A DNA stretch of 64,000 nt from Trichosphaerium sp. ATCC 40318. Taxonomy: Eukaryota > Protista > Tubulinea. Of the stretch, positions 1-64,000 are shown piece after piece. The notes beneath the pieces were generated by a model, which was given only the letters and a program-made list of their open reading frames with translations, was not told where the DNA came from and searched no databases. The position numbers and the translations under genes are program-made. Each line of letters begins with the position of its first letter. Position 1 is the first letter of the stretch. The stretch spans positions 209,930 through 273,929 of the forward strand of contig JALMLS010000520.1 in assembly GCA_038496445.1 (NCBI GenBank), given 5' to 3'.

Positions 1-1053
1 TTCTTGTTGATCATTTGGAAAGTGCATTAATACAGTTTCAAACACCTTGGTATACGCAGGATCATTATCAACAACAACATTTATAAATATGGTCTCAAAG
101 CCGAATGTCTGTTTGCTCATAGTTCGTGAAAAAACATTGCTTGCGTTTGACAACAAGAGGAAAACTGAAGTTTTTTGAAGATGTGCTAAGAAACAATGTT
201 AGTGTCTTTTCCTGGAACATATAGTATCACCTGCGTAAAGTAAAGGTGTCCACCCTTTGTTATCAACAGCTTCGATATCTGCTTTCGACGCAATTAACTG
301 CTCAACAACTTTGCTGTGTCCGTGCATGGCTAACAAGTGTAAGAAATAAACTAATCAAAAAGGTACAAGCCTGCTATATGTAAAGCATTTTGTCCATCGT
401 TGTTTGTAACCCCAACATCTGCTCCTGATTTTAGCAATAATTCAACAACATCAACATGACCATAGTATACTGTAAAGTGTGAGTAACATCCACTGTTTAT
501 GGCGCTGTACCTGCAACATGCAAAGGCGTAAATTGTTCTTTGTTTGCCGTATGAATATTTGCGTTGGCTTTGATCAATGAGGAAACAATAACAGTATGTC
601 CAGTGGATGCTGCAAAGCGAGTAAGCTTTTGCAACAGTTTAAAAAAACAAAACGTACCTGCAAGATGTAACGCCGTACATCCTTTGTCATTCGTAGCTTC
701 AATGTTTGCTCCTGAGAGTAAACACATTGATACAACACTAGGCATACTACGAGCTAAAATGGGTTAATACACAAAAACATCTAGAGACAAACCTGAATGC
801 AGTAGAATATCATCGGCTGTCCCCTCTTTGCTTAGCTCCTTCTTGAGTTTATTGACTACAAGCAAGCTTATGAATAAAACGAAGCTATCTTATTAACAGT
901 ACCTGTTGTAATATTCTTGTACAAGTAATGTTGTGAAAGCTTTAGTAACTCAGCCGAGAAAGCAAAATCACCACTAATCTTTGCACGTGCGGGAAACGAC
1001 CTTCGTATACTACCTATTATTACTCGCGGTTTTCCCTGGCAATGCATTGACAT
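1..1053 (-). CDS. Ankyrin-repeat protein, 5' part (continues beyond window start); tandem paralog of the ankyrin-PARP at 1734-5980
   Basis: Four ankyrin-repeat exons (about 658-753, 511-609, 371-469, 231-329; TPLH/TALH..A..GH motifs). The next exon (TMSKQTFGF..VVDNDPAY...HFPNDQQE) is nearly identical to 4070-4250 of the neighbouring copy. The catalytic end is outside the window. Confidence 0.85.
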
Positions 1054-1733
1054 GAAGACGATAATCTCAACTATGAGGTGTGGGTTCACAGCTGGCGCTT
1101 ATTAATATTACTTTTCGTACACAAGACGGTTCGCTGTAAAAACAAATTAAAAAAACAACTTCGCTTTCATGACTGCTTTAACCTGTGTCGTTGTATCTCT
1201 GAGTTTACTTTTTATTTCCCACGCGACAATAGCGCATTCTATGCGGCTATGACATTGTGGGAAGCTAATCTGCTTAAAACAGTAGCGACGAAGCCACTAT
1301 GGCGAAGACATACTAGGAACTGGTACCGAATCAGGTAATCAGTCTGAAAACCTTTGTGAATAAACTAGCGTATCACGTGATATGTGAAGGTCTGTTCGGA
1401 GCAAGCGTAGTAAATCTAAGTTCACGCCTAGGTGTTTTGGTGTTAAAGTCCGCCGGCATTTTTTTCGAACAAGCGGTTCGAAATATTGAAAACTTGGGAG
1501 CATTGGTTTGTTACGCTACGGTGCGTAGAATTAACTTGATATACTTCGCTACAACTAAGAATTTACAGACTTAGTTGTTCAAGCTAAAAGTCGTTAATAA
1601 ATCACGTGTTCATTGGACAATAATCAGCTCTCACTGCGTATTATAGTACTTTAAAGATGTGGATATACTTTAAGCTATGACTTGGTTGTATGATACAGGT
1701 TTTTACTTTACAAGCATAGCGTATCTATTTGAG

Positions 1734-4700
1734 CTACTTCATGTTACTCTCAAGACTAGCAATTCTAGCTAATAGTTTCATATTTTCTTCTTCTAGTTTA
1801 GCGATTCTATCAAGGTGCATGGCATTGCTTTTCTTCGTTTTGGCATTATCTTTCTGCAGTGTAGCATTTTTTTTCTCAAGTATTTTGTTGGCTTGTTTCA
1901 ACTCCTTCAGTTTGGCGTTTGATTCCTTAGAGATGATGTTTTCTTCCTTCATCTTTGAAACTTTTACTTTTAATGACTGATTTTGTATGCTTGGTTGGTC
2001 AACCTTGTTCAAAGTTGCCGCTGCCCATAATTGTCTTTTGCAGTATTAGTACAATCACTGATTTGTTTATATTCTTACCGTTTGGTTTTAGACTGATCAT
2101 CTTCATCAGACAACTCATCCGACAATGAACCAATGCTTTCTGATTTTGAAATATCCTTCGATTTACTCAATGCCATTTTCGCGTCTTCTAATGGGGTTTT
2201 GTTTGATTTTTGCTTTTTTTTGGTACTTTTTTTAATCAATCTCCGTTGTTTTGGTTTCTTTACAACTTTAATAACATAGCGTGCAACTGCTTGAACATCT
2301 AAATAAAAATATAAGAATCTTATTTGAGAGATCTTTAACATGGCACCTTGAGCGACAACCAACTCATCACGTGAATAGCTATCAACATTTTCTTTCACTG
2401 CTTCTCCATTGTTGTTCACCACTGCATAATGACTTTGGTATCCAGGTTTAATAGGTTTACCCACAAGGTTGTCGCTGTCTATAGGGTTTTCCGTTACCTA
2501 CAGTACTATTAACAACGTCATCACATTTAAAGTTGTGCGTACAGGATACACATTCCCAGGAGTAACCAAACTCAGAATAAGTGTTTTTTCAGTTTTTGAT
2601 GGGTCATAAGCGCAAGCGTATGTGATACTACTCTATTGTATAACTGTTAAAAAGGACTTGAAAGTAGTTGATTGCGTACTGTAAAGTAGATTCCTTGTCC
2701 ATAATATCCAGCATCCAATGAACTTACAGTTCCAAATCCAGCTTTTACAATACTTGCAGCTGCTTCAGGTGTTGTCCCATGAACCATTAGTAGTACCGGT
2801 AACTTAATAGACTAGTCAATTAACAAAGAGGTGTTACATGAATAAACATTACCTGTTCCGAATTGATTGTCTTATTGTTCAGAGATGAAAACTTCTTGGC
2901 AATACTGGCTTTTTTGGAATTCTTTTTCCACTCGTCTTTACAAAATAAAGTAGGCAGCTCCCTACAACGTAGTTAGTATTAAATGGAAAGTACATGTGAA
3001 CATACTGGTGCCTGTGTTTAAGTATTGTATTGTACATGCCAAAGTTTCGTGTCAATACATCATTGCAAACAAGATGTGCTGATACAACACTCACTTGATC
3101 ATATCCATGCATTTTTGACATTTGTTCATGAAGAAACGCTAGTTCTCTCTTCTCAACAGTACCATTGTTGTCGAAAAGGTCTAACGTTCTGTAATGCGTT
3201 GCTTTTTTAATGGTACCCCTACAAGTATGTTAAACGAGCAACAGGACACAAAAGCCGAGTACTTGTTGTTTGACCTATCCCAGTTTTGTGCATACTCCAA
3301 TCTTGAGTTCAAGTTCCATGACGTCTTACTTTGTAATCCTAACAGGGATTAGTCAACATTTCGTCTTGAAATCAAGGAGTACTGGTACCTGCTTCAACAT
3401 CATTTAATGTTTGATTCGGGGAGATAGGATGAATAGCATACTTGTTACAGTCACATTTAGAAGAACGATTAAGTTTTACCTTGTACGTGTAAGATGAAAA
3501 ACGTGTATGTTTGATTGATGTACATGTTTAGTATCAGGTTGCCGAGCGCAATAGCTACATAGGAATTTCTTAAACTGTCCGCCTATAAATATATCAGTAT
3601 TTGTATTTTTAAAACATTACACGTGTTTTAGTACTAAAGAAATATACAGACCTATGTTTTTTTCCAAAGAGTTTATACACCATTCTTGTGCACACAGTCG
3701 ATCAAGATCAGTAATACCAGTTTGTTTATTAGTAGTCCACATGCCTTCTGGTAAATCAAACAAAATACCTTCCATCAAGTCTCCTTGCTGAATCCAAAAG
3801 CTCTAAATACTCGCTTAGTTTTGAATATTGAATAAACTGTGAAAAAAGCGTACCGGAGCTTGGACAAATATGCGATTGTAAGTACAAATCAAGTTACAAA
3901 TACCTTTCTTCATTGACAGTTGAAAATAAGAACGTGTAGGCTTTTTGTAAGATTAGGTGGACACTTCAATGACTGAACAGCGTACCAAATATTGTAACCA
4001 CTTTGCAAGGTTGCATCTCCATTGTGGATTGCGTTTCATGTGAGCACATGATAGCCATATTGATCGGCTTTCTTGTTGATCATTTGGAAAGTGCAGCAAG
4101 AGAGTTTCAAACACCCTGATATAAGCAGGATCATTATCAACAACGTTCATGAATATGGTTTTAAAACCAAACGTCTGTTTGCTCATAGTTCGTGAAACGA
4201 CATTACTTTCATTGGATAATATGAGGAAAATAGAAGGTTTTTCAAGTTGCGCTAGCAACATGTTAATATAATTGTTCGAGGCGAAGATGGCTTTACCAGA
4301 GTAAAGCAAAGGCGTCCATCCTTTGTTATCAACAGCTTCTATACTTGCGTTTGATGCAATTAGCTGTTCAACAGATTTGCTGTGTCCATATATAGCTAGC
4401 ACGTGTTAGAAATAAAACTAGTTGTAAGACCTACCAGCTAGATGTAAAGGTGTACGTCCGTCGCTGTTTACAGATTCAATATTTGCCCGTGAGTTAATCA
4501 ATAATTTAACAACATCAGTGTACCCATAACGTGCTGATAAACGTGAGTTACATTGCGATTTGTATGTTAAGTAATACCTGCATTGTGTAGAGCTGTCCAG
4601 CTTTCATTATTTATGGCATCAACACTCACTCCGGATTTGATCAATAATCCAACAACATCACAGTGCCCACGACGTGCTGAGAATTATGAGTTATACATCA

Positions 4701-5980
4701 GAATTTAGAATATCAAGGTACGTACCTGAAACATGTAAAGCTGTCCACCCTTCGCTATCTACAGCGTGAACATCTGCATTTGCTTTGATCAACAATGCAA
4801 CGATATCAGCGTGTCCAAGACACGCTACGGGTGAATTACATTTATAGTACGTCCACTAAAAGTACATACCTGCTTTGTGTAACGCTGTCCATTTATCTGC
4901 ATCTACAGTATCGAGGTTCGCATTTGCTTGGACCAATTTCGCAATGACATTGGCATGTCCATGATGTGCTAAAAAGTGATGTAGGTACAAATTAACATCG
5001 GAAATCATACCTGCTTTGTGAAGTGCTGTGCACTTTTTATTGTCAGCAACATTAATATTTACATTCGCTTTGAGCAATAGCGCAACAATCTTAGTGTAAC
5101 CCTGAGATGCTAAAATGTGTCAAATAGCAAAGATGTAGAAGAAAACCCGTACCTGCGTTGTGTAAAGCAGTACATTTATGATTATCAGCAGAATGAATGT
5201 TCGCTCCTCCCTCGATTAATGATGCAACGACATTGGCATGTCCATGTTGTGCTAACACGTAAGTTATACTGTAGTCCACAACAACAACGTACCTGCGATA
5301 TGCAAGGCTGTACACCCTTCTGTATCTGCGGTATCTAAGTTTACATTTCCTTGAATCAATAACGCAACAATGTCAGTTTGTCCATGACGTGCTAAGAAGT
5401 ATGAGTTACTTACATTGTATACAGTTGACAATAACATGCCTGCTTTATGTAAAGCTGTCCATTTTTCTTTATCTACGGCATCAATATCCGCACTTGATTC
5501 AATCAATAATTCAACAATATCCGTTTGTCCGTGACGCGCTGAGAAGTGTGAGGAGGTACGCAAATACCACGATAATGTACCTGCAAGATGTAACGCTGTA
5601 CACCCTTGTGTATTTGTAGCTTCAATATTTGCGCCAGCTTGTAAACACATTGATAAAATATTATGCATGCCGCCACGTGCTAAATTGGGTTGATACACAT
5701 TAACCTCCAATAGTATTTTGTACAAACCTGAATACAGTAAAATATCATTGGCTGTCTCGTGTTTACTTAGCTTCTTCTTGAGTTTGTTGACTAATAAATT
5801 TTAAGATATTACAAAGTTATCTCATATTAACAGTACCTGTTGTAATATTCTTGTACAAGTGACGTTTTTGTAGTTTTATTATTTCAGCTACGAAATTAAA
5901 GTTAGATCTTTGCACGTGCGATAACAAACTTGTTTAACACCTTTTATTGTTCGCGGTTTTTCTTCGTCACGATTTGACAT
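1734..5980 (-). CDS. Ankyrin-repeat + PARP-type ADP-ribosyltransferase domain protein with C-terminal coiled coil (tankyrase-like architecture), about 20 introns
   Basis: Ten 99-nt ankyrin exons between 4297 and 5680. Manual translation of 2680-2800(-) gives LLMVHGTTPEAAASIVKAGFGTVSSLDAGYYGQGIYFT, then YACAY...LILSLVTPGN and RDELVVAQ|DVQAVARYVI, i.e. PARP catalytic H-Y-E motifs. Lys-rich, acidic and coiled-coil tail ends at TAG 1734. Confidence 0.85.
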
Positions 5981-6265
5981 TTCTGTTGCGGTCACGCAAG
6001 TTGATGATAAAAAATATTAAGCTTCACATTCTATTAACAAATTGTGAGGTCAAAACACTTTGAAAAATGACGGCATTGAGTACTATGAGTGGCGAAATAC
6101 TACAGCTTCACGTGTAGCACCAATATCAACACGTGTATTTCCGACTGAAACAACTGCCAGTACATCGATTACTTTTTAACCACGTGACAACAGTAGTAGG
6201 TGTTTATGTTTACGAGTGACGCTGCAAGAGCAGTGTAATTGCAGAAGAAAAATCGCAATACCTAC

Positions 6266-6419
6266 GTCGCAATTCCCTCTGACAAGATATCGCTTGTACC
6301 AGTGAGAAACGACTCGGTTTACCATGCCTCTCGGAACCAGTTCATGTACTCAATCCTCCTTTGCTACTTTAGGAGCGGCCATAAAGCTGTACACCACTTT
6401 GAGTACGTGACCGAGACAT
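6266..6419. other. Strongly self-complementary non-coding element (candidate structured RNA)
   Basis: TCATGTACTCAA (6342-6353) pairs with TTGAGTACGTGA (6399-6410), closed by TCTCGG/CCGAGA, with two internal hairpins. A separate hairpin lies at 6266-6313. No family recognised. Confidence 0.35.
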
Positions 6420-6477
6420 AGCGTAGTCAAAATGGAGTCAATTTCAAAGCAAATCACGTAGTACTGCTATCTCAACC

Positions 6478-7532
6478 ATGCTTCTTCGATTGAACGCTCG
6501 TGCCGCTATCAGACCAACTACAAGCTATGCTCAAGGTAATTAGAGTCTTATTCGCTGTATAATGATTTATTGCAGATATAAAGCGTGTACAAGTGCGCAG
6601 CTACAATTTTAGCGCCGTTTTGCGCAATGAAGGCGAAACTGAATCAAAGGCAAGAAAACCGTCTATAACCACTCCAACAGCTTCTTTATATTTTACAAAG
6701 CCAGTAGACTCCTTCAAACAAAATAACGTATTTGTAGGTCCACCCTTCCATGATTGACCCAAACACTCAAAGATTCGTCGCACAAAGAGCACTAGACGCC
6801 AGATCAAGAGTACGCTTTGTCATAACTTTACACTCTAGCGCTGGTTTTACCTCTAATACTTGCTTGTCCAGTGTGGATACCCTAATTGTCCAAACCCACG
6901 TATTGAAAAGAACACACTCCGCATTGGTGATAAATACGGTAGATTCCACGCCGGCGCGTACAAAATCAGATGGTACGTTTCTCTTACAAGCCCTTACATA
7001 CGCACCAAACAAAAAACACTCATTATTATCATTGCTTGCCTTTATACGCAAAAATACGGCTAAAACATGTCACTCAAGCACCAGGATGCGCAATTCACGC
7101 TATTAAAAGTTTTTCCTTTGCATAAACCGTTTTTATTTTTCAGTTTGTTAGCGCAACTACCTCAACCGTGAAATATACAAAGAATTATTCACGTTGCTTG
7201 CAAAATGCTATTCTGCTTGAAAAAAAACAAAACAATTCTGACACAAAAGCTCGTTTGTCTTTCTTTGTACCAATTCTACCTTCGTTATGTTCATACAATA
7301 TTATAGGTATAAACCGGACTGCAAGAAACTCATTTCAAAATTTGTAAAAGCAAGAAAACCAGAAAACATTATCAAATCTGAAGATGATGTTGAGGGCTTT
7401 GACAAACTTAATGAAGAGGACCAAGCACTCGTAAGAGAACTCATCGATAACACTCAAGATGAGAGACAAAGAAGAGAAGAACGTATGCGTGCTATGCTCG
7501 GTGAAGATATGGATGATGATGAAGACGATTAG
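6478..7532 (+). CDS. Stand-alone PARP-type zinc finger protein with putative mitochondrial presequence
   Basis: Spliced product MLLRLNARAAIRPTTSYAQ...RFVAQRALDARSR|CGYPNCPNPRIEKNTLRIG...KIRW|YKPDC...IKSEDDVEGFDKLNEEDQALVRELI matches the zf-PARP pattern (C..C..I.K..LRIG...WYH..C...l.GF..L..EDQ). N-terminus is Arg-rich and acid-free; C-terminus is acidic. Confidence 0.75.
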
Positions 7533-7742
7533 ATGTGTAATAAAGAGAAAAAAAAAATATAATAAGCGACACATTCAGTTAAAAAACAAAAAACCATCAA
7601 AAAAAAAAGTTGTGTAAATCAGCCTGAGTTCACATGTTGAAACAGCCAATAAACAAGCTATGTACTACAGAGTATTAGAGTGCTTGTGACGTTACAATAC
7701 TCGATTCTTTTAAGCAAATGAGTCACAAGTAAAAGAGCATCA

Positions 7743-8897
7743 CTACGCGTTTACATCGCCAAGCCAATACGTTTCTTCGGTCATAGCAGGATTTAGAAGG
7801 CGCTGACGGTTGAAAAACATTTTTATTTGGTTGAATAATTCTACAAAAGTGCTACATTTCACTTGTTACTCCTCGTCCTCGTACAGATTTAAACTATATA
7901 TGTATACCAGTTATTTATTTAATATGCTGCTGTGCCAGCATTTCCTCTCTTTCTAATAGGGCGAACAATGTCATCCGATACAAATTCAACCTTGACAGGT
8001 TGAGACATGACGCGTCTAAACGATGTTAACACGAAGAATACAGGACAGAAAAAAGTAAAACATACTCCTCTTGAACTGTAACAACAGCTGGTACTGGTTC
8101 ATCATTGTAAATAGGTTCTTGAGTTCCGAAGAAGCTATTAAGAGAAAAACAGTGAGAAAGGGACAATACAGCAAAGATCTTTTTTTTTATGGCTGCTGGG
8201 CCTTGAACGTACCTGTGTGTTAGGGCAGTGTGCATTCTTGAGCGAGTATGCACTGGTAGCTCGAATCTTTGAACATTTGCGTTTTTAACGACAGTAGATA
8301 AGATGTGTGGCATTTTGACAGTATTCGTTGTGGCAGTAGAGACAGCACTTGTAGGCGCAACATCATCTATTGGCGCAGCGACGGCGTTTGTAGGTACAAT
8401 ACTGCTTGTCGGTACATCTGTAGCTAATGAGGCTGAAGTAATGGCTTCGTAAACTTTTACTTCGTCAATGGGAACGCTCTATGGTAAGTATAAGCGCAAG
8501 AAACTAAAAGAAACAGAATTACGGCGGTTATTAGTTTTTAACACTTTCCTTTTTGCTATCTACTTTTAATAGTGGCGTTGTCTTGTGGACAGTCTTGTAT
8601 ACTACTTCTGAATTGCTTTAAGAGACGTGAGTAGGAATGTTCATGTAATAAGTAACGAACCTTTTATTGGAGCGTACGTAAGAGTGTGCGTCTCTGAATT
8701 GTAATTGTAATTGTACATTGTACTCTTCTAATTCGTCCAATCCAAGAGAAATAGCAGCCGTAGCAAAAATAAAAGGTATGCTTCTATTAACAAAGTAGAG
8801 ACCTGAGAGTAAGTGTTATTTTAGCTTTCGTTTGTTTTAAATAATCAAATTCTAACCTGAAAGCCTTGAAGCAGCACCACGAACTACAAGCGACATT
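7743..8897 (-). CDS. Hypothetical protein, multi-exon
   Basis: ATG at 8897 (MSLVVRGAASRLS|GLYFVNRSIPFIFATAAISLG...), GT-AG bounded coding-like exons including a Pro/Thr/Ala-rich block, stop at 7743. No family recognised; internal splicing not fully resolved. Confidence 0.55.
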
Positions 8898-10327
8898 CAC
8901 GAACAGTGGTAACTTATTTTGTTATTTATTGCTATCTCCTTTAAATATATGTGCGCGAAGTGAGTAGTACGACGCTTGTTTACACTTGATTATAATAATG
9001 CTCTAAAAAGCGCAAGAAAACGGATTTCGCAAATCGGAGAAAATACTGCGTAAAAAACTTTTTGTTGTGTTTGTGGCAATGATCATTTATTACTCACAGA
9101 ACGGAGGCACATTTAAACCCAATGTGGCGCATTTTGAGATGCTGGCAAATTGGTTCTAACCCTGTCATCACCTTGTACAGTGATGTATGACATAACCAGC
9201 AAACTGCGCTAACACTGTATCTTGAGCATCAATAGAGACCGACCATCTTGTCGTAGCTTTTTAAATCTGGCAAGTCCTAAAAACCATCGCATCGCCCACG
9301 TTTCTTATATGGAGCAACTAGTGCTCGCCCTCAGTAAAGTAAAGTACTGTTGTGGTAGTGTTGTTTTTATGTTGAGATCCTCAAGGCGCTGAGTGAGCTA
9401 GCTGTTGTCTATTCTTTCTTGTAGTTACAATTAAACGTGTTTTTTGGACCCTCATGCGATTAAACAGAGCCACGAAGTGTCTAGAACCATATCAGCAAGT
9501 GTTATAATGGAGTTCAGTAGTTCTATGAAACATTGAGGTAAACACCAACGATGTTTGTTTATAACTATGAAAAGCAGCGTACTGTATGTATAAATGGCCT
9601 TCATAGAGCCCAGCTCTATCATTAATAGAGGACCTTACCTGAGGGCAACTTAGGAAGTAATCACATCACTTCGTCTTGCAGTGACCTTACGGGCTTACAA
9701 AGTGTAAGGTTGCGAGAACATGGAAGTTTCAAAAAAATATGCTTATTTACCTGAAGTTTATGACGTATGTCAATCGCCAAAAGCACTTGTGGGGCGCACC
9801 CATTGACTCACAACGCGTGATGTATGCGCAAGCGAATCGGTGCGTCTACTGCCCGTTCACCAACGTGCGCAATCATGGCGAGTTTTTGAAGCCATCTCAA
9901 CGGGTTAGTGACTGCGTTGCCTTGCTTATCAATAGCGGCTTGTTTACGCTGTCCGATTGGATCACAGTGTCAGCGTACAATTAATTGGTTACTATCACCT
10001 ACGGTACCGTAGTAGCTCTACACCGTAAAAGAGGCGCAAAAGCGGTTGTTTGAGTAATGTTAACAATTACTGCCAAATGTACTGCATTGTGTCGCGTTGT
10101 CTAGTAACTGAGTAGCAGCGCTTATTTTCAACGCTTGATGCCATGTTAACATCTAAACCTCAGAAAATAGCGCTTTGAGTATACGTCTGCGCAACGTTAC
10201 TAATCCAACACAAATAGGACGCACTCACCAAAGATATGCAGGTATTACTTATTTTGACTAACTGTTTTTTGCGGCGTTTTTCTCGGACTGTACATTCTAA
10301 CCTAGTCTTAGACAAGCTACAACAACA

Positions 10328-11306
10328 ATGGTATCCCTCTTTTACCTTTTCCCAATACCCCATTAGCGCAAATTCGCTCATTTATACTGTTTCCTGCCCG
10401 ATTTCCGATGTTTTTAGCCACTCACACACATCTAGGGTAGAACAGGTAAAGCCGCACCAAAAGCAAACCCACACGCCCGTAAAAAGGTTCCAAAGCGTCT
10501 TAAACTTCGACGTGGAAAATCCCACGGTGGTGGTCGTATCGGTATGTATTAATGCGAATTACGTGCGATACGATGTATTTACAAGCTCAATAGGTAAAAA
10601 CAGACGTCACCCTGGTGGTCGTGGTATGGCTGGTGGTCAACACCACTTGAGAACATGGGTGGACAAATAGTAAGTGATCTAGATGCTTGTTACGCAATTA
10701 TTCTCGATTTTTTGTTTTTCTTGTATCAAAGTCGTTAGCGCGAAATTATGCATGGCCGTATCTAAACGCTGCTTAGCCATCCAGGTTACTTCGGTAAATT
10801 GGGTATGCGTAACTTCCACTGGAGAAAGAACACCAAATTTGCTCCAAGTGTCAACATAAACCAACTGTGGAACAAATACGGTATGGAAAAGATGGAGGCT
10901 TTGTACACAGAAAACAAAGGCAAACCTGTCGCTGAACAAAAAGCCGCTATCATTGATGTTACACAATGGGTAAGCTCGTTTTTAAATACTAGAAAATAGA
11001 AAACAAGAGTGATAGAGCGCAAACAACGAAGCAATTTAAAAAAAAAACGACAAAAAAGCCTAAACGCTTCGTATTTGTTTTCTTTCTTTACTCGCCTCTA
11101 CAAAATTTTATTTGTATAATTTTGACGCTGTCCGCACGATAAATAATATAGTTTCTTTATTGACGCGTTTATTGTAGGGATACGCCAAAGTTACTGGTAC
11201 TGGATCTCTCCCAGATGTCCCTATGATAGTTCTTGCCAAAGATTTCTCTGAAGGCGCTGTCCGCAAGATCAAAGAAAAAGGTGGTGCTTGTCTGCTTACC
11301 TGCTAA
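10328..11306 (+). CDS. RPL27A: 60S ribosomal protein L27a (uL15)
   Basis: SHGGGRIG|[24 protein letters not shown]|[15 protein letters not shown]...[12 protein letters not shown]...[11 protein letters not shown]; 4 introns. Confidence 0.97.
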
Positions 11307-11501
11307 TTTTTTTTGATTTCAAAATCAAACTTGTGAAAATAAAAAAAATCCACTACAAACCGCCGTAATGTAAATATTGTAAATGATTCATACAGAGAAC
11401 TTGTGTCATGAAATGAAAGAATTTGTTTGAAAACGAAGAAATCGGACAAAAATCCGCGCGTCATTGTTTGGCGTTGACATTTGTACCTGTCAATTATTGT
11501 A

Positions 11502-13347
11502 ATGAGTCATTTGAATACTGCTCTTAGGTCGTGGGAGCCTGACAAGTCCTGGAAGCGATTGTATTCTCTTGGTTGGCACTAATTAGCTTCTATTGGTTGT
11601 TAATGTAATCTACAGACGTACACACAGAAGGAGAACCGCTGCGCATCATTTTTTTGGATGAAGAGTTGCCTGGAGATGGAATTCTCGATAAACGTCGCTA
11701 CATGACTGAAAATATGGACTGGATACGTAAAGTAAACGTTTTTATTAGACACTGTCGTTTTACGCTAATTACCTTAATAGGCCCTAATGAGAGAGCCTAG
11801 AGGTCACACAGGTACGCGAAACGCTATAGAAATCATTTAAATACAAAACAACAGTGAGATAAGCGCACATTTTGACAAAACTGAAAATTTTTTCTGTTCT
11901 TTTGTTGTCGGCTCAGCTTACAATTTCGCTACAAAGATATGTATGGCGCAATTATTACTGCTCCTGAAAAGAAAGATAGCGATTTTGGAGTGTTGTTTAT
12001 GCACAACGAGTACGTCATTTTGGTTTGTCTTCAAAACTCTTTTTCTTTCCTCTGACACGTTACTAATTAAAGAGGCTATTCGACAATGTGTGGGCATGGG
12101 ATAATAGGTACTATTTTAGTGCAAATCACGTGTTTTGCCGTTTTACTATGAATAGAACGTCACGTCTAAAGATGTTCATCTAATTCTGATTTTCTTTTTA
12201 TTAGCGTTGGTGTACACTCTCGTCACTACAGGTGTGTATCCTATTACGAAGAAATCTTTCAAGATTGATTCTCCTGCTGGTACCTTGTTACAATACAGAG
12301 TGGTTTATCAGTACTAAAGTGTTTACTACAGGTCTCATTAAAGCAGAATCCGTTGTTGAGGAAAGTAAAGTGACACGCGTCAAGTTTAAGAATGTACCTT
12401 CGTTTGTGTTCAAACCAAAATGCACTATTAAACCTCCTGTGGTATGTACTGAAATGTTATTTACAGTAATAGTTTGTTGCTGAAATATCTTTCATGTTGT
12501 TGAAAATATTGTTTCGTGTTTTTTTCTTATTTTGGATGTTATCTTCTAATGTTAACTAGGAATTTGGTACTGATGAACTGAGTTTTGATATCGTTTTTGG
12601 AGGAGCTTTCTATGCCTATGTTGATGTAACACCTCTCGGTTTGAGCCTAACACCTGAAAACGCAAGAAAACTCTCAAGGTTAGGGTTTTCGCTTAAAAAA
12701 CAGATAATGGCGTCTGAGCCATTAAAACATCCTTATGAGGTATGTCTTATTCCGACAAGAGCATGTACAATTTAACGCTAGCTTGCTAGGACGACCTGGC
12801 ATTCCTTTATGGAGTGATATTTTATAATCGAGTGTCCGAAAACCGGTATCGAGAAGTATGCATTTTCGCTGATGGTCAAGTTGACAGAAGTCCCTGTGGT
12901 ACCTTTTTTTTGTTTGACAACAAGTGGAATATAGACACTGGATTTGCAAAAAAGTACAAAAAAAGCAGGCAGTTTTGTCTTGATGTGCTTCTTGTTTGTG
13001 TCGTTTTCTTTTCGATTGCAAAGATCCACGTGCTTTGTATTAAAGTATTTCTAGGTACTGGTGTTAGCGGCTTGGTCGCTTTGTTGTGGCATAGGGGAGT
13101 GATAAGTGAATCTCAATCAGTTGTTGTAGAGAGTATTTTAGGCGGTAGTTTTGAGGTACTTTTACATTCCAAAAACCAAAAACCTTCCGCTAAAAACATC
13201 AAAAAGGGAGTTGCTTGCTCTGAAACTACTTTTGGCGAATATAAGGCAATTATTCCTGAGATATCTGGCTGTGCTGGGATCGTGGGCAAGAACGAGTGGT
13301 TTGTAGATCCTAATGATTATCTCAACGGCGGGTTTCTGCTGCAATAA
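11502..13347 (+). CDS. Proline racemase-family enzyme (hydroxyproline epimerase/racemase type, Cys/Cys)
   Basis: DVHTEGEPLRI, LMREPRGH, MYGA, GVLFMHNE|GYSTMCGHG, FGGAFY, CIFADGQVDRSPC|GTGVSG, DPNDYLNGGFLL; about 10 introns. Confidence 0.93.
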
Positions 13348-13408
13348 AAAAACAAAATACAAGTAGTGCTAAACAAGTCAAGTGGATAGGCGAATCAAAA
13401 AAGATATC

Positions 13409-13482
13409 TAGTTCCGTCCGGGTTCGAACCGGAGACCTTCTGCGTGTTAAGCAGATGTGATAACCAACTACACCACGGAACT
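13409..13482 (-). tRNA. tRNA-Val (AAC)
   Basis: Complete cloverleaf: AGTTCCG/CGGAACT acceptor stem, TCTGC-TT-AAC-AC-GCAGA anticodon arm, TCCGG-TTCGAAC-CCGGA T arm; T-run terminator follows. Confidence 0.97.
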
Positions 13483-13599
13483 AATTCATGTAACATAAAG
13501 CCAAATTTGACGTACCGATTCAAAAAGTTGGCAAATGAAAATTAAAGCTTTATTTAGACCAAATCGCACCAAGCAGATTTTGTTTTTGTAACATGAATT

Positions 13600-13673
13600 A
13601 GTTCCGTGGTGTAGTTGGTTATCACATCTGCTTAACACGCAGAAGGTCTCCGGTTCGAACCCGGACGGAACTA
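13600..13673 (+). tRNA. tRNA-Val (AAC)
   Basis: Identical to the minus-strand copy; followed by GATATC and a T-run (Pol III terminator). Confidence 0.97.
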
Positions 13674-14132
13674 GATATCTTTTTTTGCGTTGTATCTATC
13701 TATTGGTAGAAGCAATTTTTACTTCAATATTTCGTTTTGCTATGTGTTTTGCGTAATTTCTTTTTATTTTACATTTACAGCGATCTACCACTTGGCAAGC
13801 CTATCATGTTTGTTCCTGGTGCTGGAGGGAAAAAAGTGGCGAATACTGTTGGTAATAAACTCATACCAACAGCTGCTACTACAAAAATTGCGAACTAAAT
13901 TGGTTAGAACACTGTAGCGCGTTAATGGGTGAATTAACTCACTTTGCTTGGTAAACTGTTAGTTTGCTGCTGTTGTGGCTGAAAATCGTTAAACCATGGT
14001 TGTGGGTCTTCGTTACCGCTCATCTTGTTCAAATGTCGTGTCAGAACTTAAAAAACTTGATTTTTGATAAAACTGGCTTAAGCTTCCGCTGTCGGTTGCT
14101 CGTTGAGTATTCTACCACATTTTAGCAATATT

Positions 14133-15936
14133 ATGGACGGTGGTACGTCGTTTTAGCGATTGATTCAAAGCCATTATTGATGTATCAAGTTAAACAGTGG
14201 ATGCTATGATGAAAAACCGTAAACGATACAAGAAATCTACAACAAATGGCCATAAAAAAAAGGAGGACGTTCATAAACCAAAAAGGAGACGAAACAATAC
14301 AGAAGTATCTGTTAGACCTATTTCATTCATTCTTGGGTTGTTTTTCATTGTTTATTTGACTATGTTCGCTCTTGTGAAGGTTCAAGAGAAAGGTTCGTTT
14401 GTAATTTTTCTACCACTTATCAAAATGTACTATACGTAACTACGATGAGTTATACAATAGTAATAGTCATAAATAAGCGACTTTTTAAATCATACACGTC
14501 ACAATATAACTCCAATTAGGATCCAATGGTGTAAATGATGTTTTGTACGCTTACAACAACCTATCGTAGCCCTTTTTACACATTTTAATTTTATTTCTTT
14601 TTCAACAGCTTCGCTGGACATTTGACACTCTTTATCGCTGGTGTTGGCCTTGTACTATGTAGAGAAAGTATAATTGGTACGTTTAAAAAACAAACAATCA
14701 AGATGAACCACGTGGTTTTCTCATTACAAAAAAACCCGCTAAAGAAGGCGTCAAACTCACTTACGTAACAACCGGAGTTGTCTAAGGCGAAAACAATTTT
14801 TTTCCTGTTTTTTTTTTTTAATTGTTTTTTTAAATGTTTCTTAGGTATTGCCATTGCATTTGCAGCGTACCCACATATGTCATTCACGTATGATATTATA
14901 TATTGGCTAGTATTAGATAAGTTCCCAATGGGACGTTGTATTTTTCTTGAAGATATTGAGTTACATACTAACTGGTACGTCATCCTTCGTTCTGCCTACG
15001 CACTATTTTTTTTTTTTCAAAGTTTTTGTATTCTTTTTTTGTTTGGCGTGTTGCTGTGTTTTTTGATACTCATGTTCTTTTGCTTGGTTTGGTATATACG
15101 CTAAAAATCTTTGTAAAATAGGTGGATGACATTACACTCAGTTTGGATGATGCCACTACTCTATGCTGTTCTTTATTTGGAGTATCCAACTTTTGAAATG
15201 ACTTTACGCCAATTTGCGACAGCTACTGGGATTCAACTTATTTTCTCTGCATTGGTAAAATATAATACTATTGGTAGTGAATCGGTAACTCATGTTCGTA
15301 TCCTTCAACAAATTCACGTGTCGGCAATCAACAAATTTCAACTTGACACTCACTTTTTTCTTCTCAATTTTTCATTTTATTCCTTCGTTGATTTGTCATT
15401 TTTCTTGCCTTTTATGTATTTCTTAACTCGATGAGTTATTGGTGATGAGTATTGGGAACCACCTGATTTTTTTAAAAGCCATGATAGAGATGAAATGATA
15501 CCTTACTTAATGTGGATATTTGTATTCGAATGTCTTTTACTCAATAGCGTTGCATGGGTATTTCTTAAGCTCTTGACGTCATTTTTATTTGAACAAAAGA
15601 CAAATCCTACGTATCAACCGAAGGTACTAAATATTAAATTTTCTAACGTATTCGGTGACACCAACGTCGATCAATTTAATGGAAAAAATTTCAACTTATA
15701 TTTTTCCTTCATTGAAATCTGAGGCTTCTTTTATCGTTCTACACTACTCTATTTGCTGTGTATAGTGTTGAACAATAATTTATTTCGTGATTACACATGT
15801 AAATTTCTTTGAAGGCACTGTTATGTTGTCTACGGAGGATGTGTTAGCATTCTGTTTGAAAATGTCTTTTTTTCTCTTAATTTAGTTTATTGTTCTGATG
15901 TGTCTTTTAGTCTTCGAAGAAACCAAATCCAGCTGA
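14133..15936 (+). CDS. Hypothetical multi-pass membrane protein
   Basis: Basic N-terminus, then several hydrophobic exons (ISFILGLFFIVYLTMFALV; FAGHLTLFIAGVGLVL; WWMTLHSVWMMPLLYAVLYL; MIPYLMWIFVFECLLLNSVAWVFL). 3' exon structure approximate. Confidence 0.7.
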
Positions 15937-16726
15937 TAAGAAGGGAAAGGCGTCATAGAGTTTCATTTTTTAATACCAAGGTAAAACAAGAATCAGGGAT
16001 CTTTAATATGATGGTGATCATTGTAAAACTTGGAAAAATTCTTCGCTTTTCTGTTTTTACCAAAAAAAGGCTTTAGAACAAAAAAAGCTCAATTTGGGTT
16101 GTAAAAGAACAAAAATTATTGTTAGCACAATACCAATATATGTAAATTGCAATGACACAGGATTAATACCAAAAAAACCAAACCACTTACTGCGCAACTT
16201 TTTTTGTCGATGAAAGTCAGACTGGGTAAAAAAAAAAAGACCAGGTACGTACTGGATACACTCAGTGCTTTTAATTTATTTTTCTCCGATGTTACGAACG
16301 AAAAATGCTAGAATAACATTTTTACTATTGCTATTATTGTATTTATGAATAACAGAAATGAGTACCAATGATCAAAACTGGACGTGTCAAAAAAATGAGA
16401 AAAGTTTTTTTATCTTTCCTTTTTCTTAGCAATACATCTCTTAGTTTATCTCAAACAACCCAACCTATGAGTTTAAGGTCATTTAAATGATGTTCTAGAC
16501 TTACTATTTTTGAACTTAATCGTAGCTCTGGCGCTCAAATTGTAGAATAACAGCAAAAAAAAACCGCGCCAAGTTCTATCGTATTGAATGAGGTGTCACT
16601 TTTATAAAATGACTTGATGGCCTTAAGTAGGCATTTGAAAGAATACCCAAATTAAGAATCTCGTAACTAAAACTACAAAAAGGCTTTTCTTGTAGAGTGT
16701 CGCAATACCTTGCGTTTTATAATCTA

Positions 16727-19652
16727 ATGTCTCTACCCTACGGCGTGCTCACCGTAGCGCTTGTGCTTTGCATAGCTCATCCAGTTTTCTCCCATGAAGG
16801 CATTCACACCTGTATACACGATAAAATGGAGCGTCCAGAGATTAATTACGTGCAACAAGATCATTCTCACTGGAAACGTAACGTAGACAATATCGAACAA
16901 ACTAGAGAAGCCTACTACAGCCAGCAGTTTCGTATGGAGCTTGTAACAGATTATGTGGACGTAAGCGTCGATGCCAGTTGTACGATAATCGATACTGTTT
17001 GTTTTGCAACGAATACTACGCTAGTCATACGCTTAGCAAGGGTTATTAACTATTTTTGTAGTGGACCCAGCTTATACCCCCGAAACACTAAATTACCTGC
17101 TTACAGTACTGCTTCCTGAAGCACAGCAGCAATTAGAAGAGATCTTAAAGGTATGACGTTACATCTTTTGCATTGTTTCCTAAATACCATTTTAGGTCCA
17201 TGCGATACCACGTCTCGTGATAGGATCAGGAGGTTGTGGTAATGTCATTACAACCACACCAGCTCGATACTCAAATGTAAGTGCTTTTTTTGGCCAACTG
17301 ACTTTTTTTTGACATTCTTCTTGTTTTAGCCTCCAGCAACGACTGACTATGATTTTATCATGTTCGTTACTGGTAGATCAACCAATCCAGGTGTTTTGGC
17401 TTTCGCAGCTCCATGTGATGTACGTACACTTCTATTATTCTGTTGGAAATAGCTTATATTGGTTAGACAGACGCAGAAACTGGTAGACCGATCTCAGGGT
17501 TTCTGAATGTTGGTGGCGGTAGTGTAAGTCTAGACGCTGGTCAAAAGCAAGGACAAGTCGGTGTCATGGTTCACGAGATGTTACACGCTCTTGGATTCAC
17601 TTCTGGTAGTTTTGGTTCTTCTCGTTGGGGTAGTTACAACGCAAATACTGGCAACTTTAGTACGTACTTCTATTTTTTTGTTTGGTTTTTTTTTGAAGTG
17701 CTGATAGCTTTATTTAGCTCGGGAGTCTACCGGTAGTAACAAGTATGCAGAGATCAGCATTGCATCTGGAACTACTACTAAAAATGTTCTAAAAATGAAT
17801 ACTCCCGAAGTTCTTAAAGTAGTGAGGGAACAGTTTGATTGCCCAACGCTTGATGGTGTATGTTAATTTTTTTGTAAAGAATCAACCTCGGCATAGCTAA
17901 ATGTTACCCTTTGAATAGGCTGAATTAGAAGATCAAGGTGCAGGAGGTACAGCTGGTTCTCATTGGGAAAAACGTTTGTTCCTTACCGAGACAATGGCTG
18001 GTTCAGCATCACGATTTCCAGTTCTCAGCAGGCTCACTCTGGCTGTTTTAAAGGTAAACCAAACATTTGTTACTGAATATTCACTTATATTAATCAACTT
18101 TAGGATGCTGGTTGGTATGACCCTGATTTTACAAAAGCTAGGGTGCTTTCTTGGGGCCGTGGCATGGTACGCAAATAACGAACGAACTTTACTTTTCTGT
18201 TGTGCTTATGGGTCTTTCTTATTTCTAGGGATGTCAGTTTGCACTAAATGATTGTGGTTTATGGCCAAAAGTAGGTGACAGTGATCAAGGTGAAGGTATA
18301 GGTTGTGATAGTAAGAAGGTATGTTGTTTTACTTTTCTTTTTGTAGCAAGCTTATAAGGTTGTACAGGGCTTAACTGAGAACGATGCTCAATGTTCTCAT
18401 GATCTCTTGGGGGCAGGTGTTTGTAATGTTGTAGATTTTACAAACCCTCTACCAGCTGAGTACCAGTACGTACTCAACTTTCTGTTTGAGGTCATGATTT
18501 CACCCCGCTAACTTTTTTTTTCTCATTTAGACATTTCAGTGATCCTAACCGTGGAGGTTCACCTGATAACTCAGCCAATCTTGCAGACCATTGCACCTAT
18601 ATTCAAGTGTTTTCAAACCTTTATTGTCGTCCGAATACTACAGCAGAGTTTAAGTTTGAACTTGATGCTGGAGAGTCTAACGAGGAATTTGCAAGATGCT
18701 TTAGAAGTGACCTTGCTCCAAAGATTCTTGGTGTAGAACTAAGTCAATTTGAAAAATCACGTTGTTACAATACATCTTGTCAAAACAGTGATACACTTCG
18801 TGTACAAGTTGATAGTATTTGGTATGTCTGTACTGATGGCCTGAATGTCAATGTACGTTTGTGTAATATTATGTGGCAACTGTTTGTTGTTACGTCTCGA
18901 TGTTCTTCGTTTTTTGTTAATTTTTTTTACTTTTAGCCTGTTACAAGAGGTGGTTCTATCAAGTGTCCTAATGGAGGTGCTATAAGGCTTTGCGGTCATG
19001 CAGAAAGTGATTTTGAGTGGCCTGAATTGTTAAGTGTCTCTCCTATAAAGGGACCACCTGGAACACTTGTTACTCTTATTGGTACTAACTTCAAGGCTGA
19101 TTTTATGCATGTTGAAGTAGCACGTAAAACAATGACTGATGTCGTTGTTTTCAACTCTACTCATATGCAAGCCAAGATTCCTGATAAATCCAACTTCAAG
19201 GATCCTACACGTGTTTTCACTAGTAATTCAGAGTATGTCGCTGTCCGAGATGGTTCAGGTGCGTTCAATGAAGTTTTTTTTCAAAACGAAGAAACAATAT
19301 CAAAAAACAAAGTGTTGGTTGTTGATAAGCTCTTTAGTATTTCTGTTTTTTTTTGATTAACATTTTCAAATAGGTAGAACTGCTCATATAGATAATGCTT
19401 TTGAAATTGACGTCGGTATTGGTGTACGTCACGTAGTGTTTTTTTGTGAAAAAAAAAGCTTCATCTTTAGTTTTGTTTTTGTTTTTTGTTGTTGGTTTTG
19501 ACGTTTCTTAGGATTTACCTTGGTGGGTTATTCTCCTTTGTGTTGTTGGCGCTATTGTAGTACTATCTCTAACATTCTTTATCATATACAAGATTATCAA
19601 ATGTTGTATGCCTAAGAGACCAGACGGCAAGGAATCTCAATCTTTTAAATAA
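16727..19652 (+). CDS. Leishmanolysin/GP63-like M8 metallopeptidase with IPT/TIG domain and C-terminal transmembrane helix
   Basis: Signal peptide; pro-region HTCIHD; HEMLHALGF at 17572; ELEDQGAGGTAGSHWEKR; Cys-rich domains; VSPIKGPPGTLVTLIGTNF (IPT/TIG); LPWWVILLCVVGAIVVLSLTFFIIY TM; stop 19652. Confidence 0.93.
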
Positions 19653-20444
19653 ATTATGTAAGTTTTTTTCAAAAAATATGCAAAAACTCTTTGTGGTAAT
19701 TAGTTATTTGAATAGCCTTTCCTAAATTTTAGACGTACTAAGTTTAAAGAGTTTGGGAACTTGACAAAGAAGGAATCTTATAAAGCAGAGATTGTAGGTT
19801 GCTCTTTGTTTCGAATATCGGAATATTTTGTTGTTGGTATCATAAAACTATGCCGGTTTGTTTTTTGAATGTGAGTGTTTTTGGAGAGAAAGAATTAAGG
19901 GTTACTATGACACTTTTATGTACAAAGTCGAACAAATTTTCGATAAACAAAACTATAAGCAACCATGTATCATGTGCTTTTTTCTGGACGGTTGTTTTCG
20001 GTTCAGATTTTGTGGGATGGTCAGTTTTTTTTTGGTTGTGATGTTCTTTGATCAGCTACTGTTGAAGCAATGTGTTGATATTTAAGACAATTCGTTATCC
20101 TATAAATAGTTAACGAACTTGTCATCATTAAAAACGTGCCCATTGAAAAAGTGCTTTTTTTTTTTCACACGTAAAACAATGTCACTACGTTGTAGTCTAA
20201 CGGGCCAAGCGAGTAGTTGAATCAGTGGATACAATGTTAATTTATTAATAGTTATTTCAATGTCTTACGCTTGTGGTCACGCTCTATCTATTCTATCCAC
20301 ATGTAGGTAGTATACATTGGCGTTTTTTGGTCGAACCGTTTGTAGTATATAAAACTGCACAAGATTTTTTTGTGAATTAAATCATAGCTCTCAATGCACA
20401 ACAATTATTTCGGAGCGTTTTTTTTTTCACTTCACAGCCTCTTC

Positions 20445-23015
20445 ATGATCATGGCCACATCTCATCACGTGCGTATTGTATTAATAGTAACCGTGTTATC
20501 CTTTAAATAACAGTAATATTGACACTAGTCTCATAGGTTATCGTAATAGTGATACTGCAGGCATTGTTATTTAGTTTCGCCTCTTCTCAACCTTGGAACG
20601 ATTTACAAGCAAAAGTTGACGGATATATTTTATTACCTGGTGACCCTACATATGAATATATAAGGTATTTATTAATATTACTACATCAGTTTATCCTTAC
20701 GCTAATTTTTCGAATCCGTTTTTCCGCGTGAGTTGGGTCGCTTGTGTTTTTGTTAGTAATTTTGTTATTTTTAGATCTAAAGTACTCTCGTTACCGAACG
20801 ATGTACCTCCAGATCAACCTAGAGCTATTATACAACCTTTATCAACGCAAGATGTTAGTGAAGTTATGAAGTTTGCCAAAAATCATAGTATTCCACAAGT
20901 AACAGCGCTTGCAGGCACGTGACTGTTTTGAGAATCACTTTTTTTTTTTACTCTTCCAGATTTTTTTTGTAATTGTTTGCTTCTTTCGGCTTACTTCCGT
21001 TTTTTGATTTCCCTGTATAAAAAAATGAGCTAATAGTAGTGTTACCTCTTAGGTGGTCACTCTCCCGATGGTTTTTCGTTCCCTACCGATGGCATTCAAG
21101 TAGATTTTTCCCTTATGAAAAATTTTACTTTAGACACTATGAACAAGCACGCTACTATTCAACCAGGTAAGAACGAGTCGTTGTGGTTTGGTAATGGTGT
21201 AGCTAACTTGTTTACGTAGGTGTTTTTTCGGGTAACATCACAATCGCTCTCAATGGTACAGGGTTAGGTATACCCCAAGGAGATTGTCCAACAATAGGTC
21301 TTGGTACGAGAACATTTTCCAAAGTCACGTGCGCTTTTGGTTTTAATTTTTTTCTTTAGGCGGATTTTTATCTTATGGAGGGTATGGAGCGCTCTCTCGA
21401 ACACAAGGTCTAGGTATTGACGCTATTCTTGAGTATGAACTTGTTGTTGCGAATGGTACTGTTTTAATTGTCAACAGCACATTAAATACAGATTTATTCT
21501 TCGCTCTTCGTGGTGCGTTGCCAGCTTTTGGAATAGCCACGAGAATAAAAGTGAAGCTATTTGACATATCCGATTTTTTTGGCGGAATTCTCCTATACGA
21601 CGTACCTGAAGCGAATGCTTCGTCTTTTCTCAAGGATTGGTATAATACGATAATGAATACAAGCGATCTTATTGATGACCCAAATTTTATGACACGTGTC
21701 AATACGAGAAAAGCTTTTGGATTTCCTTCTTTTCTTAGAATGACAATTGCTATTATGTTCTTTGGTGATGATTCTGATGCTTTAAAAAAACAGAGACTGA
21801 TGCCTTTGATTGATATCGATAATATAGACTTTTATCCACAATATAGGGTACAAGGATTCGATGATTTAATGCCGGCAGATTACTACAATTTTCATCTTTG
21901 GAACTTTGAAAGCTTCTTGTCAAGTGTTCAGTTTTTTTCTAATCTTCAACCTTACTATCGACATGGTATGCTTTCAAATGAACGAATGAAGTCACCTGGT
22001 ACTATAGATAGCGTTGTTGATATTTTCGTTTCTGGGTTTGATAGTACACAACCAGTGACGTTTGGTCAAGCTGGAGAACTGGGTATTGTTGGCGGACAAG
22101 TCACAAATATTCCTAAAAATGAAACATCTTTCTTTGCCAGAGATTTTGATTTCGTTTGGGGATGGTGGACTTCTTATAGGACTACCACAGAATTCGACGC
22201 TGGAAGACAATATTATGATGGATTGGCGTCATCTCTAACTACACTATCTCAGAACAGAGGGTTTTATGGTAACCTCAATACAATCAAGTTCTCGAGGGAA
22301 TTTGATGCTCTAGGTATGTGTCTCCCTACCTTCCTTCTTTAACAGACTCTTACTTATTCAGGCACTAATATCCCTAAACTCGAATCGATTAAAGAAAAGT
22401 GGGACTCAGATAATATGTTTTCACGTACATGGGACATCACACCAGGTGTAGGATGTACGAAATGATTTTTTCTGTTCTTTTTATTACAACTTAATCATGT
22501 TTTTAAGTGCGTTGTGCGTCTTCTTGCAAGAGTACTCTCGTGTTTTATCCTCATTACTACTTTGGATTTACGATATTCTTGAATCAGTCTATAGAGTTTG
22601 GCGACTTGGATATTAATAGTTTCCTCTCTGTTGATTTGTACAACCCAGAATTGGATAATATTTATTCAAGTACTTATGAATACTGGGACGGATACTGGAC
22701 ACCTCACTATCACAACGGAACGTTAATAGTATGTGAACGATACAGAGTTAACTTAATGTCATTCTAACGTAAATAACGTAGCATTGGTCATACTATGATG
22801 GATCGCGATATGTTCTTTTAAAGAATGTGCACACCAGTACACCAAAAATAATTGTTTCGGTTAGTGGTGATGCAGCCTCCCTCTGCGGCTCCTTGCCGTT
22901 GACATTCCCGGTATATGTTAGGATAGAAACTGGAACTGAACAATGCGTACATGCTACTTTTACCGATGGCCTTAATACACATTTTGCGTTCATGGCAGAA
23001 AACACGTGCGATTGA
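20445..23015 (+). CDS. Secreted FAD-linked oxidase (berberine bridge enzyme-like) with extra C-terminal domain; start codon approximate
   Basis: Signal peptide; GYILLPGDPTYE; QPRAIIQP; VTALA|GGHS (covalent-FAD His motif); GDCPTIGL|GGFLSYGGYG; DLFFALRGA; TNIPKLESIKEKWDSDNMF (BBE tail). Confidence 0.88.
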
Positions 23016-23320
23016 CCGGAAGATGGAATTTTTTTTTGTACTTTTAAATCAATGAGAATAAAACATAGCAGTTGTTGGACTTCTGCATCTAGAAATTAAA
23101 TACAATTCAATTAACTAGCCAGTATTCATGTCAAGTATTAGTGACGTCTATTCTGTTACTAAATTGTTTACAAGTCGGATGCCGGATGTGAACTTAAAAA
23201 GATATGACACGAAAAGGATGTGAAAGAAGTCATTATAAGAGTGCAAGAAATATACATTACTGAGAGCGAATATAATCTAGAATTTACGTGTAAGTGCTTT
23301 GCTCTTACGCTTAATTAGAA

Positions 23321-23392
23321 GTTCCCTTAGCTCAGAAGGGAGAGCGCCAGGCTTCATCCAGGCGGTCGTGAGATCGATACTTACAAAGTTCA
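23321..23392 (+). pseudogene. Degenerate tRNA-like sequence
   Basis: Intact D arm (TAGCTCAGAAGGGAGAGCG) and T-like arm (GTGAG-ATCGATA-CTTAC), but unpaired acceptor stem and mismatched, shortened anticodon arm. Confidence 0.6.
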
Positions 23393-24038
23393 TATTATTT
23401 TCGAGAATTGTGTTTATAGTGTACTTTACGGCAGCAAAGGCTTAGGTTTAGGAACCTTGACCTTCACACATCAGAAAAAAACGTTTTATTTCATGGAAGC
23501 AGCAATTGAATAAGCCCGTACGATTGATACTTATTTTTCTGCTTTGCTAACACTCAGTTGTTGAGGAAATGTGTTATTGATGCTAAATACCTCCCATCTT
23601 TAATTCGGAGGCGATGTGGCATCTTAAAAATATCGTAAAAAAGTAAAACCTAAATCAACATTGGTTTTAGTCTCTTCATGTTTTGTCCTCATGCTGTGCT
23701 TAGCAAATCATATTGATTATCGCGGAAAAACGCAACCTATCACTTACATTTAATAACCAGTTCCATTTCATTTCAAAACGAATTATCACGTGATAGACAA
23801 GACAAAAGAAATGTTGTTGGAAGTTCAGAAAATCTCTTGTTAGGCAATAGTCAAAACCGCTAGATATTTATTGTGACAAGTACCATTAAATATTACATGA
23901 TGACAATGAGGTGGAGAAATACCATGCTCCAAATAGTTCTTCAATCGGAGTCTTGCTTTTTTTTTCCACTCGTATTAATTATTCAGCAATCACTGCCACA
24001 CAAGCCAACAATAGTAAACACCCCTTGTTTCTACTCCT

Positions 24039-25904
24039 ATGGTTCTGTATCAATGTAGACTGTTATGTGGATGCCTTCCTGCGCGAAACAAGAGCCAAAT
24101 GGCGGTACGCATGAGATTAAGATCAGGCATATTCCGAGCGCTTGTTGGTACGCTGAACTACAACTATATCTAATAACGGCAGTTTTGGTGTTTATTAACT
24201 CGTCAATCAGGTATTTTGAGCGCCGTTATATTCACGTTTTTCTTCCTCACTGTGGCGTTTGATGTATATTCAGTTAGCGTTTTCAGAAGTAGAGATCAGC
24301 TTCTCCAGGACACAATAGCTGTCACTGACGCCATAGCATCAGAAAGGGTATGGGCAACTATCGTTATTGGGACTGATGGGCGTTTTGGAAAATCAACTTT
24401 TGGTACGAAATGCCAACAAACACGCTTATGTCACGTGATTATTTTCTTACGAACTAAGACCCTGTATTTAGCAAACCGTACTAGTGAAGTTGATAAGAAG
24501 CTGGAAAGACTAAGAAAGGATAGAGACAATACTCTAGGAAATTATGAACGGCTAAATACAGCAATTCAGGCATACGATGACTCGGGCATTGTATTTCACC
24601 GTGACAAGGTAATAGAACGCCTAGTAGTTCTTTATATTGATGGCACTTAGGTCCTTAACCTTAGCATAAGCGGAGAGGCGTCGTTGAAATACTACACGAC
24701 ATTAAACAGGTTTTATTTCGATTTTTTGAGGAGAGATAGTTTCACCAATATTGAAGCTTCAAGCAGGCGTCTGTTAGCGCTTGTACGTATAAATATGGTA
24801 TGTTTGTGATTTTTTTTCTAATTACTGCGGTGACGTCACTAAGAGATTTTTTCAGCTTCATGAATACTCCTCGGAAGAACGTGGAGCGTTAAGTTTCCTC
24901 ATATTAAGCGGTAAACAATAGAATCTGATCAAAATATGGAATACATTTGACTTCTTGTTTAGGGTCTTACAGAGATGATAGCGTTTATTCTAATATAATA
25001 CGTATTCTATCTAATAAAGACGCTATTCGTGAGGAACTAGAGTTATTATTAGAACATGATGATGAAGATTTATACAACGAAATACTTGTAAGTCAACAGT
25101 CTTGTTTACTTTCTCGACTCATTTTTTTGAATAGAATAATTCAACAAATGTTCAAGCAACTAACATAACCGATTCGATGAGAACAACTTTATTAGACGCC
25201 CATGTAAATAACGCATCTTTTAATCTTAATGTTGGTCATTGGTTCAATAATATGTCCATAGTTGTGGATATGATGGAGCCTCTTCACAAACATATTTTGT
25301 ACGTTTTACTTTTCTCTTTTTTTTCTCTTTTTTTTCTTTTTTTCTGGAATCACGTGGTAAAATATTGTTTTTATGTATGCGCCATAAATTTTGTAAAGAG
25401 ATACTCAATTAGTTTTTGTAAAAACATGACTGATTGATTCTTATTTTTAGTGACAAACATGAAGCTTTGCTCCGAACGAATTTTATATACTTCGTTTTTG
25501 CGTTTGTCTTGGCCTTGATTGGTCTCATCATAGAAGTCATTGCGTGTACACTACTTATATACCTTGCTTGGCCAGTTCTTAAGTTATTTTGGACGATGGA
25601 AGGAAAAGCAAAAAAGTAAGAACTCGAAGATTTCATGTCATCTCCTGTTTCCGTACCTCTTTTCTTGTCTTTGTTAATCACGTTTAGGGTATCAAGTACA
25701 AAATCTTCTACAGCGAATAGTACAGACCATGTAATAGACGCTATGCCAACACCAGAAGTGACGCGAACTATTAAGAAACATAACACATTAGAACTTGTTA
25801 TCTCGGATTCTACTGATACAGAAATATCGTCATTACAACAACATACAATAGAAGAACAGGATATGGAAGAACAAAGCTCTGAATTAACAACAATGGAGAT
25901 GTAA
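24039..25904 (+). CDS. Two-TM membrane protein with NIT (nitrate/nitrite-sensing) domain between the TMs and no recognisable output domain; true start may lie upstream (about 23811)
   Basis: TM1 (ALVGILSAVIFTFFFLTVAF); DAIASERVWAT..IGTDGRF...RTSEVD; FHRDK|VLNLSISGEASLKYYTTLN; HEYSSEERGALS; GHWFNNMSIVVDMMEPL; TM2 (FIYFVFAFVLALIGLII). The order and spacing match my recollection of the NIT consensus (ERG...R..tD; R..v...s..ea..yY; E....ER; WF...t..id). Confidence 0.72.
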
Positions 25905-26279
25905 ACACTTCTTTGTTTGAAAAAAAACTGCCCTTGTCTTCAACAACTACCAATGATGATAGTCTGGACTTTTCAGAACCGATGGTAAAGCCACTAATGA
26001 CTTTTCAACTCTGCAAACTCCCTAAAAGCCCAAATGTATTTTATAAACCAGATTTGTTCGATATGTTCCTCATTGTCGAAGTTCCACGCGCTATGAACTC
26101 TTTTTTTGTTCGATTTTTTATTCTAGCTTTGTTACCATTACCCAGATAGAATCGATCAGGTGATGGATAAGCTAAACTTAGGATGATTGTGAATGTGTAA
26201 GCACTTTAATCCATCAGAAATATTTGATATTAAAGAGCTTCCATACTAGCTACTAGCAAATAGCTTTTTACTCTGCTAC

Positions 26280-26485
26280 TTATGCTTTATTTACAGCTAT
26301 TGTACTTATAGTGAGGTCTACAACGTTGCTTAGAATATGAGACCAGTGTTTAAACTTAGAGCAAGAAACCTCAGATAACCTCTTTTCCGTGTTGATCATA
26401 ATAAATACTTGAAGAGGAAACACATCGGGAGAGCTATCATCACCAATATAAACTTCTGATAACTTGCCCTTAAGAGCTAGTGTAT
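26280..26485 (-). pseudogene. Orphan 3' fragment of the F-box gene at 50037-50873
   Basis: About 80 nt nearly identical to 50715-50795 (LALKGKLSEVYIGDDSSPDVFPLQVF), plus similar SNVVxLT; no upstream homologous coding sequence seen. Confidence 0.75.
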
Positions 26486-27095
26486 TTGGACGTACAAACA
26501 TAAAGTGATAAAACTTTGCAGTATGTAAAGTAATAAATAAAATTGTAAACTAATGGTAACGTTCATCGTTTGTGCCTTGCAGAAATAATGTAAGTGATTT
26601 TCTTCAATATTGATTACTAGTGAAGAAAATAGTGTTCTTTGCTACCTTAACACCCGATACAATTAATACTTAAGCGAGGCTTTAGACATTCTTGTCAGGG
26701 TTTGTTGTTTTCATTGCAAGTCTGTTAAACTTAAATGTTATTTATATTTAAGGTGGTTTATTATACCACTCCCATCGACGTGAAAAACTATCTTTAAGTC
26801 AGTAATTTGAATGGGTATCATGTACCAAAAACAATGTTGGTCACGTGTAGTTTGAAGAAAACAACAGTCCCTCGTTTTCTTGAAATTGCTTGAACTGAAG
26901 TGTTGCATAAAAAGAAGGCAATTTAGTCTGTCTTTTGGTGAATGTATCGACAACTCAAGGTCTTTAGATTGCAGGTCGGACAGGAAGAGTTTACTATTGA
27001 ACACAAGCATTGATCAACTTTGCTACTGTTCTTTTACGCATCGATTAGTGATGCAGAAAACAACAAAAAGCAGTTTGTAATTAGCTTGCTTCAAT

Positions 27096-27687
27096 TTATT
27101 GGATTTCAGCCTCAAGTAGGTCCTTTACTATCTGTTTTTCGTCCTCATATAGTTCCGCACCAGCTGCTTTCACAGCAATTGCCCATGATTGCGCCCAAAC
27201 TTCACCAAAGAAGGCTGCCAAACGCTTTGAGTATCCATACGTTTGTGCCAGCGTGCCATTACCTTCATTTTCACGCCATGATTTCATGCCACAAGCGTGT
27301 GCAGCTCGCCAAACCTTGTACTGATTTAGTACCACGTGATAAATAAAAAACAGAATGTGATACTTTGACTACTAAAAGAAAAGGAATGTCATACCTTCGG
27401 ATTACCAAAAGTGTCGAAAGTCTTTTGTAGTGCTACCGAAGCAACAGTGAACAATAAACCGGTTTCAGTGGAACCAATCCTAACAGTTAAGTTAAAACCC
27501 AAAGTCTGACTGTGTAGAACAAACGTACGCGTTGATAAGTTTTGTCTTTGTTCTGAGGATTTAAAAAGTGATTTATAGCCTGGTGTATTGGGTTACTGCA
27601 GATTGACAAACTTTTTATAGCCAAACTCGATATAGCTTTTATCTCTTTGTCAATGTCTCTTTCAGTAAGTTTTATTTCCAGTGTCAT
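27096..27687 (-). CDS. Small hypothetical protein (about 140 aa, 3 introns)
   Basis: Can be spliced to MTLEIKLTERDIDKEIKAISSLAIKS|..KTKLINA|IGSTETGLLF...GNPK|YKVWRAAHACG...EAEIQ* using GT-AG introns; no family recognised. Confidence 0.6.
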
Positions 27688-28679
27688 TGTCTTGTAGTTG
27701 CTGATTTTATGACTATTTTACAGTTCGTGAACAGGTTCACAGTTCCTGTAGGAAGGTTTCTTTTCAAGAACCAAGCGCGCTTACATTGGATAGAAGCAGA
27801 TAGTTTTTATTTGTATTTTCACTCGTCTTGTTTAGTTCCTGTCTGTTTTATACAAAGAAGTTAATGCCATAAGAAGGCACCTACCAATGGTTTAACAGGT
27901 TGGTCATGTGCTATTTTTGTTAGTTCCTTTCAAAATGAACTAAATTTCCAACCTACCAGCTGAATATTTGTTACAGTTTCAATAGACCGTGGGAGATGAG
28001 CGCAGTATTTTTACCTACAGTACGATCAAACCACAGTGTTCAATACGCTAACAACGAATTAAAAAGGTTTGATGTAGTACAAAGGTATCGCATTACCGCC
28101 AAACACGGTATGAATACCTCAAACACTGTTTGCTGTATGTCTTACTCCAAAAAATCAACGTACGTGTATAACTTACTAGCGCTACGCTAGCGCCTACCCC
28201 ACGCTAACAAAAGCCCTCTCGCAACATCCAAACACCAAGGCACGTGTAGTAACGCTAAAATCTCCAATAACACCACCAGGTGCTGTAGGCTTTGTAAACG
28301 CCGCCGGCGGGTGTCAAATATCAAAATAAAAATTGTTGGTTTGTTAAATCACGTGTTGAATTGATTGGCCCAATAACGTGGGTTTGAAACGGTTGGATTC
28401 GCTGGACAGGCTTGAGGGTCATGTTTAAAAATGTGAGATAAATTAAATCTCTTTTTTCGTAAACTTTGCCTTCTACAAAACCACGTGTTTTGAGCCCTTG
28501 AACATTTTTTGGAAAAGCCTTGCTTACCCTTGGAAATTACCAGTTTTAACTCACCATGGCCTCCAAAGCCAATTTTTTTTCCACTAAACTAATCGAAAGT
28601 TGTGTTTCGGATAACGAGAAGCTTGTTTTTTTTATTTTCGTTAAGTCGATTCAAAACCTAGTGTCCAAAAACAACAACA

Positions 28680-30592
28680 ATGGAAAGCCTCAGGTTTCCA
28701 ATTAATTTGCAAACAGCTTATGAATACTATCTCCAAAAGCATAATGATGATTTTCAACACGTAAAATCAAAAGAAACACCCATACAGCGTGATATGTTTG
28801 ATGCTGACGTCATTTCTGCGATTAATACCGTTCTTGCCTCAGCAGAAGCAGAAATGAAGTCCAAGTTAGCCGCAGTACTCTCAAACTTTACTAAGGCGCT
28901 CCCTCGCTCTACTGACAAGCACAAAGACTCGGTCGCTTCAGAGCAAACTAAAAACGTCTTGCGAACAACGTACGTGCCACTCTTACCCACAGAATAAGTT
29001 ATGACATAGCCATGGCACCTGTATCAAGGCGTTCGAACCAGCAAAGTTCAGTTTTCGTTGAACATCATTTTGTGTTAAACTAACTTTTTTAGACCAACAG
29101 CAATTGGCACGTGTTTATTAGACCTCCCAGTAGAAACTATGTGCTTGATTCTACAATACACATCTACGGCAAGGTACAGTGCTGCACAGACATGTAAATC
29201 ATTCGCAGATATTATACATCATGTAATTGGCTATGTCACTGCAAAAGTAAAGCCACATGATGCACTTGCTATTCGTCACTACAAAGGTAGGTTGTAACAT
29301 CTTATACAACATATTTGTAGATAATGATTTGTATATTTACCTTTCTTCTAGGTGTGATGACAAACACTTTGATAACTGTTGATGCCATGTACAACAATAC
29401 AACACATTGGTTTTCAGGATGTAAAAAACTTGCCTTTCTTTATAGTTTAAAAGAAGTTCAACATCTTTCTGGTATTCACAGTATCGATGTTTCACATACA
29501 AATATATCACATGAATCCATCAAAGGGCTTGCTGGTGTACATACAATTAATCTTAAACATACTCCAGCGACAAATGAAAGCATTGCGTATCTAAAGGGTG
29601 TACATACTATTAATCTTACTTCCACCAAAGTTTCTGATGTAAATGCCCTTCAAGGCGTTCACACATTAGTCCTCCGTTGTACTTGGATAGACGATGAAGG
29701 TATAAAGGAACTAAAAGGTGTACATACAATTGATCTTAGCAATTGTAGCTTTATATCAGATAAAGGTTTGAAAGGCCTTGTAGGAGTACATACAATTAAT
29801 CTTCATGGAACCAATGTGAAAAACCAAGGTCTGGCTTACCTAAAGGGTGTACATAGTATTAATGTTAGTAGCTGCTCAAGTATATCAGATCAAGGTATAA
29901 GGGAACTAAAAGGTGTACACACCATTGACCTCTTTGATACCTCAGTATCAGATAAAGGTGTCAAAGCACTTGCTGGCGTTCATACCATTAACTTGAGTGG
30001 CACTAAAATAACAGATATAGGCATTCAAAAGCTTAAAGGAGTTCATATCATCGACCTGGCTGAAACTAAAGTCACTGATGAAGGAATAAAAGCACTCAAA
30101 GGTGTTCATAATATTAACCTGAGTGGGACATCAGTAGCAGATGAAGGTGTGAAAGCGCTTGCTGGTGTTCATACTATTTACCTTAGTGGTACTAAAGTAA
30201 CAGACAAACGCATTCATGCACTCAAAGGTGTTCACACAATTGATCTTTCCAATACTAGTATAACAGGTAAAACTCTATCTTCATTGGCTGGTGTTCACAC
30301 CATTGATCTTTCAAAATGTCCCATTGTTAATGGTCTATCAGCGCTCAAAGGTGTTCATACAATTTACTTGCAATATACAGACATTACAGACAACGATCTA
30401 AAAGCTTTAGCTGGTGTTCATACAATTGATCTAACTGGCTGCATTTCTGTTACAGATAAAGGCGCTATGGCACTTGCTGGCAGTCTGCGTAAGATTTCAA
30501 TTGTTGAATCTAAAATAGGTTATTATACATTAGATAAACTTCCATGTGTAGCGCTTTTTGATGGCCTTGGTGGCTGGGATACGAGAGTGTAG
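28680..30592 (+). CDS. F-box + leucine-rich repeat protein (GVHTIxLSxTxVTDEGIKAL repeats), 3 introns in 5' part
   Basis: LLDLPVETMCLILQY F-box at about 29115; more than 12 tandem 22-24 aa LRRs in one large exon. Confidence 0.9.
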
Positions 30593-30842
30593 TTAGAATC
30601 AAGCCCTACTTTGAAGAGCCTTAATTATGCTGCTCAATAAAGTTGTCAAACTACGAATATTTTTTATTCTTTTGTAAAAATCAATGTGAATACCATTCTG
30701 TTGTTCGAATCTTTTACAAATAAATGGTTAAGCTTTTGTAGGTTGTTCTAGAGTTGATTCATGTGGCAGTAAACTAGCGTTGACTCAGACTTTTTACAAT
30801 ATGAGAAAACACGTGAGCCCAAATAACGGACCACAACAAATC

Positions 30843-32177
30843 ATGAGTTTTTCTTGTTTATTAGTAGAAAGCGCACTAGAATATTATCGTAAGCGCCACG
30901 CTGAACGGTTCGGTAAAGTAATGGCAATACAACCCCAAACAGTCATGGCAAAGGTAGAAAGTGTAATTTCGAAGTTAAATATGAGTATTGCATCACAGCT
31001 CGATCAAGTTCTTTCAAAACTCTCAGATTCAATTGGTTCTACTCAAGCTAGCCAGTTAACACCTTCATCTAACGTTGAATATCACAAGCACAAAAGAAAA
31101 GAGATGTACATTAAAAAAAAAGAGTGTAACAGTAAACAACCAATGCCACGTGAAGAACTGAATATTATCACTTTTCTCCCACCTGAAGTTATTTCAAATA
31201 TTCTAGAGTACACAGATCAAAAAGGTAGATTTTCTGTTGCTCAATCGTGTCGCCTTATGGCTGATCTCATTCATCATGTTGTTGGATATAAACATGTTTA
31301 TCTCAAGCAATACCAAGATATTTTAAAGATAAGACAGTACGAGGGTATTATGAAAAACACCGTTATTCAGATGGATGTGTGGTATATGAATGATGATTCA
31401 ACAGTATATTCGTTACTATCAGGGTGTTGTAAACTACAACTATCAAGATATAACAGACATATTCTTGACGGTGATCTGCAAGAAATAGCAAGTGCAAACC
31501 AAGTTAGCTTTATGGATCTTTCCGGGGGATCCAGAAGTCTTACAGATGAAGGTATTAAAGCACTTGCTGGTATTCATACAATTAACCTGCGAGAGTGTAA
31601 GTTTGTGACAGACGAAGGTGTTAAAGCGCTTGCTGGAGTTCATACCATTGACCTTAGCCACTGTATTCAAGTTACTGACGAAGGCATTAAAGCACTTGCT
31701 GGAGTACATACCATAAATCTGAATGATAACTATATGTTGACCGATGAAGGTATAAAAGCTCTTGTGGGTGTACATACAATTAATCTAAGGAACTGTGAAA
31801 ATGTATCTGATGAAGGTATTAAGATGTTAAAAGGTGTACACGAAATTAGCCTCAATTATACTTCAGTCACTGATGAAGGTGTCAAAGCACTTGCTGGCGT
31901 TCATGCTATTGACCTTTCCAATACATTTGTTACGGATGAAGGCATTAAAGCGCTTGCAGGAGTACATACAATCCATATTATTGGTTGTGACAACGTGACA
32001 GATAAAGGTATCACTTCATTGAACGGTGTTCATACTATTAGTATTGGCAGAAACGTGACAGATAAAGGTGTTGAAGCATTGGAACGAGTTCATACCATTT
32101 TCTTTTCTCATGAAAATACCAACATATCAGCATTGTGTATTGCCAGGCTAAAAAAAGCCTCAGTGAATGTGATTTAG
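30843..32177 (+). CDS. F-box + LRR protein, intronless paralog
   Basis: IITFLPPEVISNILEY F-box; about 9 GVHTI-type LRRs; single ORF. Confidence 0.9.
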   Translation: MSFSCLLVESALEYYRKRHAERFGKVMAIQPQTVMAKVESVISKLNMSIASQLDQVLSKLSDSIGSTQASQLTPSSNVEYHKHKRKEMYIKKKECNSKQPMPREELNIITFLPPEVISNILEYTDQKGRFSVAQSCRLMADLIHHVVGYKHVYLKQYQDILKIRQYEGIMKNTVIQMDVWYMNDDSTVYSLLSGCCKLQLSRYNRHILDGDLQEIASANQVSFMDLSGGSRSLTDEGIKALAGIHTINLRECKFVTDEGVKALAGVHTIDLSHCIQVTDEGIKALAGVHTINLNDNYMLTDEGIKALVGVHTINLRNCENVSDEGIKMLKGVHEISLNYTSVTDEGVKALAGVHAIDLSNTFVTDEGIKALAGVHTIHIIGCDNVTDKGITSLNGVHTISIGRNVTDKGVEALERVHTIFFSHENTNISALCIARLKKASVNVI

Positions 32178-32438
32178 GTACTGGCCCAACACTGACAATA
32201 AACGTGTTATTCAAGAAATCACGTGTTTTGTTTTACAAAAAAGTCGTCTTGTTTGCAGTTCAACAAGATTGAGCTTATGAATGATGGTCACATTTCAACT
32301 AATACAAGTATTTGGCCTACAAAGTCGCTCAAAGTCTACAACACGTGGACAAGCAGCTTTACACCTCAGTCGGGAAATACTAGCGCCTGCTTGACACATT
32401 CAACATCCATTTGGAGCGTTGGAAGAGATTTTAGTAAA

Positions 32439-33668
32439 ATGGACGAACCAAATCTGTGGCAGCTTCCTACTGAAGTTACTGTTTTAATATTGGACAACCT
32501 ACACTTCTCAGACCTATATGCGTTTAGTTCTGTGAGTTTACACGCTTTATCTGTATTTAACATTGTACAAAGCATTGTCGTACGTTAATACTACATAAGA
32601 AACACGTTAACCGCGTCTGACAGTAGTTTTAGGTTTCAAAGAAAGTGTATAAAAGAAAGATATTACCAGGGGTTCATTCTCGCGTTGTGGGCATGTGTGT
32701 GCTCTCAAAAGGCGAGGTATAAGCGCATACCTTTTTTAATGGATGAAAGACGTTAACGAGTCAAGTTTAGATCGTCGTTGTTGATCATAATGCTCACAAA
32801 ATAGGAATCATTAAAGATGATAGATACACAACCTTGATAGACAGAAACACAAAACATACAACAGACGTCTACAATGATGGACCTTTTAAACAAGCGTGTG
32901 CGTATCGTTTTGTTCTGTTCTGTTTCACGTGGGTTTGGCTCACTTTTGTTATTTTGTTGTAGGCTTGTATTACCCCACAGGCTGTGTGGTTGACTCTGAT
33001 GATAATGTTATTATTAGTGATAGATCCCATCATACAATAAGAAAGCTTGACTTGAAAAATCGAATCATATCAACAATAGCAGGGAAGCCATGTACACAAG
33101 GAAGTATTGAACGCAGCTGCTTGAGGTTTGCTAGTATTTGCAAGGGCATAAATGATAGTATACTCATATGTGATCAAGTTAATGGTGCCATTAGAAGCAT
33201 GAATGCTGAAGGCCAAATTAATACCGTAGCTGACATAAAAAGAGGTGATTTTGACTACACCAAGTTTCAGTCTTCTATTCCATATCCACGACGTATTGCT
33301 TTTTGTCCCCGAACTGGTGATATGTAAGTTAATATATGTATTTTCGCTTATGAAGTTATAGATACTTTGCAGTTGCCAAACTTGTTATAAAACTGAGTAA
33401 TGGGAAGCAAACACTTATTTATAAACACAATTTACCAATATTTGGGATTGCTGTGGAAAGAACGGGTGATGTGTTGTTTGGATCTGGACGAGATAAGGGA
33501 GATAAGGCTAAACAAGATTGCATATTTAGAGTATACACAAGGATGAAAGGGTATCCAGTACTCCCTCTGACCTTATCCAATCCAATAGAGAACGTTTCAG
33601 GGTTGTATTATTATGATGGTATTCTGTATGTTGGCGCAGGTGAAGAAGCCTGTACAATAAAGCTGTAG
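32439..33668 (+). CDS. F-box + NHL-type beta-propeller protein
   Basis: LWQLPTEVTVLILDNLHFSDLYAFSS F-box; GLYYPTGCVVDSDDNVIISDRSHHTIRKLD..IISTIAG NHL repeat; 4 introns. Confidence 0.82.
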
Positions 33669-34955
33669 AGTGGTTTGTACATGCGAAAGGATAAAAAATA
33701 AAGAACTTTATTGCGGTATTGGGTTTTGGTTCTACTTGCACTTGTATCTCTGATCTCACAGGTAAGTTGTTATGTAAGTCTTCTGCCGTAAAGTATTTCA
33801 TAGCACCTAACTGTAAACTCTGTACGCTTAGTTAATTCTTGCGGCGCTATCAAAACGATAGAAAATGGCGACATCTTCAACACCAATAGTACAACCAGCT
33901 TGAAATTCGAATCACTAGTGCCACTGCTGGTTCCCATGCATACCTACTTACCATAGACAGGGTTGACAAAGCAAAGGTCCGTACATAGTCTGAGTTTTTT
34001 CTTTTTTTTTGTGATCGACAAGCTCTCTAATTGTTTTTGGTTGTTCAGGTTCAGACAACAAACCTACCACTCATAGGTAAGTCTTTTACCTGCTTCTGAC
34101 CAGCTTGACTCACGTGGTAAAAAAATCCCGAGAAACAAATGGTGCGAGTTTCATTTTTAAACTATAAGCAGCATAGAGGATGTACGCTCAGATATTGACA
34201 ACTCACCAATTTGCTTTTATTCTTTTGAACGTTAGTCCTAACATTTGTGTTGTAGCGCTCGCATTGGTTATTAAATTACGTCTTGATAGATAAAAATAAT
34301 AAGGTAAGATTTGCTAAAAAAACCTCAGGTTTATTTTCTACACGCAAAGAAGTCTAAGTTGTCATGATTTTACCCTCTGTTTAACACAATTTTCCACAAA
34401 ACGCTTCAAAATAACCAAATTATTTTTTCATGTACATGTGCGTTCGTGGAACGTGGCTACATGTAATAAATCCAATAATATCTTTCGTCGTGGCCATTTT
34501 TTGCCTTTTTTAACTAGAAATGTGAAACGTCAAGGTCTTTTATGGCGATCACGTTTTTTTTTTGTTTTATGTAACTTTCTTTTGCGAACGTTGTATCCTT
34601 CCACAATTACAATTGGTGAATACAAAAAGTCAAATATCGCGTGACAATCTAAATACAACTAAAAACCGTTCGTAATTTTCAAAACGGACCATTGTTGCGA
34701 AAACTACACATTCTGACACTGTCTTTTTGATTTTTGAAAAAAAAACACGTGCATGTCATCTGGCGTTTGGTTTGTCAATACTTAAATTTACATTGTCGCT
34801 GCAGCATTTTTAGTGTAAAACAAAAGTAATAATCGACAAAAACCCACCTACCAACCAAAAAGACAGTGTCAGAATGTCGTTTGCAAATTACGGCTTCACA
34901 ATACGATAGTTCTATTCTCAATAAATTCTTACTTTTCTTTTTCTTTAGAAAGGAA

Positions 34956-36587
34956 ATGTCTTCTTCTTCTTTGAGTTTACTTGATCTCCCACATGAAATT
35001 CAACAAGAAATCTGTACATTCAACATGGAAACTTTCACAAAATTTCATACTTTATCAAAGAACGCAGCAATCAATACACATTTCGATGAATCTCTACAAC
35101 GCAAGGGAAAATGGATCAGATGGTACAAAACAGGAAAAGTACAGTCCATTGAATATTCGAAAAACGGGCTAAACCAAGAATGGTATCAGAATGGTCAAAT
35201 AAAAGAACAATGGAAGGTAGTTAATGGCAAAAGGCATGGTAATTCCAAAATGTGGTATGACAATGGACAACTTGAAGCACAGTGCACGTTTGTTAAAGGC
35301 ACGCAACTTTGTGAAACTAAAGAGTGGTATAAAAATGGGAACATTAATGCACAAAGTATGTGGGTTGATGGTAAACTAAGTGGTGATGTGAAAGTATGGT
35401 ATGATAACAAACAACTTTCTTCGTGGGAGATTTATTTGGATGGTAAGAGAAACGGTGAAGCCAATTGGTGGTATGAAAATGGGCGACGTAATACACAAAC
35501 AATGTGGGTTAACGACAAGCGAAACGGTGAAGCCAAGGAGTGGTATGAAAATGGACAACTTAAGGCACAATCCATGTGGGTTGATGACAGACAACATGGT
35601 CAATGCAAAGTATGGCATGAAAATGGACGAATTAAGTCACAAGCCATGTGGGTGGATGGCAAGTTACATGGTGAATCTAAGCAATGGTATGAAAATGGAC
35701 AACTTAAGGCACAAGCCACGATGGATGACAAACAATGTGGTGAATCTAAGCAATGGTATGAAAATGGACAACTTCAGGCACAAGCCATGTGGGTTGATGG
35801 TAAACAACATGGTCAACATAAAGACTGGTATGTAAACGGACAACTTAAGTCACAAGCCATGTGGATTGATGACAAGAGACAAGGCGAAGTTAAGGGATGG
35901 TATGAAAATGGACAAGTTCAGGGACAAGTGATGATGGCTGAAAACAAACGACATGGTGAATGCAAATTATGGTATAAAAACGGAAAACTCCAGCAAACAA
36001 GCATGTGGATAGATGGCAAGAAACACGGTGAAATCAACGAGTGGTATGAAAACGGACAACTTAAGGAACAAGCAAATATGGTTTACAATAAACGGAATGG
36101 AGAATTCAAAAGCTGGTACGACAATGGAAAACTGAAGATACACAGCTTGTGGGTTGATGGTAAACAAAACGGAGTTACCAAAGAGTGGTATGGAACTGGT
36201 CAACTATTTCGACAAAGCACATGGGTAGATAATAAGAAACATGGCGAAACCCATGAGTGGTATAAAAATGGCCAACTTATGACCCAAAGCATGTGGACTG
36301 ATGGGAAATTATATGGTACAATGAAACAGTGGAGTGAAGATGGAAAACCAACGGAAGAAGACGATAAACAAATCAAGAGATGGTTTAGTAGTCGAAAAAC
36401 CAAGAAACAAAATCGCTTTGGTATTACCTACAACAAAAACAAGAAAAGAAGCAGCAGTTTAATGATAAGATCATTCAACACAATATTGTTCCCTTTCCAT
36501 ATCTTACGTCGTTTTGTGTGGGCATGGTTGAGGTACTTTTCAAGTGCATTTTATTCGTCAATGATGTTTTGGTCAAAAAAGAAATAA
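34956..36587 (+). CDS. F-box-like + MORN2-variant (YwqK-like) repeat protein, intronless coding region
   Basis: LSLLDLPHEIQQEI N-terminus; about 17 repeats of WYENGQLKxQxMWVDGKxHGExK; basic/aromatic C-terminal tail. Confidence 0.88.
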   Translation: MSSSSLSLLDLPHEIQQEICTFNMETFTKFHTLSKNAAINTHFDESLQRKGKWIRWYKTGKVQSIEYSKNGLNQEWYQNGQIKEQWKVVNGKRHGNSKMWYDNGQLEAQCTFVKGTQLCETKEWYKNGNINAQSMWVDGKLSGDVKVWYDNKQLSSWEIYLDGKRNGEANWWYENGRRNTQTMWVNDKRNGEAKEWYENGQLKAQSMWVDDRQHGQCKVWHENGRIKSQAMWVDGKLHGESKQWYENGQLKAQATMDDKQCGESKQWYENGQLQAQAMWVDGKQHGQHKDWYVNGQLKSQAMWIDDKRQGEVKGWYENGQVQGQVMMAENKRHGECKLWYKNGKLQQTSMWIDGKKHGEINEWYENGQLKEQANMVYNKRNGEFKSWYDNGKLKIHSLWVDGKQNGVTKEWYGTGQLFRQSTWVDNKKHGETHEWYKNGQLMTQSMWTDGKLYGTMKQWSEDGKPTEEDDKQIKRWFSSRKTKKQNRFGITYNKNKKRSSSLMIRSFNTILFPFHILRRFVWAWLRYFSSAFYSSMMFWSKKK

Positions 36588-37960
36588 CAGATAATCGCAA
36601 GGTGTAGTTAAAAAAACAATAAACAAAAAAATCATTTCATTCAAGAATTTATATTATTGTTGAAGTCGTCTTTCTACCATTACTGATGTGAAAATGAAGC
36701 ATGTGGATGTCGTGTATATGCACAAAACCTAAACGTTATAGCTAATGAAATTGAACAGACTGGATCGCTATTGTAAAACCTCAAGGATCCTCAATAGTAC
36801 AGCCGCAAATTTGTTTCATGTTGAAAAAATGTTTTTTTTTGCATGCTTGTTTGGGGAACTGAAAAGAAGAATGAAAGACAATGTTTTACTCCAAACCTAG
36901 ACATTTTATCCAATACCCACTGCAAAAAGTAGTAAAGGCAGTTTACTGCTTTGCTTTTGGACCGTTTTTATCTCAACTCTTACCCAGACCGATATTTTTG
37001 TAGCTATCACGTGATGGAACGATGAAACGGCAAAACTACCCTAACAGCGTAGCCCGATTACATGGTACCTTGGTTTAGTGGCTCACTTAGTATAACTTTG
37101 ACATTCCATGACGTTCTCTTATTACTTTTTATTGCGTTTGTTGGAGGTGTAAACTATTTTTCCGAAGAATTGTTTTGATTTAGCCGAAATGGTAGTTTTT
37201 TCGCAATTTCTGTCGGGTACTATGAAATACCGCTAACTGCACTTATATGGAGCATAATTTTAAAAATACATTAGAAGTAAGTGATTTGTTGGCAGTAGTA
37301 TGTGATTCCGTGTCAGCTCGTGTTTTAGTGTTTCTCCTTCACAGAAAACCCAATTATTCTGTGTTGTTATTAAAACAACTATCTAGACTGCCTGCATCGT
37401 TTGATAGTTCACATACAAGTATGTTTTGGGCGTTGTCGGATAGAAGTAGCGGCATATTGATTCACAATGGTGCTATTTATTACGACTTAAAACTGTTCAT
37501 TGTAAACAAAGCACTTGATATAAAACACAAATGGAACGTTATAGAAAATTTGTAGCTAGAGAAAACAAGGTTATTAACAAACAAAGAGCAAATCACGTGA
37601 TATTGTATTTTCATAATACACAGATGCCTGCTACGCCTTTATGTTCTATAAAGAAGAAGCCATTCAAGAGAAGGTATCAGCTAGAACAAGGATTTTCAAT
37701 GTACAGACAAAACGCTGTAGCGTGTGAATATAAGTTTCCGGCAGCTTTTTGCTTTGGTGACGACATCGAAAAAGTTAAACCGATCGTCACGTGTAACAAA
37801 AAGATAATACCGAGACTACGAAAAAAGAAGATAATAATACAACAACAGTGTGCAAATCAAATGAAATTGAACTACATACTAAACTAAACTGAACAAAAAA
37901 TACCTTGTAATAAATAATAAATAATATGTACCATAACTAATAAATCCAAGTAAAACATCA

Positions 37961-38047
37961 TCCTTGACACCTTTCAGCGCTTTGGTGCTTTCATTTGAAA
38001 TACTCCTATAAACAGAAACATCAATCGCATGAACACCAGCAAACATG
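37961..38047 (-). pseudogene. Isolated remnant of a GVHTI-type LRR
   Basis: FAGVHAIDVSVYRSISNESTKALKGV resembles one LRR unit of the 28680/30843 family; no flanking coding context. Confidence 0.55.
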
Positions 38048-38129
38048 ACAAGAACGATGTAGTATAAACCAAAAAAAAAAAAACAAAGACGATTTCTAAA
38101 ACAAGAGGATTCTTTATTGAGATAACGGT

Positions 38130-38987
38130 TTAGATCCACACTTTGAAATCATCAAAGAAAGCAGTATCGGTTGTAGGAGACCACCATCTGCTATCACTTG
38201 CACTTCCTCCTCTGTACGTGTTAAAGATCAAGTTGTTAATCTTCACATTTGATTTTCCAGATTTTCTGTAAAGAATGTTCCTCCTCTCCAATTCAAGTCT
38301 TCCGTTGACATACATTTTCAAAATACCGTTTCTACTTCCCGGTGTGTTGAGCTTTATGTATTGTTTGATCGTGTACCATTTGTTCTTTTCTAGTCCTCTC
38401 ATAATCTCGATCTCAACACCACACTTGTTGATATCGCGATCAGGGAAATAAGTGTAAGCAACAAGCCTGACAGGTTTACCAGCACCGGATTGCCTCCACA
38501 TTAATCGAACAGAGAAGCCGTTGTCAATGTTGTTTCTATTCTTCGTACATCCAGAAGGAATAGCACCATTACCACTTAGAGCAGAGCCGCCCAATCCAGG
38601 TAGCTTTCCACCGTACGCCCATACAAAGCCTGAGTCGAATTTAACTTTGTATTCAAGTGTTGCTTCTGTGACATCGCTAAATTGTTTGTCGAACAAGAAT
38701 CCGCCGTTGTGACCTCCTGCTGAATTTTTGAGGTACTGAGTGCGTATCTGTTTGTTGATGATAGCAGTTTGATGAGGCCACGTGACACCGTTTCCGTCTA
38801 AGCCCCTGATTGCGCCAGAAGTTCTCGCTCTGATTGGACCGAAATCATTTGTTGCTTTTTGGATAGTGTATCGGTAGTTACGAGTGTGGTGGTTGAAATC
38901 TTCGTTTATTACAAGACTTGCGGCGTAAGATAAAGCGAAGAGCGTTAACGCTATCGATAAGAGTTGGGAAAAGCGTATAGCTTTCAT
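38130..38987 (-). CDS. Secreted polysaccharide lyase family 14 (alginate/polyuronate lyase), intronless
   Basis: Signal peptide MKAIRFSQLLSIALTLFALSYAA; LEYKVKFDSGF, GGKLPGL, FSVRLMWR, AYTY, LNTPG..NGILKMYVNG, FNTYRGG. Confidence 0.88.
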   Translation of the reverse strand: MKAIRFSQLLSIALTLFALSYAASLVINEDFNHHTRNYRYTIQKATNDFGPIRARTSGAIRGLDGNGVTWPHQTAIINKQIRTQYLKNSAGGHNGGFLFDKQFSDVTEATLEYKVKFDSGFVWAYGGKLPGLGGSALSGNGAIPSGCTKNRNNIDNGFSVRLMWRQSGAGKPVRLVAYTYFPDRDINKCGVEIEIMRGLEKNKWYTIKQYIKLNTPGSRNGILKMYVNGRLELERRNILYRKSGKSNVKINNLIFNTYRGGSASDSRWWSPTTDTAFFDDFKVWI

Positions 38988-40732
38988 GTTGCGTTGCTTG
39001 TGTTGTTGTTGTGACAATGGTTTAATATGGTATGGCTTAGTTTGTTCTCCATTCACAATTTCTTGCGCTAGTCGTCTAAGTTTGGTATTGTACTAGCGCC
39101 CAGTATTGGAATGGTTGGAAGATAGTTCAAGTTGTACAAGCAACTGTCGCAAAAGACACGTGATCAAGATTGAAACAGCAAAAAAGTTTACCAAACGATA
39201 AAGTTAAATTGTGCGTAGCGCTATTCTACAAAACTCATCAGCTCCATTAGTAATCATGCCATAAATACTACAACGAACAAAGAACGGCTTATACTGCGCT
39301 GCTATTATACTAGCGATTGAATTTTCCTCGGGAAAAGAACCCGACTTTCGTTCACATCATGACACCTAAATGAACTACAAAAGTAAGCTAGATGCCCTAA
39401 TACAAAAGCGGAGGAATACTTACTACGACAAATGTGCTCTAAAATGAAAAAGAAACTAACAACATTTCCAGTTAGGAGTCAGACTCTATAAATACACGTG
39501 ACAGATTGTTCTTTTACTTTATGAATAGGGTCGCTTTATTTAGCAACAAACAATCCAAAAGGTTTTGTCGTGACGTCACAACTACAATTTTAGCTATGTA
39601 GTGTTAATAATTAAAATACTCCAACCCAATGAAGATGGATTTTACGTTAAAATACTCGGGCAATTTATCCCGAGCACGATGGAGATTTTTAGCGATTTTT
39701 CATTTCGTCTTTGATTTTTCTTCCTGATAGTAATTTCACCAAAGACTTTCAATGTACTCCTAGTCAAGGGTAGAAGCGCTATTTACAGTACCTAGTTGTA
39801 AACCAATAGGTACACTTGTGAATTAAATACAAATGAAACTATGCATATTGCCAGGCTTCGACAAACCCTAAACTCAAAAACTTGTATAAAAGAGCTTACT
39901 TACAAGCGTATAGCTTGTAGAGCCATGCCTACAATTTAAAAAAATGACGCTATACAATTACAAACACATGTTTTTCGATGTGTCACATTGGTATTCTAAT
40001 GCCCTTCCGTTACGAATGAATAATATGAATTATTGTATTCAAATACAGCCAGTATTCATGAGTATAAACAGTTATTCTTTATTCATGTCTATTGCCTGAC
40101 AGTAAACGGTCGAAAGTTTGCGAGTTCATGGGTTGATTTTTACGCCCACAAATCCCACACATACAACTTTGAAAGCGGTCGTGGGTTGTTAATAAAAACC
40201 AGCATTAGTAGTTCTCTAAGGCAGATAATCTGGCAATAATACGCACACAAAGTGCTGCCGGTATGTTTCGATGGTGTTTTACGAGCACGTGACCAGTTAC
40301 CACAATAAACCGTTTGTTGGATTTGACAATGGTCATCGATACGTAGTACCACATAAGTAAGTGATATCAGTACGTTTGGTGTACCTTTCTGTAGATTTTT
40401 TGATAGCTTTGCGCTTCTTCAGATTCTTTTACAGCAATACCGCCTCTTGGATAGTACTCAGCGAGTACAAGCTATAAATAAAGTTGAATTGCAAAGATTG
40501 TTTTAAAATATTTCACTGCAATACTCTTATAGCGTCCCAGTATGGCTACAAAGGGGTATCTGCACAACAGCGTTGTTGCATTGGTCCACTTTAATTAATC
40601 TCTTTGTTACGCTCTAAAATGGTTCACTGAATCGTAGTTAGCTGGTTTTTTTTTTTTCAACGCAATTCATTAATACCCAAGTGGCTACCGTACGTGAATT
40701 ATTCAAGTTCTCACTATTAAGCTTGTAAATAG

Positions 40733-42397
40733 ATGGCAGAAACAAAAATAAAATCAATACCTACAAAATCTGTTCTAGGTACGCTGCTAACGCCCACCAC
40801 AAAGCATACGGTCTTAATATGAGTATTAGAATCGAAATGTGTTGGCTGTTTATTAGGCAGCATGCTAGGTGACTGCTTAGGCTCTGCAGTGGAAGGATGG
40901 CCTGCCGCGAGGATAGTAACGCATTTTACTTACCTTCGGTACTCTATTTTTCAAATAAATGCTCTTAAAATACCACTAGGACGATGGAAGCTGGTGTCCA
41001 CATGGGTACATACTTCCTCCGCCAAGGGATGTACACAGATGACACGAACGCTACATTAGCTCTGGCTTCAAGGTACGATAAAAAAAACCATACTCAAAAT
41101 ATACTTGTATCTCAAGGTAAACTGATTTTATTGTAGTATTGTGGAGAACAGTGGTTTGGGTAAAACTACGAGCTAATGTTTTTTTCTCTTTTTATTCTAA
41201 TCTTTTCCCGATAGTCCCTGGACACGCAGCTAAACAATACGGATTGTTTTGGAAGAGTAAACCAGAAAGAGGGTATTTATTAATGACACCCTATTTATAG
41301 ATGATGTTCTCACGTGTTTTTAAGGTACCCTGGCTCAGCTAAAGCTGTGATGCAAGCTGTTCTTGATGGAAAGGATTGGCGGTACATAGACCTCTTTATT
41401 TCTTTTTACCTTGCTTCTCTTGGATGATGGTTTATGATTACATAGTAAAACCGGCACTGTTCGTTTCCCTGACGGATCTTTTGCTAATGGAGGAGCAATG
41501 AGAATTGCCCCAGTTGGATTAGCATTCAGGTTAGTTAAAAACTTAAAGTTGTCCCAAATTTTCTGAATAACAAATTTAGAAATGCCTCTGATGATGAGCT
41601 TTATGAGGCTGTGAGATACGCAATAATGAGTTCTCACGTACATCCAGAAGCTATAGATGGAGCTTGGATTGTAGTACGTACAAGAAAGGAGCGTATGGCT
41701 TAAACCTTACATTTCTTCTTCAATTTTAGGCAAAAGTAATTACTACTTTCTTGAGCGATGCTCCTGCTCCAACTGATGGTGTAGAATTCCTTAAACAAAC
41801 AATTTCTTTGGCTAAAACTCCAGCAATGAAACAGAATATTGGTCGTCTTATTGAGGTCTGGGATTCTTCTACAGACGCAAGGATTTGCGAAACAATAGGA
41901 AATGGGTTTCAAATTAAAGCGATACGTACGCTTATTAGATTCCTTTTAGATTTTCTTATACTTGTATTAAAGAGGCTGTACCATGTGCTTTATGGTGTGT
42001 TGCAAAAGAATTAAATAATGCCGAAGATTGTATCATCAGGGCACGTGTTTATCACGTTATCTGTCAGAACTTGAATAAGTAAAATTAACCGATTTATAGG
42101 CTGTGAATATGGGCGGTGATACTGATACAGTTGGAGCCATTGCTGGATCTATGATTGGCACGTTGCATGGTACCAAGTACGAAGAAAGAGATCCAGTTTT
42201 TTCAAAATTATTAAGTATACATTGTTGCTTCTATTGCTTTGTTTTATTTTCTTACATTCCTCATTTTTCTTTGAAGGTGGGTGCCAGAGCGTTGGTTTGA
42301 CAATGTCGAAAACAAAGAGCGAGGTAGAGACTACGCTATTGATCTCGCAAAGAAATTATCAGCGCTTGATCTGCATACTGTTATACTCGAAGAATAA
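40733..42397 (+). CDS. ADP-ribosylglycohydrolase (ARH3/DraG-like)
   Basis: GSMLGDCLGSAVEG, MYTDDT, GYPGS, GSFANGGAMRIAPVG, SSHVHP, AVNMGGDTDTVGAIAGSMIG, WVPERW; about 11 introns. Confidence 0.93.
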
Positions 42398-42469
42398 ACA
42401 AAGTAAAAGTTTATTTTTTTCAGTTGAGGTATTATTTTTCTTTTGGCGTTTTTTTACATGACCTCATCT

Positions 42470-45400
42470 TTACACATTGCTATCTGATTGTACACTTGAT
42501 GATGTAGCTTCTCTTGATGCAATAGGGGCTTTTGCTTCCGTAACTTCATCTATAGGTGCTTCATCTTCTGAGTCTGAAATTTCTTCTCTGATAGTCTCGA
42601 GAGTTCCTCCAGTTGCTTTGGCTAGTGCGGTTTCTAGTTTACGAATACGTCTTTTCATTCTCGCCATATTTTTCTTCAAGTCTACATCACTATGTACAGT
42701 CCCTGATGGTTTTATAGTAGTCAATGATCTACTGACACCACTTGAATTGGTGCTCTTGTTTATCTCGGATTGAACTTGTATCATGTATCTCATTCGTGGT
42801 ACAAGCAATGCCATTACTGAAATAAAAGGTCCAAGTACAATACATAGTGACCTTAGAATGAACGCTATCTCGCGATTATCAGCTCCAAACACCTAATCCG
42901 ATAAGCCACTGTTACATAGTATTTAGATAGGTAGAATAACGTACTTGAATGATTATAATGATAATAATGAAGAAAGCTAAAGTGTAAACAGCAAATCCAA
43001 TTGACCTAGAAAAAAATAAGAAAATAAAACAATGTCTTCCTATTGACGTCATGTCGTACTTTGATTCATTGTATAGAACAGCTTTAAGTCTCCATATTCT
43101 ATACACCCAGTAAAGTCCATAGACGAGAACGCCAGCATTGAATATCATCAAGATAACAAAGAATATTGTATCCGTTGTTGTATTGGAGCAAGCATAGTAA
43201 TTGTCTGAAAGAATAAACGGTGCTTCCTCACGAAGTTCAGCTCTTCCTGTACTTATTGCTGTCCATAGAACAAGTACTACTATTTCTATTGCTACTATTG
43301 AAGCAACAATAGGAATAATCATCATGTTTGTAACTTTAAAAACTTCCAAACTTTTAACAAGGAAGATCTGACCAATTCGATAAATCCTTGCAAACAATGC
43401 GCCATAAGTCAACTAAAACTTAATTAGCTTAAAACTAATCACTCGTTTAGGCGCTTTAGAGTCACATACACCAAATCCTATCGCCAGCAACCATCTGACA
43501 AGATTACAGTGAAGGTCATCTGTATGTAGAGTCCAAAAAAAGACAGAGCAGTACATAATAATAGTGCCAATCTAGGGGTGAAACTGTTAGCATGCGAATA
43601 ACTGAGAACGTTGTAAACACGTACAAGGGTGAGGACTACAAAAACTGGCTGAGCCGCTCTTATTACTCTATTGTTTTGGTATATCAAAACCCATATCATG
43701 AGTGAGACAGTAATAAGAATTGCGGCAGAAACCAGACTTAGAATTACCACCTCACTGGTGTACTCTTAAAAAGTAAAGTCAGCAATCATACACTTCTTCA
43801 ATCCGTGAGCACGTACTGTACCATCCGTATGTTGTCTTCCTTTCATCCCATTTTGGTGCTGGGTATATAAATCTACTTGTTACAGCAAAAAGAGGAGCAA
43901 CAATTTGATCGATAAGATCGTCATCATATTGATAAGTCAAGCCGTTTCGCCCAAGATTTTGTCCAAATCTGTCAAACTCAAACTCTCCACAAAACCCTGT
44001 AATATCCAAGGCGTTTATAGTATTCTGGATAACATCGGAGTCAAAGGAACTAGATAAAAACCGTTACCAAACTAAAATAAATCACGTGACAAGAAATTGT
44101 TAATCACGTGCTTTGCAGTTTCCAATGCGTATTGAACAATGTAGCCTTGTGTGTACCCAATCATTCCTGAAAAAAAACGATCAGTCTTGTTAATCATTAT
44201 TTCGTGGCCACTTTAGTTGTGTTTTTAGCGTAACTGTTGTTGCACTTACCGTTATATCCTGGTTCTACTCCAAATCTATCTTCGTACTGTTGATTGAAAA
44301 GTAGTGGTGATGTAATATTGCCGGTGCTAATGAAATGATGATACCGAACTGTTTCATCACGTTCATCGTATCTATCGCTTCGAAGTCTTTTATCCCACTA
44401 CAAAAAAGTAAATTATTAAGCTATGGAAAGGCTACAATCCCGTACAAGGCCACCTGTACTCATTACGTATTTTCCATCTTGTCCAAACTGTGCTCGAACG
44501 TCTTCAGGCTCTAGAACACAAGGACTTGAGAAAAGATAAGCCTAAAGTAATCAGTCAAGGATTTAAGAGAAACTTCAGTTCGTTGTATACATTAGCGTTG
44601 AAATCCATCTCCCTTGCCGTTTTCATTATCGCGGAACACGAAAAGAACGTTCCCCCAAGGAGCACATCTACGTTGTTCCAAGTCAGATACAAGTTAGGAG
44701 GTTGACAACCCAGTACCAGGTTTAATTTCTTTTAAGGATTCTATCAAATTTTCGATGTGTGGTTGTACCAATGTTGCATTTGGAGAAAACGGAATACTGT
44801 TAAAGTAAACAAGCTCAAGTCCCAAAAATTCTATTGTTCGAAGAGACCCTTGAGCAACAGACTCCGTAAATGCAGAATCTTTTGATAACCTTGTTAGTTG
44901 AAACAAGAAAAAAAGACTAAACTCTTTACCTTCATAAAAGACAGCAATCGTTTTAGCGTTTTGAATGACGAGCAAATTCAAGGCCTCTGTCATGAATTGT
45001 GTTGTAGGTAATGCAAGACCCGAAGCATATTCCAGTCTCCTTCCGAAGCTTACTTCACATGGAGGAAGTCTATTATCATCGCAAATGTAATTCGACGAAG
45101 TTGCTGCTGCAGCTAAAAAAAAAACATTATTTCTACAAAGGATTTTTACACAACCGTTAACTTAATACACTTGTAGTAATCAAAAAATACTAGTTACAGA
45201 ATATTGTGTTTCATCGGAGATAACGAAAACCATCAATGAAATATAAACCCACAAGAGGAAGAAAAAAGAGAATAAAAAAGAGCGGAGGATAAAAAAACGC
45301 GAAAGTGCAGAAAAAAAGTTCTTTAAAAACAATTTCTCCGAGATTGTAGCTTGCTGCCGTAAAAACATTTGATAATTGGGTTTTTGAAACAAAAAACGGC

Positions 45401-46106
45401 GTTCGTAGCCTTCCCGATTTAGTTTTTCGTTTACTTACGTAACAGAGCATTTACTGCATTGTCATTTGCCACTATCGCGCCACTTAGTCCCAAATGTGTT
45501 GACAATGGCTAAATACATAAGCTCAGTCACGTATGGAACACGTGATAGCGAAAATAAATTTGTGCCGTACCAAAAACAAAAAGTCTACTCCTTCGGCTAT
45601 AACAGCCAATGTAACATTCTTTACGGAATCAGGACTATTATCTACAATGATCGATTAACAACAACACAACTCAGCCTTAAAAAAAAAAAAGATTTGAAAG
45701 GAGTTTTATCGCTCACGATTATTCGCCTTTACGTCGCTATACGCGTACCTGTAGCTCTCTCCAGAATTTCTACAGTATAGTTAACACCATTTATATTCAA
45801 ACCTCCCATTGCGTTGACCTGAAAGGCAGCGACATTAATATTTAATTATTAAATAATATCTAAAAGGTAAGATTGATTTGGAGTTATATTTTGTTTTTTT
45901 GGCACCAAGTAAAGGAAATTTCTTTAAAAACGTACTCTGTCTCTCCACATACGCTGTCCATTTAGCACAAGGGCACTAGGTCTAACTAACGGCCCCTCCG
46001 AAGGAAATAAACTTCCAATACGAAACACTGTACTGTTTTGAGCTATGCATGGAACTCCGAATGATAACAATAACAGTGTCGCCACAATATAAATATGCAG
46101 TTGCAT
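42470..46106 (-). CDS. Class C (GABA-B/Grl-like) GPCR with periplasmic-binding-protein (Venus flytrap) ectodomain
   Basis: Signal peptide, FRIGSLFPSEG, VNAMGGLNING, TGFCGEFEFDRFGQN; 7TM_3 motifs NRVIRAAQPVF, TYGALFARIYRIGQIF, YNESK|SIGFAVY, LLVPR; C-terminal coiled coil. Confidence 0.9.
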
Positions 46107-46730
46107 GTGCTACCTCTTTGAAATACGCTGTTTTGAATTGTAATATCAATCACATTTTTTACCTTTCGTTCTACGGGTCAAACCAAATTCAACGAAAAAG
46201 TTTGAATAGTGATAAAGTGGCAGCCCATCGGCTTGTATTCAAAGTTGTTTGTCGTACTTGTAACAGGACATGCACTGTTTCTTGCGACATCTAAGTTCTC
46301 ATAGAAAAAAATAAGACATTATTCTGTACCCTGACAAAACACAAACATTCGCAAGTATCTAAAATTAATACAATAAGTTTGTTGGTGAAGACTGCAAATA
46401 AACTACAGCTCAAAGGAGTGTTGAAATTGCTGTTTTTCACTTGGTGTTTGTTGGAAGCACGACTTTTGCCAGTTCGCAAGATTTCGCAAATGCTTCCGAA
46501 ATCGGGAACTTCATGACAGCCTCAGTCTGCAACATAATGAGGATTTTAGCTGTAGTCTCATCATGTAGGATTCACTACTTAGCCGAAAAGTTGTTCTTGT
46601 TAGAGACTTGCTTCGTACAAACACGCTTCTCTTATCAAACTTACAATATATTGCGATTCTACGAAACTGAGTAGCACGTGCAAACAAAAATGACAAGCTT
46701 TACTCAAAAAGTGTTTAATGTAGTGTTTGT

Positions 46731-48044
46731 TTACAACAAATACATGCTCGCAAACAATAGAGTAATTGCAGCATGTGCGGCGTACTTTGTAGCACTGGAA
46801 GTAGGAACAGATGGCGTTACAGTTGTTGGTGCTGCAGTGGTTGGTGATTGAGTTGTTGGGGCTGCAGTTGGTGCTACTGTTGTTGGGGCTTGAGTAGTTG
46901 GTTCTGGAGTTGGAGCTGTAGTGGTTGGGGCTGGAGTTGCGCCAATAAAAAACCGAAACTCTGTGATATCCAAACCAGTGGAAACATTTGTTCCTGCAGT
47001 AAACTGTAGTGTTCTTATATCGTAAGAATATGTCCTGTCATCTTCACATACAAGTAGTAAAGTGAAATCAGACATTCGAGATAAACCTAAGACATTTATG
47101 TGAGCCACGAAAACGAAAAAAGAAAAATTCGAGAAAAACAACGGAAAATCTTGGTGGTTTACGAGTACCTTTAATTTGTTCACATGGAAGTGTAGTCGAA
47201 TTTTGGGTCATGCAAGGTTCACTGTTGTTAGAAGGAATATCAACAGCAACCATCAACCCATTACTTGCAGAAGCAGAGTACATAGTACTGTTTACAACAG
47301 CACCTACAATTAATGTAAGTTGTTTTTACGAAGAAAAAATCAAGTTTCTAAGTTTCGTACTGTAGGTCAAGCTAGGAGCAGAAGTTGTGATCATTGAGCA
47401 TGCGAGAGTAGCATTACATGTCATAGGGTCATAGATAAAAAGACCAGTAAAGGATGGTGTATCCGCTGACGATTCAGTTACCCAAAACTTATTTGTGTTT
47501 GGATCAAAGTTCATGTTAGTGTAAACTTGAGTGTCTGGGATAGTACAGTTTTTTATCTGTGTAAACAAGTTAGCACGTACATTATGGAACGATGCATTTG
47601 GTTTTGGAGCAAAACCAACTGTTCGACAGTGATTGTTTTTATTGTTGGCGAGTACGTACTGCAGTGCAGTTTCCTGGTTGGAAAGTCTGTACAATAGCAT
47701 CTCTACTACCGCCATTATCTCTCCAGAGCGTAACAAGGATATTGCCATCACGTAAGTCTTCAATAGTTGTAAACTGTCTGTCATCGGTTTCAAGAACGCA
47801 CACTTCGTTGTAGAGTTAGATAATAGACGATTTAAAAACGAGTACGCGGAGTAAACCAAAATATTTTGCTTTGTTTTTAAACACAAAACTTACCGTTAGA
47901 CTTGTTACCAGAGGTAAGATCTACTAATCCAAAGGATTGGTTGGTGCCTGAGAACAAACCTTCTCCGGCAACAAAGAGAGCGTTATCAAGCGATTGTGAT
48001 AGCGTAAGCGCGAACAGAGAAAATACAAGAAGAGTGGTACGCAT
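46731..48044 (-). CDS. Secreted/GPI-anchored surface protein with Thr/Pro/Ala-rich mucin-like stalk
   Basis: Signal peptide MRTTLLVFSLFALTLS; beta-rich Cys-containing body; APTTTAPTPEPTTQAPTT repeats; hydrophobic C-terminus SSATKYAAHAAITLLFASMYLL typical of a GPI signal. Confidence 0.8.
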
Positions 48045-48498
48045 TATGGACAATGAAATAAATGTTCTAAATTAGGAAAGCGACCAAACTGCGATTAAAG
48101 TCGAAAAGGCGGGAAAACATGGGTTTGTATGTAAACCACAACACTGAATAGATTACAATGTAGCTCACCTAAGTGTTTTCGCTCTTTGCGGAGCATCATC
48201 CGAAATTCCTTGCAAGTTGTTTAGCCAATACAAAAGAGAGGGATATTGAGGCGCGGAGCGTAAACAGAGAGTGAAGAGCCATTGGCGAAGCCTTAGCCGT
48301 ATGTTTTCGATTATTGCGGATCTTCTTTAGACAAGATAAACCACTATAGCCTGTAGTTCTGCAACGCCATGTGTGTACTCTATGAAGAGAACCACGTTAT
48401 GTCCACGTCACTAGGTTGAGAAAAGAGCATTAAAAGTTAGTATTTGTTCATTTAACGTGGGTAGTACACAAAACTGCTTTTGATACTGTTACAGCGGC

Positions 48499-49812
48499 AT
48501 GGAGAGCTTGTATCAGAACCCTAAAGCAAATCTAAAGGAAATAGTTGTGCTGGAGCCACATAACCCTGAACAATGGGTAAAAGCGTTTAAGGAAGCTATA
48601 AAAGGCGGAAGGCACTCAAACAAATACCTAGAGATGAGTGTTAACGGTTTTAAACATCAGATCTCCTATAGGCGCTATGCAGCGTATAATTTACTTTCAG
48701 ACGCGAAATATAGTTAAACGAGGTGCGTAGAAGCGTCGTTAAAGAAAGTGTCTTAATTTTGTCCTGAAAGGGTTCTATCTACTTCCCGATGGCACAAAAG
48801 TGGAGTTGAATACAAAAGAAATGGCATCACGGCTTTCAAACACTGTACAATACCAAAACGAGCTCATAAGGCTAAGAGAGCCATCAACGCTTCAGTTGAA
48901 GTCAGCTGGCGCTTCAATCAAAGTAATAGAGGTTAGGACATTCAGGAAACTGCTATTTAACAGAAACTTAGAGAGATTGTTTGGAAGTTGCTCTTGATTT
49001 AAAGCTTCAACAAAAAGCTAACCCAGTCGTACTTATACTTGCAAATAAAAAAACAGCAGGCGGTGGGGTTCTAGGTGGATCATCTGCTCAAGAGGAAAAC
49101 ATGTTCAGGTACCACAGCACTACATTCTTTTTTTATTCTCGTTTTTTTTTACCATTCTCACGTGATTAACAAATAGACGCACAAACTTACATCAACATCT
49201 TGCTGATCCCAAGGAGTATGCGAGTTTACGTAATTGGGCGTACCCTATTCCTGAAACAGGTGGTATGTATGCACCTAATGTAAGTGTTATTCGTGGTAGT
49301 CAAGATGATGGATATCCCTTCCTAGATAAACCAGAGCTGATGAGCTTCATAGCAGGTAAAACATATTGCCACAGAAAACTTTTTATTTAAACTTTTTTTT
49401 CCTCTGTATTTATATATTTATAGTACCTGCTATATCTAAGCCAAAGTGTAATACACCAACTGAAATGGGTGAATATGCAGCTGGATTGACTAAACAACGA
49501 ATGAAGTGCATTTTCAATATTGCAGTTGATCAGGTTCATCTCCTCTTGTCATTTACTTCTTTTATGTTTTTTTGATTTCTTAATTTTACATAGGGACATG
49601 ATGCTGTTATTCTGGGCGCTATGGGATGTGGTGCATACAGAAATCCTCCCGCTCATATAGCAAAGTTATTCAAAGAAGTCATTGAAGAAGGAGATTTTAA
49701 TAAGAAATTAAAATACATTTATTTTGCAATTATAGAAGACCATAGAAAAGGAGGAAAACATAACCCAGAAGGAAATGTTAAACCTTTTAAAGATGTTTTT
49801 GATAGTAAATAA
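48499..49812 (+). CDS. Microbial-type poly(ADP-ribose) glycohydrolase (DUF2263/TIGR02452 macrodomain)
   Basis: VVLILANKKTAGGGVLGGSSAQEENMFR|RTNL (GGG-x6-QEE signature), GGMYAPNVSVIR, VILGAMGCGAYRNPP..IAKLF, IYFAI. Confidence 0.92.
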
Positions 49813-50036
49813 TCATATTTTACTCATCGCTGTCTGCATTTTTTCTTTCAGCAAGTTTGAACTTCACCACGTTGCAATGTGAGATCTTGTGTCACGTGTC
49901 TACCTATTTCCTAGGATCCAATGTTGTGGTGTCTTATATGTTCAGGAACCCTTTTTCAGCTGCATTATTCGTTGCTTAAACTAGTCAAACTACTTTCGTT
50001 TTGAAAAAAATAACCAAGCATACTACCTTTCTCACA

Positions 50037-50873
50037 ATGACAACTAAACGCATTGCCACTGTTGATGATGTACCCATAGATGTGACAGACTTGTTTTCAA
50101 TACCTGTAGAGATAATTTTGAATATGATAGTTAGCAACAACCTCACGTGGCAAGACTTAGCTTCGTTACAACAATCAAACCATTTCCTGGACGAAATAAT
50201 ACGAAACAACTCAGATTATGTCTACAAGCATTTATACCATCAGAAATGGGGCACGGATGCTGATACAATTGAGTTAACTGCCCATACATTTTTCCGCAGT
50301 CCTACCAAGACAGAGCCAATCACGTGGAAGGAAAAGTACCGAAGTAAACTACTTCCAAACATCATAGCAGAGTTGAGTTGTGACAATACACACATTCATA
50401 AAGGAGAATCATCAACATTCAAACTCACACTTGAGAATATTGGTAAGAACCCAAAGGACATATTTTGTGGTTATGGACAAACACTTGAGGGCTGCAATAT
50501 CTTTGAGGGTGGCAACAAGATTTATATTTGGAAACCTCTAATACAAGGAGTGGACATGTTCAACAACTACAGATATGTTTATCCCGCGACTCTTATTGCC
50601 AAACAACTTATGATAACATTAAACCCAGGAAATAGACACACATGTTACATACCTCTTACTTTTGATACTATACGAGGAAGGTTTATAACCTATGGAGGCC
50701 AACAGCTACGTAAACTGGCTCTTAAGGGCAAGTTATCAGAAGTTTATATTGGTGATGATAGCTCTCCTGATGTGTTTCCTCTTCAAGTATTTGTTATGTT
50801 CCACTCTAAGCATTCTCTTGTTATAAGCAACGTTGTGAACCTTACCATGTATACTCACAATAGCTGCAAATAA
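50037..50873 (+). CDS. F-box protein with uncharacterised beta-rich C-terminal domain, intronless
   Basis: DLFSIPVEIILNMIV..LTWQDLASLQQSNHFL...VYKHLYHQKW...TWKEKY F-box pattern. Confidence 0.8.
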   Translation: MTTKRIATVDDVPIDVTDLFSIPVEIILNMIVSNNLTWQDLASLQQSNHFLDEIIRNNSDYVYKHLYHQKWGTDADTIELTAHTFFRSPTKTEPITWKEKYRSKLLPNIIAELSCDNTHIHKGESSTFKLTLENIGKNPKDIFCGYGQTLEGCNIFEGGNKIYIWKPLIQGVDMFNNYRYVYPATLIAKQLMITLNPGNRHTCYIPLTFDTIRGRFITYGGQQLRKLALKGKLSEVYIGDDSSPDVFPLQVFVMFHSKHSLVISNVVNLTMYTHNSCK

Positions 50874-51073
50874 ACCTCAAAAATACGTAACAACAGTTTT
50901 GTTTACCATCAACCCACATGGACTACATTACTTACACTCAAAAGCTTTTCTATCATGACCCACTTGCTCATACCGCACTTTTTACTGGCAATGGTTTGTT
51001 TACAACTACTTCCTTGATGATAGTTGAAGGGTAAATTGCACAGGCTGAATTCCACCGATATTTAAGAAGGCGT

Positions 51074-52513
51074 TTATTGTTGTCTTGTACCAATCTTACC
51101 GTTTACATTGTTGATTACAGTTCTCAACTTTGGTGAAACACCAGCACAACACACAAGTGTGACTTTCTTTCTGGGACCTTTCAATATCAGCTCTTTGATT
51201 CCTTGATTAGTTATCGTGCAACAACCTGTGAGATTAATCACGTGGCAGGCAGAAAGAGATTTAATACCAACGTCAGTAATACGAAAACAGTTCCTCAACA
51301 TTATTGTATGAACATGTTTTAGAGAAGACAGACCCTTATCAGTAACATTAGAGCAACTTATATCCAATGTATGAATACTAGAAAGATGAGGCAATAATGA
51401 ATCCATAACGCCAGTAGGTGTACAGTCGGATAGTATAGCCGTGTGCACATGACAAAGCAGTTTTAGACTTTTTTCCGTAACTTTGTAGCAACCTGACAAC
51501 GATATTGAGCTAAGCTTTGATGGCCTACACTCACCCACAAGAGCACGAATCCCTTCATCAGATACATGCGTACGGTTTAGAGATATAGTATGAACACCTG
51601 CTAATAATTTAATGCCATCATCTGTTACAGGCGTTGCGTTTAAGTGAATTTTGCTAACACCAGCAAGCGCAGCTATTCCGACATCAGTAACATCCGTATT
51701 CGAAAGATCAATCTCGAACACTCCTGCAAGGTTAACAATACTCGCATCGGTTACATATACACACCAAGACAGATTTAGTGTATGTACACCTGCAAATAGA
51801 TCTACCACTTCATCGTGAACTTGACAACAACCGCTAATATCAATACGTTTGGCTCCAGCTAACCACTTGATTCCCTCATCTGTGATCCGTTTGTGGTTCG
51901 ATAAAGAAACTTCATATGCTCCTTGTAAGTAACGAATACCAGCATCAGTAACATTAGGACAATTATACAAACTGACATAAGGTACATTGCGAAGAGCTTT
52001 GAGAGTATCGTCAGAATATTGTGATCCACCAATTTCGATTGAGATTAATTCATCAGCAATTGCTTCAATTCCAGCTGTTGTAACGTAATGGCAACCAACA
52101 ATACTCAAATTATGTACACCACGAAGGTTTCGTAGTCCGTTATCTGTGATCTTAAGGTACCAAAGTGATAAAGTGTGAACTCCTGTAAGTGCTTGGAAAG
52201 TAGAATCAGATACAGCAAGACAATTTAATATCTCGATCTTCTTTGCACCTGCAAGTTGTAGAATAGAATCATTTGTTAAACTTGAATGGCATTTTATAAT
52301 AGATTTACGTAAGATACATCCCCATTCGCGTACTTTGGTTGCTTGTTTGTAATCATATATCCACACCTTTTCAAAACCAATGAACTTATGAACAAGGTCA
52401 CGTAGAAAGTGACAGACCTCACATAACTTTGCTTTGGACTCTCCAGTAAAACCGCCAATATATGAAACCATTTCAACTGGTAGCGACAGTAGAGAAAGTT
52501 GTGATACCGACAT
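51074..52513 (-). CDS. F-box + LRR protein, intronless
   Basis: LLSLPVEMVSYIGGF F-box; many GVHTL/ITDEGIK LRRs over 479 aa. Confidence 0.9.
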   Translation of the reverse strand: MSVSQLSLLSLPVEMVSYIGGFTGESKAKLCEVCHFLRDLVHKFIGFEKVWIYDYKQATKVREWGCILRKSIIKCHSSLTNDSILQLAGAKKIEILNCLAVSDSTFQALTGVHTLSLWYLKITDNGLRNLRGVHNLSIVGCHYVTTAGIEAIADELISIEIGGSQYSDDTLKALRNVPYVSLYNCPNVTDAGIRYLQGAYEVSLSNHKRITDEGIKWLAGAKRIDISGCCQVHDEVVDLFAGVHTLNLSWCVYVTDASIVNLAGVFEIDLSNTDVTDVGIAALAGVSKIHLNATPVTDDGIKLLAGVHTISLNRTHVSDEGIRALVGECRPSKLSSISLSGCYKVTEKSLKLLCHVHTAILSDCTPTGVMDSLLPHLSSIHTLDISCSNVTDKGLSSLKHVHTIMLRNCFRITDVGIKSLSACHVINLTGCCTITNQGIKELILKGPRKKVTLVCCAGVSPKLRTVINNVNGKIGTRQQ

Positions 52514-53264
52514 GCTATTGCAAAGTTAAAAACAAAAAAGGAACATGCAGCGAAACGTTGCAACGGATAGGGCGTTGGTGTATGGCGTTTGGTTCAAATT
52601 TCAGGTACCTTATAGTCTTAAACTCAATAGATGTATAATACGTTGAAGCAGCAGAGTTAGTAGCACTACTTGCAGCAGTGGTTACGATACTAATTTAGTA
52701 ACCTGACTTATTGCAACTTAATCCAAAAAAGCATCCATATCTTGATATTAACGACATCTACAAATACACGGAACAAACTCATGCAACCAATATTAATAGA
52801 TCGTAAATTGAAACAAATTGTCCCGAAAACAAAGTGACATCCCAGATAACAGTCAGATTTTTTTAATGTTGCTATTTTTATTCTTGTTTACAAGGAGAAG
52901 GAGGTATTAGGAAAAATTACGCGGGTTCTCTTTCAAAATAAATGCACCCAATTACTGAACTGGAACAAGCGCTATAATGAAATGAAGGAGCATCACCCAC
53001 ATGAAAGAAGGGTCAAAATTGAGTATTTGTTGCTATAATTAATTAACATCAAAAGAACACCTAAGAGCAAAAACAATTAAAACAAATGTCAAAAAGGATT
53101 TTGGGCAAATCTAACTTTGAAATGGATTATAACTTGCGTCAGTCTCATCAACATACTCTGTAGAGTATAGATATTACAAAGAAGAGACTGACAGCAATAA
53201 TATAAGAAAACAAGCTGATTGTCGGTTTGTTGTTTTATTTGAAAAGGAAGCCGTCTTACGTACG

Positions 53265-54059
53265 TTAAGGTTTAATGGCGAAAGAAACGACAGTTACTAT
53301 AACAAACGCAAGTAGAAGGACGCAAATAATTATCCAAAGTACTTTTGTAGATGACTTGACGCGCACTTTATCTACTGTCCTTGTTGTATTACCAATACGC
53401 GTTTCTGTTCTATTTGACTTTGCGTAGATATCTAGGAACGAAAAATCAATCGTTTCGGTTTTTGACGCGATTAGAAGCCACTAGAAGTATTCCGTAGCGA
53501 AAATAAGACTTGTAAGCAAGAAAAACGCAAAAAACTTTCTTGACAGATTACACGCAATTTAGAAGGCAAACAGTATTAAGGGTTGGTTTTAGCAACGATA
53601 TATATAACTTTAAGATGTCATTGTTTACAAAAAAAAAAACAATTTGTTAGAACAGTGATCGCAAATTTCCAATTGGTACCTTGCACAAGTGCTGTAGACT
53701 CTTCGGCTTGTGTGCCAATACCAACGCCAATATCTTTTATTCTAAAACAATAAGTTTATAAACACTCTCGCACGCGTCAAACGATACAATGTATCGCATC
53801 CAGAGCGTTTTTTACTTACCTTGTGAGGGAGGCGTCCATATCATCGAGCATATTGTCTTGTTTCGCTAGGAGCGTCTTTTGATCGTCTAGTAGATCACGA
53901 TTGCTGTAATCTACGAGTGTTAATTTACAAAATTTTGATTAAACAATACAGCGCAAATACACGCGTTTACACTATCAACGCACCATTATAATTGGGAGGT
54001 GCAGTTGCTCCTGATCCCCAAGCGCGTCCACCGCCGTTCGAGGTACCGTAGTTGGCCAT
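53265..54059 (-). CDS. Small Qc-SNARE (Bet1/Sft1- or syntaxin-8-like) lacking Habc domain
   Basis: Spliced: ...LAKQDNMLDDMDASLT|RIKDIGVGIGTQAEESTALVQ|DIYAKSNRTETRIGNTTRTVDKV..STKVLWIIICVLLLAFVIVTVVSFAIKP*; SNARE heptads plus C-terminal TM anchor; 3 introns. Confidence 0.85.
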
Positions 54060-54238
54060 ACACAAGGTTGTTGAAGCACAATCACGAGTTTGTCAGCCGG
54101 CCGTTGAGCTTAATGTCATTTTGTGGTTAAGCTGTTTTGCTACGTAGGCGATTTTTTTTTGTCTCTTCAACCCCCAATAAACATACTGCACTCGTAGGGT
54201 GTTGTCGTTTAACGTTACATTTAACCAACTCTACGCAC

Positions 54239-57200
54239 ATGTCTGAGTGGCTGTTATTATTTGAGGCACGACACGCTCTATTGTTTACTGTACGTTACGT
54301 ATTTACTGTTTTCAACAGACAAAAAGCAATCGAGTCAAAGGCTTGAGTTTTCACCCTCACCGGCCTTGGATCTTGGCTAGTCTTCACAATGGTGTCATAC
54401 AGTTGTGGGACTATCGTATTAAGGCTTTAATTGAACAATTTGAGGAGCATGAGGGTGCGAGATTGGTTTTTTTCGCGATCAAAACTGATGACTTCAACAA
54501 CGCCTTCTAAGCATTTAACGATGTAGGTCCTGTGCGAGGCGTTTGTTTTCATCACTCCCAACCGCTGTTTGCCTCTGGTGGAGACGATTACAAAATAAAA
54601 GTGTGGAACTACAAGGAACGCACTTGTTTGTTCACTCTTTTGGGTCATATGGATTATATTCGCACCGTACAATTTCACCACGAATACCCTTGGATTTTAA
54701 GCGCTTCTGACGACCAAACATTACGTCTTTGGAATTGGCAGTCTAGACAGTGTCTATGCGTATTAACAGGTAGGAAACCACCAAAAGTTTTTTATTTTAC
54801 ACCACTATTTCCGCGTCGGCCTTTCCTTCGCTTCTTTACAGCCCTGTACGCTTAAATTACTTATAAATACCCCTTAGGACATAACCATTATGTCATGTGT
54901 GCAGCGTTTCATCCAACAGACGATCTTGTTGTATCAGCATCACTAGATCAGTCTATTCGCGTATGGGATATCAGCGGTACGTTTAGATTTAAAACAATCA
55001 ACATTTGAATATTTTTTTGGTGAACTTTCTTGCAACGTTGACAGGTTTCATCGCGTTTGTTTTACGTTTGAACAACACTGATGAACGCTTAGGTCTACGT
55101 AAAAAGAATATTTCTCCTATGGCTACTGAAGACTCCTTTTCAAACAAACTTCAACCTGATTTATTCGGTGGTACTACAGATGCTATTGTTAAATACGTTC
55201 TTGAAGGCCATGATCGCGGTGTCAACTGGTAATGTTTTTTTTGACTTTTTGTTCTTTTATTAATTAATAATGTTATTGCTTGTCTAATTGTACGACACCA
55301 GGGTTTCTTTCCATCCTACATTACCATTAATTATTTCTGGATCTGATGATAATCATATTAAATTATGGCGTATGAATGGTACGTTGTTAGCTATTGATAG
55401 AGTTTGTAATGTTTAATTTTTTTTGCATTTTGAGAAAAGTAATTGCATAATTTACTTACTGTTGTATAGATACAAAAGCTTGGGAAGTAGATACTCTACG
55501 TGGTCACTATAACAATGTTTCTTCTTGCATATTCCACCCAAGACAAGAAATTATCTTGAGTAACTCTGAAGATAGAGTACGTTTTTTGTTTCAAATTTAG
55601 ATCAAATTTATTCCTTTTTTGGGATTGTTTTTATGAAAATTAAGAGCTCTTAAACCGTGTACATCGCATTTTGATCGGTGATACAGCCTCCAAGGAGCTA
55701 TAGAAAATTTCCTCAGTCGTATCTTTCAATATGTATGCTCTTTTATGGCACATGTGTGATAATCGTCCGGATACATAAAATTTATTCAAGAAATCTTTTT
55801 TTTGTTTTTAGAAAAACTGATTAGTTTGCGCCTAATGCGCTTGTTCTATATCGTACGTGAACTGACATTTACTAAGACAATTCGTGTGTGGGATCTAGCA
55901 AAGCGTATTTCTATACATCAACCTTACAGACTCGAAAATGATAGATTCTGGATTCTTCAAGCTCACCCAAAACACAACTTATTCGCTGCTGGTCATGATA
56001 ATGGTATGATCATATTCAAATTGGAGAAAGAGCGTCCAGCGTATACTACCCATAATGATTCTCTTTACTACATCAAGGACCGTTACATAAGGTACGTGTT
56101 TTGTTTCTAAGCAATTTTTTTTGTACTGACATCACTACTTAGAATCTACGATTTTGAATCCGCTAGAGACATTCCTCTAGTATCTATTAGAGCATCTAAA
56201 ACGCCACGATGCGTGTCTTATAATCCAGCTGAACGAACTGTTATTCTAAGGTTAGTGACACCACAAAGAGCGGATTAAGCGCTTTGTTTAATTTACACTT
56301 TTTTTGATACGTGAAATTAATTTTTATCTAGTTACCCTGGCGATGGTCACTACGCTATTCATCAATTACCAAAAGATCAGAATGGTGGCGCTGGAGAACC
56401 ACAAAAAGGAGCTGGTTTAGCTGCCGTTTGGGTCGCTCGTAATCGATTTGTTGTATTGGATAAAACAGGCAAACTGTATATTAAAAATTTGAATAATGAG
56501 GTAACCAAAAAGTGTGATCCTCCACAACCAACAGATATGATCTTCCCAGCGCATACAGGTATGATGTCTTTTTATTGCTTTAAATTTTGGATAAAGTTTA
56601 TGAATAACCAATTCTTTTAAGGTTCTGTTCTTTTGCGTTCTGATGATAGAGTTACTTTGTTTGATGTTCAAAAACGTCAGTCACTCGGTGAATTAGTAGC
56701 GCCTAATGTCAAGTTCGTATTGTGGTCTAGTAACGATAAAAACGCAAAGGTTGCACTCTTGTGTAAAGACAGTACGTGTTTTTTCGTCTTGATTTTTTTT
56801 TTCTTTGATTTGATATTTTTCTCACTGATTTTTTCTTTAGCTGTCATTATTTCTAATAGAAAGATGGAGTCTCTTTGCGTTGTTCATGAGGTTATGAAAA
56901 TCAAGAGCGGTGTATGGGATTCTAGAGGCATTTTTATTTACAACACAAAGAGTCACATTAAGGTATTCTTTTTTGGATGAGCTTGCTTTCGGTCAGGTTA
57001 TTAACTTTTATTTAGTACTTGTTGCCTACAGGTGATAGAGGTATTATCCGTACACTTGATGTACCAATCTACATTACTGCTATCAAAGGAAACCGTGTAT
57101 TCTGCCTTGACAGAGACGTTAAGAACAGGTGCGCATAGTTTTTTATAATTATTTTTTGTTCTCGAATATTAAATGTTTATAAAGGTCTATTACAATCGAT

Positions 57201-59779
57201 ATGACAGAGTGCATGTTTAAATACTACATCAACCATGGAAAATTCCGAGAGGTTAGGAAGATGGTTAAAGGATCTAACCTTATTGGTCAATCGATTATTG
57301 CCTACTTGCAAAAGAAGGTACGTATTGGGCGTTTGTTTTAACCAACTACAGTTTGTATATTTTTTTTTGATCAAGATGAAAAGTTTGCTTACTTATTACT
57401 CATATAGGGGTTCCCAGAGGTTGCCTTGTACTTTGTAAAGGATGAAAAGACACGTTTAAGCCTTGCTCTTGAGTGTGGTAACCTTGATGTTGCGTTTGAT
57501 GCTGCCAAGAAACTTGATGATAAAGGATGTTGGGAACGTCTTGGAAATGAGGCTCTGATGCAAGGTAATAACTCTTATAATGTTATACAACGTGTTCTGA
57601 CTTCTCTTAAAGGTAATCACGCTATTGTTGAAGTAGCTTACCAAAAAACAATGAATTTCGAGCGTTTATCATTCCTTTACCTTATAACTGGTAACACCAA
57701 GAAGATAAAGGCTATGCTCCGAATAGCAAACCTTAATAACAATATTATGGCTAGATTCCATAATAGTTTATATTTGGGTGATGTTCAGTCCAGAGTGAAG
57801 CTTCTAGAGGATGTTGGACAATACAACCTTGCTTATCTTACAGCTAGCACTCATGGTCTTGAAGACGCTGAACGTCTTGCTAAGGTTATTCAGCATGTAC
57901 AAGCAAAGAGAAAAGGAATTACATTAAGCCCTGAGGGTGAAGAAGGAGGTGTCACGGAATTGCCACCTGCTGATTTGCCTAAAGTTTTGAATTCTCCGAA
58001 ACTGTTGATTCCACCTGTTCCTATTATGCGCTTAGAGGAGAGTAACTGGCCTCTTCTTTCTAAGGAGGAGAATCCATTTGCTGTCATGTTGAAACAGCAA
58101 GAAGCTCCAGGTCAGATGGAGATTCCTGCTCAACCTGTTGAAGAAGAGCCATCGTATATGCAAGAAGAAGATCAACAATCATCTGCTGTTGATGATACTG
58201 ATCCTTGGAAGATTGGTGATGATATTGGTGATGATGTTGATCCTGATCTTTGGGGTGATGACCTTGGTTTTGATATCCCTGATATGGATGCAAAGGTAGA
58301 AGGACAGGTATGTCGTTAACAAAACAATTGTTTTTTCTTTCTTTTTTTTTCGTTTACTGATTTTTCTTTTTTAGGATGACGTTCCAGAGGAGAACTTTGT
58401 TAGAGCGCCAAGACCTGGAACTACTACTCCACAACTTTGGGTTGTTAATTCTAGCCTTGCTGCTGATCATGTTGCTGCTGGACAGTTTGAGAGCGCTATG
58501 AAGGTACTGACTCTTTTTGTGTTGTTTTTTTTTCTCATTTTTTTCTTTATCTTTCTCCCTTCTGGTTACGGCTTTGATTACTTATGTTTGCTTTAGTTGC
58601 TCAATTCTCAAATTGGTATTGTCAATTTCGCTCCTATGAAAGGGCACTTTATGTCGTTGTACTCTAGTTCTAATGTTCAACACTGGGGTTTGCCTAGCTT
58701 GAAGCCATTCACTACGTACCTACAGCGTGAATTCAATGCTAGTAAACGTATTGCCAAGCCTTTGATATACTCTGAGTTACAGCACCAGATGGGTAGCCTT
58801 CGTGAAGGTTACTTGCTCACAACACAAGCTAAATTCCAACAAGCTTGCGTGGTGTACCAGGTATGTCCTGTTTTTTTTTGCAAGACAAGTTGTTCGTTGA
58901 TTTTTTTTGCTGATTTTTTACGTTTAGAGTATTCTTACGAAGCTTCCTCTTCTTGTTGTTGATTCTCCTGATGAAGTGGATCAAGTTAAAGAACTTATTA
59001 GCATCTGTCGTGAGTATACAACTGGATTGGTTATTGAGCTTAAGAGAAGGGTATGTTTGTTAAGTTTTTTTTTCCGAAATATGTTCGTTATCATTCTTTA
59101 ACATCTTATTTAGGAGGTCATGTCAGACAGGAGCAAACCACAACCTGTTCGTGCAGCAGAACTTGCAGCCTTATTTACACACTGTAACTTGCAACCAGGC
59201 CATTTGATGTTGTGTCTACGCTCAGCGGTACATTTTTTTTTCGACAGTCTTTGCACTTCTTTTTTTCTTTTTTGTTTGTTGGCTTGTTTTTACTAATTTT
59301 TCTTTCTTTTTTAGGCTAATATATGCGTGAAAATAAAGAACTTTGCGACTGCTCACGCTTTTGCAACACGGCTACTTGAGCTTAATCCAAAAACTGATGT
59401 TTTACGATGGGTTAAGAAGGTTATCCATCATTGTGAGCAAAACCAACTTAAAGAGTCTTGTGCTATGGATTATGATGGTAGAAACCCATTTGTTATTTGC
59501 TCTGGGTCTTTTACTCCTATTTACCGTGGATCTGATAGTGTTAAGTGTGGTTATTGCCAAGCAACCTACAAACCAGAATTCAAAGGCAAATTATGTAGAA
59601 TCTGTCGTATTGCCAGGATTGGTGCTAAGTGTAGTGGTACGCACTCTTTTTTTAGTTTTTGGAAAGAGATTTCTTTGTTAATATTTTTTTTCCGATTTTT
59701 TTCTTCTTTTTTTCTTTGCGCCCTCTCCTTTTCTTCGTGTACTCATTTTTTTTTCTCGTTAGGATTACAAGTGTATTAG
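54239..59779 (+). CDS. COPA: Coatomer subunit alpha (alpha-COP)
   Basis: FE|[34 protein letters not shown]40 repeats, [11 protein letters not shown]|[42 protein letters not shown]...C.YCQA; more than 20 introns. Confidence 0.98.
55645..55778 (+). ncRNA. Candidate box H/ACA snoRNA inside a long COPA intron
   Basis: Hairpin 1 AGCTCTT...AGGAGCT with internal pocket 14 nt from H box ATAGAA (55700-55705); hairpin 2 (ATATGT/ACATGT core); ACA box at 55773-55775; about 134 nt long. Confidence 0.6.
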
Positions 59780-60620
59780 TTACAGTTATTTTAAAACACA
59801 TATATGGCCAGAACTTGGATTTTTAAAACGTGTGCTTCGCTGTTCTCATAATAAAAGTTTTATTTGTACAGACTTTCTTTGTTTTTCCTTAGTAAAGAAT
59901 GACTCAAAGAGCAACCAACCCAACTTTTAGTTGAATAACATGTGACATTTGTGTTTCTTGTACCACTTCTTGTATTCTCTTTCTTGTTTGTCATTAATGA
60001 AAGTACACTTGCTCTTCAATTTACCGCTATAGTACTCTCCTTCTTTTTTGTCATTGACATGGTGACACTAGCTCTGTAATAGGGAATTTACACTAGTAAA
60101 GTCGTAGGCGTAAATGCTAGTCATTAACAGAAAGGCACAAACAAAGTCATTTTACGGTTGAAGCAGCTTTCATTACACTAAGACGTTTCACTTTTACAAC
60201 ACGTATGCAAGAAATACTATTTATTTGTTACACATGGAATATTTCTAAATTTACAATGTTTTTAATCACGTGCATCACAGCGCGTGTTTAAAGTGGCCGT
60301 ACTACTGTTTTCAGCCTTGATTTTGTACAGTCGCTAGTAGCGCTATTGTACCACTCCTTGTCTCCTTCTTTTATGCCATTGATGCGATTACCAATCCTTG
60401 TATTATCCATCTAGTACACCATGTTTCCACACTAGAGTTACAAGAGCAAAGAACCAGCTAGGTCTTTATGAAATATTTTTAACGTGAACACGTGTCATTT
60501 TATATTTTTAAAGTACTCATGCTAACTGCTTGTACACGCCAAAAAAAACAACATATTCAAACTGCGTGAGCAATATTTTAACATAGGCAGTTTGAAATGA
60601 GATGTGTGGGTAAAGTTTAT

Positions 60621-61635
60621 TTAATCTTCTTCACAAGGTCCTTGGGAGGTAATATCCAATTTGTAGAATCTGACTGTAGCAAACTGACCACCAGAATTTG
60701 CTTGTAAGTAGGCACCAGCCTTGAAGTAGTTTGTGAAGCTGCTCCAGTATCCGCCCACACTTACATCCAGTTCTTTATCGCCATCGAGGTACACTTTGAG
60801 GCGTCCGTTGTCAGCCTACAGGTTAGATGTTAATCAAAACAACCAGCGTAATACGGAAGACGTACATGTATCTCCATATCAAAACGACCATTTCCAACGC
60901 TGCCCAAGTTAACCTCAAGTTTGCGTTAGTTGTAACTTTCATAGCCGAACAATCACCATGGTTATACATACCTTTGGAGCATCATCACCGTCTCTGTTTT
61001 TCTTATACAAAGCGTAGATGTTCCCGTTTGATTCCCATTGAATTTTTATCAGAGGTGGGGCGTCAAATGCGTGAATTTGAAGTACAACAACTTTGTTGGC
61101 ATCAGTTTTAGCACTGTCAACTTTGAGCGTTGCTTTCATCACGTTTTTATCAGATATGTGCCAATTCTAACAAGGAAAACAGAGCATTAGATTAAGTTTA
61201 ATAGAGTTGTTTGAGTACATAGTTATCGTCGCCTGGGTTGCAGAGTTGACGTAGCTCAGATCTTGGGTAACTTGATCCACTCGTTGTTCCGCCATTTGAA
61301 GGACAATAGAACGTCATCGATCCATCGCCTCCAGTGTAAAAGTACTTGGAAGTGTACGTGCGTAGCTAAAGGTAATGTTACAATGGCATGATTGTGGGGA
61401 GAAAGTGGAGAAATAGTTAAAGCAGTCGTACTTGAGAAGGTGATCTTTCACTTGCTGATGAATCAGGAAGTGTTATCTTCCAGTTGCTGAGGTCGAAGTT
61501 TTGTCCAGGTGTTTTGTTAGAGTCTAGCGCAGTAACTTGCGTGAGGAAGAGTACCACACAAAGAGATAAAGCAATCCAGTTCTGGGTATACTGTGAGATA
61601 AAGAGATAGAAGAACGGAAATTTGCTCTGTACCAT
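60621..61635 (-). CDS. Secreted polysaccharide lyase family 7 (alginate lyase)
   Basis: Signal peptide; PGQNFDLSNWKITLP, SSYPRSELRQ, VVVLQIHA, NYFKAGAYLQ (the three PL7 conserved regions); about 4 introns. Confidence 0.93.
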
Positions 61636-62935
61636 TTTTCCGCTTGTATTGTTTAGTGTTTGAAAACTTGAGTAGAATGATTCGCAAGTAACTTTATCAT
61701 ACGCTAGTGTGCATGAAAATCACATTATATAGCGGGTAAATTAATATAACGAGACCGACTCAAGTAAAAGTGAAAATCTCTTGGGAATATTGTATGATAA
61801 AAAAAAACCATTTCCACTTTTCCAAACTTACAGATTTTCCCATTCGCCCCCTACTCATAATAAAAAAATTTAATGGTTATTCAAAGGGTAAGATGCAATG
61901 TGATCAGATGATTGAGTAGTTGTACTAAAATGACAGCACAGTATCAACATTAAAAAGTTGGAAGTTATTTCAACTATCGGCCAAAAATTCCGCAATTTTC
62001 ACTATTACAGTTTCACGCACCATCTCATGTTTAGTTTTGTTTCACTTTGTTTCGCTTGAGTACCTTGGAAATAAGTCGGTGGTACAGAAATACAACAGAG
62101 TTGAGAGCGGGGTTTTATTTTTTCCGCACATGGAGGTTGTGAAAAGAGTTTACAATAGCGCTTGTACAGCAAAGATTTCCAGACAATTTAATGGAAACGC
62201 GCTCGTTGTGAGATTCACAAAATAATCTAGGCTAGCGCTAGATAGTTTCTACCCGAATCACAAAATAATCTAGCGCTTGCCATTTGCACGTGGAGGCGAC
62301 GTTTAAAGATAGAGGCTACTTTTATTTACTCTTTTTCTATATCTTGAAGTACAACATTCAAGCCACAGACGCTATATAGCGTCATTTCTCGAATTCTCGC
62401 GAAACACGTTAATTCTCGGATTATTAACTGAATATCTTCATGTTGCGACATCAGGCACAGGCCAACGTGATAGTACAAATGCTGAACAACTTCAACTAAA
62501 AAAGTGTCAAAAAAAAATAGCAATCCACAGTACAACGCAAAGGTGGTTGAACTAGAAAGAACTAGTCACGTGACCAAACCGAAACCACTTTAAATGGGTT
62601 AGATGCATACGTGCAAGTTTCTACAGAGGAAAAATCCCACCGTTTGCCTTTGTGAACACTCCACAGGTGTTTCTCTATCCACATTATATGAACATTTGAA
62701 TCAGGATGAGTAATTCGGATGAGGAGCACACGCATTTAAAGTTGGTGTCGGAATATCTCTTTAGTGAGCTTGTTGTGGTGTGGGAGTAAGTCCTGAACAC
62801 TTATGTAGGACAAGTTTATTTATTCACTTTGATACATTACGTTCTGAAATGCATGCTGCTTTAAAGAAAAAACAAGCATTACAAACTACATTAGAAATAA
62901 GAAATAAGAATAAGAGAGGAAAACACTTGTTACTA

Positions 62936-63852
62936 TCAGATATTGTCTTTCAATGATTCTAAATTACATAGTAATCTTGCTTTGTGTAAGGTGTATGTTT
63001 CCTTTTTTTGAATCCAAGAAATACCTAATGCATCAGCGTTTTCTTTTTTAATGTTTGTATTCTTGTAGCCTTCATAGATTGTTATGGATTTAAGTGACTT
63101 TAAGTACAAACATGAGTTTGTGAGTTTATCACAATTATGAAGTTCTAGATGTTCAAGATTTACCAAATTCATCAACCCTGAGTCAGTTATATCACTATTA
63201 GTCAAAAATAAATGCTTGACATTTATCAATGATTTCATTCCATCATCTGTAATTTGACGTCCCTCTAAGATATGAACTACTTGGGCATTGTTGAGATGCT
63301 GTAGATAAGATTCTTTTGGGTTTATAAGTGATATTTCTTGTACGTCCTTTATAGCCTTTATTCCTCAACAGTGATATACCGACAACTTAATAATCTAATA
63401 CTATGAACACCTTTTAGAGCCTTCAATGAAACATCTGTTAAGTCTGTTTGGTTTAAGTAAATTGTATGAAGTGCTCCTCCTTGTGCTAGTGTGACAATAC
63501 ACTCATCTGTGACGCTTGTTGTTGTGCCAGTAAAAGATATTGTGTGAGCCCCACCAAGGCAAGCCAAGTCCCTTTTTGATAGTGGATCAAATGAACACCA
63601 AAATATAGTTATTACAGTGTTTTTAAGTAAAGGACTGCCTTTGAGACGGCGACAATCTGCTGAGCTTTTTATTTTGATTCTTTCTAAGCCAATATTGTTA
63701 TAAATGATATTATTAAAAAGATGAGAGACTGTAAAAGCTGTTATACGATCTTTTCGTTCTAAGTTGCGTAGAATATGCGTTAATATCTCTGGCGGTAGCT
63801 CTTGGAGTGGGTAAAGTACATTTATTGGTCCTGGGTAAGGTTTGGTGGCCAT
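62936..63852 (-). pseudogene. F-box + LRR gene interrupted by a 1-nt frameshift near 63363 (pseudogene or assembly error)
   Basis: LQELPPEILTHILRNL F-box and GVHSI LRRs. GAG GA ATA AAG GCT would read EGIKA with one more G, and the frame then continues into ORF 62936-63238. Confidence 0.75.
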
Positions 63853-64000
63853 CACGTAGAATATATTCCAGAAAACTAAGTCACCCTAATTCATTGAAAA
63901 CGGCTGTTTAAGATGGCTCTAGCTAGAGTTACAAAGTCTACCAGTAACGAGTTCCTGAAGAAATATGTACTCTTTACACTTTGTTAAGCAGTAGAGTCAC

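Follow-up and report, generated by a model that had tools for sequence, protein, structure and literature searches.

A two-pass NIT-domain protein family in the marine amoeba Trichosphaerium, with no recognisable output domain and a conserved inner module

The NIT domain is established in bacteria and occurs in animals attached to guanylate cyclases; to our knowledge, little is understood of how eukaryotes perceive nitrate or nitrite outside the cell. A NIT domain placed between two transmembrane (TM) helices, with no other domain, has been described in the alga Pelagomonas calceolata as an 'external' NIT-sensing protein (Guerin et al. 2022, PMC9481584). This protein was proposed to be an extracellular nitrate/nitrite sensor and is over-expressed in low-nitrate waters; its homologues were found only in pelagophytes, dictyochophytes and one cryptophyte (PMC9481584). 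A soluble example is the bacterial regulator NasR, whose E-R arginines are needed for the nitrate/nitrite response (PMC7496416, PMC9581486): the E175/R176 pocket is located in helix 5 (PMC7496416), and the R50A and R176A mutations abolish the response to nitrate (PMC9581486). Among the animal proteins, Platynereis NIT-GC1 needs its NIT domain for the response to an NO donor (bioRxiv 10.1101/2023.08.02.551600). A first-pass annotation of a 64-kb stretch of Trichosphaerium DNA (the window) had reported an orphan NIT receptor. The word orphan was too strong, because the same design has been published for P. calceolata (PMC9481584) and the ESM Atlas contains a NIT-only cluster of ∼ 386 aa.

The gene lies at 24039–25904 on the plus strand and comprises nine exons and eight GT-AG introns, with a CDS of 1311 nt that encodes 436 aa. 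The introns are 42–152 nt long, mostly 42–72 nt; their number, put at about eight from the genomic letters, is exactly eight. Exon 1 (24039–24147) holds the start codon and a conserved, predicted cytosolic N-terminal peptide (aa 1–37), and exon 2 (24211–24402) the first TM helix and the first E-R motif. The NIT domain continues through exon 3 (24472–24608; first four-helix bundle, with junctions taken from transcripts), exon 4 (24651–24797; preceded by the 42-nt intron), exon 5 (24856–24910; second E-R motif, opening the second bundle) and exon 6 (24963–25087; second bundle), and ends in exon 7 (25135–25298), which also carries five N-glycosylation sequons. The second TM helix is encoded by exon 8 (25451–25615), and the disordered Ser/Thr/acidic, predicted cytosolic tail by exon 9 (25688–25904), which closes with a TAA stop at 25902–25904.

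Contigs assembled from public runs of two separate studies (X1, 2015; X2, 2023) were aligned to 23300–29200. All eight splice junctions are present in the X1 contigs, where intron 7 appears as adjacent pieces of one contig, and a JGI transcript contig (L003) confirms 8/8 as well. In X2 seven are seen directly and intron 7 falls in a skipped repeat. L003 is 100%/99.5% identical to the window in unsplit blocks; its gapped blocks, which span introns, are 78–98% identical. The mRNA covers 23963–26061 on the plus strand: the 5′ end of L003 is at 23963 (that of X2 at 23863), and non-templated A residues at the other end of L003 place poly(A) addition at ∼ 26060–26061, ∼ 157 nt past the stop codon. 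The first-pass annotation had asked whether cDNA would extend the gene by further 3′ exons; with poly(A) at ∼ 26061 it shows no splice to a catalytic domain. No joint leaves exon 9 in the X1 and X2 contigs over 23300–29200, and the next downstream gene is on the minus strand (CT..AC joint 27312/27393). An MMETSP ORF annotated as 'complete' (P0004, 436 aa) equals the exon model residue for residue. The GC content of the gene is that of its flanks which, together with eight spliceosomal introns, shows that it resides in a eukaryotic genome and does not stem from contaminating bacteria. It is a nuclear gene of a marine protist, and it is expressed, spliced and polyadenylated.

Some details of the transcripts deserve separate mention. 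Intron 3 (24609–24650) is only 42 nt long, in frame, and contains a TAG; it is spliced in both X1 and X2 (joint 24606/24649). The long leader of X2, starting at 23863, includes upstream ATGs at 23897, 23900 and 23906 that open a 61-codon uORF (23873–24058, plus strand) overlapping the main start codon out of frame, whereas the short leader of X1 and L003 (23960/23963) is without these ATGs. The alternative leaders could be a means of start-site-dependent translational control. A further contig (X3, 25782–26533), which has a SMART template-switch oligo at 25782, extends well beyond the poly(A) site at 26061 and shows many substitutions and small deletions. It may represent a read-through or longer 3′ UTR form from a divergent strain or allele.

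For full-length searches we used the database entries P0001 and P0004, both identical to the exon model; P0001 is a database copy that starts at Met24, was recovered by exhaustive search with a 144-aa piece, and clusters with P0004. A Pfam search, as proposed by the first-pass annotation, matched P0001 to NIT (PF08376/IPR013587) with 75.3 bits against a cutoff of 24.9 (E = 1.2e-20). The match covers profile positions 2–230 of 239 and corresponds to aa 74–305 of the 436-aa protein (ending at nt 25284). An exon-by-exon Pfam scan gave no NIT match; this blank reflects the low power of short queries and not absence of the domain, the signal appearing only at full length. The 144-aa query, the longest stop-free piece (exon 2, intron 2 read through, exon 3), found in an exhaustive search of representatives only itself and two spurious Kazal-like or repeat proteins. 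Sequence searches of the PDB (phmmer with the exon 2–exon 3 piece and with P0001, and a five-sequence profile) returned only chance matches such as keratin, gp120 and haemoglobin, and missed NasR.

The fold was approached through an AlphaFold2 model built from a five-sequence family alignment. Its mean pLDDT is 59.8, with values of 76–91 in the first bundle; the second bundle, the N-terminal peptide and the juxtamembrane part are poorly resolved. The model is all-helical and forms two four-helix bundles as in NasR. Foldseek ranked NasR (4akk) at the top (E = 1e-3, probability 1.00, TMt 0.52), all remaining hits having E ≥ 0.2 and TM < 0.2. VIA-align, a search independent of Foldseek, superimposed model residues 41–323 on residues 9–287 of the NasR chain with Z = 25.4 and an rmsd of 3.9 Å over 270 residues, the runner-up reaching Z = 11.3; the comparison with NasR suggested at the outset came out in favour of a NIT fold. 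A fold search of the ESM Atlas with the entire model was uninformative (TM scores < 0.3), and NIT clusters made up 19/20 and 23/30 of the ESM Atlas feature neighbours. The likeness to NIT is far beyond chance.

The sequence motifs on which the NIT assignment had originally been based are all in place. ASERVW occupies 24336–24353 and contains E81-R82 (24342–24347); EYSSEERGA starts at 24862 and contains E203-R204 (24877–24882), followed by G205 (to 24885); and W291-F292 is encoded at 25240–25245 in exon 7. E81-R82, E203-R204-G205 and W291-F292 are invariant across the paralogues. The structural alignment starts at model residue 41 and NasR residue 9, and this offset, which is not a residue-level alignment, puts R82 on NasR residue 50. 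From motif likeness and the alignment offsets we infer that R82 and R204 would occupy the pocket positions of NasR R50 and R176.

Two hydrophobic segments flank the domain, as the first reading had it: TM1 at 24213–24281 (aa 38–60; KD19 peak 2.09) and TM2 at 25488–25592 (aa 323–357; KD19 peak 2.86). Seven Lys/Arg but no acidic residue occur in the N-terminal peptide, TM2 is likewise followed by Lys/Arg, and 7/9 N-x-S/T sequons lie between the TM helices. Helices are continuous in the model from residue 30 to 90, joining TM1 to NIT helix 1, and from 288 to 367, joining the last NIT helix to TM2. These features predict a topology with the N-terminus inside, NIT outside and the C-terminus inside, that is, a type-II-like two-pass protein with a glycosylatable NIT ectodomain. 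The order of parts is a basic Cys-rich N-terminal peptide, TM1, NIT, TM2 and a short acidic Ser/Thr tail. This tail, estimated at about 70 aa in the first-pass annotation, measures 79 residues after the LKLFW motif and is 30% Ser/Thr with a net charge of −8; residues 353–436 have pLDDT < 50 in the model.

Pfam finds nothing but NIT in the full-length protein: no HAMP, MCP, HK, GGDEF or cyclase (PF00211) domain was matched. With a disordered tail and NIT as the only Pfam domain, the description as a TM-NIT-TM protein without a signalling domain holds, and the protein has no recognisable enzymatic or other known output domain. The flanking ORFs likewise contain neither cyclase nor kinase and encode TIG, F-box/LRR, MORN and NHL proteins. 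Among the neighbours are two long intron-poor ORFs (29324–32177 and 34866–36587, both on the plus strand) built from 24-residue 'GVHTI(D/N)LS' leucine-rich repeats, of which the latter also has an F-box, and a 573-aa ORF of MORN_2 repeats (E = 4e-61) lies in the same window.

Relatives were sought by word and profile searches of 5.8 billion proteins within a length window of 240–763 aa. Only three clusters were found: the NIT protein itself; P0005, 60% identical to it; and P0006/P0007/P0008, 36% identical, which represent two tail isoforms and a fragment. All family members are 402–445 aa long and contain PF08376 only, and for P0005 and P0006 a match to PF08376 was already precomputed. The contigs of the paralogues and L003 derive from one JGI sample, so the paralogues belong to one organism. 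A tblastn search with the exons located no paralogue inside the 64-kb window. The first-pass annotation had looked to NIT-cyclase or NIT-kinase paralogues as possible partners, but no such protein occurs among the relatives of 240–763 aa. The data show a small family in Trichosphaerium, with at least three expressed paralogues of common architecture.

Two of the paralogues have peculiarities of their own. The P0005 transcript (L001:1-260), which is polyadenylated ∼ 40 nt past its stop, retains, after ...RALVG, an intron that sits exactly where the window gene has its intron 1. As a result the gene caller began P0005 inside TM1, the true N-terminus being MVLYQCRLLCGCIPARNKSQ... P0006 and P0007 differ in the tail only, one ending in ...MSEERM (414 aa), the other continuing with ...MSEEQVGSVTTESSS... 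(445 aa). This points to alternative 3′ splicing or a retained intron as the cause of the loss of most of the Ser/Thr/acidic tail.

Conservation within the family is inverted. Compared with the distant (36%) paralogue, the NIT domain is 29% and the C-terminal tail 27% identical, whereas aa 1–41, the N-terminal peptide, are 78% identical (32/41; binomial P = 3.5e-11) and so are aa 338–360 (18/23; binomial P = 7e-7), against 27.8% outside both modules; the P values are descriptive only, because the conserved regions were picked after viewing the alignment. The peptide carries the motif MVLYQC.LLCGC with conserved Cys6/10/12. The second region, EV.AC..LIYLAWPVLKLFW (nt 25533–25601, exon 8, plus strand), belongs to TM2 and the adjoining juxtamembrane part and is conserved among the paralogues; it includes the conserved Cys342 and Glu338, the single buried acidic residue of TM2. 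Only eight of the first 36 codons are identical in DNA and 19 differ synonymously, and the TM2 motif matches P0005 at 29/30 residues with 15 synonymous differences. Judged by their coding sequences, the N-terminal peptide and the TM2/juxtamembrane motif are under purifying selection. Gene conversion was considered as the origin of the conserved peptide and rejected, given synonymous changes in 19/36 codons.

A region search with TM2 and the juxtamembrane part found the module in no other protein family, and a metagenome scan with the patterns LIYLAWPV and LKLFW gave 186 pattern matches and zero relatives. The conserved inner module is a new, testable element of this family. It was overlooked in the first reading, which had named a partner or a phosphorylatable tail as the signalling route; the N-terminal peptide and the TM2/juxtamembrane module are better output candidates than the tail. 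Their conservation points to docking of a partner at the membrane; the tail is a less likely route.

We propose the following mechanism. A small anion of the nitrate/nitrite type would bind at the bundle interface that holds the invariant E81-R82 and E203-R204, by analogy with R50 and R176 of NasR. Because TM1 runs on into NIT helix 1, and the final NIT helix into TM2, the binding signal would cross the membrane by helix displacement, as in bacterial sensors of the NarX/Tar type. The signal would leave through the only parts that are near-constant between paralogues, namely the N-terminal peptide, possibly S-acylated on Cys6/10/12, TM2 with Glu338, and the juxtamembrane helix LIYLAWPVLKLFW with its aromatic residues. 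As a set, they would most likely offer a docking face to a putative partner protein encoded elsewhere. We consider it somewhat more probable than its negation that this explanation holds as a whole, from a NIT anion sensor through helix displacement to partner docking at the conserved inner module.

That no output domain is present would also suit a protein that is no signalling receptor at all. It could be a transporter subunit with an accessory or regulatory role, a receptor for sorting, or a partner of NIT-enzyme receptors that acts as a decoy or in a dominant-negative way. The N-terminal peptide and the TM2 motif would then serve trafficking or oligomerisation, and the conserved module could indeed have a sorting or oligomerisation role instead of a signalling one. 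Acidic Ser/Thr clusters and Cys-rich N-terminal peptides are common sorting or acylation signals, and a buried Glu in TM2 favours TM–TM association. However, the relatives of 240–763 aa include no NIT-cyclase or NIT-kinase, and diverging ectodomains combined with a constant inner module in three paralogues resemble a family of sensors with different specificities that feed one pathway. We regard an accessory, sorting or decoy function as unlikely, though worth keeping in mind.

Similar weight, and slightly less of it, goes to the tail as the output, such that ligand changes the phosphorylation of its Ser/Thr/acidic residues and recruits effectors in the manner of arrestin or 14-3-3 proteins. 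In all paralogues the tail is disordered, acidic and 30% Ser/Thr, and some positions recur (T386, E388, H396-N397 and S404). Against this, no part of the protein is less conserved than the tail, the P0006 isoform is without most of it, and CK2-type S/T-x-x-D/E sites show no enrichment (3 vs 4.5 expected from shuffles). A phosphorylation output, one of the two routes named in the first-pass annotation, thus seems improbable.

The inner module, made up of the acylatable MVLYQC.LLCGC peptide, the buried Glu338 and the LIYLAWPVLKLFW helix, might be a new transduction device for output-less eukaryotic receptors. It would act either as a partner-docking site common to paralogues that differ in ligand specificity, or as the gate of a two-pass channel opened by anions. 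We think this reading rather doubtful; if true, it would in either form supply the first mechanism for the reading of extracellular nitrate/nitrite-like anions by a eukaryotic receptor that has no enzyme attached. More improbable still is a ligand-gated pore, in which two-pass oligomers would form an anion-gated channel on a P2X- or ASIC-like plan with Glu338 of TM2 lining the pore. That plan combines a pair of TM helices with a large ectodomain and with conservation of the N-terminal peptide and TM2, and the Trichosphaerium proteins, with a conserved N-terminal peptide and TM2 and a single buried acid in the latter, recall such two-pass ligand-gated channels. Yet the searches linked the family to no channel by sequence or fold, apart from Glu338 its TM region is very hydrophobic, and NIT and four-helix-bundle sensors are known as dimers that signal by helix motion. 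Finally, the locus might be only a piece of a longer gene, a pseudogene or a bacterial contaminant. This notion of an artefact, which the blank exon-wise scan and the mostly bacterial occurrence of NIT might have encouraged, scarcely merits belief, being refuted by the spliced contigs with their eight introns, the poly(A)-tailed cDNA, flank-like GC, a complete ORF identical to the independent transcriptome ORF P0004, and paralogues under purifying selection.

Returning to the proposed anion sensor with a docking face, three paralogues that combine divergent sensors with a near-fixed 41-aa N-terminal peptide and TM2/juxtamembrane motif provide a handle for finding the putative partner. The ectodomain of the Trichosphaerium protein has its closest structural counterpart in the NIT domain of NasR from Klebsiella oxytoca (PDB 4AKK), which shares the double four-helix-bundle fold with an E-R motif opening each bundle. 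NasR, however, is soluble and cytoplasmic, is fused to an ANTAR RNA-binding output, and is only ∼ 11–16% identical to it in sequence. The bacterial TM-NIT-TM chemoreceptors, histidine kinases and GGDEF/EAL proteins have the same topology and membrane-continuous helices (Shu, Ulrich and Zhulin 2003, as cited in later papers). These sensors carry HAMP and an output domain after TM2, where the Trichosphaerium protein has only ∼ 79 disordered residues. The animal NIT-guanylate cyclases are eukaryotic; their NIT domain lies between TM segments, and the two conserved arginines are present (Moroz et al. 2020, PMC7400543). They end in a cyclase domain (PF00211), whereas the Trichosphaerium protein has none and its mRNA stops 157 nt past the stop codon. 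By language-model features, the ESM Atlas cluster closest to the Trichosphaerium protein is 'Nitrate/nitrite sensing protein domain-containing protein' (similarity 0.92, 189/256 features in common). It consists of eukaryotic NIT-only proteins, mostly from Arthropoda, whose length of ∼ 386 aa is comparable, and is a lead from features, not from an alignment. Its arthropod members may be fragments of NIT-cyclases.

The protein of P. calceolata resembles that of Trichosphaerium in being an output-less TM-NIT-TM protein of a marine protist, a likeness of architecture and not one drawn from sequence comparison. The two hosts differ, Pelagomonas being a nitrate-assimilating stramenopile alga and Trichosphaerium an amoeba, and the conserved N-terminal peptide and TM2 motif are not described for the Pelagomonas protein (PMC9481584). 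The Trichosphaerium family is a new lineage of this already published design, and the presence of output-less two-pass NIT proteins in an alga and in an amoeba suggests that the design is a recurring one.
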